DNA of 61,880 nt, filler included, from Tortispora ganteri (GCA_003707115.1; 3 parts of 3 records of this genome joined end to end with filler, not necessarily neighbours in it); one strand, 5' to 3'; positions 1-61,880 are shown, counted from the whole stretch's first letter. Notes: generated by a model not told the origin, from the sequence alone. Numbers and translations are program-made.

Positions 1-125
1 CACCCAACACACGGCTGAATTACTAGCATGCCAACCCCCCTCCCCCACGCCCCGCACTATGTAATTTAGCCGGTAAAATCTATAAATATCATATCGATAT
101 AATTTTCCTCCATTCAAGGACCGAA

Positions 126-1118
126 ATGAATAAACCTGTAGCACTTCTGTTAGGTACTTTAGACCACGCCAAATTTAAATGGGACGAATTGGCATCTATA
201 GCCGAATTAAAGGAGCTAAATTCTGGTTCTCGCGAACAGTTTATTGCAGATCTCGACGCTGGTGTCTATAACGACGTTGTAGCAATTTTGCATACTTATC
301 CTTCACAAAATTTCACTGGAATTTTTGACAAAGAGCTAATAAGTCATTTCCCATCTTCTCTCAAATTCATTGCCCATCATGGCGCAGGTTACGACCAGAT
401 CGACGTTGAAGCATGTACGGCTAAAAACATTCTCGTCTCGAATACTCCTACCGCTGTCGACAATGCAACTGCTAACGTCGCATTACAACTTATGCTCGGT
501 GCTTTGCGTCGCGCTTATATACCTGAAACCGAATTACGCGCAGGTAAGTTCCGTGGAGCCACTCCTCTCGGTCACGACCCTGAGGGAAAGACAATCGGAA
601 TCCTTGGAATGGGTGGCATTGGTGAAGCGTTTGCTAAACGATGTTCCTGCTTCGACAACGTGAAAATTATTTATCACAACAGAAACAGAAAACCAGAGTC
701 TGAAAAAAGAATTGGTGCTAAATATGTTTCTTTGGATGAGCTTCTAGCTGAATCAGATATTATTTCAGTGCATCTTCCTTTGAACAACAAAACTAGACAT
801 TTCCTAGGACCTGCCGAATTCGCTAAAATGAAAGACGGCGCTGTAATAGTGAATACTGCCAGAGGCGCAGTCATTGACGAGTCAGCTATGTTTGACGCTT
901 TAAACTCTGGTAAGTTGTTCAGCGTTGGCTTAGACGTATTCGAAAAGGAACCTGTCATCCATTCAGAATTGATTAAGCATCCCAATGCATATTTGCTTCC
1001 TCATATAGGCACAGCTACCTATGAGACCCAATACAGCATGGATGCATTAGTTGTATCGAATATCGAGTCAGCGTTGAAGAACGGCAAGCTTCTTACCGTT
1101 GTCCCGGAACAGAAGTAG
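126..1118 (+). CDS. GOR1: D-isomer-specific 2-hydroxyacid dehydrogenase (glyoxylate reductase-like)
   Basis: GAGYDQID, GILGMGGIG Rossmann motif, VNTARG, LDVFEKEP and PHIG catalytic motifs. Confidence 0.85.
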   Translation: MNKPVALLLGTLDHAKFKWDELASIAELKELNSGSREQFIADLDAGVYNDVVAILHTYPSQNFTGIFDKELISHFPSSLKFIAHHGAGYDQIDVEACTAKNILVSNTPTAVDNATANVALQLMLGALRRAYIPETELRAGKFRGATPLGHDPEGKTIGILGMGGIGEAFAKRCSCFDNVKIIYHNRNRKPESEKRIGAKYVSLDELLAESDIISVHLPLNNKTRHFLGPAEFAKMKDGAVIVNTARGAVIDESAMFDALNSGKLFSVGLDVFEKEPVIHSELIKHPNAYLLPHIGTATYETQYSMDALVVSNIESALKNGKLLTVVPEQK

Positions 1119-1295
1119 AAACCAGTCTTAATTTTATTGAGGTCCTTTAACCCCATCAAAATAATGAAATAGCTTTGCACAGCCTATAAGAGATGGGCGC
1201 ACACATTAAATGGGTATATTCCCTGCCTACCGTATGAACTAGACCCTTGAAAGTACATATCTAGCCACCAGCACGCAGCAAACCGGACTATTACA

Positions 1296-2486
1296 ATGAC
1301 CTCGGAACAGAACGAGAGAAAATCTGGCTGGAGAATACCGTTAATTCCAAAAATTGTAATAAGTAGTTCAGCAAAGAATCGGAATGGTACCAAGAATAGG
1401 AGAAGTAGCGCACCTGATGCCCTGCAGGCGGCAAGGAGGAGTAGCATGAGCACTACCGGATCAGCACATTCCGGGGTAGGATTCATACTGAAATACGGCA
1501 TGAGGCGTTTTATTAATCCCAGCATAGCCAGAACGTACTATTTGCCGTGTGATCCGCTTGAAACACTGCGACAGAGACAGAAGTTTCAGTTTTATGAAGA
1601 ATTGCTTGAAGGCGATATATACTTTCATCAGCATAAAGATAGGGTATTAGATTTAGGCTGCGGCACTGGAACATGGATTAGAGAACAGCATAAACGGTAC
1701 ATGAGTGCAGGAGATACTTTCGAGACAGAATATGTTGGTATAGATCTGCTGAACTTGACCGTGGGGCTTGACATGCCACCTCAGTGGAAGTTTGTGGAAA
1801 CAAATCTCAGCACTAACAGGTATTTGCCATTTACGGACCAATACTTTGACGGGATTCACATTCAGGATATGAGTAGTGTGTTTGAGTACTCACAGCGCAG
1901 CGGAATGAAGACGTTATGGCAAGAGCTACATAGAGTCTTAAACACAGGCGGCGAAATCATTATATGTGAGGCAAATCTTACGATATTTGAAGCCGTAACG
2001 GACAGCCTACAAACTCGTGTGTGCAATTACAAGATACCCAAGAATAGTCATTTGCAATGGTTTAACCAATGTGTTGAGGAGCTCCACAGTCGGTTCGACT
2101 TGTGCCTGTATCCCGCTACTCAAATACACGGGAACACGCAACACAATGTAAACGAGAAAATGCGTCGAGTACGGTGCAAGCGGGTATTTGCTGGGTTCAA
2201 TTCCAACACGTATAGAGCTGCGAGCGAGTATTATGGAGGAAATGAAAGAGATATACCATCAGGGATTAGATGGTCTTCGCCGGACGTGATTTGGTTCAGT
2301 GACGGATCTAAATTGTTATACGACAGCGCCGTGAAGGTGTACATGGATCAATTGCAGGCTATGAAACATGCGATCTGTGTGACGCAGAATATCGCGTTTC
2401 CGCTCTATGAAAAACGCCGGTTAGAGATAGAAAACGCGAACGGTGGGTTCGAAATCGTTTGTGTTACATTGAAAAAAGAAAGATAA
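1296..2486 (+). CDS. class I SAM-dependent methyltransferase, LaeA/Llm-like
   Basis: RVLDLGCGTGTW SAM motif I, LPFTDQYFD, ELHRVLNTGG; upstream YYLPCDPLE resembles the LaeA-family YxLPCDxxE. Confidence 0.7.
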   Translation: MTSEQNERKSGWRIPLIPKIVISSSAKNRNGTKNRRSSAPDALQAARRSSMSTTGSAHSGVGFILKYGMRRFINPSIARTYYLPCDPLETLRQRQKFQFYEELLEGDIYFHQHKDRVLDLGCGTGTWIREQHKRYMSAGDTFETEYVGIDLLNLTVGLDMPPQWKFVETNLSTNRYLPFTDQYFDGIHIQDMSSVFEYSQRSGMKTLWQELHRVLNTGGEIIICEANLTIFEAVTDSLQTRVCNYKIPKNSHLQWFNQCVEELHSRFDLCLYPATQIHGNTQHNVNEKMRRVRCKRVFAGFNSNTYRAASEYYGGNERDIPSGIRWSSPDVIWFSDGSKLLYDSAVKVYMDQLQAMKHAICVTQNIAFPLYEKRRLEIENANGGFEIVCVTLKKER

Positions 2487-3180
2487 CAATAGCAGAATTA
2501 CGTAATCTTACAATATCGATAAATGACAATTATTATATCTAGATGCTGTGTATATATATTGCGTTATTGGTCTGATCAAAACGCAATCGTGTACGTTGTA
2601 CCTGATTGCTATAGCAACTAAAAGGTTGAAAAGATAACGCTTACGCGGCGTGCTTAGCCTGATCTTGACTTCAGACTAAGTCTGTTAACGAGTAAAGCGC
2701 CTGCAAACAGAGTGTTTTTAACCTGATAATAATACACAGATATTCTTTCTGTATTTTATTAATCTTTTTACTTGTTTATCTGAAGTGGTAATTGGACATT
2801 TTAAGTCCCTTCTGCGAGTACATTTGATCCTATAGGTTTTGTTTCAGTCCGCATACTTGACCGGGCTTCTAATTCCCCATACCCTTGTGTCCACGAATCA
2901 AGCTCAGCAAAGCCAAGCCTCCCTTAACTCGGAGACAAGCGACTATACCTAATTTAAATTCCGAGCGCGATCTGAATTTTCTTGGTACCTTTGAGATCTT
3001 TCTCGCTAACTCGAACGAATTGCAGATTTCCGCATTCATTTCGGATTGAGTCTTTTTCTGACACTGTTACCTGTCGTTTCCAATAGCATCAATCTCTTTA
3101 TTCTCTTCGACCGACGCGTTTAGTTTAACCGATTACAGCTCCGACTCTCTCTGTTTTTCCCCCACCCCTAGTCTGCAATC

Positions 3181-4137
3181 ATGAGAATGCGAAAAGACCT
3201 CGTCATTTTCGGTTTTTTATTGGTATCTCTTGTAGGATTTTTGTTTTCGCAGGTGTTCACGTTGTTCACGCTGCTATTTGATGAAGGTAGCGGTGACTAT
3301 GTTCTCGTGAAAGAACTCGAAAACGAAGACGCAATTATACGTGTGCCTAAAATTATACACCAGACATACATTAATGAGAGCATACCAGATGAATGGAAAC
3401 AGGCGCAGACGTCTGTACTGAATCAAAACCAGGAATACAAGTACATGTTCTGGACGGACGAATCATCGCGTATATTTATTGCGGAGAAGTTTCCTTGGTT
3501 TTTGGAAACGTTTGATTCTTATCCGTTTCCTATTATGCGTGCCGACGCGATAAGGTACTTTATACTTTATTATTACGGCGGAGTATACCTGGACTTAGAT
3601 ATTGGTTGTCGAAGACCTTTAGATCCGCTTCTTCAGTTTCCTGCCCTTGTGAGACGTACAGAGCCCACAGGCATTTCAAACAACATCATGTTAGCCGAAC
3701 CGCACCATCCATTCTTCAAGAAAGTGATCGATTCTCTGACAAAGTACAATCGAAACTGGGGTATGCCCTATATTACTGTGATGTACTCTACTGGTCCGCT
3801 GTTTCTGTCGGTTATGTGGAAGGAGTACAAGCGTACTATGTTTAACAAGCCGGAATACTTACCGCTCAGACTGCTGACATCTAATGAATATTCTGACGCA
3901 TCAGACTCGTTTTTCGACTATTATATAGGTTCATCGTGGCATAGAGAAGATGCTAAGACTATTATGTGGATGAACGATCATTGGATTCTTGTGACTATAG
4001 TTGGATTTCTTGTGGGATTCAGTATTATTGGTGTTGTGTATACTATGTACCGATATTGCGGTCGGCTTGCGGACATGCGTCGACGCAAACACCGACATTA
4101 TCGCAAAGTCGATGACTATGAGTTAGATGATGTTTAA
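3181..4137 (+). CDS. SUR1: mannosylinositol phosphorylceramide synthase catalytic subunit (GT32, SUR1/CSH1 family)
   Basis: PKIIHQTY, RADAIRYFILYYYGGVYLDLD (DxD), PYITVMYSTGPLFLS; N- and C-terminal TM segments. Confidence 0.9.
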   Translation: MRMRKDLVIFGFLLVSLVGFLFSQVFTLFTLLFDEGSGDYVLVKELENEDAIIRVPKIIHQTYINESIPDEWKQAQTSVLNQNQEYKYMFWTDESSRIFIAEKFPWFLETFDSYPFPIMRADAIRYFILYYYGGVYLDLDIGCRRPLDPLLQFPALVRRTEPTGISNNIMLAEPHHPFFKKVIDSLTKYNRNWGMPYITVMYSTGPLFLSVMWKEYKRTMFNKPEYLPLRLLTSNEYSDASDSFFDYYIGSSWHREDAKTIMWMNDHWILVTIVGFLVGFSIIGVVYTMYRYCGRLADMRRRKHRHYRKVDDYELDDV

Positions 4138-4264
4138 AGTAGGACCTAACGGGCGAAAGAATGGGCATTTATATAATATGCAAATAGCATCAGATAACAA
4201 TCACGTATATTATAATTAGGCGATATTACCACGCGTACTTACTTCCCAAGCGACAATTAAGGCC

Positions 4265-4570
4265 ATGGATGACACCAATTTTGATCCTAATCGCCTACAA
4301 AGACTCACGGAATCGCTGGCAGATATGTCACTTAAATTTCCATCTAACGATAGCAAATCTGTTGATGTTGATGATATTCTAAAAGAGGCAGCGCTAGCGA
4401 AAGACCTCAACAACGTTGTTCGATCACTGATTGATGCATTGAAGAAATCAGATGATAATCTTGACATTCTACTACAGAATTTGAATGATTCCGACAAATT
4501 ACTTAATAAATATGCTATTATTCTTTCGGAAACGTATCATATTGGTGAGAAAATGAATGATCAAACCTGA
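4265..4570 (+). CDS. DUO1: DASH complex subunit Duo1-like
   Basis: coiled coil ending LLNKYAIILSETYH resembles the Duo1 core (LLxxWxxILSQTEH). Confidence 0.6.
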   Translation: MDDTNFDPNRLQRLTESLADMSLKFPSNDSKSVDVDDILKEAALAKDLNNVVRSLIDALKKSDDNLDILLQNLNDSDKLLNKYAIILSETYHIGEKMNDQT

Positions 4571-4825
4571 AGTGAATAATGACAGTTACGACCTTAACGC
4601 GTGATGACCGGGCTATCCGCCCCCCTTACACCCACAGCCGCAACATTTTTTCATCTAGTCACGTGTAAATTGTATTAGATTATAACTATTTAAATAATTC
4701 TACGTATTCTAGAATACTGTAGCGATAAAACCCTTATAATATCTTTCCGCTACCCTGCTGATGCGCCTCTCTCTCCACCTTTTCATTCCTGGCCACCCCA
4801 CCTCCCACCTGCACTTTACGACACC

Positions 4826-5583
<758 letters not shown>

Positions 5584-5654
5584 AAATCTTAAACTTCGTT
5601 TAAAACAATATATTACACTAGAACCACTATACAAAAAACACGTCCACCATGGCA

Positions 5655-6290
5655 TCACATTTCGTCCGAATGCCTCGCGGAAAAGAACATCGTTCCTCCA
5701 CCTTTTGAGTCCTGTTTCTTCCTCCAAGCTCTTCGCAGAAGTATACCGTTCTCGTACTTTGATCGCTCTAGCTCGGCAACTTTGTCCTTGCATTTGTTCA
5801 GCTCTTCCCGGATCTTGTCAAGAGCCTTTTCGTCGTGCGTGCAAGGGAAAGGTGGCAATAACCGCTCTAGTACGTCTATTTTGCGTCGATACACCTCAAG
5901 ATCTTTTTCGGTTTTACTTATCTTGTCTTCAAGCGCGTCCAAGTGTGCGCTCGATTCACTGCGTGGAATTCGTGCCATAGACACTCCCATGAGATTTGAC
6001 GGTATGAAATCTGACTGCACAGAGTTCCGGATAGTTCGCGTCGAGCTTGCAGGGGTCGCTTTCATATTGACCGCATTGTATTCGCTTTTCGTTTCAGTTG
6101 AGTATTTGGACCCTGTTCGCTCTATATTTCTCTCTCTTAGTACAGATTCGGCTTTTGTGAGCCCTGAATTGACAGTTTTCGTCGACCGACTCGCGATAAT
6201 ACTTTCAGTGTACTCACGATTCAAACCATATATTGACGCGCTCGATGGCAATGATGAAAGAAGCGAATCGTGTGAATGGTCGCGATTCAT
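5655..6290 (-). CDS. hypothetical protein with C-terminal coiled coil (possibly Bil1-like)
   Basis: 211-aa ATG ORF filling the gap; Ser-rich N-terminus, heptad-rich C-terminal half. Confidence 0.6.
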   Translation of the reverse strand: MNRDHSHDSLLSSLPSSASIYGLNREYTESIIASRSTKTVNSGLTKAESVLRERNIERTGSKYSTETKSEYNAVNMKATPASSTRTIRNSVQSDFIPSNLMGVSMARIPRSESSAHLDALEDKISKTEKDLEVYRRKIDVLERLLPPFPCTHDEKALDKIREELNKCKDKVAELERSKYENGILLRRAWRKKQDSKGGGTMFFSARHSDEM

Positions 6291-6627
6291 ATTTCTTACA
6301 GCTTAGTAAATTTGTCAGTTTACGCGAAGTTTGCCACAAAGTAAGAAGATTAAGGGAGAAGAACCCCCCCTTAATTAATGAAAAGCGCGTTTATTATTTC
6401 TGGCTTGGTAACGTGCACAGTTTGGCGTATGACATATCCCAATAGAGTATGAGCGGCTCATTTAGGCTTTAGAACAGAACAGTGCAAAACTTACCACAAC
6501 ACACATATTTAGGGTTTTGCCATTTAAGAACGTCATATCTATATTTCAACGTAAATATATCTTAAAATACATTCTTTATAAGATCTCATAAGTAGCACAT
6601 ACTATCTAAAGTCAAAGAATATTCAAA

Positions 6628-6902
6628 GCCAGCCTCTCTTCATAAACCTTATTAAAGAATTTTGTCCAATTAAATGAGCTTAATGCATATAAGGTTCCAA
6701 TAATTGGGACACTAGGTATACCATTATTGGTCAATCTATCTGCCAGCCTTTTATTGAATCTTTAATAAGCATGCTATAGATTAAATATAAGTGCAAACCA
6801 ATAGTCTGATACCTTTTTGGTCAAGTCACAGTTTGACATATGTCTAAATATGTGCCAGCCAGCCGCCTCAAATCTCTAAGATCATTAGATAGCCAGCCAG
6901 CC
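6628..6902 (+). promoter_or_regulatory. cluster of six GCCAGCC motifs (Ace2/Swi5-type sites)
   Basis: GCCAGCC at 6628, 6742, 6854, 6858, 6892 and 6896, all on one strand upstream of a secreted Ser/Thr-rich gene. Confidence 0.6.
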
Positions 6903-7116
6903 CGATAGTTATGATATATATTACGTTTCGACCTTCAATATCTTCTTTACTTTCACATCACTACTGTATTATTGCTTAACCGTATACGAATCGTCTATCA
7001 ATACCAAATTTCTAACTATATACATTCTTTTATTTATTTAAATTATTCTTCAAGCCGCAAATCACTCGTTGTTTCTATCCTCAAAAGGCTCCCTACATTA
7101 CACTCGCTTACAAATT

Positions 7117-7917
7117 ATGGTGAACATCTACAAAGTAGCTATTGCTTTGTCAATGGTGGCAGTAACCGCTTCTCCACTGGATCTACTCAAAAGATCAGAC
7201 CTTCCTGTAATCTCTGAAGGATGCTATGTCGTCGAATATAAGGTACCTGTCATTTATCCGGCAGAATGTGTCGATTGCAAGCCCGCTAGCGCTGACGTCT
7301 CAAAATCAGCACTTCAAGATTACACAACTGTCCCTGTAATCGCACCTGTGACAAAAGTCGTGACGTTACTAGAATCAAAGGCTACTATGGTTCATTCTCC
7401 TGTGGTCACTGTGAAAACTAAGGCTGTAGAAGCCATCATAAAAACGACCACCACAAAGACGGCCGCGACCACCACAAAGAAGGCCGTGACCACCACAAAG
7501 AAGGCCTCAACCACTACTGAGGATGTAAATCCAAACACAGATATCGAATCCGTCCCGGAATCCACTTCAACAACTACAGTGTACAATACAATCACAGTTG
7601 AATCGACATCCTATACGACACTCACCAAAACTGTGACTACCGCGACCAGCACAGCGGTCTTGCCGGCATTCCGCAATGAAACCGTTCTTGCTATCTTCCA
7701 ATCACCGCCAACGCCGGCATCTACACCTCTTTATACTGCTGCTGTAACCAATCCCGTCACCACCGCGTATACAGGCTATACCAACGACATCTCTGATGAA
7801 GAGTACGACTCACTCTACTCAACGTGTACCTGGTTCACGGAAGATCTCCTATCGCTTTCGGCCGGGTCGACCTCGACCACAACCATAACTAGCACCGTTA
7901 CTGCCTACGCGATTTGA
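7117..7917 (+). CDS. secreted Ser/Thr-rich cell-wall/surface protein
   Basis: ATG 7117 starts a signal peptide (MVNIYKVAIALSMVAVTASP), Kex2-like KR site, Thr-rich body with 21-bp repeats at about 7446-7508. Confidence 0.75.
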   Translation: MVNIYKVAIALSMVAVTASPLDLLKRSDLPVISEGCYVVEYKVPVIYPAECVDCKPASADVSKSALQDYTTVPVIAPVTKVVTLLESKATMVHSPVVTVKTKAVEAIIKTTTTKTAATTTKKAVTTTKKASTTTEDVNPNTDIESVPESTSTTTVYNTITVESTSYTTLTKTVTTATSTAVLPAFRNETVLAIFQSPPTPASTPLYTAAVTNPVTTAYTGYTNDISDEEYDSLYSTCTWFTEDLLSLSAGSTSTTTITSTVTAYAI

Positions 7918-8150
7918 TGCAAATACCTCTGAAGCCCTATCCCGTTATCTTATTTTTGTCTTTTTAGTGTCATTCGCTTATTTCCTTATTTACGTTTTTT
8001 TTTAAAAAAATACAAAACGCATTTGTTGCCCTGATGATCGTAACGTAATCGTTGAATTTGTTCCTTTCCTCTTCCCCCACCTAAACCTTAATTCATAAAG
8101 CCTCCTTTTCGACTACTGTATCACATTCAGGCCTCCTTACACGTTTTCGC

Positions 8151-10673
8151 ATGGCCGAATACGACGAAACTCCGCCACCTTATGACCCAAATGATGAGGA
8201 TCAGTACTTAATCGGCGAAAATGATGATATAGCCGAACTTCATGCTGAAATGGAACAGTTTCAGATCGAAGATCCCGTCCAACAGTCATCATTCAATTTT
8301 ACGGCAATGCTAAACAAAACCCGCCAGTTCACCGCTTCTTTAAACTTCGTCAGACCCGTGACTCAGTGGCTCAAATCTTTCGAAATACTCATAGACCATT
8401 ATTTGTCTCATATCGGTAACCCTATTCTTATTAAAAGGCTCATCTTCATATTCACTGCATCTCTTATAGTCTTTCTCGGCTTCAATTCTGGCATATTGCC
8501 CCTCCCCACAGGGCCTAATGGTTCACTCTATTCGCCAAGGTTTTACGAGTTCAGCGTTCTCAGCGATTATGTACGCTCGCAAATAAATTCTGACGGTCTC
8601 CTTGAAAGACTAGAGTACCTGACATCTATGCCACACATCGCTGGTACAGAAGGTGACCTTGCGCTTTCAGAGTTCATACACGAGGAAATGAAGAACTGGA
8701 ACATGCCTGTCACTTCATACAAATCAACAAATATCGATATAAACTACCCTATAGACGGATCAGCGGTGCTTCTACACGCACCTGACGACACTATCATATA
8801 TTCTGCCCCGCTCCTTGAACTCGGCGTCGACCAGAACGCTCATGCATTTCATGGCTACTCCGCTGCAGGAAACGTTTCTGGGCCCCTAGTGTATGCAAAC
8901 TACGGCTCTCTCGATGACTTCAAGTATCTCGAAGAAATGGGCATCACTGTTGATCATTGCGTGGTACTCGTCCGCTACGGCGGCCTCACTGCGGGCAGGA
9001 AAATGGCTCTTGCGCAGATGCACGGGGCAGTCGCGGTCCTAATGTTCCCTGACTCATCTGGTTCCGTTTTTGACATTCCAGAAGACGCTATATTACGTGC
9101 AGGTATTGACCTTCCGTACCCGGGCGCGCCTAACAATCCACGATTTCCTCGTCAGGACGTCGTAACTATACCCAGTCTCCCTATATCTTTGGCAGACGCA
9201 AAGGCGCTTCTCGAGCCGCTTAAGGGCAGCGGATTTGAAGTCCCGGAGAATTGGAAAGCAGTGCTCCCGGATATCTCCTCATGGTACTCCGGCTCTAAGG
9301 ACTCAGGCTACATAGTGGAGGTTAGCAACCAGGTCGCTCAGCGAAAGAATCACAAGGTATGGAATATACTTGCTGCCATTCCCGGTATTGAACAGCAGTC
9401 TAGGACTATAATTATTGGCGCTCCACGTGATAGCTGGTGTGAAGGTGGGTCAAGTAATATGGCCTCTACTGTCGTTCTTCTTGAACTGATGCGCGTCCTT
9501 TCGGCATTGTCCATAGAAATGAACTGGCGGCCTTTACGAAGTATTCATTTTATTTCATGGGATGCACAAGCATACAATTTGGCTGGACCAATGGCATTTC
9601 TCGACGAGCATCTCAGAGAACTGTTTGAAGACGCTTACACTTATATTGACCTCACACACTTGATATCGGGCGACACCCTGCAGGCACGGGGGCACCCTGC
9701 ATTTGAAAATCTACTGAAAGAGGTGCTCGATATGGTTATGGATCGCTCGTCTGCGCCTGATAGCATGCTGAGGAACCTAGCCAGACGCAGAGAAACCGAC
9801 CAATACTTGCCGCCAGACCCAGATATAGGATGTGCGAAGGTATTTCAGTCGTTTGCAGGCATCCCGTCAATCAACTTGGCGTACACTTCGAATTTACCAA
9901 ATTCTGTGAAACCTTACAATCAGTTTCCAGAAGGATCCTGCTATGACAACATGGACCTTCTGACCAGAGTGAAAGACCCCCCAAGTCGTCTTGCTTTATC
10001 GAACAACCAAATTCAGACATTTACGCTGCCCAAACTTACTTCGCTGATTGAGGCCATTGCATTATTAGCGTTACGGTTAAGCAACGACGCGGTATACCCG
10101 TACGACCCTATCGAGTTTGGAACATCTATTACTAAATTTGCACGGGCACTTGGCAGGTATGCAGACAGCGTGCTGCCTGAACAAGACAGACACCTCTTCT
10201 CTATCGATCCATTACTCGAAGCCAGCACAGAATTTGTCAGTCGATCCAGCCATTTCAAGAGGTGGAAAATGACGCTTACGCGCGAGCTGTCAGTGAACAA
10301 CGGCCTCGAGACGCCAATATGGACCGTGCAGCGATGGACATGGAACGGACATCTGACAAAGATAGACCCACATCTTCTAGACGGCGCCCCATACGTTCCC
10401 GGGAAACAGATACCCGATGAGTTCAAAAAACTGCTAGTGAGTGATGAGCAACTGCAGCAACTGCACGGTTTCTACGGCACGGGCAACGAACGATTGCAAT
10501 TTTTCCGACACGTATTGTTTGGTCCGCAGGAATGGCCTTCCGTTGAACCTGACATTTCGGACGGCACGTTTCCGGCCATAAAGGATGCGTTGCGGCTCGG
10601 TGCTGCGGATATAGCTATGGCTCGTGTAATTCGTGCTGCTAAAGTGATCAATGATGCCGCCCAGCGGTTTTAG
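8151..10673 (+). CDS. TRE2: transferrin-receptor-like M28/PA-domain protein (Tre1/Tre2 family)
   Basis: N-terminal PPPY motif, single TM, PHIAGT, GPLVYANYG, WRPLRSIHFISWD, HVLFGP. Confidence 0.8.
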   Translation: MAEYDETPPPYDPNDEDQYLIGENDDIAELHAEMEQFQIEDPVQQSSFNFTAMLNKTRQFTASLNFVRPVTQWLKSFEILIDHYLSHIGNPILIKRLIFIFTASLIVFLGFNSGILPLPTGPNGSLYSPRFYEFSVLSDYVRSQINSDGLLERLEYLTSMPHIAGTEGDLALSEFIHEEMKNWNMPVTSYKSTNIDINYPIDGSAVLLHAPDDTIIYSAPLLELGVDQNAHAFHGYSAAGNVSGPLVYANYGSLDDFKYLEEMGITVDHCVVLVRYGGLTAGRKMALAQMHGAVAVLMFPDSSGSVFDIPEDAILRAGIDLPYPGAPNNPRFPRQDVVTIPSLPISLADAKALLEPLKGSGFEVPENWKAVLPDISSWYSGSKDSGYIVEVSNQVAQRKNHKVWNILAAIPGIEQQSRTIIIGAPRDSWCEGGSSNMASTVVLLELMRVLSALSIEMNWRPLRSIHFISWDAQAYNLAGPMAFLDEHLRELFEDAYTYIDLTHLISGDTLQARGHPAFENLLKEVLDMVMDRSSAPDSMLRNLARRRETDQYLPPDPDIGCAKVFQSFAGIPSINLAYTSNLPNSVKPYNQFPEGSCYDNMDLLTRVKDPPSRLALSNNQIQTFTLPKLTSLIEAIALLALRLSNDAVYPYDPIEFGTSITKFARALGRYADSVLPEQDRHLFSIDPLLEASTEFVSRSSHFKRWKMTLTRELSVNNGLETPIWTVQRWTWNGHLTKIDPHLLDGAPYVPGKQIPDEFKKLLVSDEQLQQLHGFYGTGNERLQFFRHVLFGPQEWPSVEPDISDGTFPAIKDALRLGAADIAMARVIRAAKVINDAAQRF

Positions 10674-10844
10674 ACATTTATGCTGCTGTTCGCTGCTTTT
10701 CTGCACCGTCCAGCATGTTCAACATGCGGCTTAAAGTATGGGGTACAAGGATATTGGGACTGCGACCCAAACTCGGAAAGAGACTCGCATTCCCTCTGTA
10801 TCTCGCGGAAACGTCGCAACACAATCCGTAGAGTACTTTAAACT

Positions 10845-11303
10845 ATGCCGTCGCTGATTTTGCTGCTTTTTGGCGGCTTGATGCTGTATATTGTGCTGAG
10901 AAACCTGTTCTCTGATAGCCGCATAAAGGCGATTCCACCGCGGAACGCTGATGCACTGAAATCGACGATTGTATTCGAAGACTACACGCCGCGAACGTTG
11001 GTAAAGTTCAACGGCAAAGACCACCCAAAAATACTAATGGCGGTTAACCGAAAGGTTTACGATGTGTCGAAGGGCGCGAACTTCTATGGTCCGGGCGGTC
11101 CATATCACAATTTCGCTGGGCGCGATGCATCGCGGGGACTTGCATACAACAGTTTCGATATCGAAGTGCTTACCGATATCGATCAACCAATCGATCCGCT
11201 ACACGATCTCTCTCCAGCAGAGCGAGATAGTCTCGAGCAATGGGAATCGCGGTTGGCCGCAAAGTATACTCTATGCGGCCGACTAGTCGAACATGAACCT
11301 TGA
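10845..11303 (+). CDS. DAP1: heme/steroid-binding MAPR protein (cytochrome b5-like)
   Basis: N-terminal TM; VYDVSKGANFYGPGGPYHNFAGRDASRGLA. Confidence 0.9.
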   Translation: MPSLILLLFGGLMLYIVLRNLFSDSRIKAIPPRNADALKSTIVFEDYTPRTLVKFNGKDHPKILMAVNRKVYDVSKGANFYGPGGPYHNFAGRDASRGLAYNSFDIEVLTDIDQPIDPLHDLSPAERDSLEQWESRLAAKYTLCGRLVEHEP

Positions 11304-11863
11304 CCCAAAAAGCACCACCACTCTGCAATAACTGCCCGCTATGAATCACGTAACAACAACACTAATAATAATTTCTGCCAAAACAAGTAACATATACTTA
11401 ATTAACCCTTTACCCAGGTAAATAATTGGCTCTTTTGCGTAAGTTTGTGAGCACAGTTATACGCTTGCCAAGGGGACCCTTTCTATTATATGGCTTATTT
11501 TTGACCAATCAAAAGCCTCAAGGGTTAACCAATTAAGCTTATACCTTCCTTTTGTTTGCATCTACAGCTTAACTCTTTGAGGATTCCTATCAACTGACAG
11601 CTGTATATTCCCTCGTTCTCCTTCTACACCTTAGATAGGCCGGAGATTCTTTTCCTCTGTTGTCCAATACGTTCGCTATCACTTCATTTCCATCACTAGT
11701 ATTTGACCCCCTTGGTCTGCCGCATAATATCGGCTCATACAACCATTAAGGGTGAGCCTCCCAACCCATCCTACTTCTTCCTAATAAGGCGGCTCTTTTC
11801 CATTCTCATTTTCTATAGCATTCTTCTCAAATACTGCAGTAATTGCCGTATATTTGCATACCT

Positions 11864-14545
11864 ATGACTACCTTACGTCCTGCAAGGCCCTCATCAGTCG
11901 ATTTGCCTGTCAAATCATACACCGTCACTAAGGACAGACCAGTAATGGTTTCTGCATCGCCAGTTACATTGACATACCGCGACCTCGCATCAATATTGCC
12001 ACGATTCACCACTAAATCTGGTCTCACGCAAGCGAATATACTTCGCACATCGCTCTTACCTTTCTTAAGATCAGCTGCTCATCCACACGACTTCTCATCG
12101 CAGGCTGAACTCCTTCATTGCATTACAATCTTCTATAACTGGTGGACAGAAATACTGCACTCACTAAACGATTCTAAATCACACTCAAATCATGTAATCA
12201 CCTCTTCTGATCGCTTTGCATATCTGGAGGCATTATCCGGCTTAATGTCGCGCCCAGAGTGGTTCAACCCACTCGACACGTCCGGCAAAGCCTTTGCAAC
12301 CTATTCTAAAGCATTGTTAGCCACTGCAAATTTCGTCATGCCAAAATCACAAATAAAAGTATCTTTACCACTAGCTGCATTTTCAGGTAAAGTACTCGCA
12401 TACTGCTACTTTTACGTCGACGGCTTTGCCAGCGAGTTCATCTCCAAACTAGGCATATCTATGCGTGAAATCTCCACAACTCTCAACACATTAGTGGACC
12501 CTGCCAAATTTGAATCTGCTGTCTCTGAGTCTAAGGAATACGCCTTGTTAGATTTTCATGTGTCTATGTGTGGCTCTGCAACCCTTCCGGCGAAAACAGG
12601 TTCACGTAAAGCCAACGTCTTGCAATCATTGGCATCTGAATGGGTCCCTAATTTTAACGCTCTTCATTCCGGAATAATGTTTTCTTTTTTTAGGCATACT
12701 TTTTCATTGGCTGCCGAGCATGTTTATACTGTCGGTGCGGACATCGAAATGCTGAGCATGGAACATCTCGTTGCATGTCCTGGAATGCTCCCTGTTTTGA
12801 CATTGCTGCTCAAAACGTTATCCCGCATCGCATATAACTCATCAATGAAACCATTTATCTCATCAACGTGCTCTTCGACTGAAACCTCATCTAAAGGTTC
12901 TCCACATCCTCATGATTCTGACCTTTACAGACGCAAGGGCTTTGTTAAATATCTGGAACTCATGAAGGAGATACTGTACTCAGATGAAGGATGTGTCCCC
13001 TTGTTTTCCTTGTTTATCAAACTTTTTGATAAAATGTTGTCATCAATAGTGTCACTTACTAATGTTTTTGAAACTGAAAATATTAACACAATATGCGATT
13101 TCTCGGAAGAATACCTTGCCTGTATGCACCTGGGCCCTGACTACCCGGAAACTGTCTCCTGGCACTTTTGGCTGCAAGTATTCGAGAGGCTCTTTTCTGT
13201 ATCTAACGTGGTATGTGAAGTTCGAGGTCTTGCCCTTCTGATGAATATATGGCAATACCTTCCTTCTTACTCAGACGAACACTATGAAGATGAATCGCAT
13301 GAATTATGCGCTCGAGAAATGTTTACAAAATGGATATTATCACCTGAAATATGGACTAAGTTTTTTTGTCACTGGTGTCCTCTTGTCCGTGCCTATTATT
13401 GCAGACTAATCTGCTGGCGGGTTATTGGCATGTCTACAATATCAGAAGCAAGGACAGAAGGAGACATAAAAGCGCAAAAACTTGTTCTTTCAAGGCTGAA
13501 GTATAGTCGAGATGCTTTCTTTCGCATATATGACTCAGATACTTCGTATTCTAGTATTTTACCGGGCGGATCAAAATTTCCTGTTCCTAATCGCAGACTT
13601 ACGATCATCTACCTGGACGCATCCCGTGAATCTTCGTACGCTGGGACATTTCTCAGATTCGCGCGAGCAAACGTTCCGTCAATGCAAATGAATGGTGTTG
13701 CCCGAGTTAGTTCATTTGACGTGTTTGACGAATCGATGTATGTTGCTGATTATGTTCCTGATATTACTACTAGTGTTCCTCAAAAGCCAAATACGTTTGA
13801 TTCACTTTCAAAGAAAATAAAAAGCTTGAAGATTAAGCTTAGCGGTACAGGTAATGGTGAATTGAAGAATAATACTCCACAGGAAGATCAGCAAGAACTT
13901 GGATCTGGAGATAGTTCGCCTTATGTTCCACCTTCTTTAATTTCTGATTCAGGATCGTCGTCTGAAAACACTGGTGCCTCATCTACGACTTCTACGAGAC
14001 GTAATTCATTTGATAGTGAATTTCGTCTCTCTATAAGGCCGCAAATAGTAAAACGACTTAAGAGTTTGAGCCGAAACTATTATGCACGCAACATGCAACC
14101 GAGTTTATTAGGATCGTCTGTGCCACAGTTCAAACTGAGCTTAGAAATTACTGAAAGGGTTCGAGCTACAAGCATGCCGTGTAACAGCTTGACTGTAGGC
14201 ATGGTGTGGCATGTACAGCCTCGGCTTTCGTTTCTACCTGCTGGTAAGGTTTCAGACAGCATGTTTATGTCTGGTCTTGAAATTAGCCTGAATGGCGACA
14301 AGAAAACTGCTGTTGATTTCGAGGATTCAGATTTTTCGGGTATGAATTCAAGACCTGGATCCAAGGATATTTGCTGGAAGTACGCTGGTTGGTCTATATT
14401 AGAGTGGATGTACACTGTTGAGCAGTTTGAGAAGTTTGTGAATTATCGTCGAAAGAAAGAGGGCATTACAAGTGCAGAAGACATAGGTGCGCCATATATG
14501 AAATATGAAGGCACCAGTAAGACTGCACGGGACATAATAGATTAA
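11864..14545 (+). CDS. DUF1765/UPF0592 family protein (YDL073W-like)
   Basis: LRTSLLPFLR, AFSGKVLAYCYFY, FFCHWCPLVRAYYCRLICWR; first ATG at 11864. Confidence 0.7.
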   Translation: MTTLRPARPSSVDLPVKSYTVTKDRPVMVSASPVTLTYRDLASILPRFTTKSGLTQANILRTSLLPFLRSAAHPHDFSSQAELLHCITIFYNWWTEILHSLNDSKSHSNHVITSSDRFAYLEALSGLMSRPEWFNPLDTSGKAFATYSKALLATANFVMPKSQIKVSLPLAAFSGKVLAYCYFYVDGFASEFISKLGISMREISTTLNTLVDPAKFESAVSESKEYALLDFHVSMCGSATLPAKTGSRKANVLQSLASEWVPNFNALHSGIMFSFFRHTFSLAAEHVYTVGADIEMLSMEHLVACPGMLPVLTLLLKTLSRIAYNSSMKPFISSTCSSTETSSKGSPHPHDSDLYRRKGFVKYLELMKEILYSDEGCVPLFSLFIKLFDKMLSSIVSLTNVFETENINTICDFSEEYLACMHLGPDYPETVSWHFWLQVFERLFSVSNVVCEVRGLALLMNIWQYLPSYSDEHYEDESHELCAREMFTKWILSPEIWTKFFCHWCPLVRAYYCRLICWRVIGMSTISEARTEGDIKAQKLVLSRLKYSRDAFFRIYDSDTSYSSILPGGSKFPVPNRRLTIIYLDASRESSYAGTFLRFARANVPSMQMNGVARVSSFDVFDESMYVADYVPDITTSVPQKPNTFDSLSKKIKSLKIKLSGTGNGELKNNTPQEDQQELGSGDSSPYVPPSLISDSGSSSENTGASSTTSTRRNSFDSEFRLSIRPQIVKRLKSLSRNYYARNMQPSLLGSSVPQFKLSLEITERVRATSMPCNSLTVGMVWHVQPRLSFLPAGKVSDSMFMSGLEISLNGDKKTAVDFEDSDFSGMNSRPGSKDICWKYAGWSILEWMYTVEQFEKFVNYRRKKEGITSAEDIGAPYMKYEGTSKTARDIID

Positions 14546-14571
14546 AAATCCAAGTTGCATGGCAGTTGATG

Positions 14572-15426
14572 TCATGAAGAATTGATGATTTTGGAGATAA
14601 TTTGCTGACACGTAGAATCGCGATATGATTCCCAGGAATGGTATAGCGAAAGTAATTGTTGTACGCAATTAGAAATAGCAGAAAGGTCAGCGCCGCATCG
14701 TGCCAACCAGTCTGCAAGGTTTGCCATACGTGAGCCGGAGACGGTAGTGTCGGAGACGGAGCCTCTTGGGGCTTTTGTGAGCACTGCAATAAAGAGAGCG
14801 GCTAGCGCAATAATATGTGGTGGGTATAATAGAGGTAAGTCTGTGATATAAGAGTCATTGAGAACAGACCAAGCACAGCTCATCTCGTCAGGAAGGATGA
14901 TGAGCTGTCCTTGGTATATCTCGGACATTGAACGAGAGAACTGTTTAAGCGATCGGTATGGCTGATGTACTATAAGGCACATTCCCATCTCTTCGATGAG
15001 ATAGAACTCACATTGTCCTATTATTGCAGAGTCAGAAGACACACAATCCGGCCACAGGGTACGGGCTTCTGCGGTTATACTGCGTATGTGCTGGGGGTAC
15101 TCTTCTATCTTGCAGGCCAGATAGAGGCATGCAGTGACTATAGCGTATGGGTTTGTTTCTTTGACAGATGACTTGGCGTAGAATCTTGCAAGGTATAGTT
15201 CTGCGGTTGCGAGGATCTGCTGCCTGCAGCTGAGCCTGTGTCCGAGCTTCGCGAGAAGTCCGTGAAGGAAGATACGGATATGTGTGGGATCGCCAAGGTC
15301 TATGTTTGCGTTCGGATGTTTTGAAAGACGTAGCCGCTCTTCTGTGGCGTGTCTCCATTGACTGAGACATTCAGGAGAAACCTGCCAGTGTTTTCTCTGC
15401 GTAGATTCCCAGTAGTTAGCAGCCAT
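14572..15426 (-). CDS. SSN8: cyclin C (Mediator kinase module)
   Basis: MAANYWESTQRKHW, RQQILATA, CLYLACKIEEYPQHI, LLYPPHIIALA. Confidence 0.95.
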   Translation of the reverse strand: MAANYWESTQRKHWQVSPECLSQWRHATEERLRLSKHPNANIDLGDPTHIRIFLHGLLAKLGHRLSCRQQILATAELYLARFYAKSSVKETNPYAIVTACLYLACKIEEYPQHIRSITAEARTLWPDCVSSDSAIIGQCEFYLIEEMGMCLIVHQPYRSLKQFSRSMSEIYQGQLIILPDEMSCAWSVLNDSYITDLPLLYPPHIIALAALFIAVLTKAPRGSVSDTTVSGSRMANLADWLARCGADLSAISNCVQQLLSLYHSWESYRDSTCQQIISKIINSS

Positions 15427-15574
15427 GAGGAGTAATACATGTAAGGTCGCGGAGAGGAGTCAGTTTGGAGTATGTGTATTGACCAATCACAAGTAACGAA
15501 AGCCGCCCATTGCACCACACACCGCCTATACTGTTACCTTTTTTTCTCTTTTGATTTGCGACGTCAACAAAACC

Positions 15575-17155
15575 ATGTCTTCTGATGAAGACGGAGACAA
15601 AAGCAGTAAACCGCTAACCGATAGTCGGATTCGGTTATTTTTTAAGCTGTTTGATCAAGACGGAACTGGTGTGCTGCAAAAAGAAGACATTAAGCATGGT
15701 CTTGACCAACTGCAAATCGCAGAGAACTATGACTCGGAAAGTCTGGATCAGCTAGCTAACGCGATCTACAACTCGGCATTGCCGGATCCTGGATTGCAGT
15801 CGTTTAATTTTGACGTATTTTATTCATTTATGAAAAAATCAGAGACCCGTTTAAGTCTCTTATTTACACAAATTGACACTGATTTAGATGGGTTTATTAC
15901 ATACGAAGAGCTTAAAAATGCGCTCGAGCAGCAATGCGATCTTGATATCGACGACCAGAAATTCTCTAGATTTTTTGAAGCAATGGATAAGAATAATGAT
16001 CATAGAATCAGTTTTGATGAGTTCTGCGACGCGCTTATCTTCCTGCCCCTCATAGAGAAGCCACTCTTCACGCTGTACCAGCATTTTGTCGATTCCTTAG
16101 ATCTTTCTGCTGAAGGCGACGTGGTATTCTCTGATGATACGCTTCATGGGATCGGCTATTTCATAGCGGGAGGAATGGCTGGTGTTGTTTCTCGTACCGC
16201 CACTGCGCCCTTTGATCGCATAAAAGTTTTTCTAATAGCCCAAACGTCCACTCCTGTTTCGCACGGCAAGTCTGTGAAACTAAATTCTGCCGTCGTCAAG
16301 CCTCTCATTAAAGGCTCACAAATAACAGCTGAACAAATTCAGCAGCACCTCGCGCGTGCCAAAAGCAAACCCGGCGGCAGCCAGATCCTCACAGCAATCG
16401 AGATCCTATACAAGCAAGGCGGCCTTAAATCCTTCTATGTGGGCAACGGCCTCAATATCATCAAAGTTGTTCCTGAATCAGCAATTAAATTTGGCACATT
16501 TGAAGCCACTAAACGTGTTTTTGTTGCCCTGGAAGGTTATGAAGACGTGGCTGATCTGAGCCGATTAGCTACCTTCGCTGCGGGTGGAATTGCTGGAGCA
16601 GTTTCCCAATTTGCTGTATACCCAATTGATACTCTAAAATTTAGAGTACAATGCGAAACGCGATCTAATCAGAAAGATTCTTTAATATGGAACACGGCGA
16701 AGAACATGTGGCGTACAGGCGGTATACGCTTGTACTACCGTGGGCTCCTAGCAGGCGTGATGGGCATCTTCCCGTTTGCGGCTTTGGACCTTGGCACATT
16801 TGAGGCGATGAAACGCGCATATGCGAGTTCTCAAGCTTTACAGCTCGGTATTGACCCGTCTGATATACAGCTATCGAATATTGTGGTCTTGTCGATGGGC
16901 GCCTTCAGCGGTAGCGTCGGCGCTACTGCAGTATACCCGATCAACTTGCTGCGGACTAGGTTGCAAGCACAGGGAACCCGCGGACATCCATATACATACA
17001 GTGGGTTTTTTGACGTATACAAGAAGACTATTATGCGAGAAGGTTGGCGCGGTCTATTCCGTGGACTTGCGCCGAACCTCGCCAAGGTTGCTCCGGCTGT
17101 CAGCATAAGCTACCTGGTGTATGAGAACTCGAAGCGATTAATGAAACTTGAATAA
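15575..17155 (+). CDS. SAL1: Ca2+-binding mitochondrial ATP-Mg/Pi carrier
   Basis: EF hands (DQDGTG, DTDLDG, DKNNDH) plus three carrier repeats (PFDRIK, PIDTLK, PINLLR); ATG 15575. Confidence 0.93.
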   Translation: MSSDEDGDKSSKPLTDSRIRLFFKLFDQDGTGVLQKEDIKHGLDQLQIAENYDSESLDQLANAIYNSALPDPGLQSFNFDVFYSFMKKSETRLSLLFTQIDTDLDGFITYEELKNALEQQCDLDIDDQKFSRFFEAMDKNNDHRISFDEFCDALIFLPLIEKPLFTLYQHFVDSLDLSAEGDVVFSDDTLHGIGYFIAGGMAGVVSRTATAPFDRIKVFLIAQTSTPVSHGKSVKLNSAVVKPLIKGSQITAEQIQQHLARAKSKPGGSQILTAIEILYKQGGLKSFYVGNGLNIIKVVPESAIKFGTFEATKRVFVALEGYEDVADLSRLATFAAGGIAGAVSQFAVYPIDTLKFRVQCETRSNQKDSLIWNTAKNMWRTGGIRLYYRGLLAGVMGIFPFAALDLGTFEAMKRAYASSQALQLGIDPSDIQLSNIVVLSMGAFSGSVGATAVYPINLLRTRLQAQGTRGHPYTYSGFFDVYKKTIMREGWRGLFRGLAPNLAKVAPAVSISYLVYENSKRLMKLE

Positions 17156-17186
17156 TGACTATTAACATTAAAGAAACGATATAAAA

Positions 17187-17774
17187 TCATGATTTTACCT
17201 CATTAAATAGGTCAAATATCAGTGGTCCAATAGCACATGATCTAATAGCTGTGATTGTAGATACGGCAGTTAATTCAGCCGCAGATGTTATCCAGTTGTT
17301 TGTGCCATACTCACCTTTATATGAATACGGCATTTTAGTTACAGTGTCTTTAAGTTCGATAATGAATGTGAAGGCGCTATCTGGTGGAGCAGAGAGGGAT
17401 GCTGATCCAAATAGCCGCACTAGTACTGCACGGTATCCTTGATCGAAGTCGCTCATTGTCCAGTGAAGAGCATCATCATTATAAAGATGACGTATATCAA
17501 AAACGTATTGTTCGATCACAGTATCGCAAGAGTCTATAATTGCTACAGAGACAGTCTTGACGTTGCCTGTGGCAATCTGGTCATGGATCTCTGCGCAGCT
17601 ATTACGGATCCATTCACAGAGTCCGCTGTGACGACTACGACGCACTGCATACTGATACCTTCGCTCCAATAAAAACGTATCGCGCGGGTATACTTCTGCA
17701 ATATAAAGGATTTGATGGGTAGCGATCTCAAGAAACGTCGAGAACGATTTCAAGAGATCTTCGCCCGTAACCAT
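17187..17774 (-). CDS. REV7: HORMA-domain DNA polymerase zeta subunit
   Basis: FLEIATHQILYIAEVYPRDTF, SRHSGLCEWI, EQYVFD; probable ATG 17774. Confidence 0.85.
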   Translation of the reverse strand: MVTGEDLLKSFSTFLEIATHQILYIAEVYPRDTFLLERRYQYAVRRSRHSGLCEWIRNSCAEIHDQIATGNVKTVSVAIIDSCDTVIEQYVFDIRHLYNDDALHWTMSDFDQGYRAVLVRLFGSASLSAPPDSAFTFIIELKDTVTKMPYSYKGEYGTNNWITSAAELTAVSTITAIRSCAIGPLIFDLFNEVKS

Positions 17775-17873
17775 GGGAAGAAGTTTAAGTTGAAAAGACC
17801 CTGGATAAAACACGTTGTTCATTTAGGTGTAGTAGTTACTTACTTACTTAGTTTTCGTCTTTACTTTTTTTAA

Positions 17874-18974
<1,101 letters not shown>

Positions 18975-19016
18975 AGCGTCTTACCTAGAACCTTTCCCTC
19001 CGTTTTAGCTTTTGCT

Positions 19017-19628
19017 CTACTTTTTATTATAGAATAATTCAGATGCAGTCATAACGTAGTCCAACGGTTCATCGTGCTCGTCCACTGGCACTAGACCTAT
19101 TTGTTCGTCTGCAGCAATCCCTACAAGCACCGGCCGCTTCTTCTGCGTCTTCTCGTGGTGCTTGATATAAGCATCATAAAACCCTTTTCCATGACCCAGT
19201 CGCTTGCAGTCTTTCGAGAATGCCACTCCCGGCACTAGTATCATGTCAAGCCCGCCAACCGCCAATGCGTCTGGTCCTTCTTTTGGTTCGCGGATCTGGA
19301 ACGGGCCAACAGGCTTCAGCAACGCAACTTCATCTCGAGACGTCTGTATCATTCTAAGTATTTGTTTTTGCGCTTCAAACTGCCTTTCAGATTCCTTAAT
19401 CGTGTCAATTCGTGGTAAAAATACAAATTTGTTGTCATTGTAAAGCTTGTCCAGCAACGCTGTCGTCGGCAGTTCCTGGTGCATATGCATATAGCACGCT
19501 ATATTACGCGATCCAGCGTATTCTGGTATTAAATCTAGTTTCTCAGCAAGTGCCTCCCCTTGTTCATCAAGAACAAGGCCTTTTAGTTTGTTTATAAACT
19601 CTTTGCGTGCCGCTTTCTTGAGACTCAT
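19017..19628 (-). CDS. FAU1: 5-formyltetrahydrofolate cyclo-ligase
   Basis: LDMILVPGVAFS, RLGHGKGFYD, HDEPLD. Confidence 0.92.
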   Translation of the reverse strand: MSLKKAARKEFINKLKGLVLDEQGEALAEKLDLIPEYAGSRNIACYMHMHQELPTTALLDKLYNDNKFVFLPRIDTIKESERQFEAQKQILRMIQTSRDEVALLKPVGPFQIREPKEGPDALAVGGLDMILVPGVAFSKDCKRLGHGKGFYDAYIKHHEKTQKKRPVLVGIAADEQIGLVPVDEHDEPLDYVMTASELFYNKK

Positions 19629-19678
19629 CAGGAAAGCTGGATTGTCGCAACAAATGCTGACTTGTAATAATTAAGCTT

Positions 19679-20443
19679 TTAAAAACCTGCCCATTCAATC
19701 GAAAAAACATTCATCGCATCTTCTGTCTCGTCGTAGCCTCCTAAGACCCACACTTTTTTAACTACAGTACCAAGACGGCCTCCAGATACAATATCCAGCA
19801 GATCAATTGGCTCGTCTACTCCTATCTCGTTGACAATCAAATGGCTGTGGAAACGCAATGAGTCTCCCGGATACGCTAAATACCTGCCTCCAAACCTTAA
19901 ACCAGGCGTAATGTAGTAGTTGCGATCTTGTAAATATGCATACAGCTTCTGAATATTTAGTGAAATATTGTCAAATACTGAATCATCTGCATGGATTTTA
20001 TGCAATCCAGGAGTCTCAAGCAGTGTCGTAGTCGGTACAGGCTGCTTGTCGAAGGACTGTCCCACCTGATCAGGATTGAGCTCTCGGCCATGAAGAGCAG
20101 CATTAGCGACAGCTCGACGAACATACAATTCTTTCCTGCTGCACTGCATGTCTTCTGTTTTAGATTCAAACGCCTTTAAAATTTTCGTCTTCAGTTCGTA
20201 ATTTCGATTTAGCTGCTGATGAGATTTTTTCGCACTCACTATATACGCGATCTCGCGGTCAACTAGGTACTTCGCCTGCTCTGGCATCAGCTGCAACGGC
20301 AGTCCTAGAAAAACAGACTGCTGCGGAAATGCAGGTAGCGTTCCCGTTAGCGTTCCAAGAATTTTATGGTTCTCTCTAAGATACTTTAAGTCGTCTACAT
20401 TAAAAATGAAAAAATTGGAGCCTATCGCCTGAATAGGTATCAT
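19679..20443 (-). CDS. SEN34: tRNA-splicing endonuclease subunit Sen34
   Basis: LGLPLQLMPE, PGLRFGGRYLAYPGDSLRFHSH, GRLGTVVKK, SIEWAGF. Confidence 0.93.
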   Translation of the reverse strand: MIPIQAIGSNFFIFNVDDLKYLRENHKILGTLTGTLPAFPQQSVFLGLPLQLMPEQAKYLVDREIAYIVSAKKSHQQLNRNYELKTKILKAFESKTEDMQCSRKELYVRRAVANAALHGRELNPDQVGQSFDKQPVPTTTLLETPGLHKIHADDSVFDNISLNIQKLYAYLQDRNYYITPGLRFGGRYLAYPGDSLRFHSHLIVNEIGVDEPIDLLDIVSGGRLGTVVKKVWVLGGYDETEDAMNVFSIEWAGF

Positions 20444-20449
20444 AGTAAC

Positions 20450-20621
20450 CTAGAAAATACCCGTTAGAGTTGCTCGTGTTTTACACGTGAACTGTATAAG
20501 GCTTTGTTCCTATCATAGGATCACAATCATCATTATATATCAGTGGATTGACAGATTGTGAAATTTTTATGATTATAATCATACAGGAATGTCCCTTCAG
20601 TTCCAGAAAATAGTAGCTTAC
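20450..20621 (-). other. 5'-leader intron 2 of SEN34 (172 nt), snoRNA host
   Basis: GTAAGC at 20621, branch CTCTAAC 20469-20463, TAG ending at 20450, 6 nt before the SEN34 ATG. Confidence 0.75.
20507..20589 (-). ncRNA. box C/D snoRNA, guide for 18S GGAUUGACAGAUUG (snoR14/SNORD110-like site)
   Basis: C ATGATTA 20582-76, 14-nt guide 20558-45, D' CTGA 20543-40, C' ATGATGA 20533-27, D ATGA 20516-13, terminal stem TTCCTG/TAGGAA. Confidence 0.85.
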
Positions 20622-20785
20622 CTAAAAATGAACGTTAGTTTTCACTATTGCAAAAAAGAATGGCAAAACAAAAGGACTAGGTCAGTGCTTCTTAGAGGTT
20701 TATATTTCAAAATCATTCTAGATCATAGATTGTTCACAAACCATCATTCCGAGTCCAAATTGCTGTTACAAGAAAATCTGCTTAC
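20622..20785 (-). other. 5'-leader intron 1 of SEN34 (164 nt), snoRNA host
   Basis: AAAAG|GTAAGC at 20785, branch AACTAAC 20640-34, TTTTTAG ending at 20622. Confidence 0.75.
20674..20756 (-). ncRNA. dual-guide box C/D snoRNA: 25S Um2921-equivalent (snR52-like) and 18S CUUCUUAGAGG site (U61-like)
   Basis: stem GGACT/AGTCC; C ATGATGG 20747-41; guide GTGAACAATC 20737-28 with D' ATGA; C' ATGATTT; guide CCTCTAAGAAGC 20698-87 with D CTGA 20685-82. Confidence 0.88.
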
Positions 20786-21122
20786 CTTTTCGCGCTAGTT
20801 ATTAGTGAGAAAAAATTTCTTGGAAGGTGATGGGGAAAAAAAGATGTGAGGGGAGGAAATTGTTTGGGAGGAAGATGCGATGCTGCAGTCTAAGATGACA
20901 AAAGGCAAAAATGCAAGGCAATAAGGCACCAAAACAACAGCGCGCTGTAATGCGCTAAAATAACACTCTCTACACCTTGACTCATAGATGACAGTGTCGG
21001 CTCAAATTAACAATGTTTTAGAAGAGAGTAGAGGCATGAAGTAAGGAAGTGGAGCTGCGGCAGAAGTCGAGTGTGTATGTGATTCCGCAGAAGAAAGACG
21101 CTGATCGGTCAGAGCACTATCT

Positions 21123-22091
21123 CTAGAGGAAATAATCCGGTGTGCGACGAGATACTGAAGGCTCGCCAGCGCGTGGAGAAGGATCAAATTGTAGGAAAGT
21201 GTATTTGAGATCTTCATCAATTTCCATGATAGCTGCCTGGTTGCCACATCTGTAACAGTAATTAGGTGCTGAAAATATAGTAACGACCTGGTTGTCCTGA
21301 GACCATGAATATCCTTCCATGACCAGTTGATGAGCTCGAGCGACCAATGATAGATTGTTATTATGATTGAACGCTTCTGAGATATCTTGCCCAAAAGTGT
21401 AGCCCGCGCCTCTGGGAGAAATACCCCAACCGGATCGCTCGTCGGGGTCAGACCACAATAAATCGCACATCGCGCCTTCGTGTGGTACTTCCTGGACTCT
21501 ATCCAGGTCTCTGACATTATCTAGAGTATCTATAGACGGGCTCAAACCGCCGTGCAAGCAGAATATCTGAGACTCAATGAGAGCGGTGAGGGGAAGGTAA
21601 TCGAATAGATCGGTAAAGTACTTCCAAACACTAGCATTGCCGTATTTGCGTAAACATTCGTCATAAAATCCGTATACTTGTGTAATTTGGCGGGACTCGT
21701 GGTTGCCCCTGAGGATGGTTAGTCTGTTCGGATATCGAATTTTCAGCGCCACTAGTAAAGTGACAGTCTCTACCGAGTAGTAGCCTCTGTCGACATAATC
21801 ACCCATGAATAGATAGTTAGTATCGGGATTAGGTCCTCCAATACGGAAAAGTTCCATTAAATCGTGGAATTGACCATGAATGTCACCACATACTGTTACA
21901 GGACAGCTAACGGGTTGCACGTTGCTCTCTTGCTCCAAAATTTCTTGAGCTTTGTTGCACAAACGCAACACGTCCGCTTCACTCAAGGGCTTGCATTGGT
22001 ACAATTGTTCAATCCAGCTATCGACGTCGCTTAACCTAATATCTTGCGCCTCCGCTGACATGGGCGGAGCGTCACTCATTGGTACGTCCAT
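21123..22091 (-). CDS. PPH21: protein phosphatase 2A catalytic subunit (PPH21/PPH22 ortholog)
   Basis: GDIHG, GDYVDRG, RGNHE, C-terminal RRTPDYFL; first ATG 22091. Confidence 0.95.
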
Positions 22092-23144
22092 ATTGTGCAA
22101 TAGACGGATGTCAGTGCAGTGGCTGCTTTAAAAACGCGGCCAAAAATGAGTTATATCCTTTTCGGAGAATTTTGTTTTTGTTTTCGATTCCTTTTATGTG
22201 GTTGTATGGGTTCCAAAACAAAAAGTGAGAGTTGTTCAGCTTTGTTTTAACGTTCCGCTCACTTAAGTTTTTGCCGCTTCAACTGGAGTCAAATGGACTT
22301 TATTCTTCTAGTACAAAGAAAAATTAATTCGGGGTCGGAATTTATGGATTATATGTACGATTTTCTTCTTCCACCGCACGGTATAATCTGAACGGGTGAC
22401 TAAAAAGAGAAAGTAAGAGATGTTTGCTTTAATGTGCAGAAAAAAAAGGGGGGTTGAAGGGGAAAAAAGGATGGTGTCGGGGCTTAACGTAATGACAACA
22501 AATACAGGCTCAGTTCGCAACACTTTAACCTTTCAATCCAAACAACCAATAGCTCAATTTATGTCAATTAAATTGCAAAAAATATCTTAAAGTAGACTGA
22601 ATCGATTCTAATATAATAAAAATCACTAACAAGCAGTAGTTGCTCGCAATGGGCGTCTAAAAAGTAGCCCGTCGTTAGCAATGGGTAGGTTTGCGGGCGC
22701 AAAGGTGTCTTCTGTCTGAAATTAAACGTCACTACACTATAGGGTAAGGGTTCTTTGCTACTCTACGACTCTGCTCTGTCGGCCGCAAATTACGAGCATA
22801 CTGGCACAAGTATGCTGCTAGTTGTTAATAGTCGTTACAAACTTTGCAAAAATCTTTATTACTATAGCTTGGTCCAGCTGAGCGGTTTATAAGCTGACTA
22901 TGTGAGTTATGCCCTTTCTGTGCGAGCCCTGGCCATCAGGGAAATTGTTGGAAGACGGTTGTCAAGGGCACAAGTCCCAAACCGTAAAATCTAGTACTAG
23001 TGCTTATTTTCCCAATCTCCTTTAAATAAAGTTGAACCCCGCTGAACAAAAGCAGTATGCTCCTGGGCTCTTCCGTATCAATCAGAAAGAACACGAATAG
23101 TTACTTTCTATTTAACTAATGGTGGGGTAATTGATCTTAATCAA

Positions 23145-23244
23145 NNNNNNNNNNNNNNNNNNNNNNNNNNNNNNNNNNNNNNNNNNNNTTAATTAATTAA
23201 NNNNNNNNNNNNNNNNNNNNNNNNNNNNNNNNNNNNNNNNNNNN
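23145..23244. other. artificial contig linker / assembly gap
   Basis: N44-TTAATTAATTAA-N44; the 12-mer has stops in all six frames. Confidence 0.97.
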
Positions 23245-23379
23245 ATGCTGGTCGGTTGTCTGTGGCATCATTCGTGGCCATCACTGTCGTTAGGGGGAGG
23301 AAAATACACAGAAAAAGGAGGGGGGGGGGGGGTTAAAAGCTTAAACGGTTTTTTATTACACCCCTATACACCGACGCCA

Positions 23380-26300
23380 ATGAAGGAACGTAGATGGGTC
23401 TATGTAACGGATGAACTTATAGATGACAAGAAAGATGGGTTTAATCAATTAACAAACTTAATAGATCAATTAATAGAATCAAATGATCAGTTGGAGATCA
23501 TATCAATCCTTTTTGAATGTGTTACGAGCTTGATTTTGGAGAGGATTGATGTAAAGACTATTGCTGATTTCTTTATTAATAATATAAATAAGAAATACGG
23601 ATCAACAACATTCGAGACCGATTTAATTGATGTAATTAGTTTTTTTGAAACTAATGAATCAATTATTATGCTTCTTAAAGCAGTTAAACTCGATCAGGAC
23701 CTACTCATAAAGTCTCTCAGTTTCGATACTTTAAAGGAATATAACCCCGCGATCGCTTCTCAGATCGTCAAAATAAACACAAACTTGAAATTTCGTCAGA
23801 AACGGTTTAACCTTTTACGTGAAGAGTCAGAAGGATACGCTAAATTCGCTACAACTATTCTCGATACCGCCGACAACGTTCGTACTGTCGGCACTGACAT
23901 GTACGACATCAAAGACGTATACAACAAAATACGTATCCATATAGGCTACTTCGATCTCGATCCTGTAAGGTGTTTAGACATCATTCTTGATATGTTCCTC
24001 TCTAATCTCGCACAACACACTTCATATTTCGTGCAGCTCCTCAAGGTGTCTGACTGGTGGCCTAAGACACCTTACACTTCTAGTTCGTTCGATGATCTTA
24101 CTCGTCCGCCCTCTGACGACTCTGCAACACCGACCAAAGTGCTCTTGTTTCTCTGCGACCGCTCCTTGAAACGCTCCCCATCGCCTCCCGTAACGGTCTT
24201 CTTGGCGTTGCTGGTTAAAATCGGGTTTGTATCTTTCTACACTGCCTGGAACTTCATCTGCCCAGACGACACAGTGCTCCAGCAGAAACTCCTCTTAGAG
24301 TACCAGGAAACGCTCGAAGACCGCCGAAAACAGTCATCAACATTTTCCGCACTCGCAATGGCTGCACCTCTCGCAGACGAAGATAATGAGAACAACAACG
24401 ACAAACAACAGAAAGGCAGCTTAGCCACATCCATTGACGAAAGTAAGGATCAAAACTCTTCCGCTGAAAACACCCAAGATACTGTCGATATTTCTGTTTC
24501 TAAAGTCAAAGAATTCTGTGCTGCTCTCCTGTCAGTTGGGGCATACTGGGAATCCATGTATATACTGTCAAAATTTCAAAACTTGCCCTACGTCTCCTCA
24601 TCAGTGTCACTGAACATAGCAAGAATGTCTAACGCTCTCCTGGAACCTCTTTTGACAGATTCATTTGTGCTCGACCTTAAACCTGCCCACAAACCAGATA
24701 CCAAACTCATATCGGCACCGCGCTTAACAATAGGCGACAGCCCGGTGGCATTCAGCAACGACGGAGGGTTCTTTTATTCTGACTGGAAACACGGTATTCC
24801 ACAAATAAGGTCTCTAGACGAATTCAACAAATTTTACACGCCTTTTCTCAAACTTGCAGGTATCTCTCTCGGCTGCTCTCCCATTGCGTTGTCGAAACTG
24901 TGTCGCTGCATAGCCAAGTTTATCGAAAACGAGCAAGACGCAAAAGACGACATGTTCAGATATATTCGCACGTATATTGCAATTCCTTATTGTGCTGCAG
25001 AAGGTAGTTTTCAACTGGCTGAAGAATTCTACAAATGCTTGTCGTTTTACTCCTTTGAACAGCGGTTCTCTTTCTACGGAGAATGGATGAATTCTATTGC
25101 CAAAAACAACGAAAATGTCCAAATTATTCATGATAAAGCCGTCAAAGATACCAAATCTTTGTTGAAACGACTCTCAACCACAAACATGACAGAAATGAGT
25201 CGCAAACTGGCAGTAGTATCCTATTCAAACCCCGTCTCTGTCTTCAATGTTATTGTCTCACAGGTAGAGAGCTATGATAACTTGGCTGATCTGATCGTAC
25301 AAACTTCAGAGTCTTTTAGTAACATGGATTTTGATGTTTTGACGTTTGTGATCTTGTCAAACCTCTCTTCGGGCCGAAATAAAATGCAAGGAGATGGAAT
25401 GCGACAACGTAAATGGCTGCAGTCTCTTGCATCTTTTTATGGCAAGCTCATAAAAAACTCTTCAGCTCTTGACCCATTACCTGTACTACTCTACATCCTC
25501 AAGCAGCTAGTTAACAATGACACTGGAGAACTGTTAATCATGCAAGAACTCATAGAGAACACTACTAGCGTCTCAACGAACAGAGACTACAATGACGCTC
25601 AGTTTAATGCATTGTCAGGCGACATATTCTTAAGAATGGTCTCTTTATACGCTGGGGCCAGCTCAGCTACAATCAATAGAATACTTTCAGCCCTAGAGTT
25701 CGACAATATCGCTGTACAGCTTACTATCCAACTGTGTCGTCTGACTGACTCGGTCATATTCTCTGACAGCCAATCAACTGTCTTCACAAAAATTCAGTCG
25801 ACAAGGCACGATGATATACAGGCGACATTGTGTCAACTGCTGGAGGTCTTGGAACTCCGTGCAGGCATTAAGCAGGAGAGAATCGAGTTCCCGGATTTGC
25901 AAAGCCTCTTGAACGATTATGGTCTCTCATTTATGACCGCATTAGTTGCTGCCCGGGCCAAGTATAAAAGTGACTGGCTAGCTGAAGAACTCAGCTTGCA
26001 TAAGCCTGTGAGAAAGAGAGGTCGAGGGTCTATAAAATCAACAACGTCTTCTTTGGGTTCTACAGCAGTGGCTGGTTTAGCACCTCTGTTATTTCCCGAA
26101 GCCGAGTTTGAATATTTTGGTACACTTCCACTCATGGGTTTCTGGTTACTCAAGTCCTCCGATATTGAAATACCCGATGCTTGTTATGAAGAAGCTGTGC
26201 TGAAATTAAATAAGCAAATGGAAGTATTGAAATCGCAGTATGATTCAGGAAATGCTTCTTTAGAAGAAATCGAGGAACTAGGACGGAAACAAGCAAATGT

Positions 26301-27498
26301 CGTGAAGGAGAAGCAAGATGCAGTACATAACACGGAATCTTGCCGTGCAAAATTGGAAGCTTTAAAGGACGACTTTTTTAAACAGGCGCCCAAGGGCGTG
26401 TCATCCGTTATCTTTCGAAGACATCAAGTCAAAATCTTTATCGCTCATCACATTTTCCGCCGGGCTAGCTTTTCTATGGCGGATGGCATCTACTGCGCTA
26501 AATTTGCACGAGTGTTAGCTGAGATTGGCGTGACTAACTTTTCACTGCTGCAGTATTTTGATGAAGTATTTGCCCAAAATTCACTTCTCTGGATGATACG
26601 CTCCAGCACGATCGACGAGGCAGATGCTTTTGGAGTTTTCCTCAAATACACATTGGACGAGATAGTGAGATTGGTGAATATTGATGAAGAAAATTTCGAG
26701 GAAGAAGCTAGTGTTAAATTGAATATTTTATGGAACAGCGAAGATGAAACCGACCGACTAAAGCGTTCAGATTTCTTGAAGTTGGTGTATCGATGGAATG
26801 TGAATCTGACAAATGCTTTCAGCGATGCGTTTAAAAGCTATTCGTACATCAATATTCGCAATGGCATAAGCATTTTGAGACGGATTTCAGGAATGTTTCC
26901 CGTAATTACTTGGCACGGAGACCTAATACTGGAAAGTCTCAAGGGATTATCCGAGAATGAGACTCGTGAAGATCTCAAACTTGCAGCATCGGCTCTACAG
27001 AGCCTGATAGGAAGCGGAAAGAGCAAATGGAAGACTTCAGTAGAGTTCCAAAACTCCAAAGATCCGCTCGCGCCCGAGAACGACGAAATCCGGCCCATGG
27101 AGGTCGACAAGTCTGCTGAGGACATTGAAGAAGAGGTAGACAAGTCTAAAGATGAACTTGTGGCATACACGGTGAATGTTGGCAACCGAACTCGGCGGCC
27201 TGTGACGAGAAGAGGTTACGATGATGTCATTGGTACGCTGAATTATGGAGATGATGATTTCAGCGTACCCAAAGAGGAGCCCAAGGAGGAGTCCAAGGAG
27301 GAGCCCAAGGAGGAGCCCAAGGAGGAGTCCAAGGAGGAGCCCAAGGAGGAGTCCAAGGAGGAGCCCATGGAAGAACAAGAGGAGAGCTCCAAGGAGGAGC
27401 CAGAAGACGAGGCTAACGAGGATAGTGCCAATAAGCGCAAGCGCAATGATACAGTAACGAGTGAGCTTTCTACTAAACGACGAAAGAGTGAGAGATAA
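23380..27498 (+). CDS. THO2: THO complex subunit 2
   Basis: RQKRFNLLREESEGYAK, IGYFDLDPVRCLDIILD, ALAMAAPL, QVESYDNL, WLQSLASF, REDLKLAA; probable ATG 23380. Confidence 0.92.
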   Translation: MKERRWVYVTDELIDDKKDGFNQLTNLIDQLIESNDQLEIISILFECVTSLILERIDVKTIADFFINNINKKYGSTTFETDLIDVISFFETNESIIMLLKAVKLDQDLLIKSLSFDTLKEYNPAIASQIVKINTNLKFRQKRFNLLREESEGYAKFATTILDTADNVRTVGTDMYDIKDVYNKIRIHIGYFDLDPVRCLDIILDMFLSNLAQHTSYFVQLLKVSDWWPKTPYTSSSFDDLTRPPSDDSATPTKVLLFLCDRSLKRSPSPPVTVFLALLVKIGFVSFYTAWNFICPDDTVLQQKLLLEYQETLEDRRKQSSTFSALAMAAPLADEDNENNNDKQQKGSLATSIDESKDQNSSAENTQDTVDISVSKVKEFCAALLSVGAYWESMYILSKFQNLPYVSSSVSLNIARMSNALLEPLLTDSFVLDLKPAHKPDTKLISAPRLTIGDSPVAFSNDGGFFYSDWKHGIPQIRSLDEFNKFYTPFLKLAGISLGCSPIALSKLCRCIAKFIENEQDAKDDMFRYIRTYIAIPYCAAEGSFQLAEEFYKCLSFYSFEQRFSFYGEWMNSIAKNNENVQIIHDKAVKDTKSLLKRLSTTNMTEMSRKLAVVSYSNPVSVFNVIVSQVESYDNLADLIVQTSESFSNMDFDVLTFVILSNLSSGRNKMQGDGMRQRKWLQSLASFYGKLIKNSSALDPLPVLLYILKQLVNNDTGELLIMQELIENTTSVSTNRDYNDAQFNALSGDIFLRMVSLYAGASSATINRILSALEFDNIAVQLTIQLCRLTDSVIFSDSQSTVFTKIQSTRHDDIQATLCQLLEVLELRAGIKQERIEFPDLQSLLNDYGLSFMTALVAARAKYKSDWLAEELSLHKPVRKRGRGSIKSTTSSLGSTAVAGLAPLLFPEAEFEYFGTLPLMGFWLLKSSDIEIPDACYEEAVLKLNKQMEVLKSQYDSGNASLEEIEELGRKQANVVKEKQDAVHNTESCRAKLEALKDDFFKQAPKGVSSVIFRRHQVKIFIAHHIFRRASFSMADGIYCAKFARVLAEIGVTNFSLLQYFDEVFAQNSLLWMIRSSTIDEADAFGVFLKYTLDEIVRLVNIDEENFEEEASVKLNILWNSEDETDRLKRSDFLKLVYRWNVNLTNAFSDAFKSYSYINIRNGISILRRISGMFPVITWHGDLILESLKGLSENETREDLKLAASALQSLIGSGKSKWKTSVEFQNSKDPLAPENDEIRPMEVDKSAEDIEEEVDKSKDELVAYTVNVGNRTRRPVTRRGYDDVIGTLNYGDDDFSVPKEEPKEESKEEPKEEPKEESKEEPKEESKEEPMEEQEESSKEEPEDEANEDSANKRKRNDTVTSELSTKRRKSER
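27274..27369 (+). repeat. 12-bp coding minisatellite GAGGAG(C/T)CCAAG x8 (EEPK/EESK)
   Basis: eight tandem units in the THO2 C-terminal tail (last one ends ATG). Confidence 0.95.
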
Positions 27499-28224
27499 GA
27501 TGCGCGTTATTGTAGCGCATGTTGCTCATGATTGAAAGCTTATATTAGAATGTTCAACGGTTTCACGCAGAAAAGAATTACGCATGCCGGAATACGTAGA
27601 GATAGATTCACGCGAGACCAGATAATGAAGTCAATTTTTTAACATGTACAGGAATAAGCAGCGGCCGTATTCATGATTAATTGATACTGGACAATGATTG
27701 GGTCGAGTCAATATGAACGAATAGCAGCCCAAAACGAGCTAAGCTACCCCAGACTAATATTATCATTTCATTGATAACAACCTAGCTGGATGATAATGAG
27801 TTTAGAGAAGTTAGTTAGCCTGTTCCGGTATAGTTACTACTTTGCAGTCTAACGGAGAAGAGTGGTAGGCGACTATACCGCGCTGTTAAAGACAAAATTC
27901 AGGTGCCACACAGTTATAGATGAAAGTGAATCTAAAAGCGAGAGCAGATGCGCATCTTTGTAATAGACTTTCAACGCATGATTTGTATAGTAGATATCAT
28001 GAATGTGTAAAAGAAATAATTAGCGCATTAGGCAACTAGAATAACATTATCATCGGTGAGCAGCAAGATTGCTTAAACGAGTCTCCTGGCAAATGAGGTT
28101 TGGTGACATAGAAGCTTAACAAGGATAGCTAGATTCAATCAAATGATCCAAAAAACAAAGTCATCAGCCGGCGAAGAGAATAGAGTTTTCTGCGAGCGCT
28201 GGTAGTACCAGTGTTATCACGGAT

Positions 28225-28264
28225 AGCGAATGGCGAATGGAGAACGGCGAACGGCGAACGGCAG
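28225..28264 (+). repeat. 7-bp tandem repeat GGCGAA(C/T), about 5.5 units
   Basis: AGCGAAT GGCGAAT GGAGAAC GGCGAAC GGCGAAC GGCAG. Confidence 0.8.
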
Positions 28265-30566
28265 TCAACTAGCGGGAAATGTAACATAGGAAGAAACTAG
28301 AGCACATGAAAGAGACAAAAGCAGATTAAGCAAAGAATATTTTTTGTTTATACCGCGGTGTGCTTAATTAATTAACTGCAGCACAAGAACAAAGACAAGC
28401 TTAAGTACGATTCATTAAAGTTAGTCGGCTAAGAGCACTATTGATGCCGTTTAATTTGTTGTGGGACAACAGGAGCATAAACCACAAGTAGACGACTTGT
28501 CTGGCCGCGTGTTAAGTTTAAGATTTGCCTGAACTTATATTTCCATTTAATAGTGATTGCTTTGTTTTAGAATGACCTAACTGTTTTACTTTATACGCTC
28601 CCAAGAACAACAATCAGGGGGAATCGGAATGTTTTGGAATCGGGGCAATAGTGTTCCGTCTGGTATAGCAGTACTAGCAAGTATATGTTCCCAAACCACA
28701 GTAATAACAACACTATAGGCACTAAAATTCTGACCCTAGGGTGATAATTGAGTAGCAAGTGCTATACATGCCCACCATAGATTATACTAAAATGAAAGTA
28801 AATGTCTTAAATGTTTAAATAGCACGTTGCAAGAAAACATAGTAGCATACTAGTGACACATGTTTCCTCTATGTTGTACTCGGAAGTTAAAAATGCAAGG
28901 GTAAGATTTTCGCACATCATAACTTTACATAGTTACATAACTCTAAACGACAAACTCTAACTTTGCTTTCTCCTATTGACATATGTTGGCGTTGACGACA
29001 TTGTTTAGTACTCCATTTCTTCCAACAGACGAATGAGGATCCCCTAATTAGTACAATTTCAGAGGTCTGTTTACAAAAAAGCGGCCACGGTGTCTTAGAA
29101 AACTGGTAAACACTTTATTATGTGGTACCGTACGGTGCCATATGGTGAGGCGCGGTCAGGCAAATTTTGTGGCAAATCGCGTGTACTTGGCAGACAGCCG
29201 CCATACAATTGCTTTCTATATTTACGAAGTAAATGCAGGAGGAATATTTAGTTCTTAGCGCACTTTGTAACGTCGATTCTGGCGCTGGGACTAGAAGAAA
29301 CTGAAGCCTATCACCGATTGTAATCAATGCTATTACATGATACTCTTTACGAACAACTCTAACTTTATCTTGGTAAAATGCACGGGATCAGGCATGATTG
29401 TTATTTCCGAAGTGAGTAGTTGTTATCGTATCATATTAATCAAATGACCGCGATGGATCAAATGGCTATATACTGAATAATGTACTCGCTGATATGCGTA
29501 TTGTTAGGTGCTCGGCATCGAATTGCAAATATTAACAATAACGGCCGTCACTCTGGCGCTAATAACGAAGAGAGCAGTCTGCTCTCTTTAATTTAGAGTA
29601 CTCCCTAAAGCATATCAGCAGAACAAAGCTTATTATATTTCAGCTTAATTTTCCAAATACAGTTTAATTCGCTAATGTTGTTTTTTTTGGGTATACCAAT
29701 GTTGCCCACTCTTGTCCCGTTGTTTCGAAATTGATCTACCATCGCGAAGCGGGTTGCTGCAACACTGGACCTTCGCGAACAAAAGACATTCAAATATATA
29801 AATTCGCTATAATCTGATAATGGATGATCGCTATCACAATCGCTCGGTAACTTAAAAATACACTCAGGGGATCTTTTGGTTAAGCTAAAATCTTTAAATA
29901 CTCTAAATGTATAGTATCTCATTGGGGTTTAATGGTTCGGAATTTAAGTTTGTGGTTCTCAATTACTCTGGGCTGTTCGAACCTCACACACACTAAATAT
30001 TGGACCACATACTTTCTTTATCTTCCGTCTATTATTTAATTCCTCTCTATTTTTTATTTCGCCATATATTCTCTGCAGCTTTTGTTATCTTTTCTCATCG
30101 ATTTCACGCTGACCATATCAAAGACCGTTCTTTGATTTCGCTGGTAACCTTGCGCGAAACTAAACTCAGCTGCACATTTGGTGGCCTTTTATTACTTATA
30201 TACCCCCTCTACTATTTGTTCGCCTTCTCAATAGGTTATCCTTCGTCATATACCATATAATAATCACATACACTGAAACTTCTCGCACTTGAATTACAGC
30301 AAGTTCATATCGCAAACCTCTTTCAATCAAACTTGACGTTGCATTCAACTTCGGCAATCAACAAACGCGCCCTGTATACTTTAGTTTGCAGTCCTCTTAC
30401 TCAATAAGCTGAAAACCCGTCCCACTGATCTTTTGGTTTCTTCTATTGTTGATAACCGCTCGCTGTACATTTATCCTTTATTTGACAGCTATTCGCTCTT
30501 ACTTAAACATTTCTTAGAGCACCACAATCTGGCCTTTCACGTGTCTGTTAATGCCATTATATCGTG

Positions 30567-32318
30567 ATGTCTATGTCCTTAAGTAACACAGCACAACATA
30601 ATGCGCCAACTGACCCTGCAGAGTTGCAATCTTCCGCTGAAAATAATCCACAATCGAGTCGCGCAAGCAGGAGTAATAGTAATAGCCAGCTTGCCGATGA
30701 CCAAAATGACCGCAAACAAACCTTAGATCATCCAGACTCCTCTGAAGAGATCGACATCTCGTCTGTTTCTTCCGACAGATCTGCACGTTCTTCGTCCTCG
30801 AATGCCAGTTCCCCTACAGATAATAATACCTCAGCGCAACCGTTTCAAATCCGCCCTCAAGGACGGCCGTATTCCCAGGAAATGATCGTCCGCTTCGTTC
30901 ACTGCTCTTCTCTGGAGTCCGCCTACCGTTCCCAGGAACGACGCGGCGACCACCTGACCAACGTCGCCCAGTTCAATACAAGTGATCGTTATGTTGAAGG
31001 TATACCCGCTTTCAACACCATAAATGAGGCTTTGAAGGAGTTCTACAAATTGGACAAATTCCTCCTCGTCAAGGTTATCCGTTCATCCGCACGAAACAAG
31101 AAGCACGAACTATATTCATCGTCTTCTTCTGGCTCAATATGCAGGATGGAGACAATCGTTCCTCCAGAAATATGTTCAGCCGAGTTCGTCAAGAGGAACG
31201 TAGTGTACCCGCGATATAAGGCGTACATGAAGATTATAGTACTCGACTATCCGAAAAACGCAAACCCAAAGCAAGTTCTTTATGCCGACCCCGTGACATA
31301 CCACTACGACTCGGTGCACGGAAACCTGCCTGGAGATGACACAAAAATTATCAAAAATTTTGAAGATAGCCCCACTCTTATTTCGCAATATGCTGCGAAA
31401 GCCCAACAACAGAGAGACAATTCAATAAGACCTATTGCGCCGATGGCTGGTGGCATGAGCCACTGGCCAAACGCTCATGGAATATCGCCAACGGATGAAT
31501 ATGACAGGCGGATGACGCATGCTGATATGAATTCCACTGTTCATGAGTACATGGCTCCAGGTCAGCCGAGTGCGCCATGGAATTCAGCGTTTGTCGGCTA
31601 CCCTACACTTGCCCCCCCTAGCCATATATCACATATGCCCCCAGCTGCTCATGGAGCGCCATCTGGTATGGCACCTCCGCACGCTGTGCCTTCCTACCAT
31701 CCAGGATACGTGCCGTATCCTGGGCACGAATTCAACTACCTGCATCCAGAAAGTGTACCCAACCGAACTGGCTATCCTCCTGATAGGCACAGTGCAAAGG
31801 CTGGCTATTACATGCATCCACAAGCGTACTCTGAGTACTACCCTAATAGATATCCTCAGTACTTTATTCCACAAAGGTATCAGGCTAAAGCGGTACCGGC
31901 AGTGCCGGCAACGCCAGCCGCTTCTTCTGGATGGTACTACCAGTACGGTGTCCCCATGCAACAAATGGGGCAGGTCAATCACAGTTCAGGACCTCAAGCG
32001 TCAGTCCAGCCTATAGTTACTATTCCTCGCCAAACAGCGGACAGTGTAAAAGAATGCGATCATATGCATTCGCAGTCTTTCAGGTATCCTAATGCTGGCG
32101 ATGCTAGTTCTGAAAATGGGCAACAGCGAGAGGGCGAGTTTGAACACCGCAGACTTGACGAGACCAATCCGCCCCCTAGTACAAGCGTTACAAAGGCTGA
32201 ATTTCTCGCAACATTAGGATCATCGCAAGACAAGAAGATGCAAACGGAGTTGCTCACTGAAGATTCGACGCAGCAGGAACGACTTCCAAGCATCGGCTCA
32301 CTAATCAATAAGCCGTGA
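30567..32318 (+). CDS. uncharacterised protein with regulator-like architecture
   Basis: Ser-rich N-terminus, roughly 150-aa ordered basic/hydrophobic domain, Pro/Tyr/His/Gln-rich low-complexity C-terminus ending RLPSIGSLI; family not recognised. Confidence 0.8.
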   Translation: MSMSLSNTAQHNAPTDPAELQSSAENNPQSSRASRSNSNSQLADDQNDRKQTLDHPDSSEEIDISSVSSDRSARSSSSNASSPTDNNTSAQPFQIRPQGRPYSQEMIVRFVHCSSLESAYRSQERRGDHLTNVAQFNTSDRYVEGIPAFNTINEALKEFYKLDKFLLVKVIRSSARNKKHELYSSSSSGSICRMETIVPPEICSAEFVKRNVVYPRYKAYMKIIVLDYPKNANPKQVLYADPVTYHYDSVHGNLPGDDTKIIKNFEDSPTLISQYAAKAQQQRDNSIRPIAPMAGGMSHWPNAHGISPTDEYDRRMTHADMNSTVHEYMAPGQPSAPWNSAFVGYPTLAPPSHISHMPPAAHGAPSGMAPPHAVPSYHPGYVPYPGHEFNYLHPESVPNRTGYPPDRHSAKAGYYMHPQAYSEYYPNRYPQYFIPQRYQAKAVPAVPATPAASSGWYYQYGVPMQQMGQVNHSSGPQASVQPIVTIPRQTADSVKECDHMHSQSFRYPNAGDASSENGQQREGEFEHRRLDETNPPPSTSVTKAEFLATLGSSQDKKMQTELLTEDSTQQERLPSIGSLINKP

Positions 32319-32840
32319 AAAGCGATATCATGGGCGATGCACTGTGCCAGTGTATAATTGGGTGACTTTACTTTCTGTTGTTCTGTTTTGTATTGGTTGT
32401 GGAAGGGGCGGAATCCGGCGTTTGCTTCCCAGTGTTTCGCTAGCGCTGCATTTCAGTCATTTCACATCTGTTCTCTGTATTTTGTTTGTATAATAAAGCG
32501 TTACGAGCCCGCTTCTGTTAGTTTTACTAGTCTTATGAGCAATTTCTTGCAAGTTCATATAAGATTAATTTGCTTTTCGGGATATTTTAATCACATGTAG
32601 TTTTGTGAAAGAAGAAAAACGCCATAGCGTATTCCACAAAAGCCGTAGTCGCTTATTGCAGCAGTCTCGTCTATAGTATAGTAGTATATTATACCATTGT
32701 CAGTGCCAGAGCGATATGTTTATGGTAAATATTTATTATATATATTCTAATAAGAGTTAGAGTAATCGTAAAAAGTGTATTAGCCGCAAAAAGTTTAATT
32801 GGAGATGGGTTTATATAGTGTCTGCGGAATTAGTAAGGTT

Positions 32841-32934
32841 GAGAATTTGGCCGAGTGGTTAAGGCGTCAGGTTTAGGCTACGCTTAAGAACCCTGATATC
32901 TTCGGATGCGCGAGTTCGAATCTCGTGATTCTCA
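32841..32934 (+). tRNA. tRNA-Leu(UAG) with 13-nt intron (32878-32890)
   Basis: acceptor GAGAATT/GATTCTC, A box TGGCCGAGTGG, anticodon stem TCAGG/CCTGA with TAG 32874-76, long variable arm, B box GTTCGAATC, downstream poly-T. Confidence 0.95.
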
Positions 32935-33096
32935 TACATCCGTCTTTTTTTTTTTTGTAGCTATTTTTGTTTATAAAATATGTAGATATTATATATATCA
33001 ATACACACATATATACGCGTATTTATAATAGTACAAATGCAAATACATTATTATCGTAATGTTAGTTGAGCGGACTCTCAAGCTGCGATTGACGCG

Positions 33097-33420
33097 TTAC
33101 ACAGGATCGCGTAAGTTATTCGTGGATTCAAGATGAAATTGGATATTGCGCATGTAACTAAGCCATATACGCGAAGTGAGCTCAATATCGAGATTTTGTC
33201 TGTTAATAGTCTGTTTGTTAGTATGTAGAGCATGTCAAGATCGTAGTATAAAGGGTACTTACCTCTATCATTCTGTTAAGTTCTGTTAGTGACTCATTTA
33301 ATTTGTCCTAGAAGTTAGTAATTGGTTGTATTTAAATATAGTATCTGTATTTGTACATACAATATTTGAAGCAATGCGGACAAGAATTGCATTTTGAACA
33401 GTTTCATGAGGGTTCTCCAT
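33097..33420 (-). CDS. DAD4: DASH complex subunit Dad4, 72 aa; exons 33420-33361, 33307-33263, 33210-33097
   Basis: introns GTATGT..TACTAAC..TAG (53 nt) and GTAAGT..TACTAAC..CAG (52 nt); spliced MENPHETVQNAILVRIASNIDKLNESLTELNRMIETINRQNLDIELTSRIWLSYMRNIQFHLESTNNLRDPV. Confidence 0.95.
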
Positions 33421-33448
33421 TCTGTCTTTCGATCGAAAGCTAAGTGCG

Positions 33449-34030
33449 ATGGACGCAGAAGAGATTAAACAGTACCGTGACCAATACGACGAAATTGTCA
33501 AGCAATTAGAAAATGACAATAAAAATGAAGCTTTATTAGAATTAAAAAAAGAACTTGAAGAATTGTTGGCACTGACTGGTGGTGAATCTTCTGCACCTAT
33601 AGCAGCCAAAAAGCTAACAAGTGTATATAATGCTGGCGAATTTGTGCTTGCCTTATGGAAAGATGGCAATTACTACAAATCAGAGATTATTTCGCAGACA
33701 GGATCTAGCGAAAATCCTATTTATACGATCAAATACCTTGACTATGATGAAATCGACACTGTATCTGTGAATGACTTGCGGCGTATTGATATAGCTAAAG
33801 AGACCGATTCTAAGCAAATACCAGCAAACGAGCAAAAATTAAACTCGCGTCAGGTAAAGAAACAGAAGGAAGTGAAACGACTAGAAGAAAGCAAAAACAA
33901 ATGGAAATCGTTTGCATCAAAGAACCGGATATCTAAGCCGCCTTCTATAAGGAAACCCAACTTATCTTCTGTCACGACTGTGCGGCGATCAAAACACATT
34001 CATGAAAAACTTGAAGATGAAGATGACTAA
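33449..34030 (+). CDS. SPF30: Tudor-domain splicing factor SPF30/SMNDC1-like
   Basis: N-terminal YxxQ..L..D..N.ELL.LK.ELEELL, Tudor VLALWKDGNYY...YTIKYLDY, KNKWKSFA. Confidence 0.8.
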   Translation: MDAEEIKQYRDQYDEIVKQLENDNKNEALLELKKELEELLALTGGESSAPIAAKKLTSVYNAGEFVLALWKDGNYYKSEIISQTGSSENPIYTIKYLDYDEIDTVSVNDLRRIDIAKETDSKQIPANEQKLNSRQVKKQKEVKRLEESKNKWKSFASKNRISKPPSIRKPNLSSVTTVRRSKHIHEKLEDEDD

Positions 34031-34721
34031 TTTGCAGAAATGGTTTCTACTAGATTGGGACGAGACAGTTACGAAAAACGATACAATTAGTCTACTAGCT
34101 AAAGCAGCGATAGACAATGGTAAGAACCCCGCTTTATGGGATTCCATAGTTTCGGCGTACTTCCAGGATCTTTCATCAAATCCGCAAACACGTCAGGAAA
34201 GGACCGAAGTGGAAAATAGAAGTATTGCTAGAGTTTCACAGTCTCAGTTACTAAAGGGCTTGCCGTTCGATCAGCTCTTGGACTACTACAGATCACATAT
34301 CGAGTACCGTCCAGGATGGCCTGAGTTCTTGAATTACACTGCACAACGGCATATAAATCTTGCAATAGTTAGCATCAATTGGGCTGGTCAACTTATCACG
34401 CAGCTGGTGCCGCCAGATACTGAAGTATGGGCTAATCAACTTGTAGTTGAAAACGGTATATGTACTGGTGAGCTAATGGGATGTCCTAATGTACAATCAT
34501 TAAGAGTTACTGAGGATAAAGCTGACATTGTTTATTCGTACTTGAATAAAAGTTCGGATGTTTGGTATATTGGTGATTCGTTGACAGATCTAGACGCCAT
34601 CAAAGTAGCAAATACCGGGATCGTAATGACAAAACAGAACACACCAAAGGAACTAGCAGAATTGAGTGTTCCAAAAGTTAAAGATTGGCATGAAGTCATA
34701 AAAGTATTAGAACAGAGTTAG
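34023..34721 (+). CDS. HAD-superfamily phosphatase (Cto1/YCR015C-like)
   Basis: LLDWDETVT motif I, IVSINW motif II, WYIGDSLTDL motif IV. Confidence 0.8.
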   Translation: MTNLQKWFLLDWDETVTKNDTISLLAKAAIDNGKNPALWDSIVSAYFQDLSSNPQTRQERTEVENRSIARVSQSQLLKGLPFDQLLDYYRSHIEYRPGWPEFLNYTAQRHINLAIVSINWAGQLITQLVPPDTEVWANQLVVENGICTGELMGCPNVQSLRVTEDKADIVYSYLNKSSDVWYIGDSLTDLDAIKVANTGIVMTKQNTPKELAELSVPKVKDWHEVIKVLEQS

Positions 34722-34844
34722 AAAATGAGAATATAGGAGTAAACTATCTGAACTGATAATACCACAAACTTCATTGGTAATGCCATTATATTTACTTGGT
34801 CGAATATCCAGGTAAACCTCATATACCTGCATGGTTTCTAATCA

Positions 34845-36017
34845 TTACAACTTCTCATACTCAAGCTTGCCCTCGAGTTTCTTCACTTCGCTCACTTTTC
34901 GCACAGCTTTAAGCAAATCGTCTTGGATAATATGCTCACGATCGTCTCTAATGGCAAAGAAGCCGGCTTCTGTTATAACATTCCTGATATCGGCACCATT
35001 GAACCCATCTGACATCTTAACAAGTGCATCATAATCGATTTCTCCTTCTTTTTGCACTGAAGAGGCATGAATTTTGAAAATTTCTAAACGTCCAACTTCA
35101 TTAGGAAGAGGAATCTCAATCTTACGATCCAAACGTCCTGGCCGTAGCAATGCTGGATCCAATGTATCTGGTCGATTAGTAGCCATAATAACTTTAGTTT
35201 GTCCGAGATAGTCGAATCCGTCCATTTGGTTGAGCAGCTCCATTAGTGTTCTTTGAATTTCCCGGTCAGCAGAAGTGCCCTCTGAGAATCTGCGGCCTCC
35301 GATAGCGTCAACTTCATCTATGAAGATAATACAGGGCTCATGTTCTTTGGCATATCCAAACATTTCTCGCACCAAACGCGCACTTTCTCCTATGTACTTA
35401 TCAACAATGCCAGAAGCAGGCGAAAATATGAAGTTTGCACCTAATGTAGCCGCCACCGCGCGCGCAAGCAGCGTTTTACCCGTGCCGGGAGGGCCGTAAA
35501 GGAGCACACCTTTAGGCGGCTTGATGCCTACACGTGTAAATAGTTCAGGATTCTTCAAAGGAAGCTCTATGACTTCTCTGAGTTCTCGAATTTGCTCGTT
35601 AAGACCTCCAATACCGCCAAATGACAAGTCTCCTGGTTCGTAAGATGTCATATTGTATACTAAAGGATCCACCTCCCGTGGCAACCTTCTCATGATAGTC
35701 AACGTGGTCATATCCAGAGATACACGAACGCCCTGTTTAAGCTTGCTTTTATCAATCTTATTCCGACATCCAACAACATATCTTGGACCCGAACTTGCTT
35801 TCACAATGAACCGCTCTTCATCGAGCTGCTTCAAAACTTCGCCAATAACTTGACCAACTGATTGAAGCGCCTTTATATCGTTCTCAGTCTTATCAAACTT
35901 CCCGTCGAGGTCCTTAATTTCCATACGCAGCCCTTTAAGTTTGGCATCCCATTCTCTGTGTTCTAGCAATTTGCTCTTGAACTTGTTTATCTCTTCTTGC
36001 CTCTGTTCGTCTTCCAT
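34845..36017 (-). CDS. RPT4: 26S proteasome AAA-ATPase Rpt4
   Basis: [41 protein letters not shown]-terminal LEYEKL. Confidence 0.97.
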
Positions 36018-36127
36018 GACGGTGAATCGCTAGTTGTGTTGGTGGTTGTCATGAATATTGGGGTTTAGGGGTGGTTCACACACCGTTAAACGTTCCTCGA
36101 CAAGTATTTATGTGCCATGTATAATTT

Positions 36128-39100
36128 CTAAACATTAGTTACAGTAATACCAGGCTGTCCTGGTACAGCGCCCTCTGCAGCCTTGCCAGATACAGCAACA
36201 GAGCTCTGATCAAACATGTCGCGGCCTTCTGACTCACCCTCTTTGACGAAGATCACTTGGAACTCCTGACAAGAGTTGATAGCTTTTCGCAGCACCGGCA
36301 TCGCCGTCCGAATAGTCGCAACTTCGTCAAACGCGAGTTTGCGGTCAAAGACATGATCGGGTGCCTCACTCTTAAGACGGCTCTTGATGTTGTTTACAAA
36401 CGGCATGGCCTTCTTCATCTCATTACTTCCTCCGGCTTCTTTTGCGGCTTGTTGCACCTTTTTCGTTAACTCGTCAGACTTACCGTCTTCACTCAACGCC
36501 ATAGACTCAAACGCTTCCCGAACAAGGTCCAAGTACTTCTCCTGCCATTGAGGAAACGCGTCAGCAACATATACAGTCACCTTACTGGGCTTGTTCAAAT
36601 CGTAGGTGGTGCTCTTGCCCTTGCTCTTCTTCTTCAGGTTGGCACCTTCGACTTCGCGTATAGAGCGACACAAGTTGCGCACATAGGACAATGACGACAG
36701 CACGGCATTATCAAGCGGCTTAGAAATTTCAGGGAATCTTGTACTATGTACAGATCCCTCTTTCTTCAAAACTTCCTTATACAGGTATTCAGACCAATGA
36801 GGAATCAATGGAGTCATAAGCAGGGCTTGTACTTCTATGTACCGCAACACAAGGTCACGACGCATTCCCCGAATAGCATCAGAACTAGCACACGATTCGC
36901 GATAGTACTCACGGGCTGCCTGCAAATCATACAAACCGGATTTCAGCGCTGACTTATATGATGTGGCCTTATAGTGACCAATAGTCTCGAGAATTAGTTG
37001 GTTCATTTCATTCTCAAAAGCAGCGTCAAAGAACTCTGCTTCCGAGCAACTGATATCAGTCCTGAATTTTTCAGCATTGGCAACTTGTTGTTCACACCAT
37101 TCGCGAACAGTGAATAAGCGAAGAATAGCCGTATTCGCAGTAGTTTCGTCAAAGTTAGCATCTTCAATACCATCACCGGCATCAGCTAAAGCTAAACGAG
37201 CGGCATCGGCTCCAAACTTGTCAACCATGTCACTCATAGTGAGGAAATTTCCCGTACTCTTGGACATCTTCTGATTGTTCAATAGCAAATGACCGTTACA
37301 GCGTATTCCGCGAGGCCAGAACTTTCTAGGGAAAAGCGCAACATGGCAGTACAGGAAAAACGATAAATGGTTTTGAATTAAATCCTTTCCGGATACGCGA
37401 ACATCTAGCGGGTAGAAATACGCAAATTCATGTCTCATCAGGTCCATTGTTTGAACAGGAATAGTAGAGGATGGAGGCTTGTCGGCATGATAGAAAATGT
37501 AGTCAAAGACTTCGTCTGTCATATGTGCAGGAAGAATACCGTATTCAGTTGGTTCCTTTCCAAATAAATCCTTATGCAGGAAGCGGGAAATAGTGTAGTA
37601 GGACATGTAGATTGTAGAATCAGAGAGCGACTCCACAAGATACTTAGGATCCCATGGAACTTTAGTTCCAAGTCCATACGTGCGCGAAAAGGCCCAGTTA
37701 CTGAGCCAGTCTAGGGTGGCTTCAAATCCATGACGGGTTTCGTCACTGAAAGTATTTAAACCAGCAAGACACTCGAGGACATCAGCTTTCCATTTAGGTT
37801 CACCGTAGTCGAAATACCACTGATCTTCCAGAGCCACAATACATTCGTCGCCCGAGCGAGACATTACAAGTCCTTCTGGTTCATTATAAACAAACGCTTC
37901 ACCAGCGTCAATAAGGTCCTGTCTGACTTTAGGTTTAGCGTCCTCAACTTTCAGACCTTTGTATTTGCCCATATACATGCTACCCTGGTAGTAGCCTTCC
38001 TTGTATGCGAGCTCTTTAGCTTTGGCTAGAAGAACAGTATCCTTTGGTGATTGGATTTTAAGCTGTTCAACCAGGGTAACAGCAGTAAGGTTGCCATAAG
38101 TTGGGGTCTCGATGATAGGTACAGGTTCATGTGCAACCCATTCGGCTTTGATTCCATAGTATTCGGGCTTCTTTTGCAGATCCAATGTAGTGATATAATC
38201 GTCTGGAGAATCAGAAGGTACACAAGTAACCACACCAGTACCTTTACCTTCCTTGATGGTCTCCATAGGGAGGACATATAGCTCTTTGTAGACACTGTAA
38301 GGAGCATGGATTTTAGCACCAATAAGAACTGAACCTGGAATAGAAGCGAGGGAGGTGTAGTTTCCGATTTCGGGGAAGATATCCTGATATGACATGTTCT
38401 TAGCAGCGCGTTCAGTGCAAATGATGTACTCTGAGTCGTTGAGCTTGTACAGGCCATAAGTGATAGAAGGACTTACGAAGCAGCAGGTCTGACCGTACAT
38501 AGTTTCAGGACGAAGGGTGGCAGCAATGAGGTAAATTTTGCTGGAAGAGTCAAGAGCTGAAATCAGAGGGGCTAGATTTTCAGGAACACTTAGAAGACGG
38601 ATCTTGATTGCGGTGTACTCCTGAGGGCGAATACCTTCACCGGAAGCACGGTCGTGGTCCATACAAGGCTGGCCGTCTTTGACAGAATAGATGGTGTAGC
38701 GCTTGCCAAACTTGATTTTACCGTCATTGTGCAGACGATTCACTTGCCAGCGAACAAAAGCATCGTAGTACGGGTTAGCGTCAGTAGTGACGAAACTGCG
38801 GCGCCAGTCAATTCCAGCACCAATAGCGTTGCAGTGATTTTGGCAGACAGGAGGGAAGAATTCGAGCCAGTAGGCGGTGTCAGTGAACTTCTTTATATCC
38901 TCTCTAGGGATACCAAGCTGGAGCATAATCTGGTACTGGTACTTAGCATTGCCCTTTTTGGCCTCGGCTTTGCTCTTTTTAGTGGTGAACTTGGTGACAT
39001 CTTCGTGAGTTGTAGGTGTAGCAGACTGCGACGGTTCGGGAGACTCTAAATCGTCGCTGTCATTGTCCTGGTTCTGGTCGAAGTTCGGACCGAACAGTTC

Positions 39101-39454
39101 CATTTCACGAATCAGCTTGTCGGCAGAAGCTTTAATGGGCATACCCGTGCAGTGGAAGCCCAAGGGGAAGAGAGTTCTATTGCCGAGAAGTCGTTGTACA
39201 CCAGCATCAAAGTCAACTTTTGACAAAGTGAATGCATGACCGGCATGTAGGTAGCCGTTCATATACGGGTACGCCATGCATCCGAACCACTTGGGGTACT
39301 TTTCGTGCAGAGCGTCCAGATCGTTGTAGTCAACTTCGTCGGCCGATGGGGCGTTAACCTCGAAAAGGTGAGAGTCGCGCCATTCCTGCTGAATTTTCTT
39401 CTCGTAGGCGATGAGGGTATCGCGCTTTTCGGTGTTCTCTAGTACCAGAGACAT
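36128..39454 (-). CDS. CDC60: cytosolic leucyl-tRNA synthetase
   Basis: YPYMNGYLHAGH (HIGH-like), ATLRPETMYGQT editing domain, KMSKS. Confidence 0.97.
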   Translation of the reverse strand: MSLVLENTEKRDTLIAYEKKIQQEWRDSHLFEVNAPSADEVDYNDLDALHEKYPKWFGCMAYPYMNGYLHAGHAFTLSKVDFDAGVQRLLGNRTLFPLGFHCTGMPIKASADKLIREMELFGPNFDQNQDNDSDDLESPEPSQSATPTTHEDVTKFTTKKSKAEAKKGNAKYQYQIMLQLGIPREDIKKFTDTAYWLEFFPPVCQNHCNAIGAGIDWRRSFVTTDANPYYDAFVRWQVNRLHNDGKIKFGKRYTIYSVKDGQPCMDHDRASGEGIRPQEYTAIKIRLLSVPENLAPLISALDSSSKIYLIAATLRPETMYGQTCCFVSPSITYGLYKLNDSEYIICTERAAKNMSYQDIFPEIGNYTSLASIPGSVLIGAKIHAPYSVYKELYVLPMETIKEGKGTGVVTCVPSDSPDDYITTLDLQKKPEYYGIKAEWVAHEPVPIIETPTYGNLTAVTLVEQLKIQSPKDTVLLAKAKELAYKEGYYQGSMYMGKYKGLKVEDAKPKVRQDLIDAGEAFVYNEPEGLVMSRSGDECIVALEDQWYFDYGEPKWKADVLECLAGLNTFSDETRHGFEATLDWLSNWAFSRTYGLGTKVPWDPKYLVESLSDSTIYMSYYTISRFLHKDLFGKEPTEYGILPAHMTDEVFDYIFYHADKPPSSTIPVQTMDLMRHEFAYFYPLDVRVSGKDLIQNHLSFFLYCHVALFPRKFWPRGIRCNGHLLLNNQKMSKSTGNFLTMSDMVDKFGADAARLALADAGDGIEDANFDETTANTAILRLFTVREWCEQQVANAEKFRTDISCSEAEFFDAAFENEMNQLILETIGHYKATSYKSALKSGLYDLQAAREYYRESCASSDAIRGMRRDLVLRYIEVQALLMTPLIPHWSEYLYKEVLKKEGSVHSTRFPEISKPLDNAVLSSLSYVRNLCRSIREVEGANLKKKSKGKSTTYDLNKPSKVTVYVADAFPQWQEKYLDLVREAFESMALSEDGKSDELTKKVQQAAKEAGGSNEMKKAMPFVNNIKSRLKSEAPDHVFDRKLAFDEVATIRTAMPVLRKAINSCQEFQVIFVKEGESEGRDMFDQSSVAVSGKAAEGAVPGQPGITVTNV

Positions 39455-39598
39455 CTGTATCTAAATGTTTTTCTGGTAGTTGGTGGATGGTAAAAAGTGA
39501 GTCAGTAGTGTAAGGACTTGGGAGGTTGTCAGCTTTCTAAGGGCTTGACTGTGGCAAGGGCTGTGTAGCGCTTTGTGAGGTATATAACGCTCTAAATA

Positions 39599-39690
39599 AA
39601 GTCAGTATGTAGTAATAACCTGTGAAAATCGTTCAAATTAATAATATTCAATTTCCAATATCATTTGAGGTGTCAGTGTCATCACTTAAA
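39599..39690 (-). ncRNA. box C/D snoRNA, snR48/SNORD60-like (25S Gm2793 equivalent)
   Basis: C GTGATGA 39685-79; guide CTGACACCTC 39676-67 complementary to LSU GAGGUGUCAG; D' ATGA 39664-61; D CTGA 39605-02; weak terminal stem. Confidence 0.7.
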
Positions 39691-39706
39691 AATCAAGAAA
39701 AGTCCG

Positions 39707-39721
39707 TATAAATAGCCCTAA
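39707..39721 (+). promoter_or_regulatory. TATA box and aRCCCTaa (Tbf1-type) element between divergent snoRNAs
   Basis: TATAAATA 39707-14 abutting AGCCCTAA 39714-21. Confidence 0.55.
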
Positions 39722-39743
39722 TTGCGCCGCGATCGATTCTCCC

Positions 39744-39830
39744 AAGAGACAGTGATGAAAAAAATTACTCACAGACCTGTACTGAACATTATATGTGGAT
39801 AAAGCAATATTGCCTTTTTCTGAGTCTCTT
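39744..39830 (+). ncRNA. SNR56: box C/D snoRNA snR56/SNORD25 homolog (18S Gm1428 equivalent)
   Basis: 7-bp terminal stem AAGAGAC/GTCTCTT, C GTGATGA 39752-58, guide TCACAGACCTGT 39769-80 complementary to 18S ACAGGUCUGUGA, D' CTGA 39782-85, D CTGA 39820-23. Confidence 0.92.
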
Positions 39831-39834
39831 TAAA

Positions 39835-40164
39835 TTAGTCAACTAGTAATTCTGGTCTTGTAGAGAATATAATTTGTTTGTTTATAATGGCGATTATGTC
39901 GGCGTTTGCAGCTGTAGCTGAACTTTTTACCACTGCGAGCGGTGGATCCAGTTTTGTTAAACTGCCTTCGAGTAATTGGTGTCCCACTTTGAGCCATGCT
40001 TTACTCTGTTCTTCATTAATTGTCATATCGCCTAGCGTGCTGCCGTTCTGGAATCCGTGAATAGTGCCTTGAATTTGTATTAACACGTACCCTGAGTCAG
40101 TTTTTATCACATTTTTATCATTAATTTCAACACTTTCCCAAGCTTTTCGCAAAATTGTCTCCAT
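39835..40164 (-). CDS. CTF8: Ctf18-RFC subunit Ctf8
   Basis: LIQIQGTI, LKVGHQLLEGSLTKLDPPLAVV, IIFSTRP; ACGCGT at 40178. Confidence 0.85.
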   Translation of the reverse strand: METILRKAWESVEINDKNVIKTDSGYVLIQIQGTIHGFQNGSTLGDMTINEEQSKAWLKVGHQLLEGSLTKLDPPLAVVKSSATAANADIIAIINKQIIFSTRPELLVD

Positions 40165-40423
40165 TTGGTAAAAGTAAACGCGTCTGTTAAATACTCGTCA
40201 AAGCGTATCAGGCTTTGCAAGTAAGGGGTCTTTACACCCACCCACTACAAAATTGGGGCAGTTATCCACAATCACACAATTGCCATGACAACAACATCAG
40301 GCCACTGCTGCGGTTAAAAAGGGGCCTCTTCCTCACGCCAGAAAAAAAACCCACCTCTAGGTATATATATAGATACCATCGAAACCGCGCCTCACCCCGT
40401 CATTCACTCTCTTATTTCTTACC

Positions 40424-41326
40424 ATGGAGAAACTGATGCATGTAGTGCCACCAGAATACGCTGGTAATACATTAAGTGAGGCCTGGCAAAATGTAGGTGC
40501 TCTTGACCTACCTTTAATACAACGATTGTGGGCTACTTGGTACGCTTACTTCCAAAACGACAGTCTGGCCACTGGTTTGATGATTTTCTGTGTTCATGAA
40601 ATATTCTATTTTGGAAGATGCTTACCATGGATGCTTATTGATGTCATTCCATATTTCAGACGCTGGAAAATCCAGGATCAAAAGATTCCCTCTCAACGTG
40701 AACAATGGGCTTGTCTCGGTACTGTTCTTCTCACGCATTTCACTGTCGAACTTCCTCAAATCTGGAGTTTCGACTGGATTTGCGGAATGTTCGGTCTTTC
40801 TGCTAGCTTGGAGTTCCCATCTTTTATCACTACTTGTTATCAGGTGGCCATGTTCTTCATCATTGAAGATGCCTGGCACTATTGGAACCACCGTGCCTTA
40901 CACTGGGGTCCGCTCTACAGGTGGATTCACAAAATGCATCACAAGTACTCCGCTCCGTTTGGACTCGCCGCTGAGTATGCGTCTCCTATTGAGGTCATGA
41001 TTCTCGGCCTCGGCACTATCGGTCCCCCTATTGTCTGGTGTTATGTCACTAAGAACCTCCATCTGGTTACCGTATATGCGTGGGTTATTCTGCGTTTATT
41101 CCAGGCCGTTGACGCTCACTCTGGTTACGAGTTTCCCTGGAGTCTACACCATTTCTTGCCCTTCTGGGCCGGTGCTGAGCACCACGATGAACATCATCAG
41201 TTTTTCATTGGTAACTACGCCTCTTCTTTCAGGTGGTGGGATTACGTCCTAGACACAAACGCTGGACCTAAGGCCAAAGCCGACCGCAAGTTCCGCGCCG
41301 CCCAGAAGGCAAAGAAAATGCAATAG
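40424..41326 (+). CDS. ERG25: C-4 methylsterol oxidase
   Basis: His boxes HRALH, HKMHH, HDEHH; APFGLAAEYA; C-terminal KKMQ ER-retrieval signal. Confidence 0.96.
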   Translation: MEKLMHVVPPEYAGNTLSEAWQNVGALDLPLIQRLWATWYAYFQNDSLATGLMIFCVHEIFYFGRCLPWMLIDVIPYFRRWKIQDQKIPSQREQWACLGTVLLTHFTVELPQIWSFDWICGMFGLSASLEFPSFITTCYQVAMFFIIEDAWHYWNHRALHWGPLYRWIHKMHHKYSAPFGLAAEYASPIEVMILGLGTIGPPIVWCYVTKNLHLVTVYAWVILRLFQAVDAHSGYEFPWSLHHFLPFWAGAEHHDEHHQFFIGNYASSFRWWDYVLDTNAGPKAKADRKFRAAQKAKKMQ

Positions 41327-41577
41327 GCTAGTTCGCGGACACACTGTGTCTGGCTGTCCTGCGGCTTTCTCATGCCACGCAATCGCAGTGACAATGTGGT
41401 GTATATCACCTTTCTCAGGGGAAGACAGAAAACGCTGGACGACACGCAATCAGCCAGCTGAAGGCACGTAGAATATTTTTTTTTTCCGATCTGTACACAT
41501 CGCTGCTCGTAATATAATCTTAGGTAATACATATACTTCACAAGAAACTGTAATACTGGGCAAACTTAAATTTCGTC

Positions 41578-42672
41578 ATGACATCCACACTGACACCTCT
41601 AGACCGGCTGCTGATCGCGCAATTCGTCTACAAGTACGGAGAATCTGATTCTGTTTGGCCAGAAATTGCGTCAGGGTTCAATTCGCATCCACTGAGGACT
41701 GTTGAGTTAAATGAAAATGATATCAAGCGCGTGTATGGCGAGTTGCTTGAATCTAACAACATTGAGCGTTCGACTGCCGACACTACACCTTCGCCATGGG
41801 CCATTGCTTTGTCAAAATCGCTATATTTGGAATACCGCAAGATACTCATCGACCAGATAAAGGAAGATGAAGCCAAGTTTAAGCTAATACTAGAGAAGAT
41901 TGAGCGAATATCAAAAGGCAAGTCCATAGAGGCTTTGAAGGATACCGATGGCGATGTTGATATGATTGAGTCAGTGGACATCTCGCAAAACGAAACAGCA
42001 AATGAGACACAAAACCAAATTTTAGAGTCTGCTGCAGAGTCGACCACTGAACTAGAACCGTCTAGGGAAAGTACAGCAGCTGCAGAGGTGAAGAAGGAAG
42101 AGCATCTACCTTCATCAGAACCCGAACAGATCGATGGTGAGCCAGAAGAAACGACCGTGGCAACAGACAAACAGTCAGAGACTGAAGACCGATCTACAAC
42201 TACAACACCTGAGCCGGCAGCGAAAAGACAGCGAACAGAGAAGGAACGGCCAGATAAGACCGAGAGCAAGACGGTACCTCGACGAGGGTCACGGCGCAAG
42301 ACTGGCGGCAGCGGCGTTGACGACAACGACGGCTCGTCGCCGGTGTCGAAACGATTTCAGGTGAACATACCGCCGTTACTAAGTAATATATCATCCTTGC
42401 CGGCAGCCACATATTTCATGAACCCTGTCAGCGAGAGTCAAGCGCCGGATTACTCGTCTATTGTGAAGTACCCCACGAGTCTGCGGAACATCAAGAAAGA
42501 CGTGAAAGAAGGAAAGATTACGAACTTTGATGAGTTTGAGCACGCAATATGGCTGATGTTTGCAAACGCAATCATGTTTAACCCTACCGAGAGCGACATG
42601 AAGGAGTGGACAGAGGTGATTATGTCCGAGACGAGCGACCTGTTTTCAGATTTCAGATCGGCGCTCAATTGA
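41578..42672 (+). CDS. BRD8/Bdc1-like bromodomain protein (NuA4-associated)
   Basis: N-terminal SANT-like helices, acidic linker, C-terminal bromodomain FMNPV..APDYSSIVKYP..LMFANAIMFN. Confidence 0.75.
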   Translation: MTSTLTPLDRLLIAQFVYKYGESDSVWPEIASGFNSHPLRTVELNENDIKRVYGELLESNNIERSTADTTPSPWAIALSKSLYLEYRKILIDQIKEDEAKFKLILEKIERISKGKSIEALKDTDGDVDMIESVDISQNETANETQNQILESAAESTTELEPSRESTAAAEVKKEEHLPSSEPEQIDGEPEETTVATDKQSETEDRSTTTTPEPAAKRQRTEKERPDKTESKTVPRRGSRRKTGGSGVDDNDGSSPVSKRFQVNIPPLLSNISSLPAATYFMNPVSESQAPDYSSIVKYPTSLRNIKKDVKEGKITNFDEFEHAIWLMFANAIMFNPTESDMKEWTEVIMSETSDLFSDFRSALN

Positions 42673-42827
42673 CGACAAGAAACGAACTATTTAGGAGGAA
42701 TTATGGTCTATTATTCATACTACCTACGACTATATTAGAAAGAATCATGTATCTTATACGATCATAAGTATAGACACCGTTATTGTTAGATAAAAAGTTT
42801 CAAAGAATTCGTTCAACCATATCCTTT

Positions 42828-43439
42828 CTACTTCTTAGCCTGAATACGACGTAAATAGAAAGCAAGCTCTTCGCCTTCCAGGATGTATCCGTCGCAACGT
42901 CCGCTCTGGCCGGGGCGAGAAGAGATTACAGCGTAAAGACGGCCGGCACCGAACTGCGTCTCGATAGCTTGCTCGACAGTGGCGTCTTTTTGACGAGCAG
43001 CGAGCTTGCGCTCAACATGCTTAGAGCGGGTCTCGGGAGCATTTTGGAGCTCTTGCTTGACACCGCGCTTCTTGCCAATAGCGGTACCGTAGTGGGTCTC
43101 GTACCATTGACGGAAAGGAGTAGCGTCAATCTGGACTACGGCAGCCTTTGTCAAGGTATTTGTACGGATCAACTCATTGTTCGAAGGATGGAATGCGACA
43201 GAAACAATACGAGTCTTGCGGGAAACTCCCTCAGATCCCCAAGAGAAGTTGCCGGTATCGACACGAAGGGCTCTGAACTTCAAATTTCCACCGCGAGCGC
43301 GGACGCTGTGAATACGTTTAGCACCGATCTTAGTGTTGGCGGGTTGACGTCCCAACTCGAACTTTCTGTTCTTGCGGAAGGTAGCTCTCTTGGCTCCAGT
43401 AGCGGAACGCTTGTGACGAGAATCTCGTGAAATACCCAT
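42828..43439 (-). CDS. RPS8: 40S ribosomal protein eS8
   Basis: MGISRDSRHKRSATGAKR, SSRPGQSGRCDGYILEG. Confidence 0.98.
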   Translation of the reverse strand: MGISRDSRHKRSATGAKRATFRKNRKFELGRQPANTKIGAKRIHSVRARGGNLKFRALRVDTGNFSWGSEGVSRKTRIVSVAFHPSNNELIRTNTLTKAAVVQIDATPFRQWYETHYGTAIGKKRGVKQELQNAPETRSKHVERKLAARQKDATVEQAIETQFGAGRLYAVISSRPGQSGRCDGYILEGEELAFYLRRIQAKK

Positions 43440-44960
43440 GTTGTATTATCGTTAATGGTTAAAGTGAACAAGCTATGTGCAAGTGCGTGGGTGTTTAGGT
43501 GAGTGGATTGCTCCCATTCCCAAAGTGTCTAGTGACTGTGCAAAACCCTATTGTTGTTATGCAAATAACAACCCTATTTCTTTTTAGATTTACCCTCCAT
43601 ACCTTGTTTCTATTATTCCAAGTTTATATGTTATATTTTGACTGTTTGACACTGATTTAGATATATACGTTTGCGATTTATTGGAATTATGACGGTTATA
43701 TGTATTTTGTATGATAACAGCCCATTTGTTACAGATAGCTATCGACCATGAGTACAATCTTTGTGTCATGATCAGGCTTGCCTCATTTACCTGGTATCAA
43801 CAGTACAGATCGTTCATTTTCTGGATTCTTGGAAGTACGTAGTCAGAAGTTAAGCGTCGTCGATATTTGTCAGCGGGTTGAATATCCTAAATCTTTAAGT
43901 TGATCAATAAAGAAACACTTGTGAGCATCTGCCATGATACGATATAGCGAATTTAATTTAGTAATGAGCTTGAGTTTGAACTGATTGTTGTTGCTTGTCA
44001 ACTGTGGGCGACTAAATGATGCGCTAAACTCACCCATTTGCATTTCCAATTTTAAATGCAGGTTTAATAGCCATAATGAGTTTCTTAAACTATGGAACTT
44101 CCTAGCTAATTTGCGATTAGCGTAGTTCGTTCTGAACTGTTGCAAAGTTGACCAATTCATTTTTCGCTATTGAAGTGCATAAGCTTGTAGTTTTCAGCTG
44201 TGTAACAATTCAATATTGTTAGAGTCTGTTCGATATTCATTGTCGGGAAGCTTAGTGAATGTGACGGAAATCTAGATATCTCAATAAGGACATATCCAGT
44301 TTGGATGATAATTAAGACATATTACATTCACAATTTCGACTGCCACAGAAATCGAGATTTATCTGTGCGAAACAAGGTGGATCTATAAATTGGTGTTTTT
44401 ATGAATAGCGTGACAAGGCACTAACCGGTGGCTAGTGTCGCGAAAGACCGGAAGACACAGCAGTTCAGAAACTGACCTGGGTGCGTGTTCGCACTGCACT
44501 AATAACAATAGAAGAGATGTACGTACACATTTATTAATTTCGGAATATGTTTACTTATACGTCCAATCAACGATGCTAAAGCGACAACGAATAGGCAGCA
44601 GCTATTTTAGAAACTATTCCCAATGCAGTAAATGGTAAGCGAACTAGATTTAGGCTATGATTTAATTAGACTAGGGGCTAGCTTATCTCTAAAACTGATG
44701 TAAAGTGCATTATTTATAAATGATTATTTAAAAATAATTAATGAATATAGAATCTAATATTTGCACGTATATAAGTAATTATCTCGCATAATACGTTGAT
44801 ATTTGGTTCTTTATTCATGTGACTTATAATACGGATTCTTTAGTTATATTACAACGTTATAACCCCCTTCTTTAATCAATGCTTATGTTTGACGCTAAAG
44901 GAATTTCACACTTAAATTAGTGTTAAAAAGCAAACTAAAAAAACCTTCATTCTTCAGAAT

Positions 44961-45512
44961 TTGTTATTAAATACCAATGATGAATTTCCCTTTACATCCC
45001 TCTTTAATTTCGCTACACACAGTATGCATACTGTAACTGATATCAAGACATTTCTCTGTGAACCTCCGGTAGAAACAACTACCGTTTACGGTCGCGTTTA
45101 TTCAAGCAGTTCGGGTGTCGTGACCGCTTACGACGCTAATTGTGATAAGGAAGTCATATCAACTGATGGCTGGTATTGTTGTCAATGTGTACCCACTGTT
45201 ATCAGCTATGTCCCCTGTCCTGACGACTACAGTCATTATGTATGGGGATTTTACGAGAGAATCGACATTTCTGTGAGTGTGAATATTGATATCAGTATAG
45301 AAGTCCCTGTAGTAGTGACCGTCGTCACTTCTACAATTGGTTCAACTGATACAATTGTGCCCCCTAGTACTACAACTAGTACTACAACTAGTGTACCCAC
45401 TAGTACTACAACAAGTACTACAACTACAACACAATCATTTGATTCAGACCTGTGTGTTTCTATTCCACCATACACTGCTGGTGTGGTATATGCTGCTGCA
45501 TATTATACCGAT
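44961..45512 (+). CDS. partial Thr-rich, Cys-containing surface protein (adhesin-like); start uncertain, truncated by gap
   Basis: open frame with a Cys-rich segment and TTTS repeats (about 45364-45430) running into the N linker; first ATG 45024 has no signal peptide. Confidence 0.5.
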
Positions 45513-45612
45513 NNNNNNNNNNNNNNNNNNNNNNNNNNNNNNNNNNNNNNNNNNNNTTAATTAATTAANNNNNNNNNNNNNNNNNNNNNNNNNNNNNNNN
45601 NNNNNNNNNNNN
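45513..45612. other. artificial contig linker / assembly gap
   Basis: N44-TTAATTAATTAA-N44. Confidence 0.97.
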
Positions 45613-45782
45613 ATGCTCACCAGATGTTACTTGTTACCATAGCAATTTACACTTTATTTCCTTTTTGCTATACTCCCACACCAGTGAATGTAAACACACA
45701 TTTGAACCACTCCTCTATCTTTATATTTCGCATTGCTCCGACTGCAACTACAGAATCAATAGCTACTTGCATTTTGATCCAA

Positions 45783-47933
45783 ATGACAACAATATTACAT
45801 CTAGATTCTTATGAATCAGATGACTCAATATCATCCTCGGACGGATCATTTATGCCGCCAGTCCTGAGCTCTTACGCTCAAGCTTTACTCGCCGACGGCG
45901 CAACTACAACAAGCCATAATGATCCGAACCAAACACTTGTTAATAATGATTTCACTCGCACCAATGTCTTAACAACTGCCTTTTCAAATTTACGAGATGA
46001 TCATAAGACCCCGGCGGCTTCGGACCACGGCCCTAACTCTGGCTCTTTATCGAAATCTCAGTATCGGCCCACTACTGTACGGATAAGGCGATTCGGCTCT
46101 TTACTTGGACCCCCTCAGCGCGCTTTACCGGATGACTCTAATAGCCCTGATTCAGATGCTTTTATGGGCGAAAGTCCTCCTCTAAAAAACAAAAATGGTG
46201 AATCCCATTCACTAACTACTCAAAAAATTGACCTCGCCAATCATGAGTCCCAACAACTCGAACGCCTAATGCCTCATGATTCTATACCCTCTTCTCGTTC
46301 TTTTAAAAGCGTTTCTTCTAGTATATTAGAATGCGAAACAGATCTGCCTGCAGTAGTAGGGCCTACTGCTGCTTCTTGTGCTACTCTTACAATGAAGGAC
46401 TTCCATGACACACTCAAAAACTCACAGACCGCTCCTAAAGGAAATGAATTCAAATCACGAATTCAACTCACAAAAAAAACCAATTCTCCGAATTATGATT
46501 CCAAAGATCATCAATTACAGCAATCATCAAGTCAAAACTCCGACGTTCATGTTGGTAATTCCAAAGAGAACTCATTTCTCGTTCCCCTACCTCCAATCAA
46601 TCAGCCTTTAAGCACTTCCGAGACCACACAATCTAGAGCTGAATATAGGGCTGGTGCTCCGTCTGCTTTTGATACTTTAACTTTTAGAGCACACGACCCT
46701 GATCAGATTCGAAATAAAAACCCTCATCGCTCCACATCTCCACCACAACGATCTCGAAGTCATCTAGGAAACTTGGATCCCTCTGCTCTCAACGTTTTAC
46801 CTGAAAAGAAAACTATATATAATGAGAAGCCACGAAATGGGTTTAATGCATTAAATACCTTGCGATCACATGCATCTTCCACTGCTTCATTGGTACCGGA
46901 TGATGTACACCAAGATCAATATCAGCATGCTGCCCCACTTTCAGCGCCCATACATCATGAAATAACTGAGCAGAAAAGACATGGTTTAATAACCGTGAAT
47001 AAGAACGTTTACCACCGCCTGGACACCATGGGCAAGGGCGGTTCAGGTAGAGTATATCGGGTACAAGGTCCGAACGGAAAGTTGTATGCATTGAAAAAGG
47101 TTTCTTTCAAAGGACAGAGTCCCGAAGCTATAGAAGCATTTAAAGGAGAAGTCCGCCTTCTCCGAGAATTAAGGACTGTCAGCAGAGTGGTCAAACTAGT
47201 TGATTTTGAAATTTCTAGAAGTGCCATCAACGTTGTGATGGAGTGCGGTGATACAGATATGAACACTTTACTTGCTTCCAGGCTAGATAAGCCTCTGAAC
47301 GTTAATTTTGTTCGATACTACGCACATGAGATGTTAGAATGTGTATCGGCGATACATGAAGCAGGAATAGTGCACTCTGACCTGAAACCAGCGAATTTTG
47401 TCCTCGTTAAAGGAGTTTTGAAGCTAATTGATTTTGGCATTGCAGATATTGTTCCAGATGACACAGTAAATTTGTCAAGAGACTCTCGACTGGGCACACC
47501 TAATTATATGGCACCAGAAATGTTATCTGCTGCTACTCCCATTGATGGATCAGCGGCACGTTTCAAACATGGACGGCCAGCCGATGTTTGGAGTTGCGGT
47601 TGTATAATATATCAAATGATATATGGACAGCCACCATATGGAGGGTACCACAGAGATCAGAGGATGAATGCTATATTAAACCCGGATATCAAAGTGGCTT
47701 ACGACGCGAGGACGAGAACTAATAGCGTCGTACCTATAGATGCGATAAATGTGGTTCGCGCGTGTCTATGTCGAGACCCAAAAGAAAGAGCTACCGCAAA
47801 TCAATTACTGACGCTTAAATTCTTTAGGCCTCAAGATACAGTCGCACAGATTCAAGAACTGTTAAGGAATATCGATTCCAATACTTCAGCAATTCAGATT
47901 GCACAGTGTTTAAGACGAATGGTGGAGCAGTAA
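45783..47933 (+). CDS. MPS1: spindle-checkpoint kinase Mps1/Mph1
   Basis: GKGGSGRVYRV, HSDLKPANFVLVKGVLKLIDFGIA, GTPNYMAPE, N-terminal LGPPQR; probable ATG 45783. Confidence 0.9.
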   Translation: MTTILHLDSYESDDSISSSDGSFMPPVLSSYAQALLADGATTTSHNDPNQTLVNNDFTRTNVLTTAFSNLRDDHKTPAASDHGPNSGSLSKSQYRPTTVRIRRFGSLLGPPQRALPDDSNSPDSDAFMGESPPLKNKNGESHSLTTQKIDLANHESQQLERLMPHDSIPSSRSFKSVSSSILECETDLPAVVGPTAASCATLTMKDFHDTLKNSQTAPKGNEFKSRIQLTKKTNSPNYDSKDHQLQQSSSQNSDVHVGNSKENSFLVPLPPINQPLSTSETTQSRAEYRAGAPSAFDTLTFRAHDPDQIRNKNPHRSTSPPQRSRSHLGNLDPSALNVLPEKKTIYNEKPRNGFNALNTLRSHASSTASLVPDDVHQDQYQHAAPLSAPIHHEITEQKRHGLITVNKNVYHRLDTMGKGGSGRVYRVQGPNGKLYALKKVSFKGQSPEAIEAFKGEVRLLRELRTVSRVVKLVDFEISRSAINVVMECGDTDMNTLLASRLDKPLNVNFVRYYAHEMLECVSAIHEAGIVHSDLKPANFVLVKGVLKLIDFGIADIVPDDTVNLSRDSRLGTPNYMAPEMLSAATPIDGSAARFKHGRPADVWSCGCIIYQMIYGQPPYGGYHRDQRMNAILNPDIKVAYDARTRTNSVVPIDAINVVRACLCRDPKERATANQLLTLKFFRPQDTVAQIQELLRNIDSNTSAIQIAQCLRRMVEQ

Positions 47934-48470
47934 ATTATGCGCACACTAATTGATGCAAAAATGAATATATATATTTGGAGCATGATGCGAAAGCTTAATA
48001 CCACACAAACTCATTCTCTCTCTCTCCGCGCATCGCGATTAGCTTTAGCGTCTGGTATAATTCAATAGCGCAACGACCATCAAAGCAGCTGCTATTAGAT
48101 CAGCTAAATGCGGCCAAACTAAGGTTTGTTTATTCAAAGAATGACTTCCGCGGCACAAACATCAATTTTCAAGTGTTAACAAGCAGAAGATCGCATATCA
48201 TCGAGGCAAACTAATCCCACAAACACATGATAACATGACAACGATAAATACAAGCAGAAGGTGTATCAATTATATAAAAGAAGTACGCGATTCTGGGGAA
48301 GTTTACCTGAAATCCACTGTCATAATGCTAAACTCTCCTTTTAGGCTCAATCTACTCCCCTATCACGTGCTGAAGGTCGGATTATCCTTAATAAGCTCTA
48401 GTCCCGCAAACTAAATATACTATATAATTATACCCTTTTAGTTTCCTTATCTTACGATCTTCAATTTTAC

Positions 48471-49789
48471 ATGAAAAAGCATCTTGTCGTATTTCACCAT
48501 GGGTAAGTCAAAAAGAGGTGCGATCTGTTTATGCAGCACTATTCGAAAAGCGTTCATTCTAACTTCCGGCACATAGTTTATGGGGTGTACCTAACCATGT
48601 TAAAGCCTTGGAGGAAACGCTGATAAAAGCATTTGGATCAACCGGCCAACTCGATACTCTAGTGATATCGGTCAATGCTGGCATTTACATGTACGACGGC
48701 ATTGAACTCTGCGGAACCCGTTGTTACCAGGAAATCGCAGCTTACCTTGACTATAACGAATACGACCGCATATCTCTTGTTAGCTATTCTCTTGGAGGTC
48801 TTGTCGCCAGGTATGCTATTGGTTTGATGTATGAAAATCACTTATTTGAAAATATAAAAGCTATGAACTATGTCTCATTCGCGAGTCCGCACCTTGGAGT
48901 CTCGGAACATGCCGAAATTGCCGCATTCACCTGGCTTCTAAAAGCGGGTAAAGCTACGCTAGGAAAAGCCGGTCAAGATCTATTCAATGTATCAGACATA
49001 ATATTGAATATGACTGAACCAGACAGTATATATATGAAGGGTTTAGCAAAATTCAAAAAAAGAATTGTTTACGCCAACGTTATAGGCGATATTCTTGTAC
49101 CTTTTTGGACTGCCGCTTTTGAGGACAAAGTGATATTTGGTAGCGACGTTCATAAAGCGCGAATAAAATACATCGAAGGTGCTAGCCCTGTATTAACTAG
49201 TTTATCTTTCCCTGTATACAAACTTCGTTCCAAGCCTCAGAAATTCAAGGATGATATCATAGGAGACAAAATGTATAAAGCTCTTACCTTAGCTCTCTTC
49301 TCAGGAGCATATGTCTTTATCACGCTTGCATCAGCTTTTTTAATACCTTTTAGTTTAGTTTGCAGCTGGTTATCTTACAGAAGGATAGCAGAATATCATC
49401 GTTCTAAGGCCTTAAAACACAATGCAGCCTCAATTGCTTCTACTGCTATAACTCCTGTCAAGCATCGACGTACAAGCTTTAACGATTTTGTCTCTCGCGA
49501 ACAGCTTGACGCAGTGGAAATTCTATCATCTATGGAACAGCCTTATCAAAGCGAACCTGATGAACGTGGTACAGACTGTCAAGGTGATATAATGACTCCT
49601 GCACCAGTAGAACTCACCGACAAACAACGAAGAATGAAAAAAAATTTGGATACATTAAAATGGGAAAAATATGCTACTTTTTTCTGGAAAATAAAAAGGA
49701 CACATCTGGCGATAATTAACAGGAACAATGTTTCTAATCCTGCTAACAAGCCTGTCATGGATCACTGGATTTCTATTTTCCAATTATGA
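48471..49789 (+). CDS. DUF676 putative serine esterase/lipase; exons 48471-48502 and 48577-49789
   Basis: 74-nt intron 48503-48576 (GTAAGT..TTCTAAC..TAG) restores HLVVFHHGLWG; YDGIELCG, SYSLGGLVARYAIG, FASPHLG, YAN. Confidence 0.88.
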
Positions 49790-49866
49790 GTCCAATGCCA
49801 CTACAACTCTTACTGCATTCTTTAATCTCTAAATCAATCTTATAATTCTTATAAAAAACATCAAAC

Positions 49867-52002
49867 TTAAGTCTGCAGTTCCACATATGCAGCAGGGAAC
49901 AGCTTCTTTTCCCCACCGGTGCTGCCAAGCCACCAATCATCGTCAACAAATTCAATACTTTCAATGATATCACCCTCCTTAAATGTCAATTCGTTGTCTT
50001 CATCTGCCTCGTAATCATATAACGCAGTAGCAGAAGGTCCACTTGAAACCGATCCAGTCGCCGCCGTTGGTGCTACAACAGGTTCAGGAATTGTCACAGA
50101 ACTGGAAACTAGCTCAACAAAATTAGAAGGAAAAAGTCCTTCGTCGCCAGCAGCATTTCGTCCTGACCACCAATCGTCATTGGCAAACTCAATATCGGTG
50201 ATAGTTTCTCCTTCAGCAAACGATATTTCATTTGACTCTGCGCGCTCGTATTCGTAAAGTGCAATAGCAGTGGTTCCAGACGCTGATAAAGCATTATCGG
50301 CATATGTTGTTGTAGGCTTTGGTTCTGCCTTCGACTCAGGCTCAGTCTCAGGTTCAGTCTCGGGCTCGGGCTCGGGCTCGGGCTCGGATTTGGTGACAGG
50401 GGGGATAAAAGCAGGAGGTAGATTACGACGTGGTGGCGCGGCATCATCTTGCCGCAAAGGTAATCTCGGTGGAGCTTCGTCACGGGGCGGAAAGGCGGGT
50501 GGTGCATCTTCTCTTGTTGGCAGCGCAGGTGCATGATCTTCCGCGTCATTGTCTTTTTCCCCCTCTTCCTCGTTCAATTCTTCTTGCCTCTGAAAATCTT
50601 CTTCTGACGCTTCTGGTGAAAAGGTTCTCTTAGGAAAGCTTGGAGGCGGAGCTCCACCAACATTCAATTCTTTTAGTCTATCCTTAATGCTAGAAACGGG
50701 TGCCTCTTCTTCAAAATCATTATCAGACATACTGTTTTCTGCTTTAGAGTCAGAGTAGACTTTAGAGGGCACGTATGATTGCGATTTAGCAGAAGGAAAC
50801 GAGTCAGCAAGAGATGACTTATTAGAAAACTTATTTTTAAGTTGAGAAACAGATGTATGTCCAGAGTTTTCTGTCGATTCGCTGTCATCGTTATCAAAAG
50901 AACTGGACCTGATAACATCTGTAGGAGTTAAAGAAGATGCAGGCCCTGATGAAGCAGCGTGTTTCTCGGCCCATATCTGAGCAGGGGTTTTACCGCCTTC
51001 GTTAGCAAAATTTCTTCCAGCCGAGTTAACAGTGCGATTAGAAGACGGTGCAAATGAGCTCGCAGGCAATGGAGCTTTTGTTCCGAAGGATGAGGTTGGA
51101 TTGTAGCGAGAGGTAACAGAGCGCGAAACAGTGGGCTTTGGAATAGATGATAGACGACCTGTTCCCGAAAATACGCTTATACGATCTTTGACCGGCGCTC
51201 CTGAAGTTGACAGGTCGTCATTTGGCTTCTCGGGATCCGCTTTTTTAGTTGGTAAAGTTTCCTCTTTCACTGGAGCAGGTACATCCTTTTCCTTTGGTAG
51301 CGTAGGAGGAGTTTTTGGTCTCGAGTAAGTAGGTTTCGGAGGTCCCGAGACAGGAGTCGAATCAACAGGAAGGTCTTTCGCTGATTTCAAAGAAGTGATA
51401 TCGACTTTAGTTGGCTTGTATGCAGGTTTTGGTGGAAGCAGAGTAGTACGGGATGGAGCAGGGGCATCACCCCACCCATCGTCATCTCCGTCGACATTAC
51501 TAGATTTGTCAGAAGACGGAGCGGTTTCCGGGTACTTTGGTTTTGTATGAACGGCTTTACCGCCGGATTGAGCGGTTAAGTGAGAAGCAGAATATTTTGC
51601 ACCCGACGCAGAGTCAATTTTCTTGTAAATTTCTTGCAAATCAAGATCGTCTTCGGATCTAGCGGTAACTTGTACATGGTAGCCAGAAAGGACTTTAGCA
51701 ACTGCGGCTGAGTTAGCAGCAAAGTAGCCTTTGGCACGGACTGGAACACCTTCTCCACACCACGAAACTAAAACAAATTTCGTTAAACCAGAACCAGAGT
51801 TTGTTACTCTAGCAAATCCATATTGGATTTTTCCATCGTCGTACTCCTGCAAAAAAAGGTCTAAATCAGAGCTTTCGGTCGCTTGGACTTTCAAGATACC
51901 ACCTTCAACTGCATAGACCACCCACTCTTTTTCACCAGTTACGACGTCATTGTAAGCTCTTTTTATTTCATTTCCAAATCGCGAAAAGTCAATAGTTGCC
52001 AT
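49867..52002 (-). CDS. ABP1: actin-binding protein Abp1 (ADF-H domain plus two SH3)
   Basis: KFVLVSWCGEGVP, YHVQVTAR, GKTPAQIWAE, two SH3 domains (ALYEY, ALYDY). Confidence 0.92.
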   Translation of the reverse strand: MATIDFSRFGNEIKRAYNDVVTGEKEWVVYAVEGGILKVQATESSDLDLFLQEYDDGKIQYGFARVTNSGSGLTKFVLVSWCGEGVPVRAKGYFAANSAAVAKVLSGYHVQVTARSEDDLDLQEIYKKIDSASGAKYSASHLTAQSGGKAVHTKPKYPETAPSSDKSSNVDGDDDGWGDAPAPSRTTLLPPKPAYKPTKVDITSLKSAKDLPVDSTPVSGPPKPTYSRPKTPPTLPKEKDVPAPVKEETLPTKKADPEKPNDDLSTSGAPVKDRISVFSGTGRLSSIPKPTVSRSVTSRYNPTSSFGTKAPLPASSFAPSSNRTVNSAGRNFANEGGKTPAQIWAEKHAASSGPASSLTPTDVIRSSSFDNDDSESTENSGHTSVSQLKNKFSNKSSLADSFPSAKSQSYVPSKVYSDSKAENSMSDNDFEEEAPVSSIKDRLKELNVGGAPPPSFPKRTFSPEASEEDFQRQEELNEEEGEKDNDAEDHAPALPTREDAPPAFPPRDEAPPRLPLRQDDAAPPRRNLPPAFIPPVTKSEPEPEPEPETEPETEPESKAEPKPTTTYADNALSASGTTAIALYEYERAESNEISFAEGETITDIEFANDDWWSGRNAAGDEGLFPSNFVELVSSSVTIPEPVVAPTAATGSVSSGPSATALYDYEADEDNELTFKEGDIIESIEFVDDDWWLGSTGGEKKLFPAAYVELQT

Positions 52003-52251
52003 TGAGTTAAATAGTGGCGTATATTTCGAAAAACAGAAGTGCTTTTCTAGTACAGGTCGGGGCTACAGGGCAGGAAGAGACTACGTAAGCTCGCCCTTAA
52101 CCTTCAGATCATAGGTATATTGCATACCCTCAACCCTCGGTTTTGAGTTTGTTTAACTATCGTTCTCGTCTAAGAATATAGTCTTGAGCTTCGAACAAGG
52201 CAGTCATTAAGACAAGCAGTGTAAATATTCCAAACATAATCTGCGACGGCT

Positions 52252-53895
52252 ATGTCGCCCAGAAAACGCGCTCGGTCGGCTACTCAACCGAGCGTTTTGT
52301 CTTTACTGAAAAAGAGTAGCTTGTCGTTTCCGAGCACCAAGAAGGTCAAAGCTGCAGCTATTTCGACTACTGGTGAAAAATATCCTGGAGAGCTTAAAGA
52401 TGACCCCATTTCAGATAATGAAGATGATAATGTAGTGGGTATCAAGCAGTTTATTGGTAGCAACGAAATGAAAAACGACCTTTGGGTACACAAGTATGCA
52501 CCATCAATGAGCTCTGATCTGGCTCTGCATTCGAGGAAGTTAAAGGATACTAAAGAAGCATTCAATCTATTATTGAGCGGCTCTATCAACTTATTGGTTT
52601 TGTCTGGCCCTTCTGGTGCGTGCAAAACTGCGACTCTTAAGGCCTTAGCTACAGAACATGGAAGGGAAATAATAGAATGGACAGAAGATGCGATATCATT
52701 TTCTGATTGGTGCAGATCTACTAGGAAGTCGTCATTACAAATCGGTGTTGCTACCACAGCAGATCTCAAATCTTCTACTTATACTTCTTTCTCTAAACCC
52801 TCTAAACTTCCAATAAAGCTGGTTGAAGACTTACCATTAAGCGCCTACTCGAATCTCGAATCAGAACGATTAACTCGCTTTCAGGCGCCTATTATTGAAC
52901 ACCTAGAGGCTGGATACCCTGGTCCTATGGTTATTATCATAACCGAAATTGAAGGTGAAAGTGATCGATTTAACAGCGTTAATTCAGAACGAATACTGGG
53001 CTCAAGGATATTGAATCATAGATTATGCCGCTCGATAAAATTCAACAAGGTAGCAAAGACCATCGCCACCAAGGCATTACGGAGAATTTTGATCTTAGAG
53101 AAATGGTCAAATAAGAAAATAAAAGACACAGACGATATAATATCTGGGTTGTCGAATATTGGTGATATCAGGAATGCTGTAAATGGTTTGCAGTTTTACG
53201 CACTTTCCCCGAAGGTATTTTCCGAACTGTTTGCTGAAGGAATCATAGAAGGAAGAGAATCATACTTTGGATTATTTCACTCTGTCGGTAAGATAGCCTA
53301 TTACAAGCCTGAAGAATATAGTGACGGCAAAATGCTAGATGTTGAATATGTTATGCAGGCACTGTCTGCCTATATATTTGAAGATATGGTGTTTGAGAAC
53401 TATGCGATCACCAATCCTCCTATCGAGAGTTTGGCTTTGATGGCTGAAAATGCTTCAGCCTCTGATATAATGAAGAAACCTAGTTCAACCGAAGTTTTGT
53501 GTTTAGGTACCGCTGCTGGTATTGAAATGTGCAAAGATACGAGGTCAAAACGGCAGAATATAAATGCGAATGGATACGCAGATGCACGTCTGTATTATAC
53601 CAGATCAGGAAATATGAGAAAGCTATATAACAAACGCAAACATTTTATCCAAATGAAAAGGATGGAAAGCGTTGAAACGATGAGTCTGGGATTTGAAGAA
53701 TTCAACTTGAGCTATCCTCACAATAGGCGATTTCAGCCAATGTTGGCAGGATCTGCTAACAATATGTTAGAAGACATTGAAGAAAGTCAAGAGATCGTTG
53801 AAAGAGAACAGAACGATTCTAATAGCATTAAAAATATTACGTGGAAGAGTGAAAAACTTATGCTATCTGATGATGAGATTTCAGAAAGCGAATGA
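52252..53895 (+). CDS. RAD24: checkpoint clamp loader Rad24/Rad17
   Basis: WVHKYAP..LALH..K, GPSGACKT, VEDLP, IKFN, GDIRNAVNGLQF, LFHSVGKI. Confidence 0.88.
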   Translation: MSPRKRARSATQPSVLSLLKKSSLSFPSTKKVKAAAISTTGEKYPGELKDDPISDNEDDNVVGIKQFIGSNEMKNDLWVHKYAPSMSSDLALHSRKLKDTKEAFNLLLSGSINLLVLSGPSGACKTATLKALATEHGREIIEWTEDAISFSDWCRSTRKSSLQIGVATTADLKSSTYTSFSKPSKLPIKLVEDLPLSAYSNLESERLTRFQAPIIEHLEAGYPGPMVIIITEIEGESDRFNSVNSERILGSRILNHRLCRSIKFNKVAKTIATKALRRILILEKWSNKKIKDTDDIISGLSNIGDIRNAVNGLQFYALSPKVFSELFAEGIIEGRESYFGLFHSVGKIAYYKPEEYSDGKMLDVEYVMQALSAYIFEDMVFENYAITNPPIESLALMAENASASDIMKKPSSTEVLCLGTAAGIEMCKDTRSKRQNINANGYADARLYYTRSGNMRKLYNKRKHFIQMKRMESVETMSLGFEEFNLSYPHNRRFQPMLAGSANNMLEDIEESQEIVEREQNDSNSIKNITWKSEKLMLSDDEISESE

Positions 53896-54007
53896 CAGAG
53901 GGACATACAAGGATAAAATTATGAACATTTTTTACATGATTAGTAGACTAGATGACTGAAATTGCCATTGCGATAGTTGTTGCTGATATTTCACTTATTG
54001 ATAAACA

Positions 54008-54751
54008 TTATGCTACCTGCATGGTTTTAAAGAAATCCGGATCTTGCTCCAAAGAATCTTTTATGATATCTAATCCTCCAGCAAGTTCTCCATTAATATA
54101 TAACTGGGGAAATGTGGGCCAATCCGAGAAGGTCTTAAGACCTTGGCGTACAGCATCGTCCTTAAGGATGTCAAAGAATCCAAACCGTATGTTGTGTTCT
54201 CGTAAGATGGCCACTAGTTGTCTTGAAAAGCCACACTGAGGTGCAGCCGGGGTGCCTTTCATGAAAAGCATCACTGGAGCAGCTTTTACTAGTTTCGCAA
54301 GACGAGCATTGAGCTGTTCAGGAGTTTCCTCTGATACTTCATTTGTATTGTGCGTTAAACTGGGATCGGAGGGAGCTGAAGAAGAAACAGTATCGGAGTT
54401 CGACGTAGGAGCTGTGTCGGACGAGTCTCCTTTAAGTGCTGCTTGAAGACCATTTACAAGCTGCTTGGGATCAGCTCCAGACACTTCCTTTATAATAGTT
54501 CTATTTTGTAAAAAGATAAAATAGGGTACCGCAGAGACGTCAAATGCTTCCGCTATATTAGGCAGGGCATCGGCGTCTACAGATACAAATACTACGTCAG
54601 GTGTGGTCTGAGCAATCGAGGCAAATACATCTCCAATGGGCTTGCAAGGAGCAGCCCAGTCTGTGAAAAAGTTCACAGCTATGAGTTTATCCGGAAACTC
54701 GCTGAGTATCTGCTCAAATTGATCATCTGATTTAATCTCTGTTACCCCCAT
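54008..54751 (-). CDS. GRX3: multidomain monothiol glutaredoxin (Grx3/Grx4)
   Basis: thioredoxin-like WAAPC domain plus CGFS glutaredoxin domain, WPTFPQLY; ATG 54751. Confidence 0.93.
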   Translation of the reverse strand: MGVTEIKSDDQFEQILSEFPDKLIAVNFFTDWAAPCKPIGDVFASIAQTTPDVVFVSVDADALPNIAEAFDVSAVPYFIFLQNRTIIKEVSGADPKQLVNGLQAALKGDSSDTAPTSNSDTVSSSAPSDPSLTHNTNEVSEETPEQLNARLAKLVKAAPVMLFMKGTPAAPQCGFSRQLVAILREHNIRFGFFDILKDDAVRQGLKTFSDWPTFPQLYINGELAGGLDIIKDSLEQDPDFFKTMQVA

Positions 54752-55083
54752 TTGCTTCGTTAGTTGGTTTGCAAGTTTCGATCTGGTGTGGGTGGGCTTC
54801 AATGGTAAAAAAAGGTCAGAATTGCGAAACAGTTTAAAGCAGGGTAACTTACATAGAGCGAATCGAAACGACGTCCTATTAGGAAGTGGTTCCGCAATTC
54901 TCTTTTTTGCATTGGTAAATTAATATAATTATAGAAATTATATAAAAATATGCGTTCTTATATCTAGAGACTGAATTAGATCAACAGATAGTGTGTGGTT
55001 ATGATTTGCAGAGAATGGAGATTTCGACGTGAGATTTGATGAAGGACACAGATACGCCGAGTTCATGCACTAAAACAGATATT

Positions 55084-56145
55084 TCATACAGAAATAGCTT
55101 GTATGGTCTTACCACTTGCAAGTGCTATGTGAGAGCTGCGCGGTTCCCACGAGAGGTTGTTGAGTTCGAGTCCAGTCAAGCTTGAATATGCTAAACCAAT
55201 CTGACCCTCGGGTCGGCCAGCGGATATATCCCAGATAATACTTTGACAATCGTCGCTTGACGTAGCTATAACGTTCCTCTGAGTAGGTGCCCATTCAACT
55301 GAGTTAACAGCAGCAGAATGACCCTTTAGTTCTACTACTGGTGCTGATGGAGCTCTGATGTCAAGAATATAGACGGTGGACTCATCAGCTGCAATACAGG
55401 CAAATAAGTTAGGATCCCTTATATTTGCAGCTAGTCTGAGAAGAGGTCTGCCGCGTGGATGCTCATAAATGATAGTGGAATGGTCAAGAGATCGCAGATC
55501 GAATAAGCGTGCAGAGCCATCGGCTCCCACTGACGCGAACATGTCCACAGAATTCACAGTAAACGATACATCTAGAACTTCTTTATCATGCGCTATTAAT
55601 TGAGTGACGGCCGTTTGTGTATTCAAATCCCATATTGTACAGGTTGTATCGACTGAAGAGCTGATTAGTAAGGAAGGGTCGACGGCATTCCAGTCGAAAC
55701 TTGTCAACGGCGCAACCGAGCCATTCGATTTCATTTTCGGCATAAGCACACACTTAGTAACAATAGACTGCGTCGTTGTATCATAATTCCAAATTCTCAT
55801 AAACTCTGATGAGCTAGCAAATAGCGTATGTGTAGCTGTTTCGGTAGTATCTGGAGACCATTTCACATTAGTACAAGGGAAGTCAATTTTGGCCTCGGCA
55901 CCTCTTGTCAAATAGCATTCATGCTCTATTGTCTGTGTATCTATGATCACTATGCGATTATTAGTATCCTCAGAGTATGATCCACATGCGATCGGACCGT
56001 TGCGCGCCCAGGCCATGGCATATACAGGCCACGGCAGCTCCAAGCCTGCAGGCCCTTTACTATGTTCTAATTCTATCGGTGTTGGAGATTTAGAGCCATT
56101 ATCTATTAAAAGTGCGGCAGAAAATGACGCCCTTTTTCCAAACAT
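55084..56145 (-). CDS. WD40 protein DCAF7/WDR68 (YPL247C-like)
   Basis: APLTSFDWN, SSVDTTCTIWD, TQLIAHDKEV, ASVGADGSARLFDLRSLDHSTIIYE. Confidence 0.9.
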   Translation of the reverse strand: MFGKRASFSAALLIDNGSKSPTPIELEHSKGPAGLELPWPVYAMAWARNGPIACGSYSEDTNNRIVIIDTQTIEHECYLTRGAEAKIDFPCTNVKWSPDTTETATHTLFASSSEFMRIWNYDTTTQSIVTKCVLMPKMKSNGSVAPLTSFDWNAVDPSLLISSSVDTTCTIWDLNTQTAVTQLIAHDKEVLDVSFTVNSVDMFASVGADGSARLFDLRSLDHSTIIYEHPRGRPLLRLAANIRDPNLFACIAADESTVYILDIRAPSAPVVELKGHSAAVNSVEWAPTQRNVIATSSDDCQSIIWDISAGRPEGQIGLAYSSLTGLELNNLSWEPRSSHIALASGKTIQAISV

Positions 56146-56298
56146 GGTTGTTGCTGGAGTAACAGAGTGTAGTGTTTAGGTGGTGCTTGGAGGACGTATA
56201 GGGGGGTCACCCTTAAATCATGCACGGCCATAGTCCGCTCAGCCGCACTATCGAGCAAGAGGTCTCGCAAATGTATGTGTCATATAAGCATATATAAT

Positions 56299-57765
56299 TC
56301 ATGAAATAGCGACTTTTTCAGACGCCTTAGAGTCGCTGACATTTATGTCCTTTTTTTGTTTTGCAGCTGTAGTTCTTCGCTTTACGGCCTGAACCAGTCC
56401 CATGACCATTGGCAGCAGAACAGGCCCTATAAGCGGCAGGTATACCGCTACTTTATGCTCTTCCGGGAAATAGACTTGTTGCACCATCATCTTTTCAAAG
56501 AATGCTTTTTCGGAGCACTGTAAAGCTGCTGATGCTTCAATCAGCGCCTGGTCGTAATTTCCTGTATAGAGCAAAGATTGAGCCACGTGCAAGTGGGAAA
56601 CAGCATTAACGGCCGCTTGTAGCACAGTCTCAGGAATAGCAATATCTGGAAGTCCTTGATATATGCGACAAAGTGAATCCAATGTCGCACGAGCTTGTAT
56701 TATAGAGCGTATTGTCGACATTCTGGAGAGAGAGTCAAGGCGGAATAGCAAAGGTGTCTCTTCACCTGGCGCGCCGAGAATAGTCAGAAGCTGAGTAGCA
56801 AACACTTCAAGCACAGGCACAAGCTCAGCTTCGGTAATGACATCTGAATTCGTTTGCGGGATGTTTTTTATATATACACCTCCCCATTGTGGTACCAAAA
56901 ACGAATTTGTAGGCGAACCTGGAACGACGAGCGGAGTCATTGTCAAACCAGGAACATATAGAGCAAATCTTAGGGTAGGTTTGGAACTGGCAGCACTCAA
57001 GGCCCATTCACCAGAGCTTACAAAAGTTGACAGAGATCCGTGGTCGAGATAATGAATGCCTTCAGAATCAGCAGGCACGTTAGAAGAGAGTCCAGCGTAG
57101 TATAGCACCTGTGAATCATATGATACATTGACCACGCGAGACAACTGGTCAAATAACGGTAGCATGTAGTCACTTATAGCTGTTTCTATTTCCCACGAAA
57201 GAGGTCTACCGTCCCCAACAAGTAGCGTAAAAGCGACGTGGTAGTCAGGACGGTGAAGCACTTCCTTAGCATGACTCTGGTATCCAGTAGTGGCAGCAGC
57301 GAGCTCATTCTTGAACAGACTGAGAAGATTTTTGGCAACAGTTTCTACGGCATTATCCTCTGAGCAATGTATCACCATGATCCTCGAAAAAACATCAGGC
57401 TGTTCTATCAGCGGTGTTGCATTGGTGTCTGTGACGATTGAAAGTGTGTAAAAGTCCGGGCGAGCATCCGGTGGATTGTGAGATCTAACAGCTACTACGC
57501 GTAAATTCCAGTGAGATACACCAGATGTTTTAGAGTCTAAGATGCTCTGAACTCTAGCAAGCTGTGAATTAGCAAGACCTGCGACTTGAACGGACACTTC
57601 CACGGCAGGAATAGGAGCTGACGCTTCCGTCACGAGCATAGAAAGTGGCAATTGAGCCCTGTAAATCCAAGTAGTCCAGGCCCATAATGGCGTTCCAATA
57701 AATAGAACCGGCAATATAAATGCTAGAACCACTATCAGTCGCACGTTTGCGCTCTCGACATACAT
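56299..57765 (-). CDS. GPI17: GPI transamidase subunit PIG-S
   Basis: GTPLWAWTTWIYRAQLP, SFLVPQWGGV, SEKAFFEKMMVQQVYFPEEHKVAVYLPL. Confidence 0.92.
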   Translation of the reverse strand: MYVESANVRLIVVLAFILPVLFIGTPLWAWTTWIYRAQLPLSMLVTEASAPIPAVEVSVQVAGLANSQLARVQSILDSKTSGVSHWNLRVVAVRSHNPPDARPDFYTLSIVTDTNATPLIEQPDVFSRIMVIHCSEDNAVETVAKNLLSLFKNELAAATTGYQSHAKEVLHRPDYHVAFTLLVGDGRPLSWEIETAISDYMLPLFDQLSRVVNVSYDSQVLYYAGLSSNVPADSEGIHYLDHGSLSTFVSSGEWALSAASSKPTLRFALYVPGLTMTPLVVPGSPTNSFLVPQWGGVYIKNIPQTNSDVITEAELVPVLEVFATQLLTILGAPGEETPLLFRLDSLSRMSTIRSIIQARATLDSLCRIYQGLPDIAIPETVLQAAVNAVSHLHVAQSLLYTGNYDQALIEASAALQCSEKAFFEKMMVQQVYFPEEHKVAVYLPLIGPVLLPMVMGLVQAVKRRTTAAKQKKDINVSDSKASEKVAIS

Positions 57766-57954
57766 GAAATATCGTGTTAGTGTTGCAGTTACTAGGGGTC
57801 AAGGTAAAACAACCCACCTCCCTCTCTACTGCACTGCATTTGACTCAACTCTCACCCACATACTTAACGACACTATCAGTATATACTTTGTATTATCATT
57901 ATTTGCCGCCTACTTGGAAATATAACCGCCGCTTCTACACACATTATCAGATTT

Positions 57955-58980
57955 ATGTCGAATGCTATGCGGATTAATAGCCTTTTGGCAAATTCTGTCG
58001 ATGCTCCAGGCAGATCAACCTCGCGCGAAAGACCGAGCATTCAGTCATTGGTCAACGACAGCGACATCGAGCCTGCCGATGAACCACCTCATCATGGTCA
58101 TATAATCCCGCCAAAACTGCCTGCAGTTGGCACTCATGTCAGTTATAAGCCATATAGATATCTGAATAAACCTGTATGGGCTCATGACTGGCCTGGAAGT
58201 ATGGCTCAAGCTGCAGCTCTCGCTGGCAAACCTACACCCATGATAGACGCGACTTCCTCTTCTACAGGCGCTGCATCTATTAACTTACCCAATCCTGTGT
58301 TGCAGGCAGTGCAAAGTTGGGTCATGCACATACTTCGAGAACATTCAAACATCATACCCGAGATCGAAATTGAATTAAAAGTTGGCACTATCCTCGAAGT
58401 CGATACGCGACAACGACCAAACTTACCTGTTTCCTCTGATGCAGTCCTTGACAATTCCGGCCGTGCGTTCACTTTTGCTCCTGGTATACCTAATTCCACT
58501 CATGATGCTATTCTTTCCAAGTTAGAGGGCCTGACTGATGATCCTAGAGGAGGAGATCTCCGCGAAGTTACTACACATGTGATTGATCGGATGCACAATT
58601 CTAAAAACCCGCGGCTCAAATCAGTCAGACTAACGCATGATGCAAAATCTGATCAAATAATTGAAGCGGTCTCTAAAAAGCGTTTAGACTCGTTGTTCAT
58701 CTTTAGACCGCTCAATGCACTCGATTTCCGCATATCTGCGTCCTGGGAAATCCCGGCGCAAGCTGAAGACGCATCAGGACCGCCACTCAAAGTCAGAGAC
58801 AAATACCGCAAATCATTCATTAATGACGAAATAATCAGATATGATTGGACAAAAGTTACAGACGAAGCTCAACAGTCGATCCTCGAATTCGAAATTGAAA
58901 TCGATCCAAGCCTCTTGCAGACCGACCCCAATCGCGCAGCAGCTACACTGATCCAACGTGCGCAGGAGCTGCCAATCTAA
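57955..58980 (+). CDS. CET1: mRNA capping RNA 5'-triphosphatase (CYTH/TTM fold)
   Basis: Ceg1-binding-like PVWAHDW, motif A EIEIELKVG, KKRL, DFRIS, RDKYRKS, EFEIEI. Confidence 0.85.
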   Translation: MSNAMRINSLLANSVDAPGRSTSRERPSIQSLVNDSDIEPADEPPHHGHIIPPKLPAVGTHVSYKPYRYLNKPVWAHDWPGSMAQAAALAGKPTPMIDATSSSTGAASINLPNPVLQAVQSWVMHILREHSNIIPEIEIELKVGTILEVDTRQRPNLPVSSDAVLDNSGRAFTFAPGIPNSTHDAILSKLEGLTDDPRGGDLREVTTHVIDRMHNSKNPRLKSVRLTHDAKSDQIIEAVSKKRLDSLFIFRPLNALDFRISASWEIPAQAEDASGPPLKVRDKYRKSFINDEIIRYDWTKVTDEAQQSILEFEIEIDPSLLQTDPNRAAATLIQRAQELPI

Positions 58981-59250
58981 ATTGGTATGCATTTTAATTT
59001 TATTTACTTAATTCCAATTCACATACTGGCACTCTCTTTCTCACGAATAGCAATTGCATGTCTAAAGACCGACGGCACTTGCTCGGGGCAGCAAGATAAC
59101 CCTTATAGCCCTATGTTACTTAACCCTAACCCATTGACGCCTTTTTTTGCCTTACTAGCTAGCCTAATTATTCTATTCCATAAGGAACATCATACCGGCC
59201 ATCTTTCACCATTCACCGGACTCAACAGGTGGTGTTTATCCTTTTTTGTT

Positions 59251-60810
59251 ATGTCATTAAATGTCCATAGGCCACTTCAAGTCATTAGACTTGGTTCGAT
59301 TCATGGTATAAGGGCACAAGTGCCCGGATTGGTACCTGTTAGAACCATGATTCTTCGTTACTATTCTTCGACGGAATCGAAGGAACAGGCAAATTCGGGA
59401 TCTGAAGTTCCTCCCCCATCGCCAATAGATGTCGCTAAATTGGTTCGTAACCAGTCAAACTCCAAGCCGGTAACAAGCCCAGAAAAACCACAGACTGCTG
59501 CCCCAGCTCCCCCTGCTCCACAAGTTCACGGCGTTCTGGTTGAGGAAAAACCGAGCTCCACGCCGACCGCCGTCAGCCGAATGCCTATATCAGCGGTTCA
59601 AAAGAAAGAGGACGTCGATGCCCCGAAACCTACTCTGTGGCAGAAAGTTAAGCATGCGCTGAGTCATTACTGGGATGGAACAAAGCTTCTCGGAACAGAA
59701 ATTAAGATCTCTGTCCGTCTGGCCGTGAAGATGGCCAGTGGATATGAACTTTCAAGAAGAGAACAAAGGCAGCTTACTCGCACTACCCAAGACATGGTCC
59801 GACTTGTTCCTTTTTCTGTCTTTTTGATCGTTCCATTTGCTGAACTTTTATTGCCTGTGGCGCTAAAACTTTTCCCCAACCTATTACCTAGCACTTATGA
59901 GGCTCAATCGGAAAGGGATAAGAAGGTTGGAAATTTGAGGAAAGTGCGCGTGAATGTATCTTCATTTCTTCGCAAGACGATCGAGGAAACTGGTCTTGTC
60001 TCTGTTCCTACTATGACCGAAGTTCAGCAAGAGAAATTCCGTGAGTTTTTCCAAAAGATTCGCTCAGAAGGATCTGATCCTACTCCTGAAGAGCTCACCA
60101 CCGTCTGCCGGATATTCAAAGATGATCTGATTCTTGACAACTTGTCTAGACCACAATTAGTTGCAATGGCACGGTACATGAATCTCTCTGCTTTTGGCAC
60201 TGATTTGATTCTGCGGTACAATATTCGTTATAAACTGCGTCAGACCAAACAAGACGACCGCCAAATATTGTATGAAGGTGTTGATAATCTTTCTGTTGCT
60301 GAGTTGCAACAAGTGTGCATGTCTCGAGGTATACAGACATTTGGAGTATCTCCGGGTAAACTGCGAGATGATTTGTCCACCTGGCTGCAGTTACGCTTAG
60401 TTGAACGCGTTCCTGCTACACTGCTGGTACTATCTTCTGCCTATTTATATTCTAATGCGGTTATTCCTACCGATGGTGATTCTGCGAAATCTTACTACGA
60501 TGCTCTAACTGCTGTTTTATCGTCTATTCCTGACGAGGTATTCCATGAGACCGACTTAGAAGTTAGCAGCGCCACTGGTAGTGCTACAAATAAGCAGCGA
60601 TTAGAAGTCTTGAAGGAGCAGGAAGAGCTCATTAAGGAAGAAAACCAACAGGAGAAGGAGTCTGGACATGTCATTAATGTGAAGGATGACGCTAGTGCAG
60701 ACGACGAAGAGGTGGCCGCTGTGGCCGCTCCAGCTAAAGGTGAAGAGGAAGGCTCTAAGAAAGCGGAAGAGCCAGTTAAAGACAAAAAGGGGGATGAAGC
60801 TAAACTTTAA
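59251..60810 (+). CDS. MDM38: LETM1-family mitochondrial protein (Mdm38/Ylh47)
   Basis: HYWDGTKLL, ELSRRE, RLVPFSVFLIVPFAELLLPVALKLFPNLLPSTYE; probable ATG 59251. Confidence 0.9.
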   Translation: MSLNVHRPLQVIRLGSIHGIRAQVPGLVPVRTMILRYYSSTESKEQANSGSEVPPPSPIDVAKLVRNQSNSKPVTSPEKPQTAAPAPPAPQVHGVLVEEKPSSTPTAVSRMPISAVQKKEDVDAPKPTLWQKVKHALSHYWDGTKLLGTEIKISVRLAVKMASGYELSRREQRQLTRTTQDMVRLVPFSVFLIVPFAELLLPVALKLFPNLLPSTYEAQSERDKKVGNLRKVRVNVSSFLRKTIEETGLVSVPTMTEVQQEKFREFFQKIRSEGSDPTPEELTTVCRIFKDDLILDNLSRPQLVAMARYMNLSAFGTDLILRYNIRYKLRQTKQDDRQILYEGVDNLSVAELQQVCMSRGIQTFGVSPGKLRDDLSTWLQLRLVERVPATLLVLSSAYLYSNAVIPTDGDSAKSYYDALTAVLSSIPDEVFHETDLEVSSATGSATNKQRLEVLKEQEELIKEENQQEKESGHVINVKDDASADDEEVAAVAAPAKGEEEGSKKAEEPVKDKKGDEAKL

Positions 60811-60942
60811 AGCAAGGAGATGCTTTATATTAAGAGGGAAAAAAGTCACGAAACACCAATACAATGCCATGACCTTTCTTTATATATAGAATGTATATTT
60901 AACTAATACTGCTCATTTCTAAAAGGGCGTCTACAACAGGCA

Positions 60943-61374
60943 CTATTTGCCAGTAGATCCAAATCCACCAGCACCGCGAACAGATTCAGGCAACGAGTCA
61001 GCTTCTAATACTTCCGCGTCCGGTACGATCTTTTCGAGAATAAACTGCGCTACTCTGTCGCCTACAGCGATCGGATAATCGGTGTCTGAGTGGTTGAATA
61101 GTAGCACTTTGATTTCGCCCCGGTAATCTGCGTCTACAACACCAGCAGCTGTATCGATAGAGTGCTTAGCGGCCAGGCCTGAGCGTGGAGCAACACGTCC
61201 ATATGTGCCGTAAGGAATCGCAACGGCTATGCCTGTAGGAACGCCTATGATACCGCGAGCAGGGACCACAGCTGCCTCAGCTGCGTACAGGTCATATCCA
61301 GCTGCTAACTCACTTCCCTTAGTAGGCAGCTTGGCCGTGTCTACAAGTCTTTTGACAAGAAACTGAGAAGACAT
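60943..61374 (-). CDS. DUT1: dUTPase
   Basis: [34 protein letters not shown]. Confidence 0.97.
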
Positions 61375-61408
61375 ATTATTTTTATTAGGCGTAGTACGAG
61401 GTTAAAAA

Positions 61409-61430
61409 ACGCGTAAGTAGTAGAACGCGT
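61409..61430. promoter_or_regulatory. two MCB (ACGCGT) elements upstream of DUT1
   Basis: ACGCGT at 61409-14 and 61425-30. Confidence 0.55.
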
Positions 61431-61542
61431 TAGTCGTATAGTGCGAAAGCCAATTATAAAGATTCCGGCCTTTTGATTGGGTAATGGGTGTTTCCTGGCA
61501 GCATCACTATCGTCCCCGCTGCCATCTTTCTCCGACAAGCAA

Positions 61543-61880
61543 ATGGACCAAACTAAACGAATTCTCTCGATTCAATCACATGTAGTTCATGGATACGTGG
61601 GAAACAAGGCTGCTACTTTTCCGTTGCAACTGCGAGGGTGGGATGTTGATGCTCTAAACACCGTCCAATTCTCAAACCATACCGGTTACGGAAGGTTCGC
61701 AGGTGAAAAGGCATCGCCAGATCTGATCCGTAGTATCCTTGAAGCCCTACAAACAAGTCATCTAAACTCCTATGAGGCTATATTGACTGGTTATATGCCA
61801 GGAAGCGAAGCTCTTGTTGTAGTTCTAGAACTTGTCCAATCCCTCAAACAACTCAAACCAGAAATCTGCTTAGTAGTCGA
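61543..61880 (+). CDS. BUD17: pyridoxal kinase, partial (runs off window)
   Basis: MDQTKRILSIQSHVVHGYVGNKAATFPLQLRGWDVDALNTVQFSNHTGYG. Confidence 0.88.
   Translation, partial: MDQTKRILSIQSHVVHGYVGNKAATFPLQLRGWDVDALNTVQFSNHTGYGRFAGEKASPDLIRSILEALQTSHLNSYEAILTGYMPGSEALVVVLELVQSLKQLKPEICLVV

What the first reader, a model, noticed from the sequence alone, without database searches (positions are those of the whole stretch)
20444..20790. Two abutting snoRNA-bearing introns with a zero-length exon (recursive splice site) in the SEN34 5' leader
Seen on the minus strand: AAAAG|GTAAGC (20785) ... snoRNA ... AACTAAC-GTTCATTTTTAG|GTAAGC (20622/20621) ... snoRNA ... CTCTAAC-GGGTATTTTCTAG (20450)|GTTACT-ATG of SEN34. 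The first acceptor directly abuts the second donor, so no exon lies between them. Removing intron 1 regenerates an identical AAG|GTAAGC donor. Branch-to-AG distances (13-14 nt) match the lipase intron in this window. The upstream exon has an in-frame TAG, so it is non-coding. Established: AG|GT recursive sites occur in long animal introns, and compaction or loss of exons between snoRNA introns is reported in the Candida lineage. Inference: one transcript yields two separate snoRNA lariats plus the mRNA of a tRNA-splicing endonuclease subunit, coupling rRNA methylation to tRNA splicing.
Basis: partly seen in the sequence, partly recalled or inferred. Interest (0 to 1): 0.85.

Follow-up and report, generated by a model that had tools for sequence, protein, structure and literature searches.

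The report
Back-to-back snoRNA introns before SEN34
Just upstream of a yeast tRNA-splicing gene lie two small rRNA-guide RNA genes, each inside its own intron, and the two introns touch with no exon between them; the layout looks real, but it is a further example of something already described in other fungi.

Summary
On the minus strand there is AAG|GTAAGC (20785), a U61/SNORD61-type C/D snoRNA, AACTAAC-13 nt-TAG|GTAAGC (20622/20621), a SNORD110/snoR14-type C/D snoRNA, then CTCTAAC-14 nt-TAG (20450), 6 nt before the SEN34 ATG.

The window comes from a Tortispora-like basal budding yeast: its SEN34 is 91% identical to that of T. caseinolytica.

The best reading is two separately spliced snoRNA introns (164 and 172 nt) in a non-coding SEN34 leader. 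Removing intron 1 regenerates the donor. No RNA data could be obtained, so the splicing is inferred.

This kind of arrangement is already published:
- Juxtaposed snoRNA introns without intervening exons are reported for Candida, Debaryomyces, Yarrowia, Pezizomycotina and archiascomycetes.
- A zero-length exon in a snoRNA host was shown experimentally in S. pombe.

Two fungal-like metagenome contigs also show U61-type introns abutting other snoRNA introns.

What is new here is the protein-coding host, the lineage and the snoRNA pair. That pair also turns out to be linked in 21 of 127 metagenome loci.

The proposed coupling of rRNA methylation to tRNA splicing has no support. Verdict: new member of a known kind, modest interest.

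The parts
20786..20900 (-). Putative non-coding exon 1 and pyrimidine-rich promoter-proximal region. The 5' end (transcription start) is unknown. It ends ...GCGCGAAAAG at 20786.
   Evidence: sequence; no ATG between 20984 and 20748; the spliced leader has no ATG before the SEN34 start and has an in-frame TAG. The start site is not mapped.
20622..20785 (-). Intron 1 (164 nt): donor GTAAGC 20785-20780, branch site AACTAAC 20640-20634 (branch A 20635), acceptor TAG 20624-20622.
   Evidence: The signals match those of four verified coding introns in the window, except for C instead of T at donor position +6.
20674..20756 (-). snoRNA 1, box C/D, U61/SNORD61 type (83 nt). C box AUGAUGG at 20747-20741. 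D guide CCUCUAAGAAG at 20698-20688. D box CUGA at 20685-20682. Terminal stem GGACU.GG/CC.AGUCC.
   Evidence: SNORD61, 40.7 bits, E 1.6e-4; all 11 guide positions match the family consensus. (boxes and stem in the predicted fold). Searches give the family's target: 18S Um1442 in human, Um1381 in Arabidopsis.
20621..20622 (-). Zero-length exon: acceptor G (20622) directly followed by donor G (20621). The context is TTTTTAG|GTAAGC. After intron 1 is removed the junction reads AAG|GTAAGC, identical to donor 1.
   Evidence: the only such motif in the window (expected 0.107 per window).
20450..20621 (-). Intron 2 (172 nt): donor GTAAGC 20621-20616, branch site CTCTAAC 20469-20463 (branch A 20464), acceptor TAG 20452-20450.
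20507..20589 (-). snoRNA 2, box C/D, SNORD110/snoR14 type (83 nt in the preferred model). C box AUGAUUA at 20582-20576. D' guide AAUCUGUCAAUCC at 20557-20545. D' box CUGA at 20543-20540. C' box UGAUGA at 20532-20527. D box AUGA at 20516-20513. Stem UUCCUG/UAGGAA. An alternative 3' end lies at 20492, with D-like CUUA (20500-20497) and stem CUGUAU/AUACAG.
   Evidence: snoR14, 27.3 bits, E 5.5e-3; the guide plus D' box matches the consensus. (boxes and fold). Searches give the relatives N. crassa CD44, S. pombe snR82, Arabidopsis snoR14 and human HBII-55, which target 18S Um1227/Um1232/Um1288 and have no S. cerevisiae counterpart.
19679..20449 (-). Downstream exon: 6 nt of leader (GTTACT, 20449-20444), then the SEN34 ORF (ATG 20443, 254 aa, stop included at 19679).
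   Evidence: ORF. (Pfam PF01974/PF26577 on the relatives; 91% identity to T. caseinolytica). (same start methionine, no gaps).

Best explanation
One RNA polymerase II transcript starts in the pyrimidine-rich region upstream of 20786 and runs into SEN34. Its leader contains two yeast-type spliceosomal introns placed end to end, each carrying one box C/D snoRNA.

Splicing of intron 1 (donor 20785, branch A 20635, acceptor 20622) releases a 164-nt lariat. It also joins ...AAG to GTAAGC..., recreating the same donor. A second reaction (branch A 20464, acceptor 20450) releases a 172-nt lariat. The reverse order would give the same products, because removing intron 2 first leaves acceptor 1 intact.

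By analogy with known intronic snoRNAs, each lariat is debranched and trimmed by exonucleases down to the snoRNP. This would yield a U61-type guide (18S Um at the site equivalent to human U1442) and a SNORD110/snoR14-type guide (equivalent to human U1288).

The fully spliced mRNA has a short leader without any ATG, ending 6 nt before the SEN34 start codon.

Shown: the sequence signals, the snoRNA anatomy, the family assignments and the parallels elsewhere. Inferred: the start site, actual use of all four splice sites, the order of splicing, and snoRNA maturation.
For: 1. Complete, correctly ordered signals, with no competing AG after either branch site.

2. Four coding introns verified by reading frame in this window use GTAAGT or GTATGT, then [A/T]CTAAC, then 6-14 nt, then AG. 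The branch and acceptor signals are therefore of the species' own type.

3. The two introns have the same geometry: 29/32 nt, an 83/83-nt snoRNA, then 52/57 nt to the acceptor. There is one snoRNA per intron, as reported for N. crassa, where 45 of 55 C/D snoRNAs are intronic.

4. Both donors are GTAAGC preceded by AG. By my recollection of U1 pairing, the -2/-1 AG would add two base pairs that offset the C at +6. All four verified coding introns have T at +6.

5. The exon-1 region has no ATG from 20984 to 20748, whereas each intron carries four ATGs. An mRNA starting upstream therefore has to lose both introns for SEN34 to be translated.

6. The spacer between the two snoRNAs has no stable hairpin (z +0.60; 141 of 200 shuffles fold at least as well). 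This argues against RNase III-type polycistronic processing.

7. The abutment motif is unique in the window (expected 0.107).

8. The same architecture is documented with RNA evidence in other fungi. It is also visible next to U61-type snoRNAs in two fungal-like metagenome contigs, L099 and L100.

9. The two guide types are linked on one strand in 21 of 127 loci (expected 0.2; reverse-complement control 0). This supports both being real and belonging to one unit.
Against: - There is no RNA evidence of any kind for this organism (one search listed no run), and no orthologous DNA from a relative could be examined.
- Both snoRNAs fall below Rfam gathering scores.
- snoRNA 2 has a non-canonical D box (AUGA or CUUA) and an ambiguous 3' end.
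- GTAAGC differs at +6 from all four verified coding introns.
- The transcription start is unmapped. A CACGTG motif inside intron 2 (20488-20483) leaves room for an internal SEN34 start.
- Luo et al. could not exclude, for analogous introns, that only the first donor is functional and merely chooses among acceptors.
Confidence: 0.65

Rival explanations
1. Single functional donor with alternative acceptors. Only donor 1 (20785) works, and it pairs either with acceptor 1 or with acceptor 2. Transcripts spliced to acceptor 1 keep intron 2 with its four upstream ATGs and are unproductive for SEN34. Transcripts spliced to acceptor 2 release one 336-nt lariat carrying both snoRNAs.
For: Luo et al. 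state that this alternative fits their EST and RT-PCR data for juxtaposed fungal snoRNA introns. Exon skipping is seen as a minor pattern in Candida clusters.
Against: Donor 2 is hexamer-identical to donor 1 and sits in an equally good AG| context. A 336-nt lariat with two snoRNAs would need an endonuclease cut, yet the spacer has no stable hairpin. This model would also make every snoRNA-1-only transcript a loss for SEN34.
Confidence: 0.12
2. Two overlapping units. The spliced upstream transcript serves only as a snoRNA host, and its exon product is unstable or poorly translated. Most SEN34 mRNA starts at an internal start site within intron 2, downstream of snoRNA 2.
For: Only 63 nt separate snoRNA 2 from the ATG, and they contain a CACGTG E-box-like motif. 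Most fungal snoRNA hosts are non-coding. SEN34 is not next to U61-type snoRNAs in any of 127 other loci.
Against: Acceptor 2 lies 6 nt before the ATG, with A at -3. The spliced leader is free of ATGs and has no competing ORF. An internal promoter would have to overlap the snoRNA genes. A snoRNA in a 5'UTR intron of a protein-coding gene is known in Candida (snR79).
Confidence: 0.15
3. No splicing at all. The splice-like motifs are fortuitous, and the two snoRNAs are cut from an unspliced precursor (S. cerevisiae-style polycistronic processing) or are transcribed independently.
For: snR56 in the same window (39748-39825) looks independently transcribed, with TATAAATA just upstream. The species therefore does use that mode.
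Against: By my rough estimate the joint chance of two donors, two CTAAC branch sites and two pyrimidine-tract TAG acceptors in the right order around two snoRNAs is about 1e-6 or less (base rate). No TATA-like box precedes either snoRNA. The spacer has no RNase III-type hairpin.
Confidence: 0.05

Closest known systems
Juxtaposed ('complex') snoRNA introns without intervening exons in fungal polycistronic snoRNA clusters I-III (Mitrovich et al. 2010 as cited; Luo et al. 2013, PMC3596301; Donovan et al. 2016, PMC5033589)
   Same: One C/D snoRNA per intron. Neighbouring introns are separated by an exon of 0 nt (also 1 nt, or nested). Stepwise 5'-to-3' or 'recursive' splicing is supported by ESTs, RT-PCR or RNA-seq, for example D. 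hansenii snR41/snR70 with exon size zero.
   Different: Those hosts are non-coding and carry the snR72-78, snR57-55-61 and snR41-70-51 clusters. Here the downstream exon is the SEN34 coding exon, the snoRNAs are U61 and SNORD110 types that S. cerevisiae lacks, and the lineage is Trigonopsidaceae. Table S3 of Luo et al. was not seen.
Zero-length exon in the 336-nt intron of S. pombe SPNCRNA.445 ('snoRNA61'), Chen et al. 2018 (bioRxiv 10.1101/226894)
   Same: An acceptor immediately adjacent to a donor inside a snoRNA host intron of a yeast. It was shown by spliceosome profiling and RT-PCR and is conserved in other Schizosaccharomyces species. By coincidence the total length is also 336 nt.
   Different: The host is non-coding and the subphylum is different. 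I could not check whether 'snoRNA61' there is the snR61/U38 family (as the S. pombe column of the N. crassa table suggests) or a U61 type, so homology is not established.
Recursive splicing at ratchet points (zero-nucleotide exons) in long Drosophila and vertebrate introns
   Same: A juxtaposed AG|GT; the donor is regenerated after the first step; the intron is removed piecewise (abstracts listed).
   Different: Those sites subdivide introns of tens of kilobases and carry no payload. Here each segment is about 170 nt and exists to deliver a snoRNA.
snoRNA in a 5'UTR intron of a protein-coding gene (snR79 in four Candida-clade species; Donovan et al. 2016)
   Same: A C/D snoRNA is released from an intron in the leader of an mRNA.
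   Different: That case has a single intron and a single snoRNA, with no abutting second intron.
Plant polycistronic cluster U61-snoR14 ('cluster 49'; PMC5122169)
   Same: The same two snoRNA families, in the same order and adjacent. This is seen here in the plant-like contig L061, with snoU61 at 66.8 bits and snoR14 at 86-98 bits.
   Different: From what the contig shows, the plant genes sit in one non-intronic spacer-separated cluster, with no splice sites between them.

Membership tests
Box C/D snoRNA, SNORD61/U61 clan (Rfam CL00067) | C box (RUGAUGA) near the 5' end and D box (CUGA) near the 3' end, brought together by a terminal stem | tested here: met
   AUGAUGG (one deviation) at 20747-20741 and CUGA at 20685-20682. 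They are flanked by the stem GGACU.GG/CC.AGUCC (8 positions, 1 mismatch), which the minimum-energy fold recovers.
Box C/D snoRNA, SNORD61/U61 clan (Rfam CL00067) | Guide of at least 10 nt ending 2 nt before the D box and identical to the family's 18S guide | tested here: met
   CCUCUAAGAAG matches 11 of 11 consensus positions with the same 2-nt spacing (alignment). The family target is Um1442 in human and Um1381 in Arabidopsis. This organism's own 18S was not available.
Box C/D snoRNA, SNORD61/U61 clan (Rfam CL00067) | Score at or above Rfam's gathering threshold | tested here: not met
   40.7 bits against 43, and absent from the gathering search. Fungal-like L100 also scores below threshold (35.7 bits), so the model may fit fungi poorly.
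Box C/D snoRNA, SNORD110/snoR14 clan (Rfam CL00076) | D' guide UCUGUCAAUCC followed by one nucleotide and a CUGA D' box | tested here: met
   AAUCUGUCAAUCC-A-CUGA at 20557-20540 matches the snoR14 consensus. N. crassa CD44 also uses the D' guide for 18S Um1227.
Box C/D snoRNA, SNORD110/snoR14 clan (Rfam CL00076) | Canonical terminal C and D boxes; score at or above the gathering threshold | tested here: inconclusive
   The C box is AUGAUUA. The D box is AUGA (with stem UUCCUG/UAGGAA) or CUUA (with stem CUGUAU/AUACAG). The score is 27.3 bits against 40.
Yeast-type spliceosomal intron | 5' GUAAGY/GUAUGU, branch YUAAC, 3' YAG shortly after the branch | tested here: met
   Both introns carry all three signals. 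Four coding introns verified by reading frame in this window serve as reference.
Yeast-type spliceosomal intron | Removal from RNA (spliced junctions, lariats) | not testable with these tools
   No RNA run was listed and no genome is held.
Zero-length exon / recursive splice site | Acceptor AG directly followed by donor GU, with its own branch site and pyrimidine tract upstream; the donor is regenerated after the first ligation | tested here: met
   AACUAAC-GUUCAUUUUUAG|GUAAGC. After intron 1 is removed the junction reads AAG|GUAAGC, the same as donor 1.
Zero-length exon / recursive splice site | Splicing intermediate (exon 1 joined at 20621) or two separate lariats observed | not testable with these tools
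   No reads were available.
Fungal exon-less snoRNA intron clusters (Luo 2013 / Mitrovich 2010 type) | Several snoRNA-bearing introns juxtaposed within one non-protein-coding polycistronic host | tested here: not met
   Juxtaposition and one snoRNA per intron are met. The host, however, ends in the SEN34 coding exon, with the acceptor 6 nt before the ATG. It works like these clusters but is not one of clusters I-III.

The most novel reading that the evidence does not exclude
The U61-type and SNORD110-type guides form an ancient linked pair. They occur as one dual-guide snoRNA in some eukaryotes, as neighbours in plant-like and animal-like contigs, and as adjacent introns in one contig. In the Tortispora lineage the pair has been compacted until no exon is left between the two introns, and the whole unit sits in the 5'UTR of an essential gene. 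SEN34 translation would then strictly require two consecutive splicing reactions at one regenerated donor, because eight upstream ATGs remain otherwise. That would make this a compact natural yeast model (336 nt) of obligatory recursive splicing in an mRNA.
Probability: 0.3. Interest if true: 0.5.

Novelty: new member of a known kind. Interest (0 to 1): 0.3.

Why it matters
For annotation, the SEN34 gene model in this yeast, and probably in its relatives, should carry a non-coding first exon, two 5'UTR introns and two snoRNA genes. Both snoRNAs belong to families that S. cerevisiae lacks.

For biology, the case extends exon-less snoRNA intron pairs from non-coding hosts to a protein-coding mRNA, and to the basal budding-yeast family Trigonopsidaceae.

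It also offers a very small substrate for asking a question left open by earlier work: whether the internal donor of such pairs is truly used, and in which order the introns go.

The side observation that U61-type and SNORD110-type guides stay together across distant eukaryotes may interest people who study snoRNA evolution. None of this overturns current understanding.

Tried and rejected
- **RNA evidence.** The look-up of sequencing runs listed no RNA holder for 20300-21100 (none was listed, which is not the same as none existing). Read laying could therefore not be used.

- **Own genome.** None is held.

- **Earlier findings of the scan.** Three look-ups returned nothing.

- **First metagenome pattern.** It required U61 guide, CTAAC, then SNORD110 guide at yeast-like spacing, and gave 0 matches.

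- **Generic intron scan.** A permissive scan across open reading frames gave mostly in-ORF false positives and was dropped. Four introns were verified by eye instead.

- **Recent tandem duplication of one snoRNA intron as the origin of the zero-length exon: rejected for lack of evidence.**
  - snoRNA 1 against snoRNA 2 is no better than shuffles (p 0.47).
  - The 5' flanks without the GTAAGC hexamer give p 0.19.
  - The 3' flanks give p 0.045, but they include the shared branch site, pyrimidine tract and TAG.
  - As a control, snoRNA 2 against the unrelated snR56 gives p 0.02.

- **SEN34 next to other U61-type snoRNAs.** tblastn found 0 hits in 127 loci. Flanks are at most 1.5 kb, and only about 300 nt for 47 of the loci.

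- **RNase III-type hairpin in the inter-snoRNA spacer.** None was found.

- **ARAGORN.** It found no tRNA, although Rfam reports a 94-nt tRNA match at 32841-32934.

- **Mitrovich et al. 2010 (PMC3496775).** Not held. It is known here only through citations.

- **'The fungal snoRNAome' (PMC5824354).** It contains no U61, SNORD61, SNORD110 or snoR14 names, so it could not be used to place these families.

- **Literature on this exact case.** 'SEN34' + 'snoRNA' + 'host gene' found 0 papers. 'Tortispora' + 'snoRNA' found 1 review with nothing relevant.

Full report
**What is in the sequence.**
Read on the minus strand, the 679-nt gap between the stop codon of a PP2A-type phosphatase ORF (21123-22091) and the SEN34 start (20443) contains the following, in order:
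- a pyrimidine-rich stretch ending ...GCGCGAAAAG;
- GTAAGC (donor G at 20785);
- a C/D snoRNA;
- AACTAAC, then GTTCATTTTTAG ending at 20622;
- immediately GTAAGC again (20621-20616);
- a second C/D snoRNA;
- CTCTAAC, then GGGTATTTTCTAG ending at 20450;
- GTTACT, then the ATG.

The two putative introns are 164 and 172 nt, 336 nt together.

**The organism.**
The SEN34 protein (254 aa) is 91% identical, without gaps and from the same first methionine, to the protein of Tortispora caseinolytica. The next-best relatives are at about 40% identity. The window therefore comes from a Tortispora-like yeast (Trigonopsidaceae, an early-branching budding-yeast family). No genome of it, or of a relative, was available. 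No RNA run was listed.

**Are the splice signals of the species' own type?**
Four coding introns in the window could be verified, because removing them restores conserved reading frames:

| Gene | Coordinates | Length | Donor | Branch site | Branch A to G |
|---|---|---|---|---|---|
| DPM1-like | 4871-4914 (+) | 44 nt | GTAAGT | ACTAAC | 6 nt |
| Lipase/DUF676-like | 48503-48576 (+) | 74 nt | GTAAGT | TCTAAC | 14 nt |
| Small DASH-subunit-like, intron 1 | 33360-33308 (-) | 53 nt | GTATGT | TACTAAC | 7 nt |
| Small DASH-subunit-like, intron 2 | 33262-33211 (-) | 52 nt | GTAAGT | TACTAAC | 7 nt |

The two leader introns have the same branch and acceptor signals, at 13 and 14 nt. They are longer by about the size of their snoRNA. 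They differ in having C at donor position +6. Both donors are preceded by AG. From what I recall of U1 pairing, that AG adds two base pairs that would offset the C at +6.

**Are the snoRNAs real?**
A sensitive Rfam search of 20300-21200 gave two matches:
- SNORD61, 40.7 bits, E 1.6e-4 (cut-off 43);
- snoR14, 27.3 bits, E 5.5e-3 (cut-off 40).

Both are below the curated cut-offs. Neither appeared in the whole-window gathering search, which found only snR56 and a tRNA.

The anatomy is nevertheless convincing.
- **snoRNA 1 (20756-20674)** has AUGAUGG and CUGA boxes clasped by an 8-position terminal stem. Its 11-nt guide is identical to the family consensus, at the family's spacing from the D box.
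- **snoRNA 2 (20589-20507)** has a 13-nt D' guide plus a CUGA box identical to the snoR14 consensus, a perfect C' box, a near-canonical C box and a 6-bp terminal stem. Its D box is non-canonical, and an alternative 3' end at 20492 cannot be excluded.

According to published tables:
- U61 guides 18S Um1442 in human and Um1381 in Arabidopsis.
- snoR14/HBII-55 (SNORD110) guides 18S Um1232 and Um1288.
- Neither has an S. cerevisiae counterpart.
- N. crassa CD44 and S. pombe snR82 are the fungal relatives of the second family. CD44 is intronic and also uses its D' guide.

**More than chance?**
The motif CTAAC-N5-25-YAG|GTAWG occurs once in the 61.9-kb window on both strands, and that occurrence is this site. 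Simulated sequences give a mean of 0.107 per window; 31 of 300 contain at least one. Landing on the right strand in the ~117-nt spacer between two snoRNAs has an expectation of roughly 1e-4. Adding an outer donor and an outer branch-plus-acceptor in the right places lowers this by a further two to three orders of magnitude. Both figures are my rough estimates.

**Leader logic.**
- There is no ATG between 20984 and 20748.
- Each intron contains four ATGs.
- After both introns are removed, the leader has no ATG and has an in-frame TAG five codons before the start.
- The ATG has A at -3.

An mRNA that starts upstream of 20786 can therefore express SEN34 only if both introns are removed. The spacer between the snoRNAs has no stable hairpin (z +0.60; 141 of 200 shuffles fold at least as well). 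This speaks against RNase III-type processing of an unspliced precursor.

**Mechanism proposed.**
One transcript is spliced in two reactions. Removing intron 1 joins ...AAG to GTAAGC and recreates donor 1 exactly. The second reaction uses branch A 20464 and acceptor 20450. The reverse order is also chemically possible, because removing intron 2 first leaves acceptor 1 in place. Donovan et al. describe both orders for a Candida cluster. Luo et al. saw only 5'-to-3' order. Each lariat would then be debranched and trimmed to its snoRNP, as established for intronic snoRNAs generally. All of this is inferred from sequence.

**What is already known.**
- Luo et al. [quoted passage not shown] - Donovan et al. 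[quoted passage not shown]
- Chen et al. 2018 (passages) demonstrate a zero-length exon in the S. pombe SPNCRNA.445 snoRNA host intron. That intron is, by coincidence, also 336 nt.

The phenomenon is therefore established in fungi.

A metagenome scan for U61-type snoRNAs returned 127 loci with 145 matches.

Two fungal-like contigs show U61-type introns abutting other snoRNA introns:
- L099 has ...TTAG|GTATGT upstream of its U61-type intron.
- L100 has ...TTAG|GTATGT upstream and ...CTAG|GTAAGC downstream.

The SNORD110-type guide core lies on the same strand as the U61-type snoRNA in 21 of 127 loci. The chance expectation is 0.2, and the reverse-complement control gives 0. The 21 loci break down as follows:
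- 12 loci: inside the same snoRNA, as its D' guide (dual-guide form);
- 5 loci: 87-123 nt downstream. These include plant-like clusters (L061: snoU61 66.8 bits, snoR14 86-98 bits) and one contig with a short exon between two introns (L070);
- 4 loci: about 470 nt upstream (L019: SNORD110 and SNORD61).

A plant U61-snoR14 cluster is already published. This linkage supports the view that the two snoRNAs in the window belong to one ancient unit.

A recent tandem duplication of one intron is not supported. The two snoRNAs and their flanks are no more alike than shuffled controls once shared signals are set aside. SEN34 was not found beside any of the other loci (0 of 127).

**Verdict.**

The remaining probability is shared among three rivals:
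- a single-donor, alternative-acceptor model;
- an internal SEN34 start site, with the upstream transcript acting only as a snoRNA host;
- no splicing at all, which is very unlikely.

The suggested functional coupling between rRNA methylation and tRNA splicing is no more than co-transcription.

This is a new member of a known kind. What is new is the coding host, the lineage and the snoRNA pair. I found nothing in print on this specific case, but supplementary tables of the key papers were not seen.

Noticed in passing
L002, L008, L009, L027, L057, L076, L089, L096, L097, L111, L114, L126 (metagenome loci): A dual-guide C/D snoRNA combines the SNORD110-type guide (before D') and the U61-type guide (before D) in one ~65-75-nt RNA. 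It is seen in 12 of 127 U61-type loci from apparently diverse eukaryotes. This suggests the two guides were once in one snoRNA, or fused repeatedly.
   Followed up: partly
L099 and L100 (metagenome loci, GC 0.44): These fungal-like contigs share a homologous terminal exon. In them the U61-type snoRNA intron directly abuts another snoRNA intron: TTAG|GTATGT upstream in both, and CTAG|GTAAGC downstream as well in L100, giving three introns in a row.
   Followed up: partly
window 39748-39825 (+): An snR56 homologue (61.9 bits, above the gathering score) has TATAAATA about 35 nt upstream and no flanking splice signals. It looks independently transcribed, so the species uses both expression modes for C/D snoRNAs.
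   Followed up: partly
window 33419-33094 (-): A small three-exon gene (translation begins MENPHETVQNAILVRIASNI...) resembles, from memory, a DASH-complex subunit. It has two introns of 53 and 52 nt. It partly overlaps, on the opposite strand, the upstream end of a stop-to-stop frame (33410-34030 +) that looks like a Tudor/SPF30-type gene.
   Followed up: no
window 20488-20483 (-), inside intron 2: A CACGTG (E-box-like) motif lies within a small hairpin (CGUGU-AAA-ACACG) between snoRNA 2 and branch site 2. It could be part of an internal promoter or merely a spacer.
   Followed up: no
window 20584-20579 (-): The C box of snoRNA 2 overlaps a donor-like GTATGA. Donovan et al. noted an odd splice event at a donor-like site inside snR78 in Candida.
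   Followed up: no
window 23145-23188, 23201-23244, 45513-45556, 45569-45612: Four runs of exactly 44 N, in two pairs. Each pair lies just upstream of a long ORF (23245-27498 and 45561-47933).
   Followed up: no
window 32841-32934 (+): Rfam reports a tRNA (47.5 bits) spanning 94 nt, which implies an intron-containing tRNA gene, that is, a substrate of the SEN34 enzyme. ARAGORN with its default settings did not call it.
   Followed up: no
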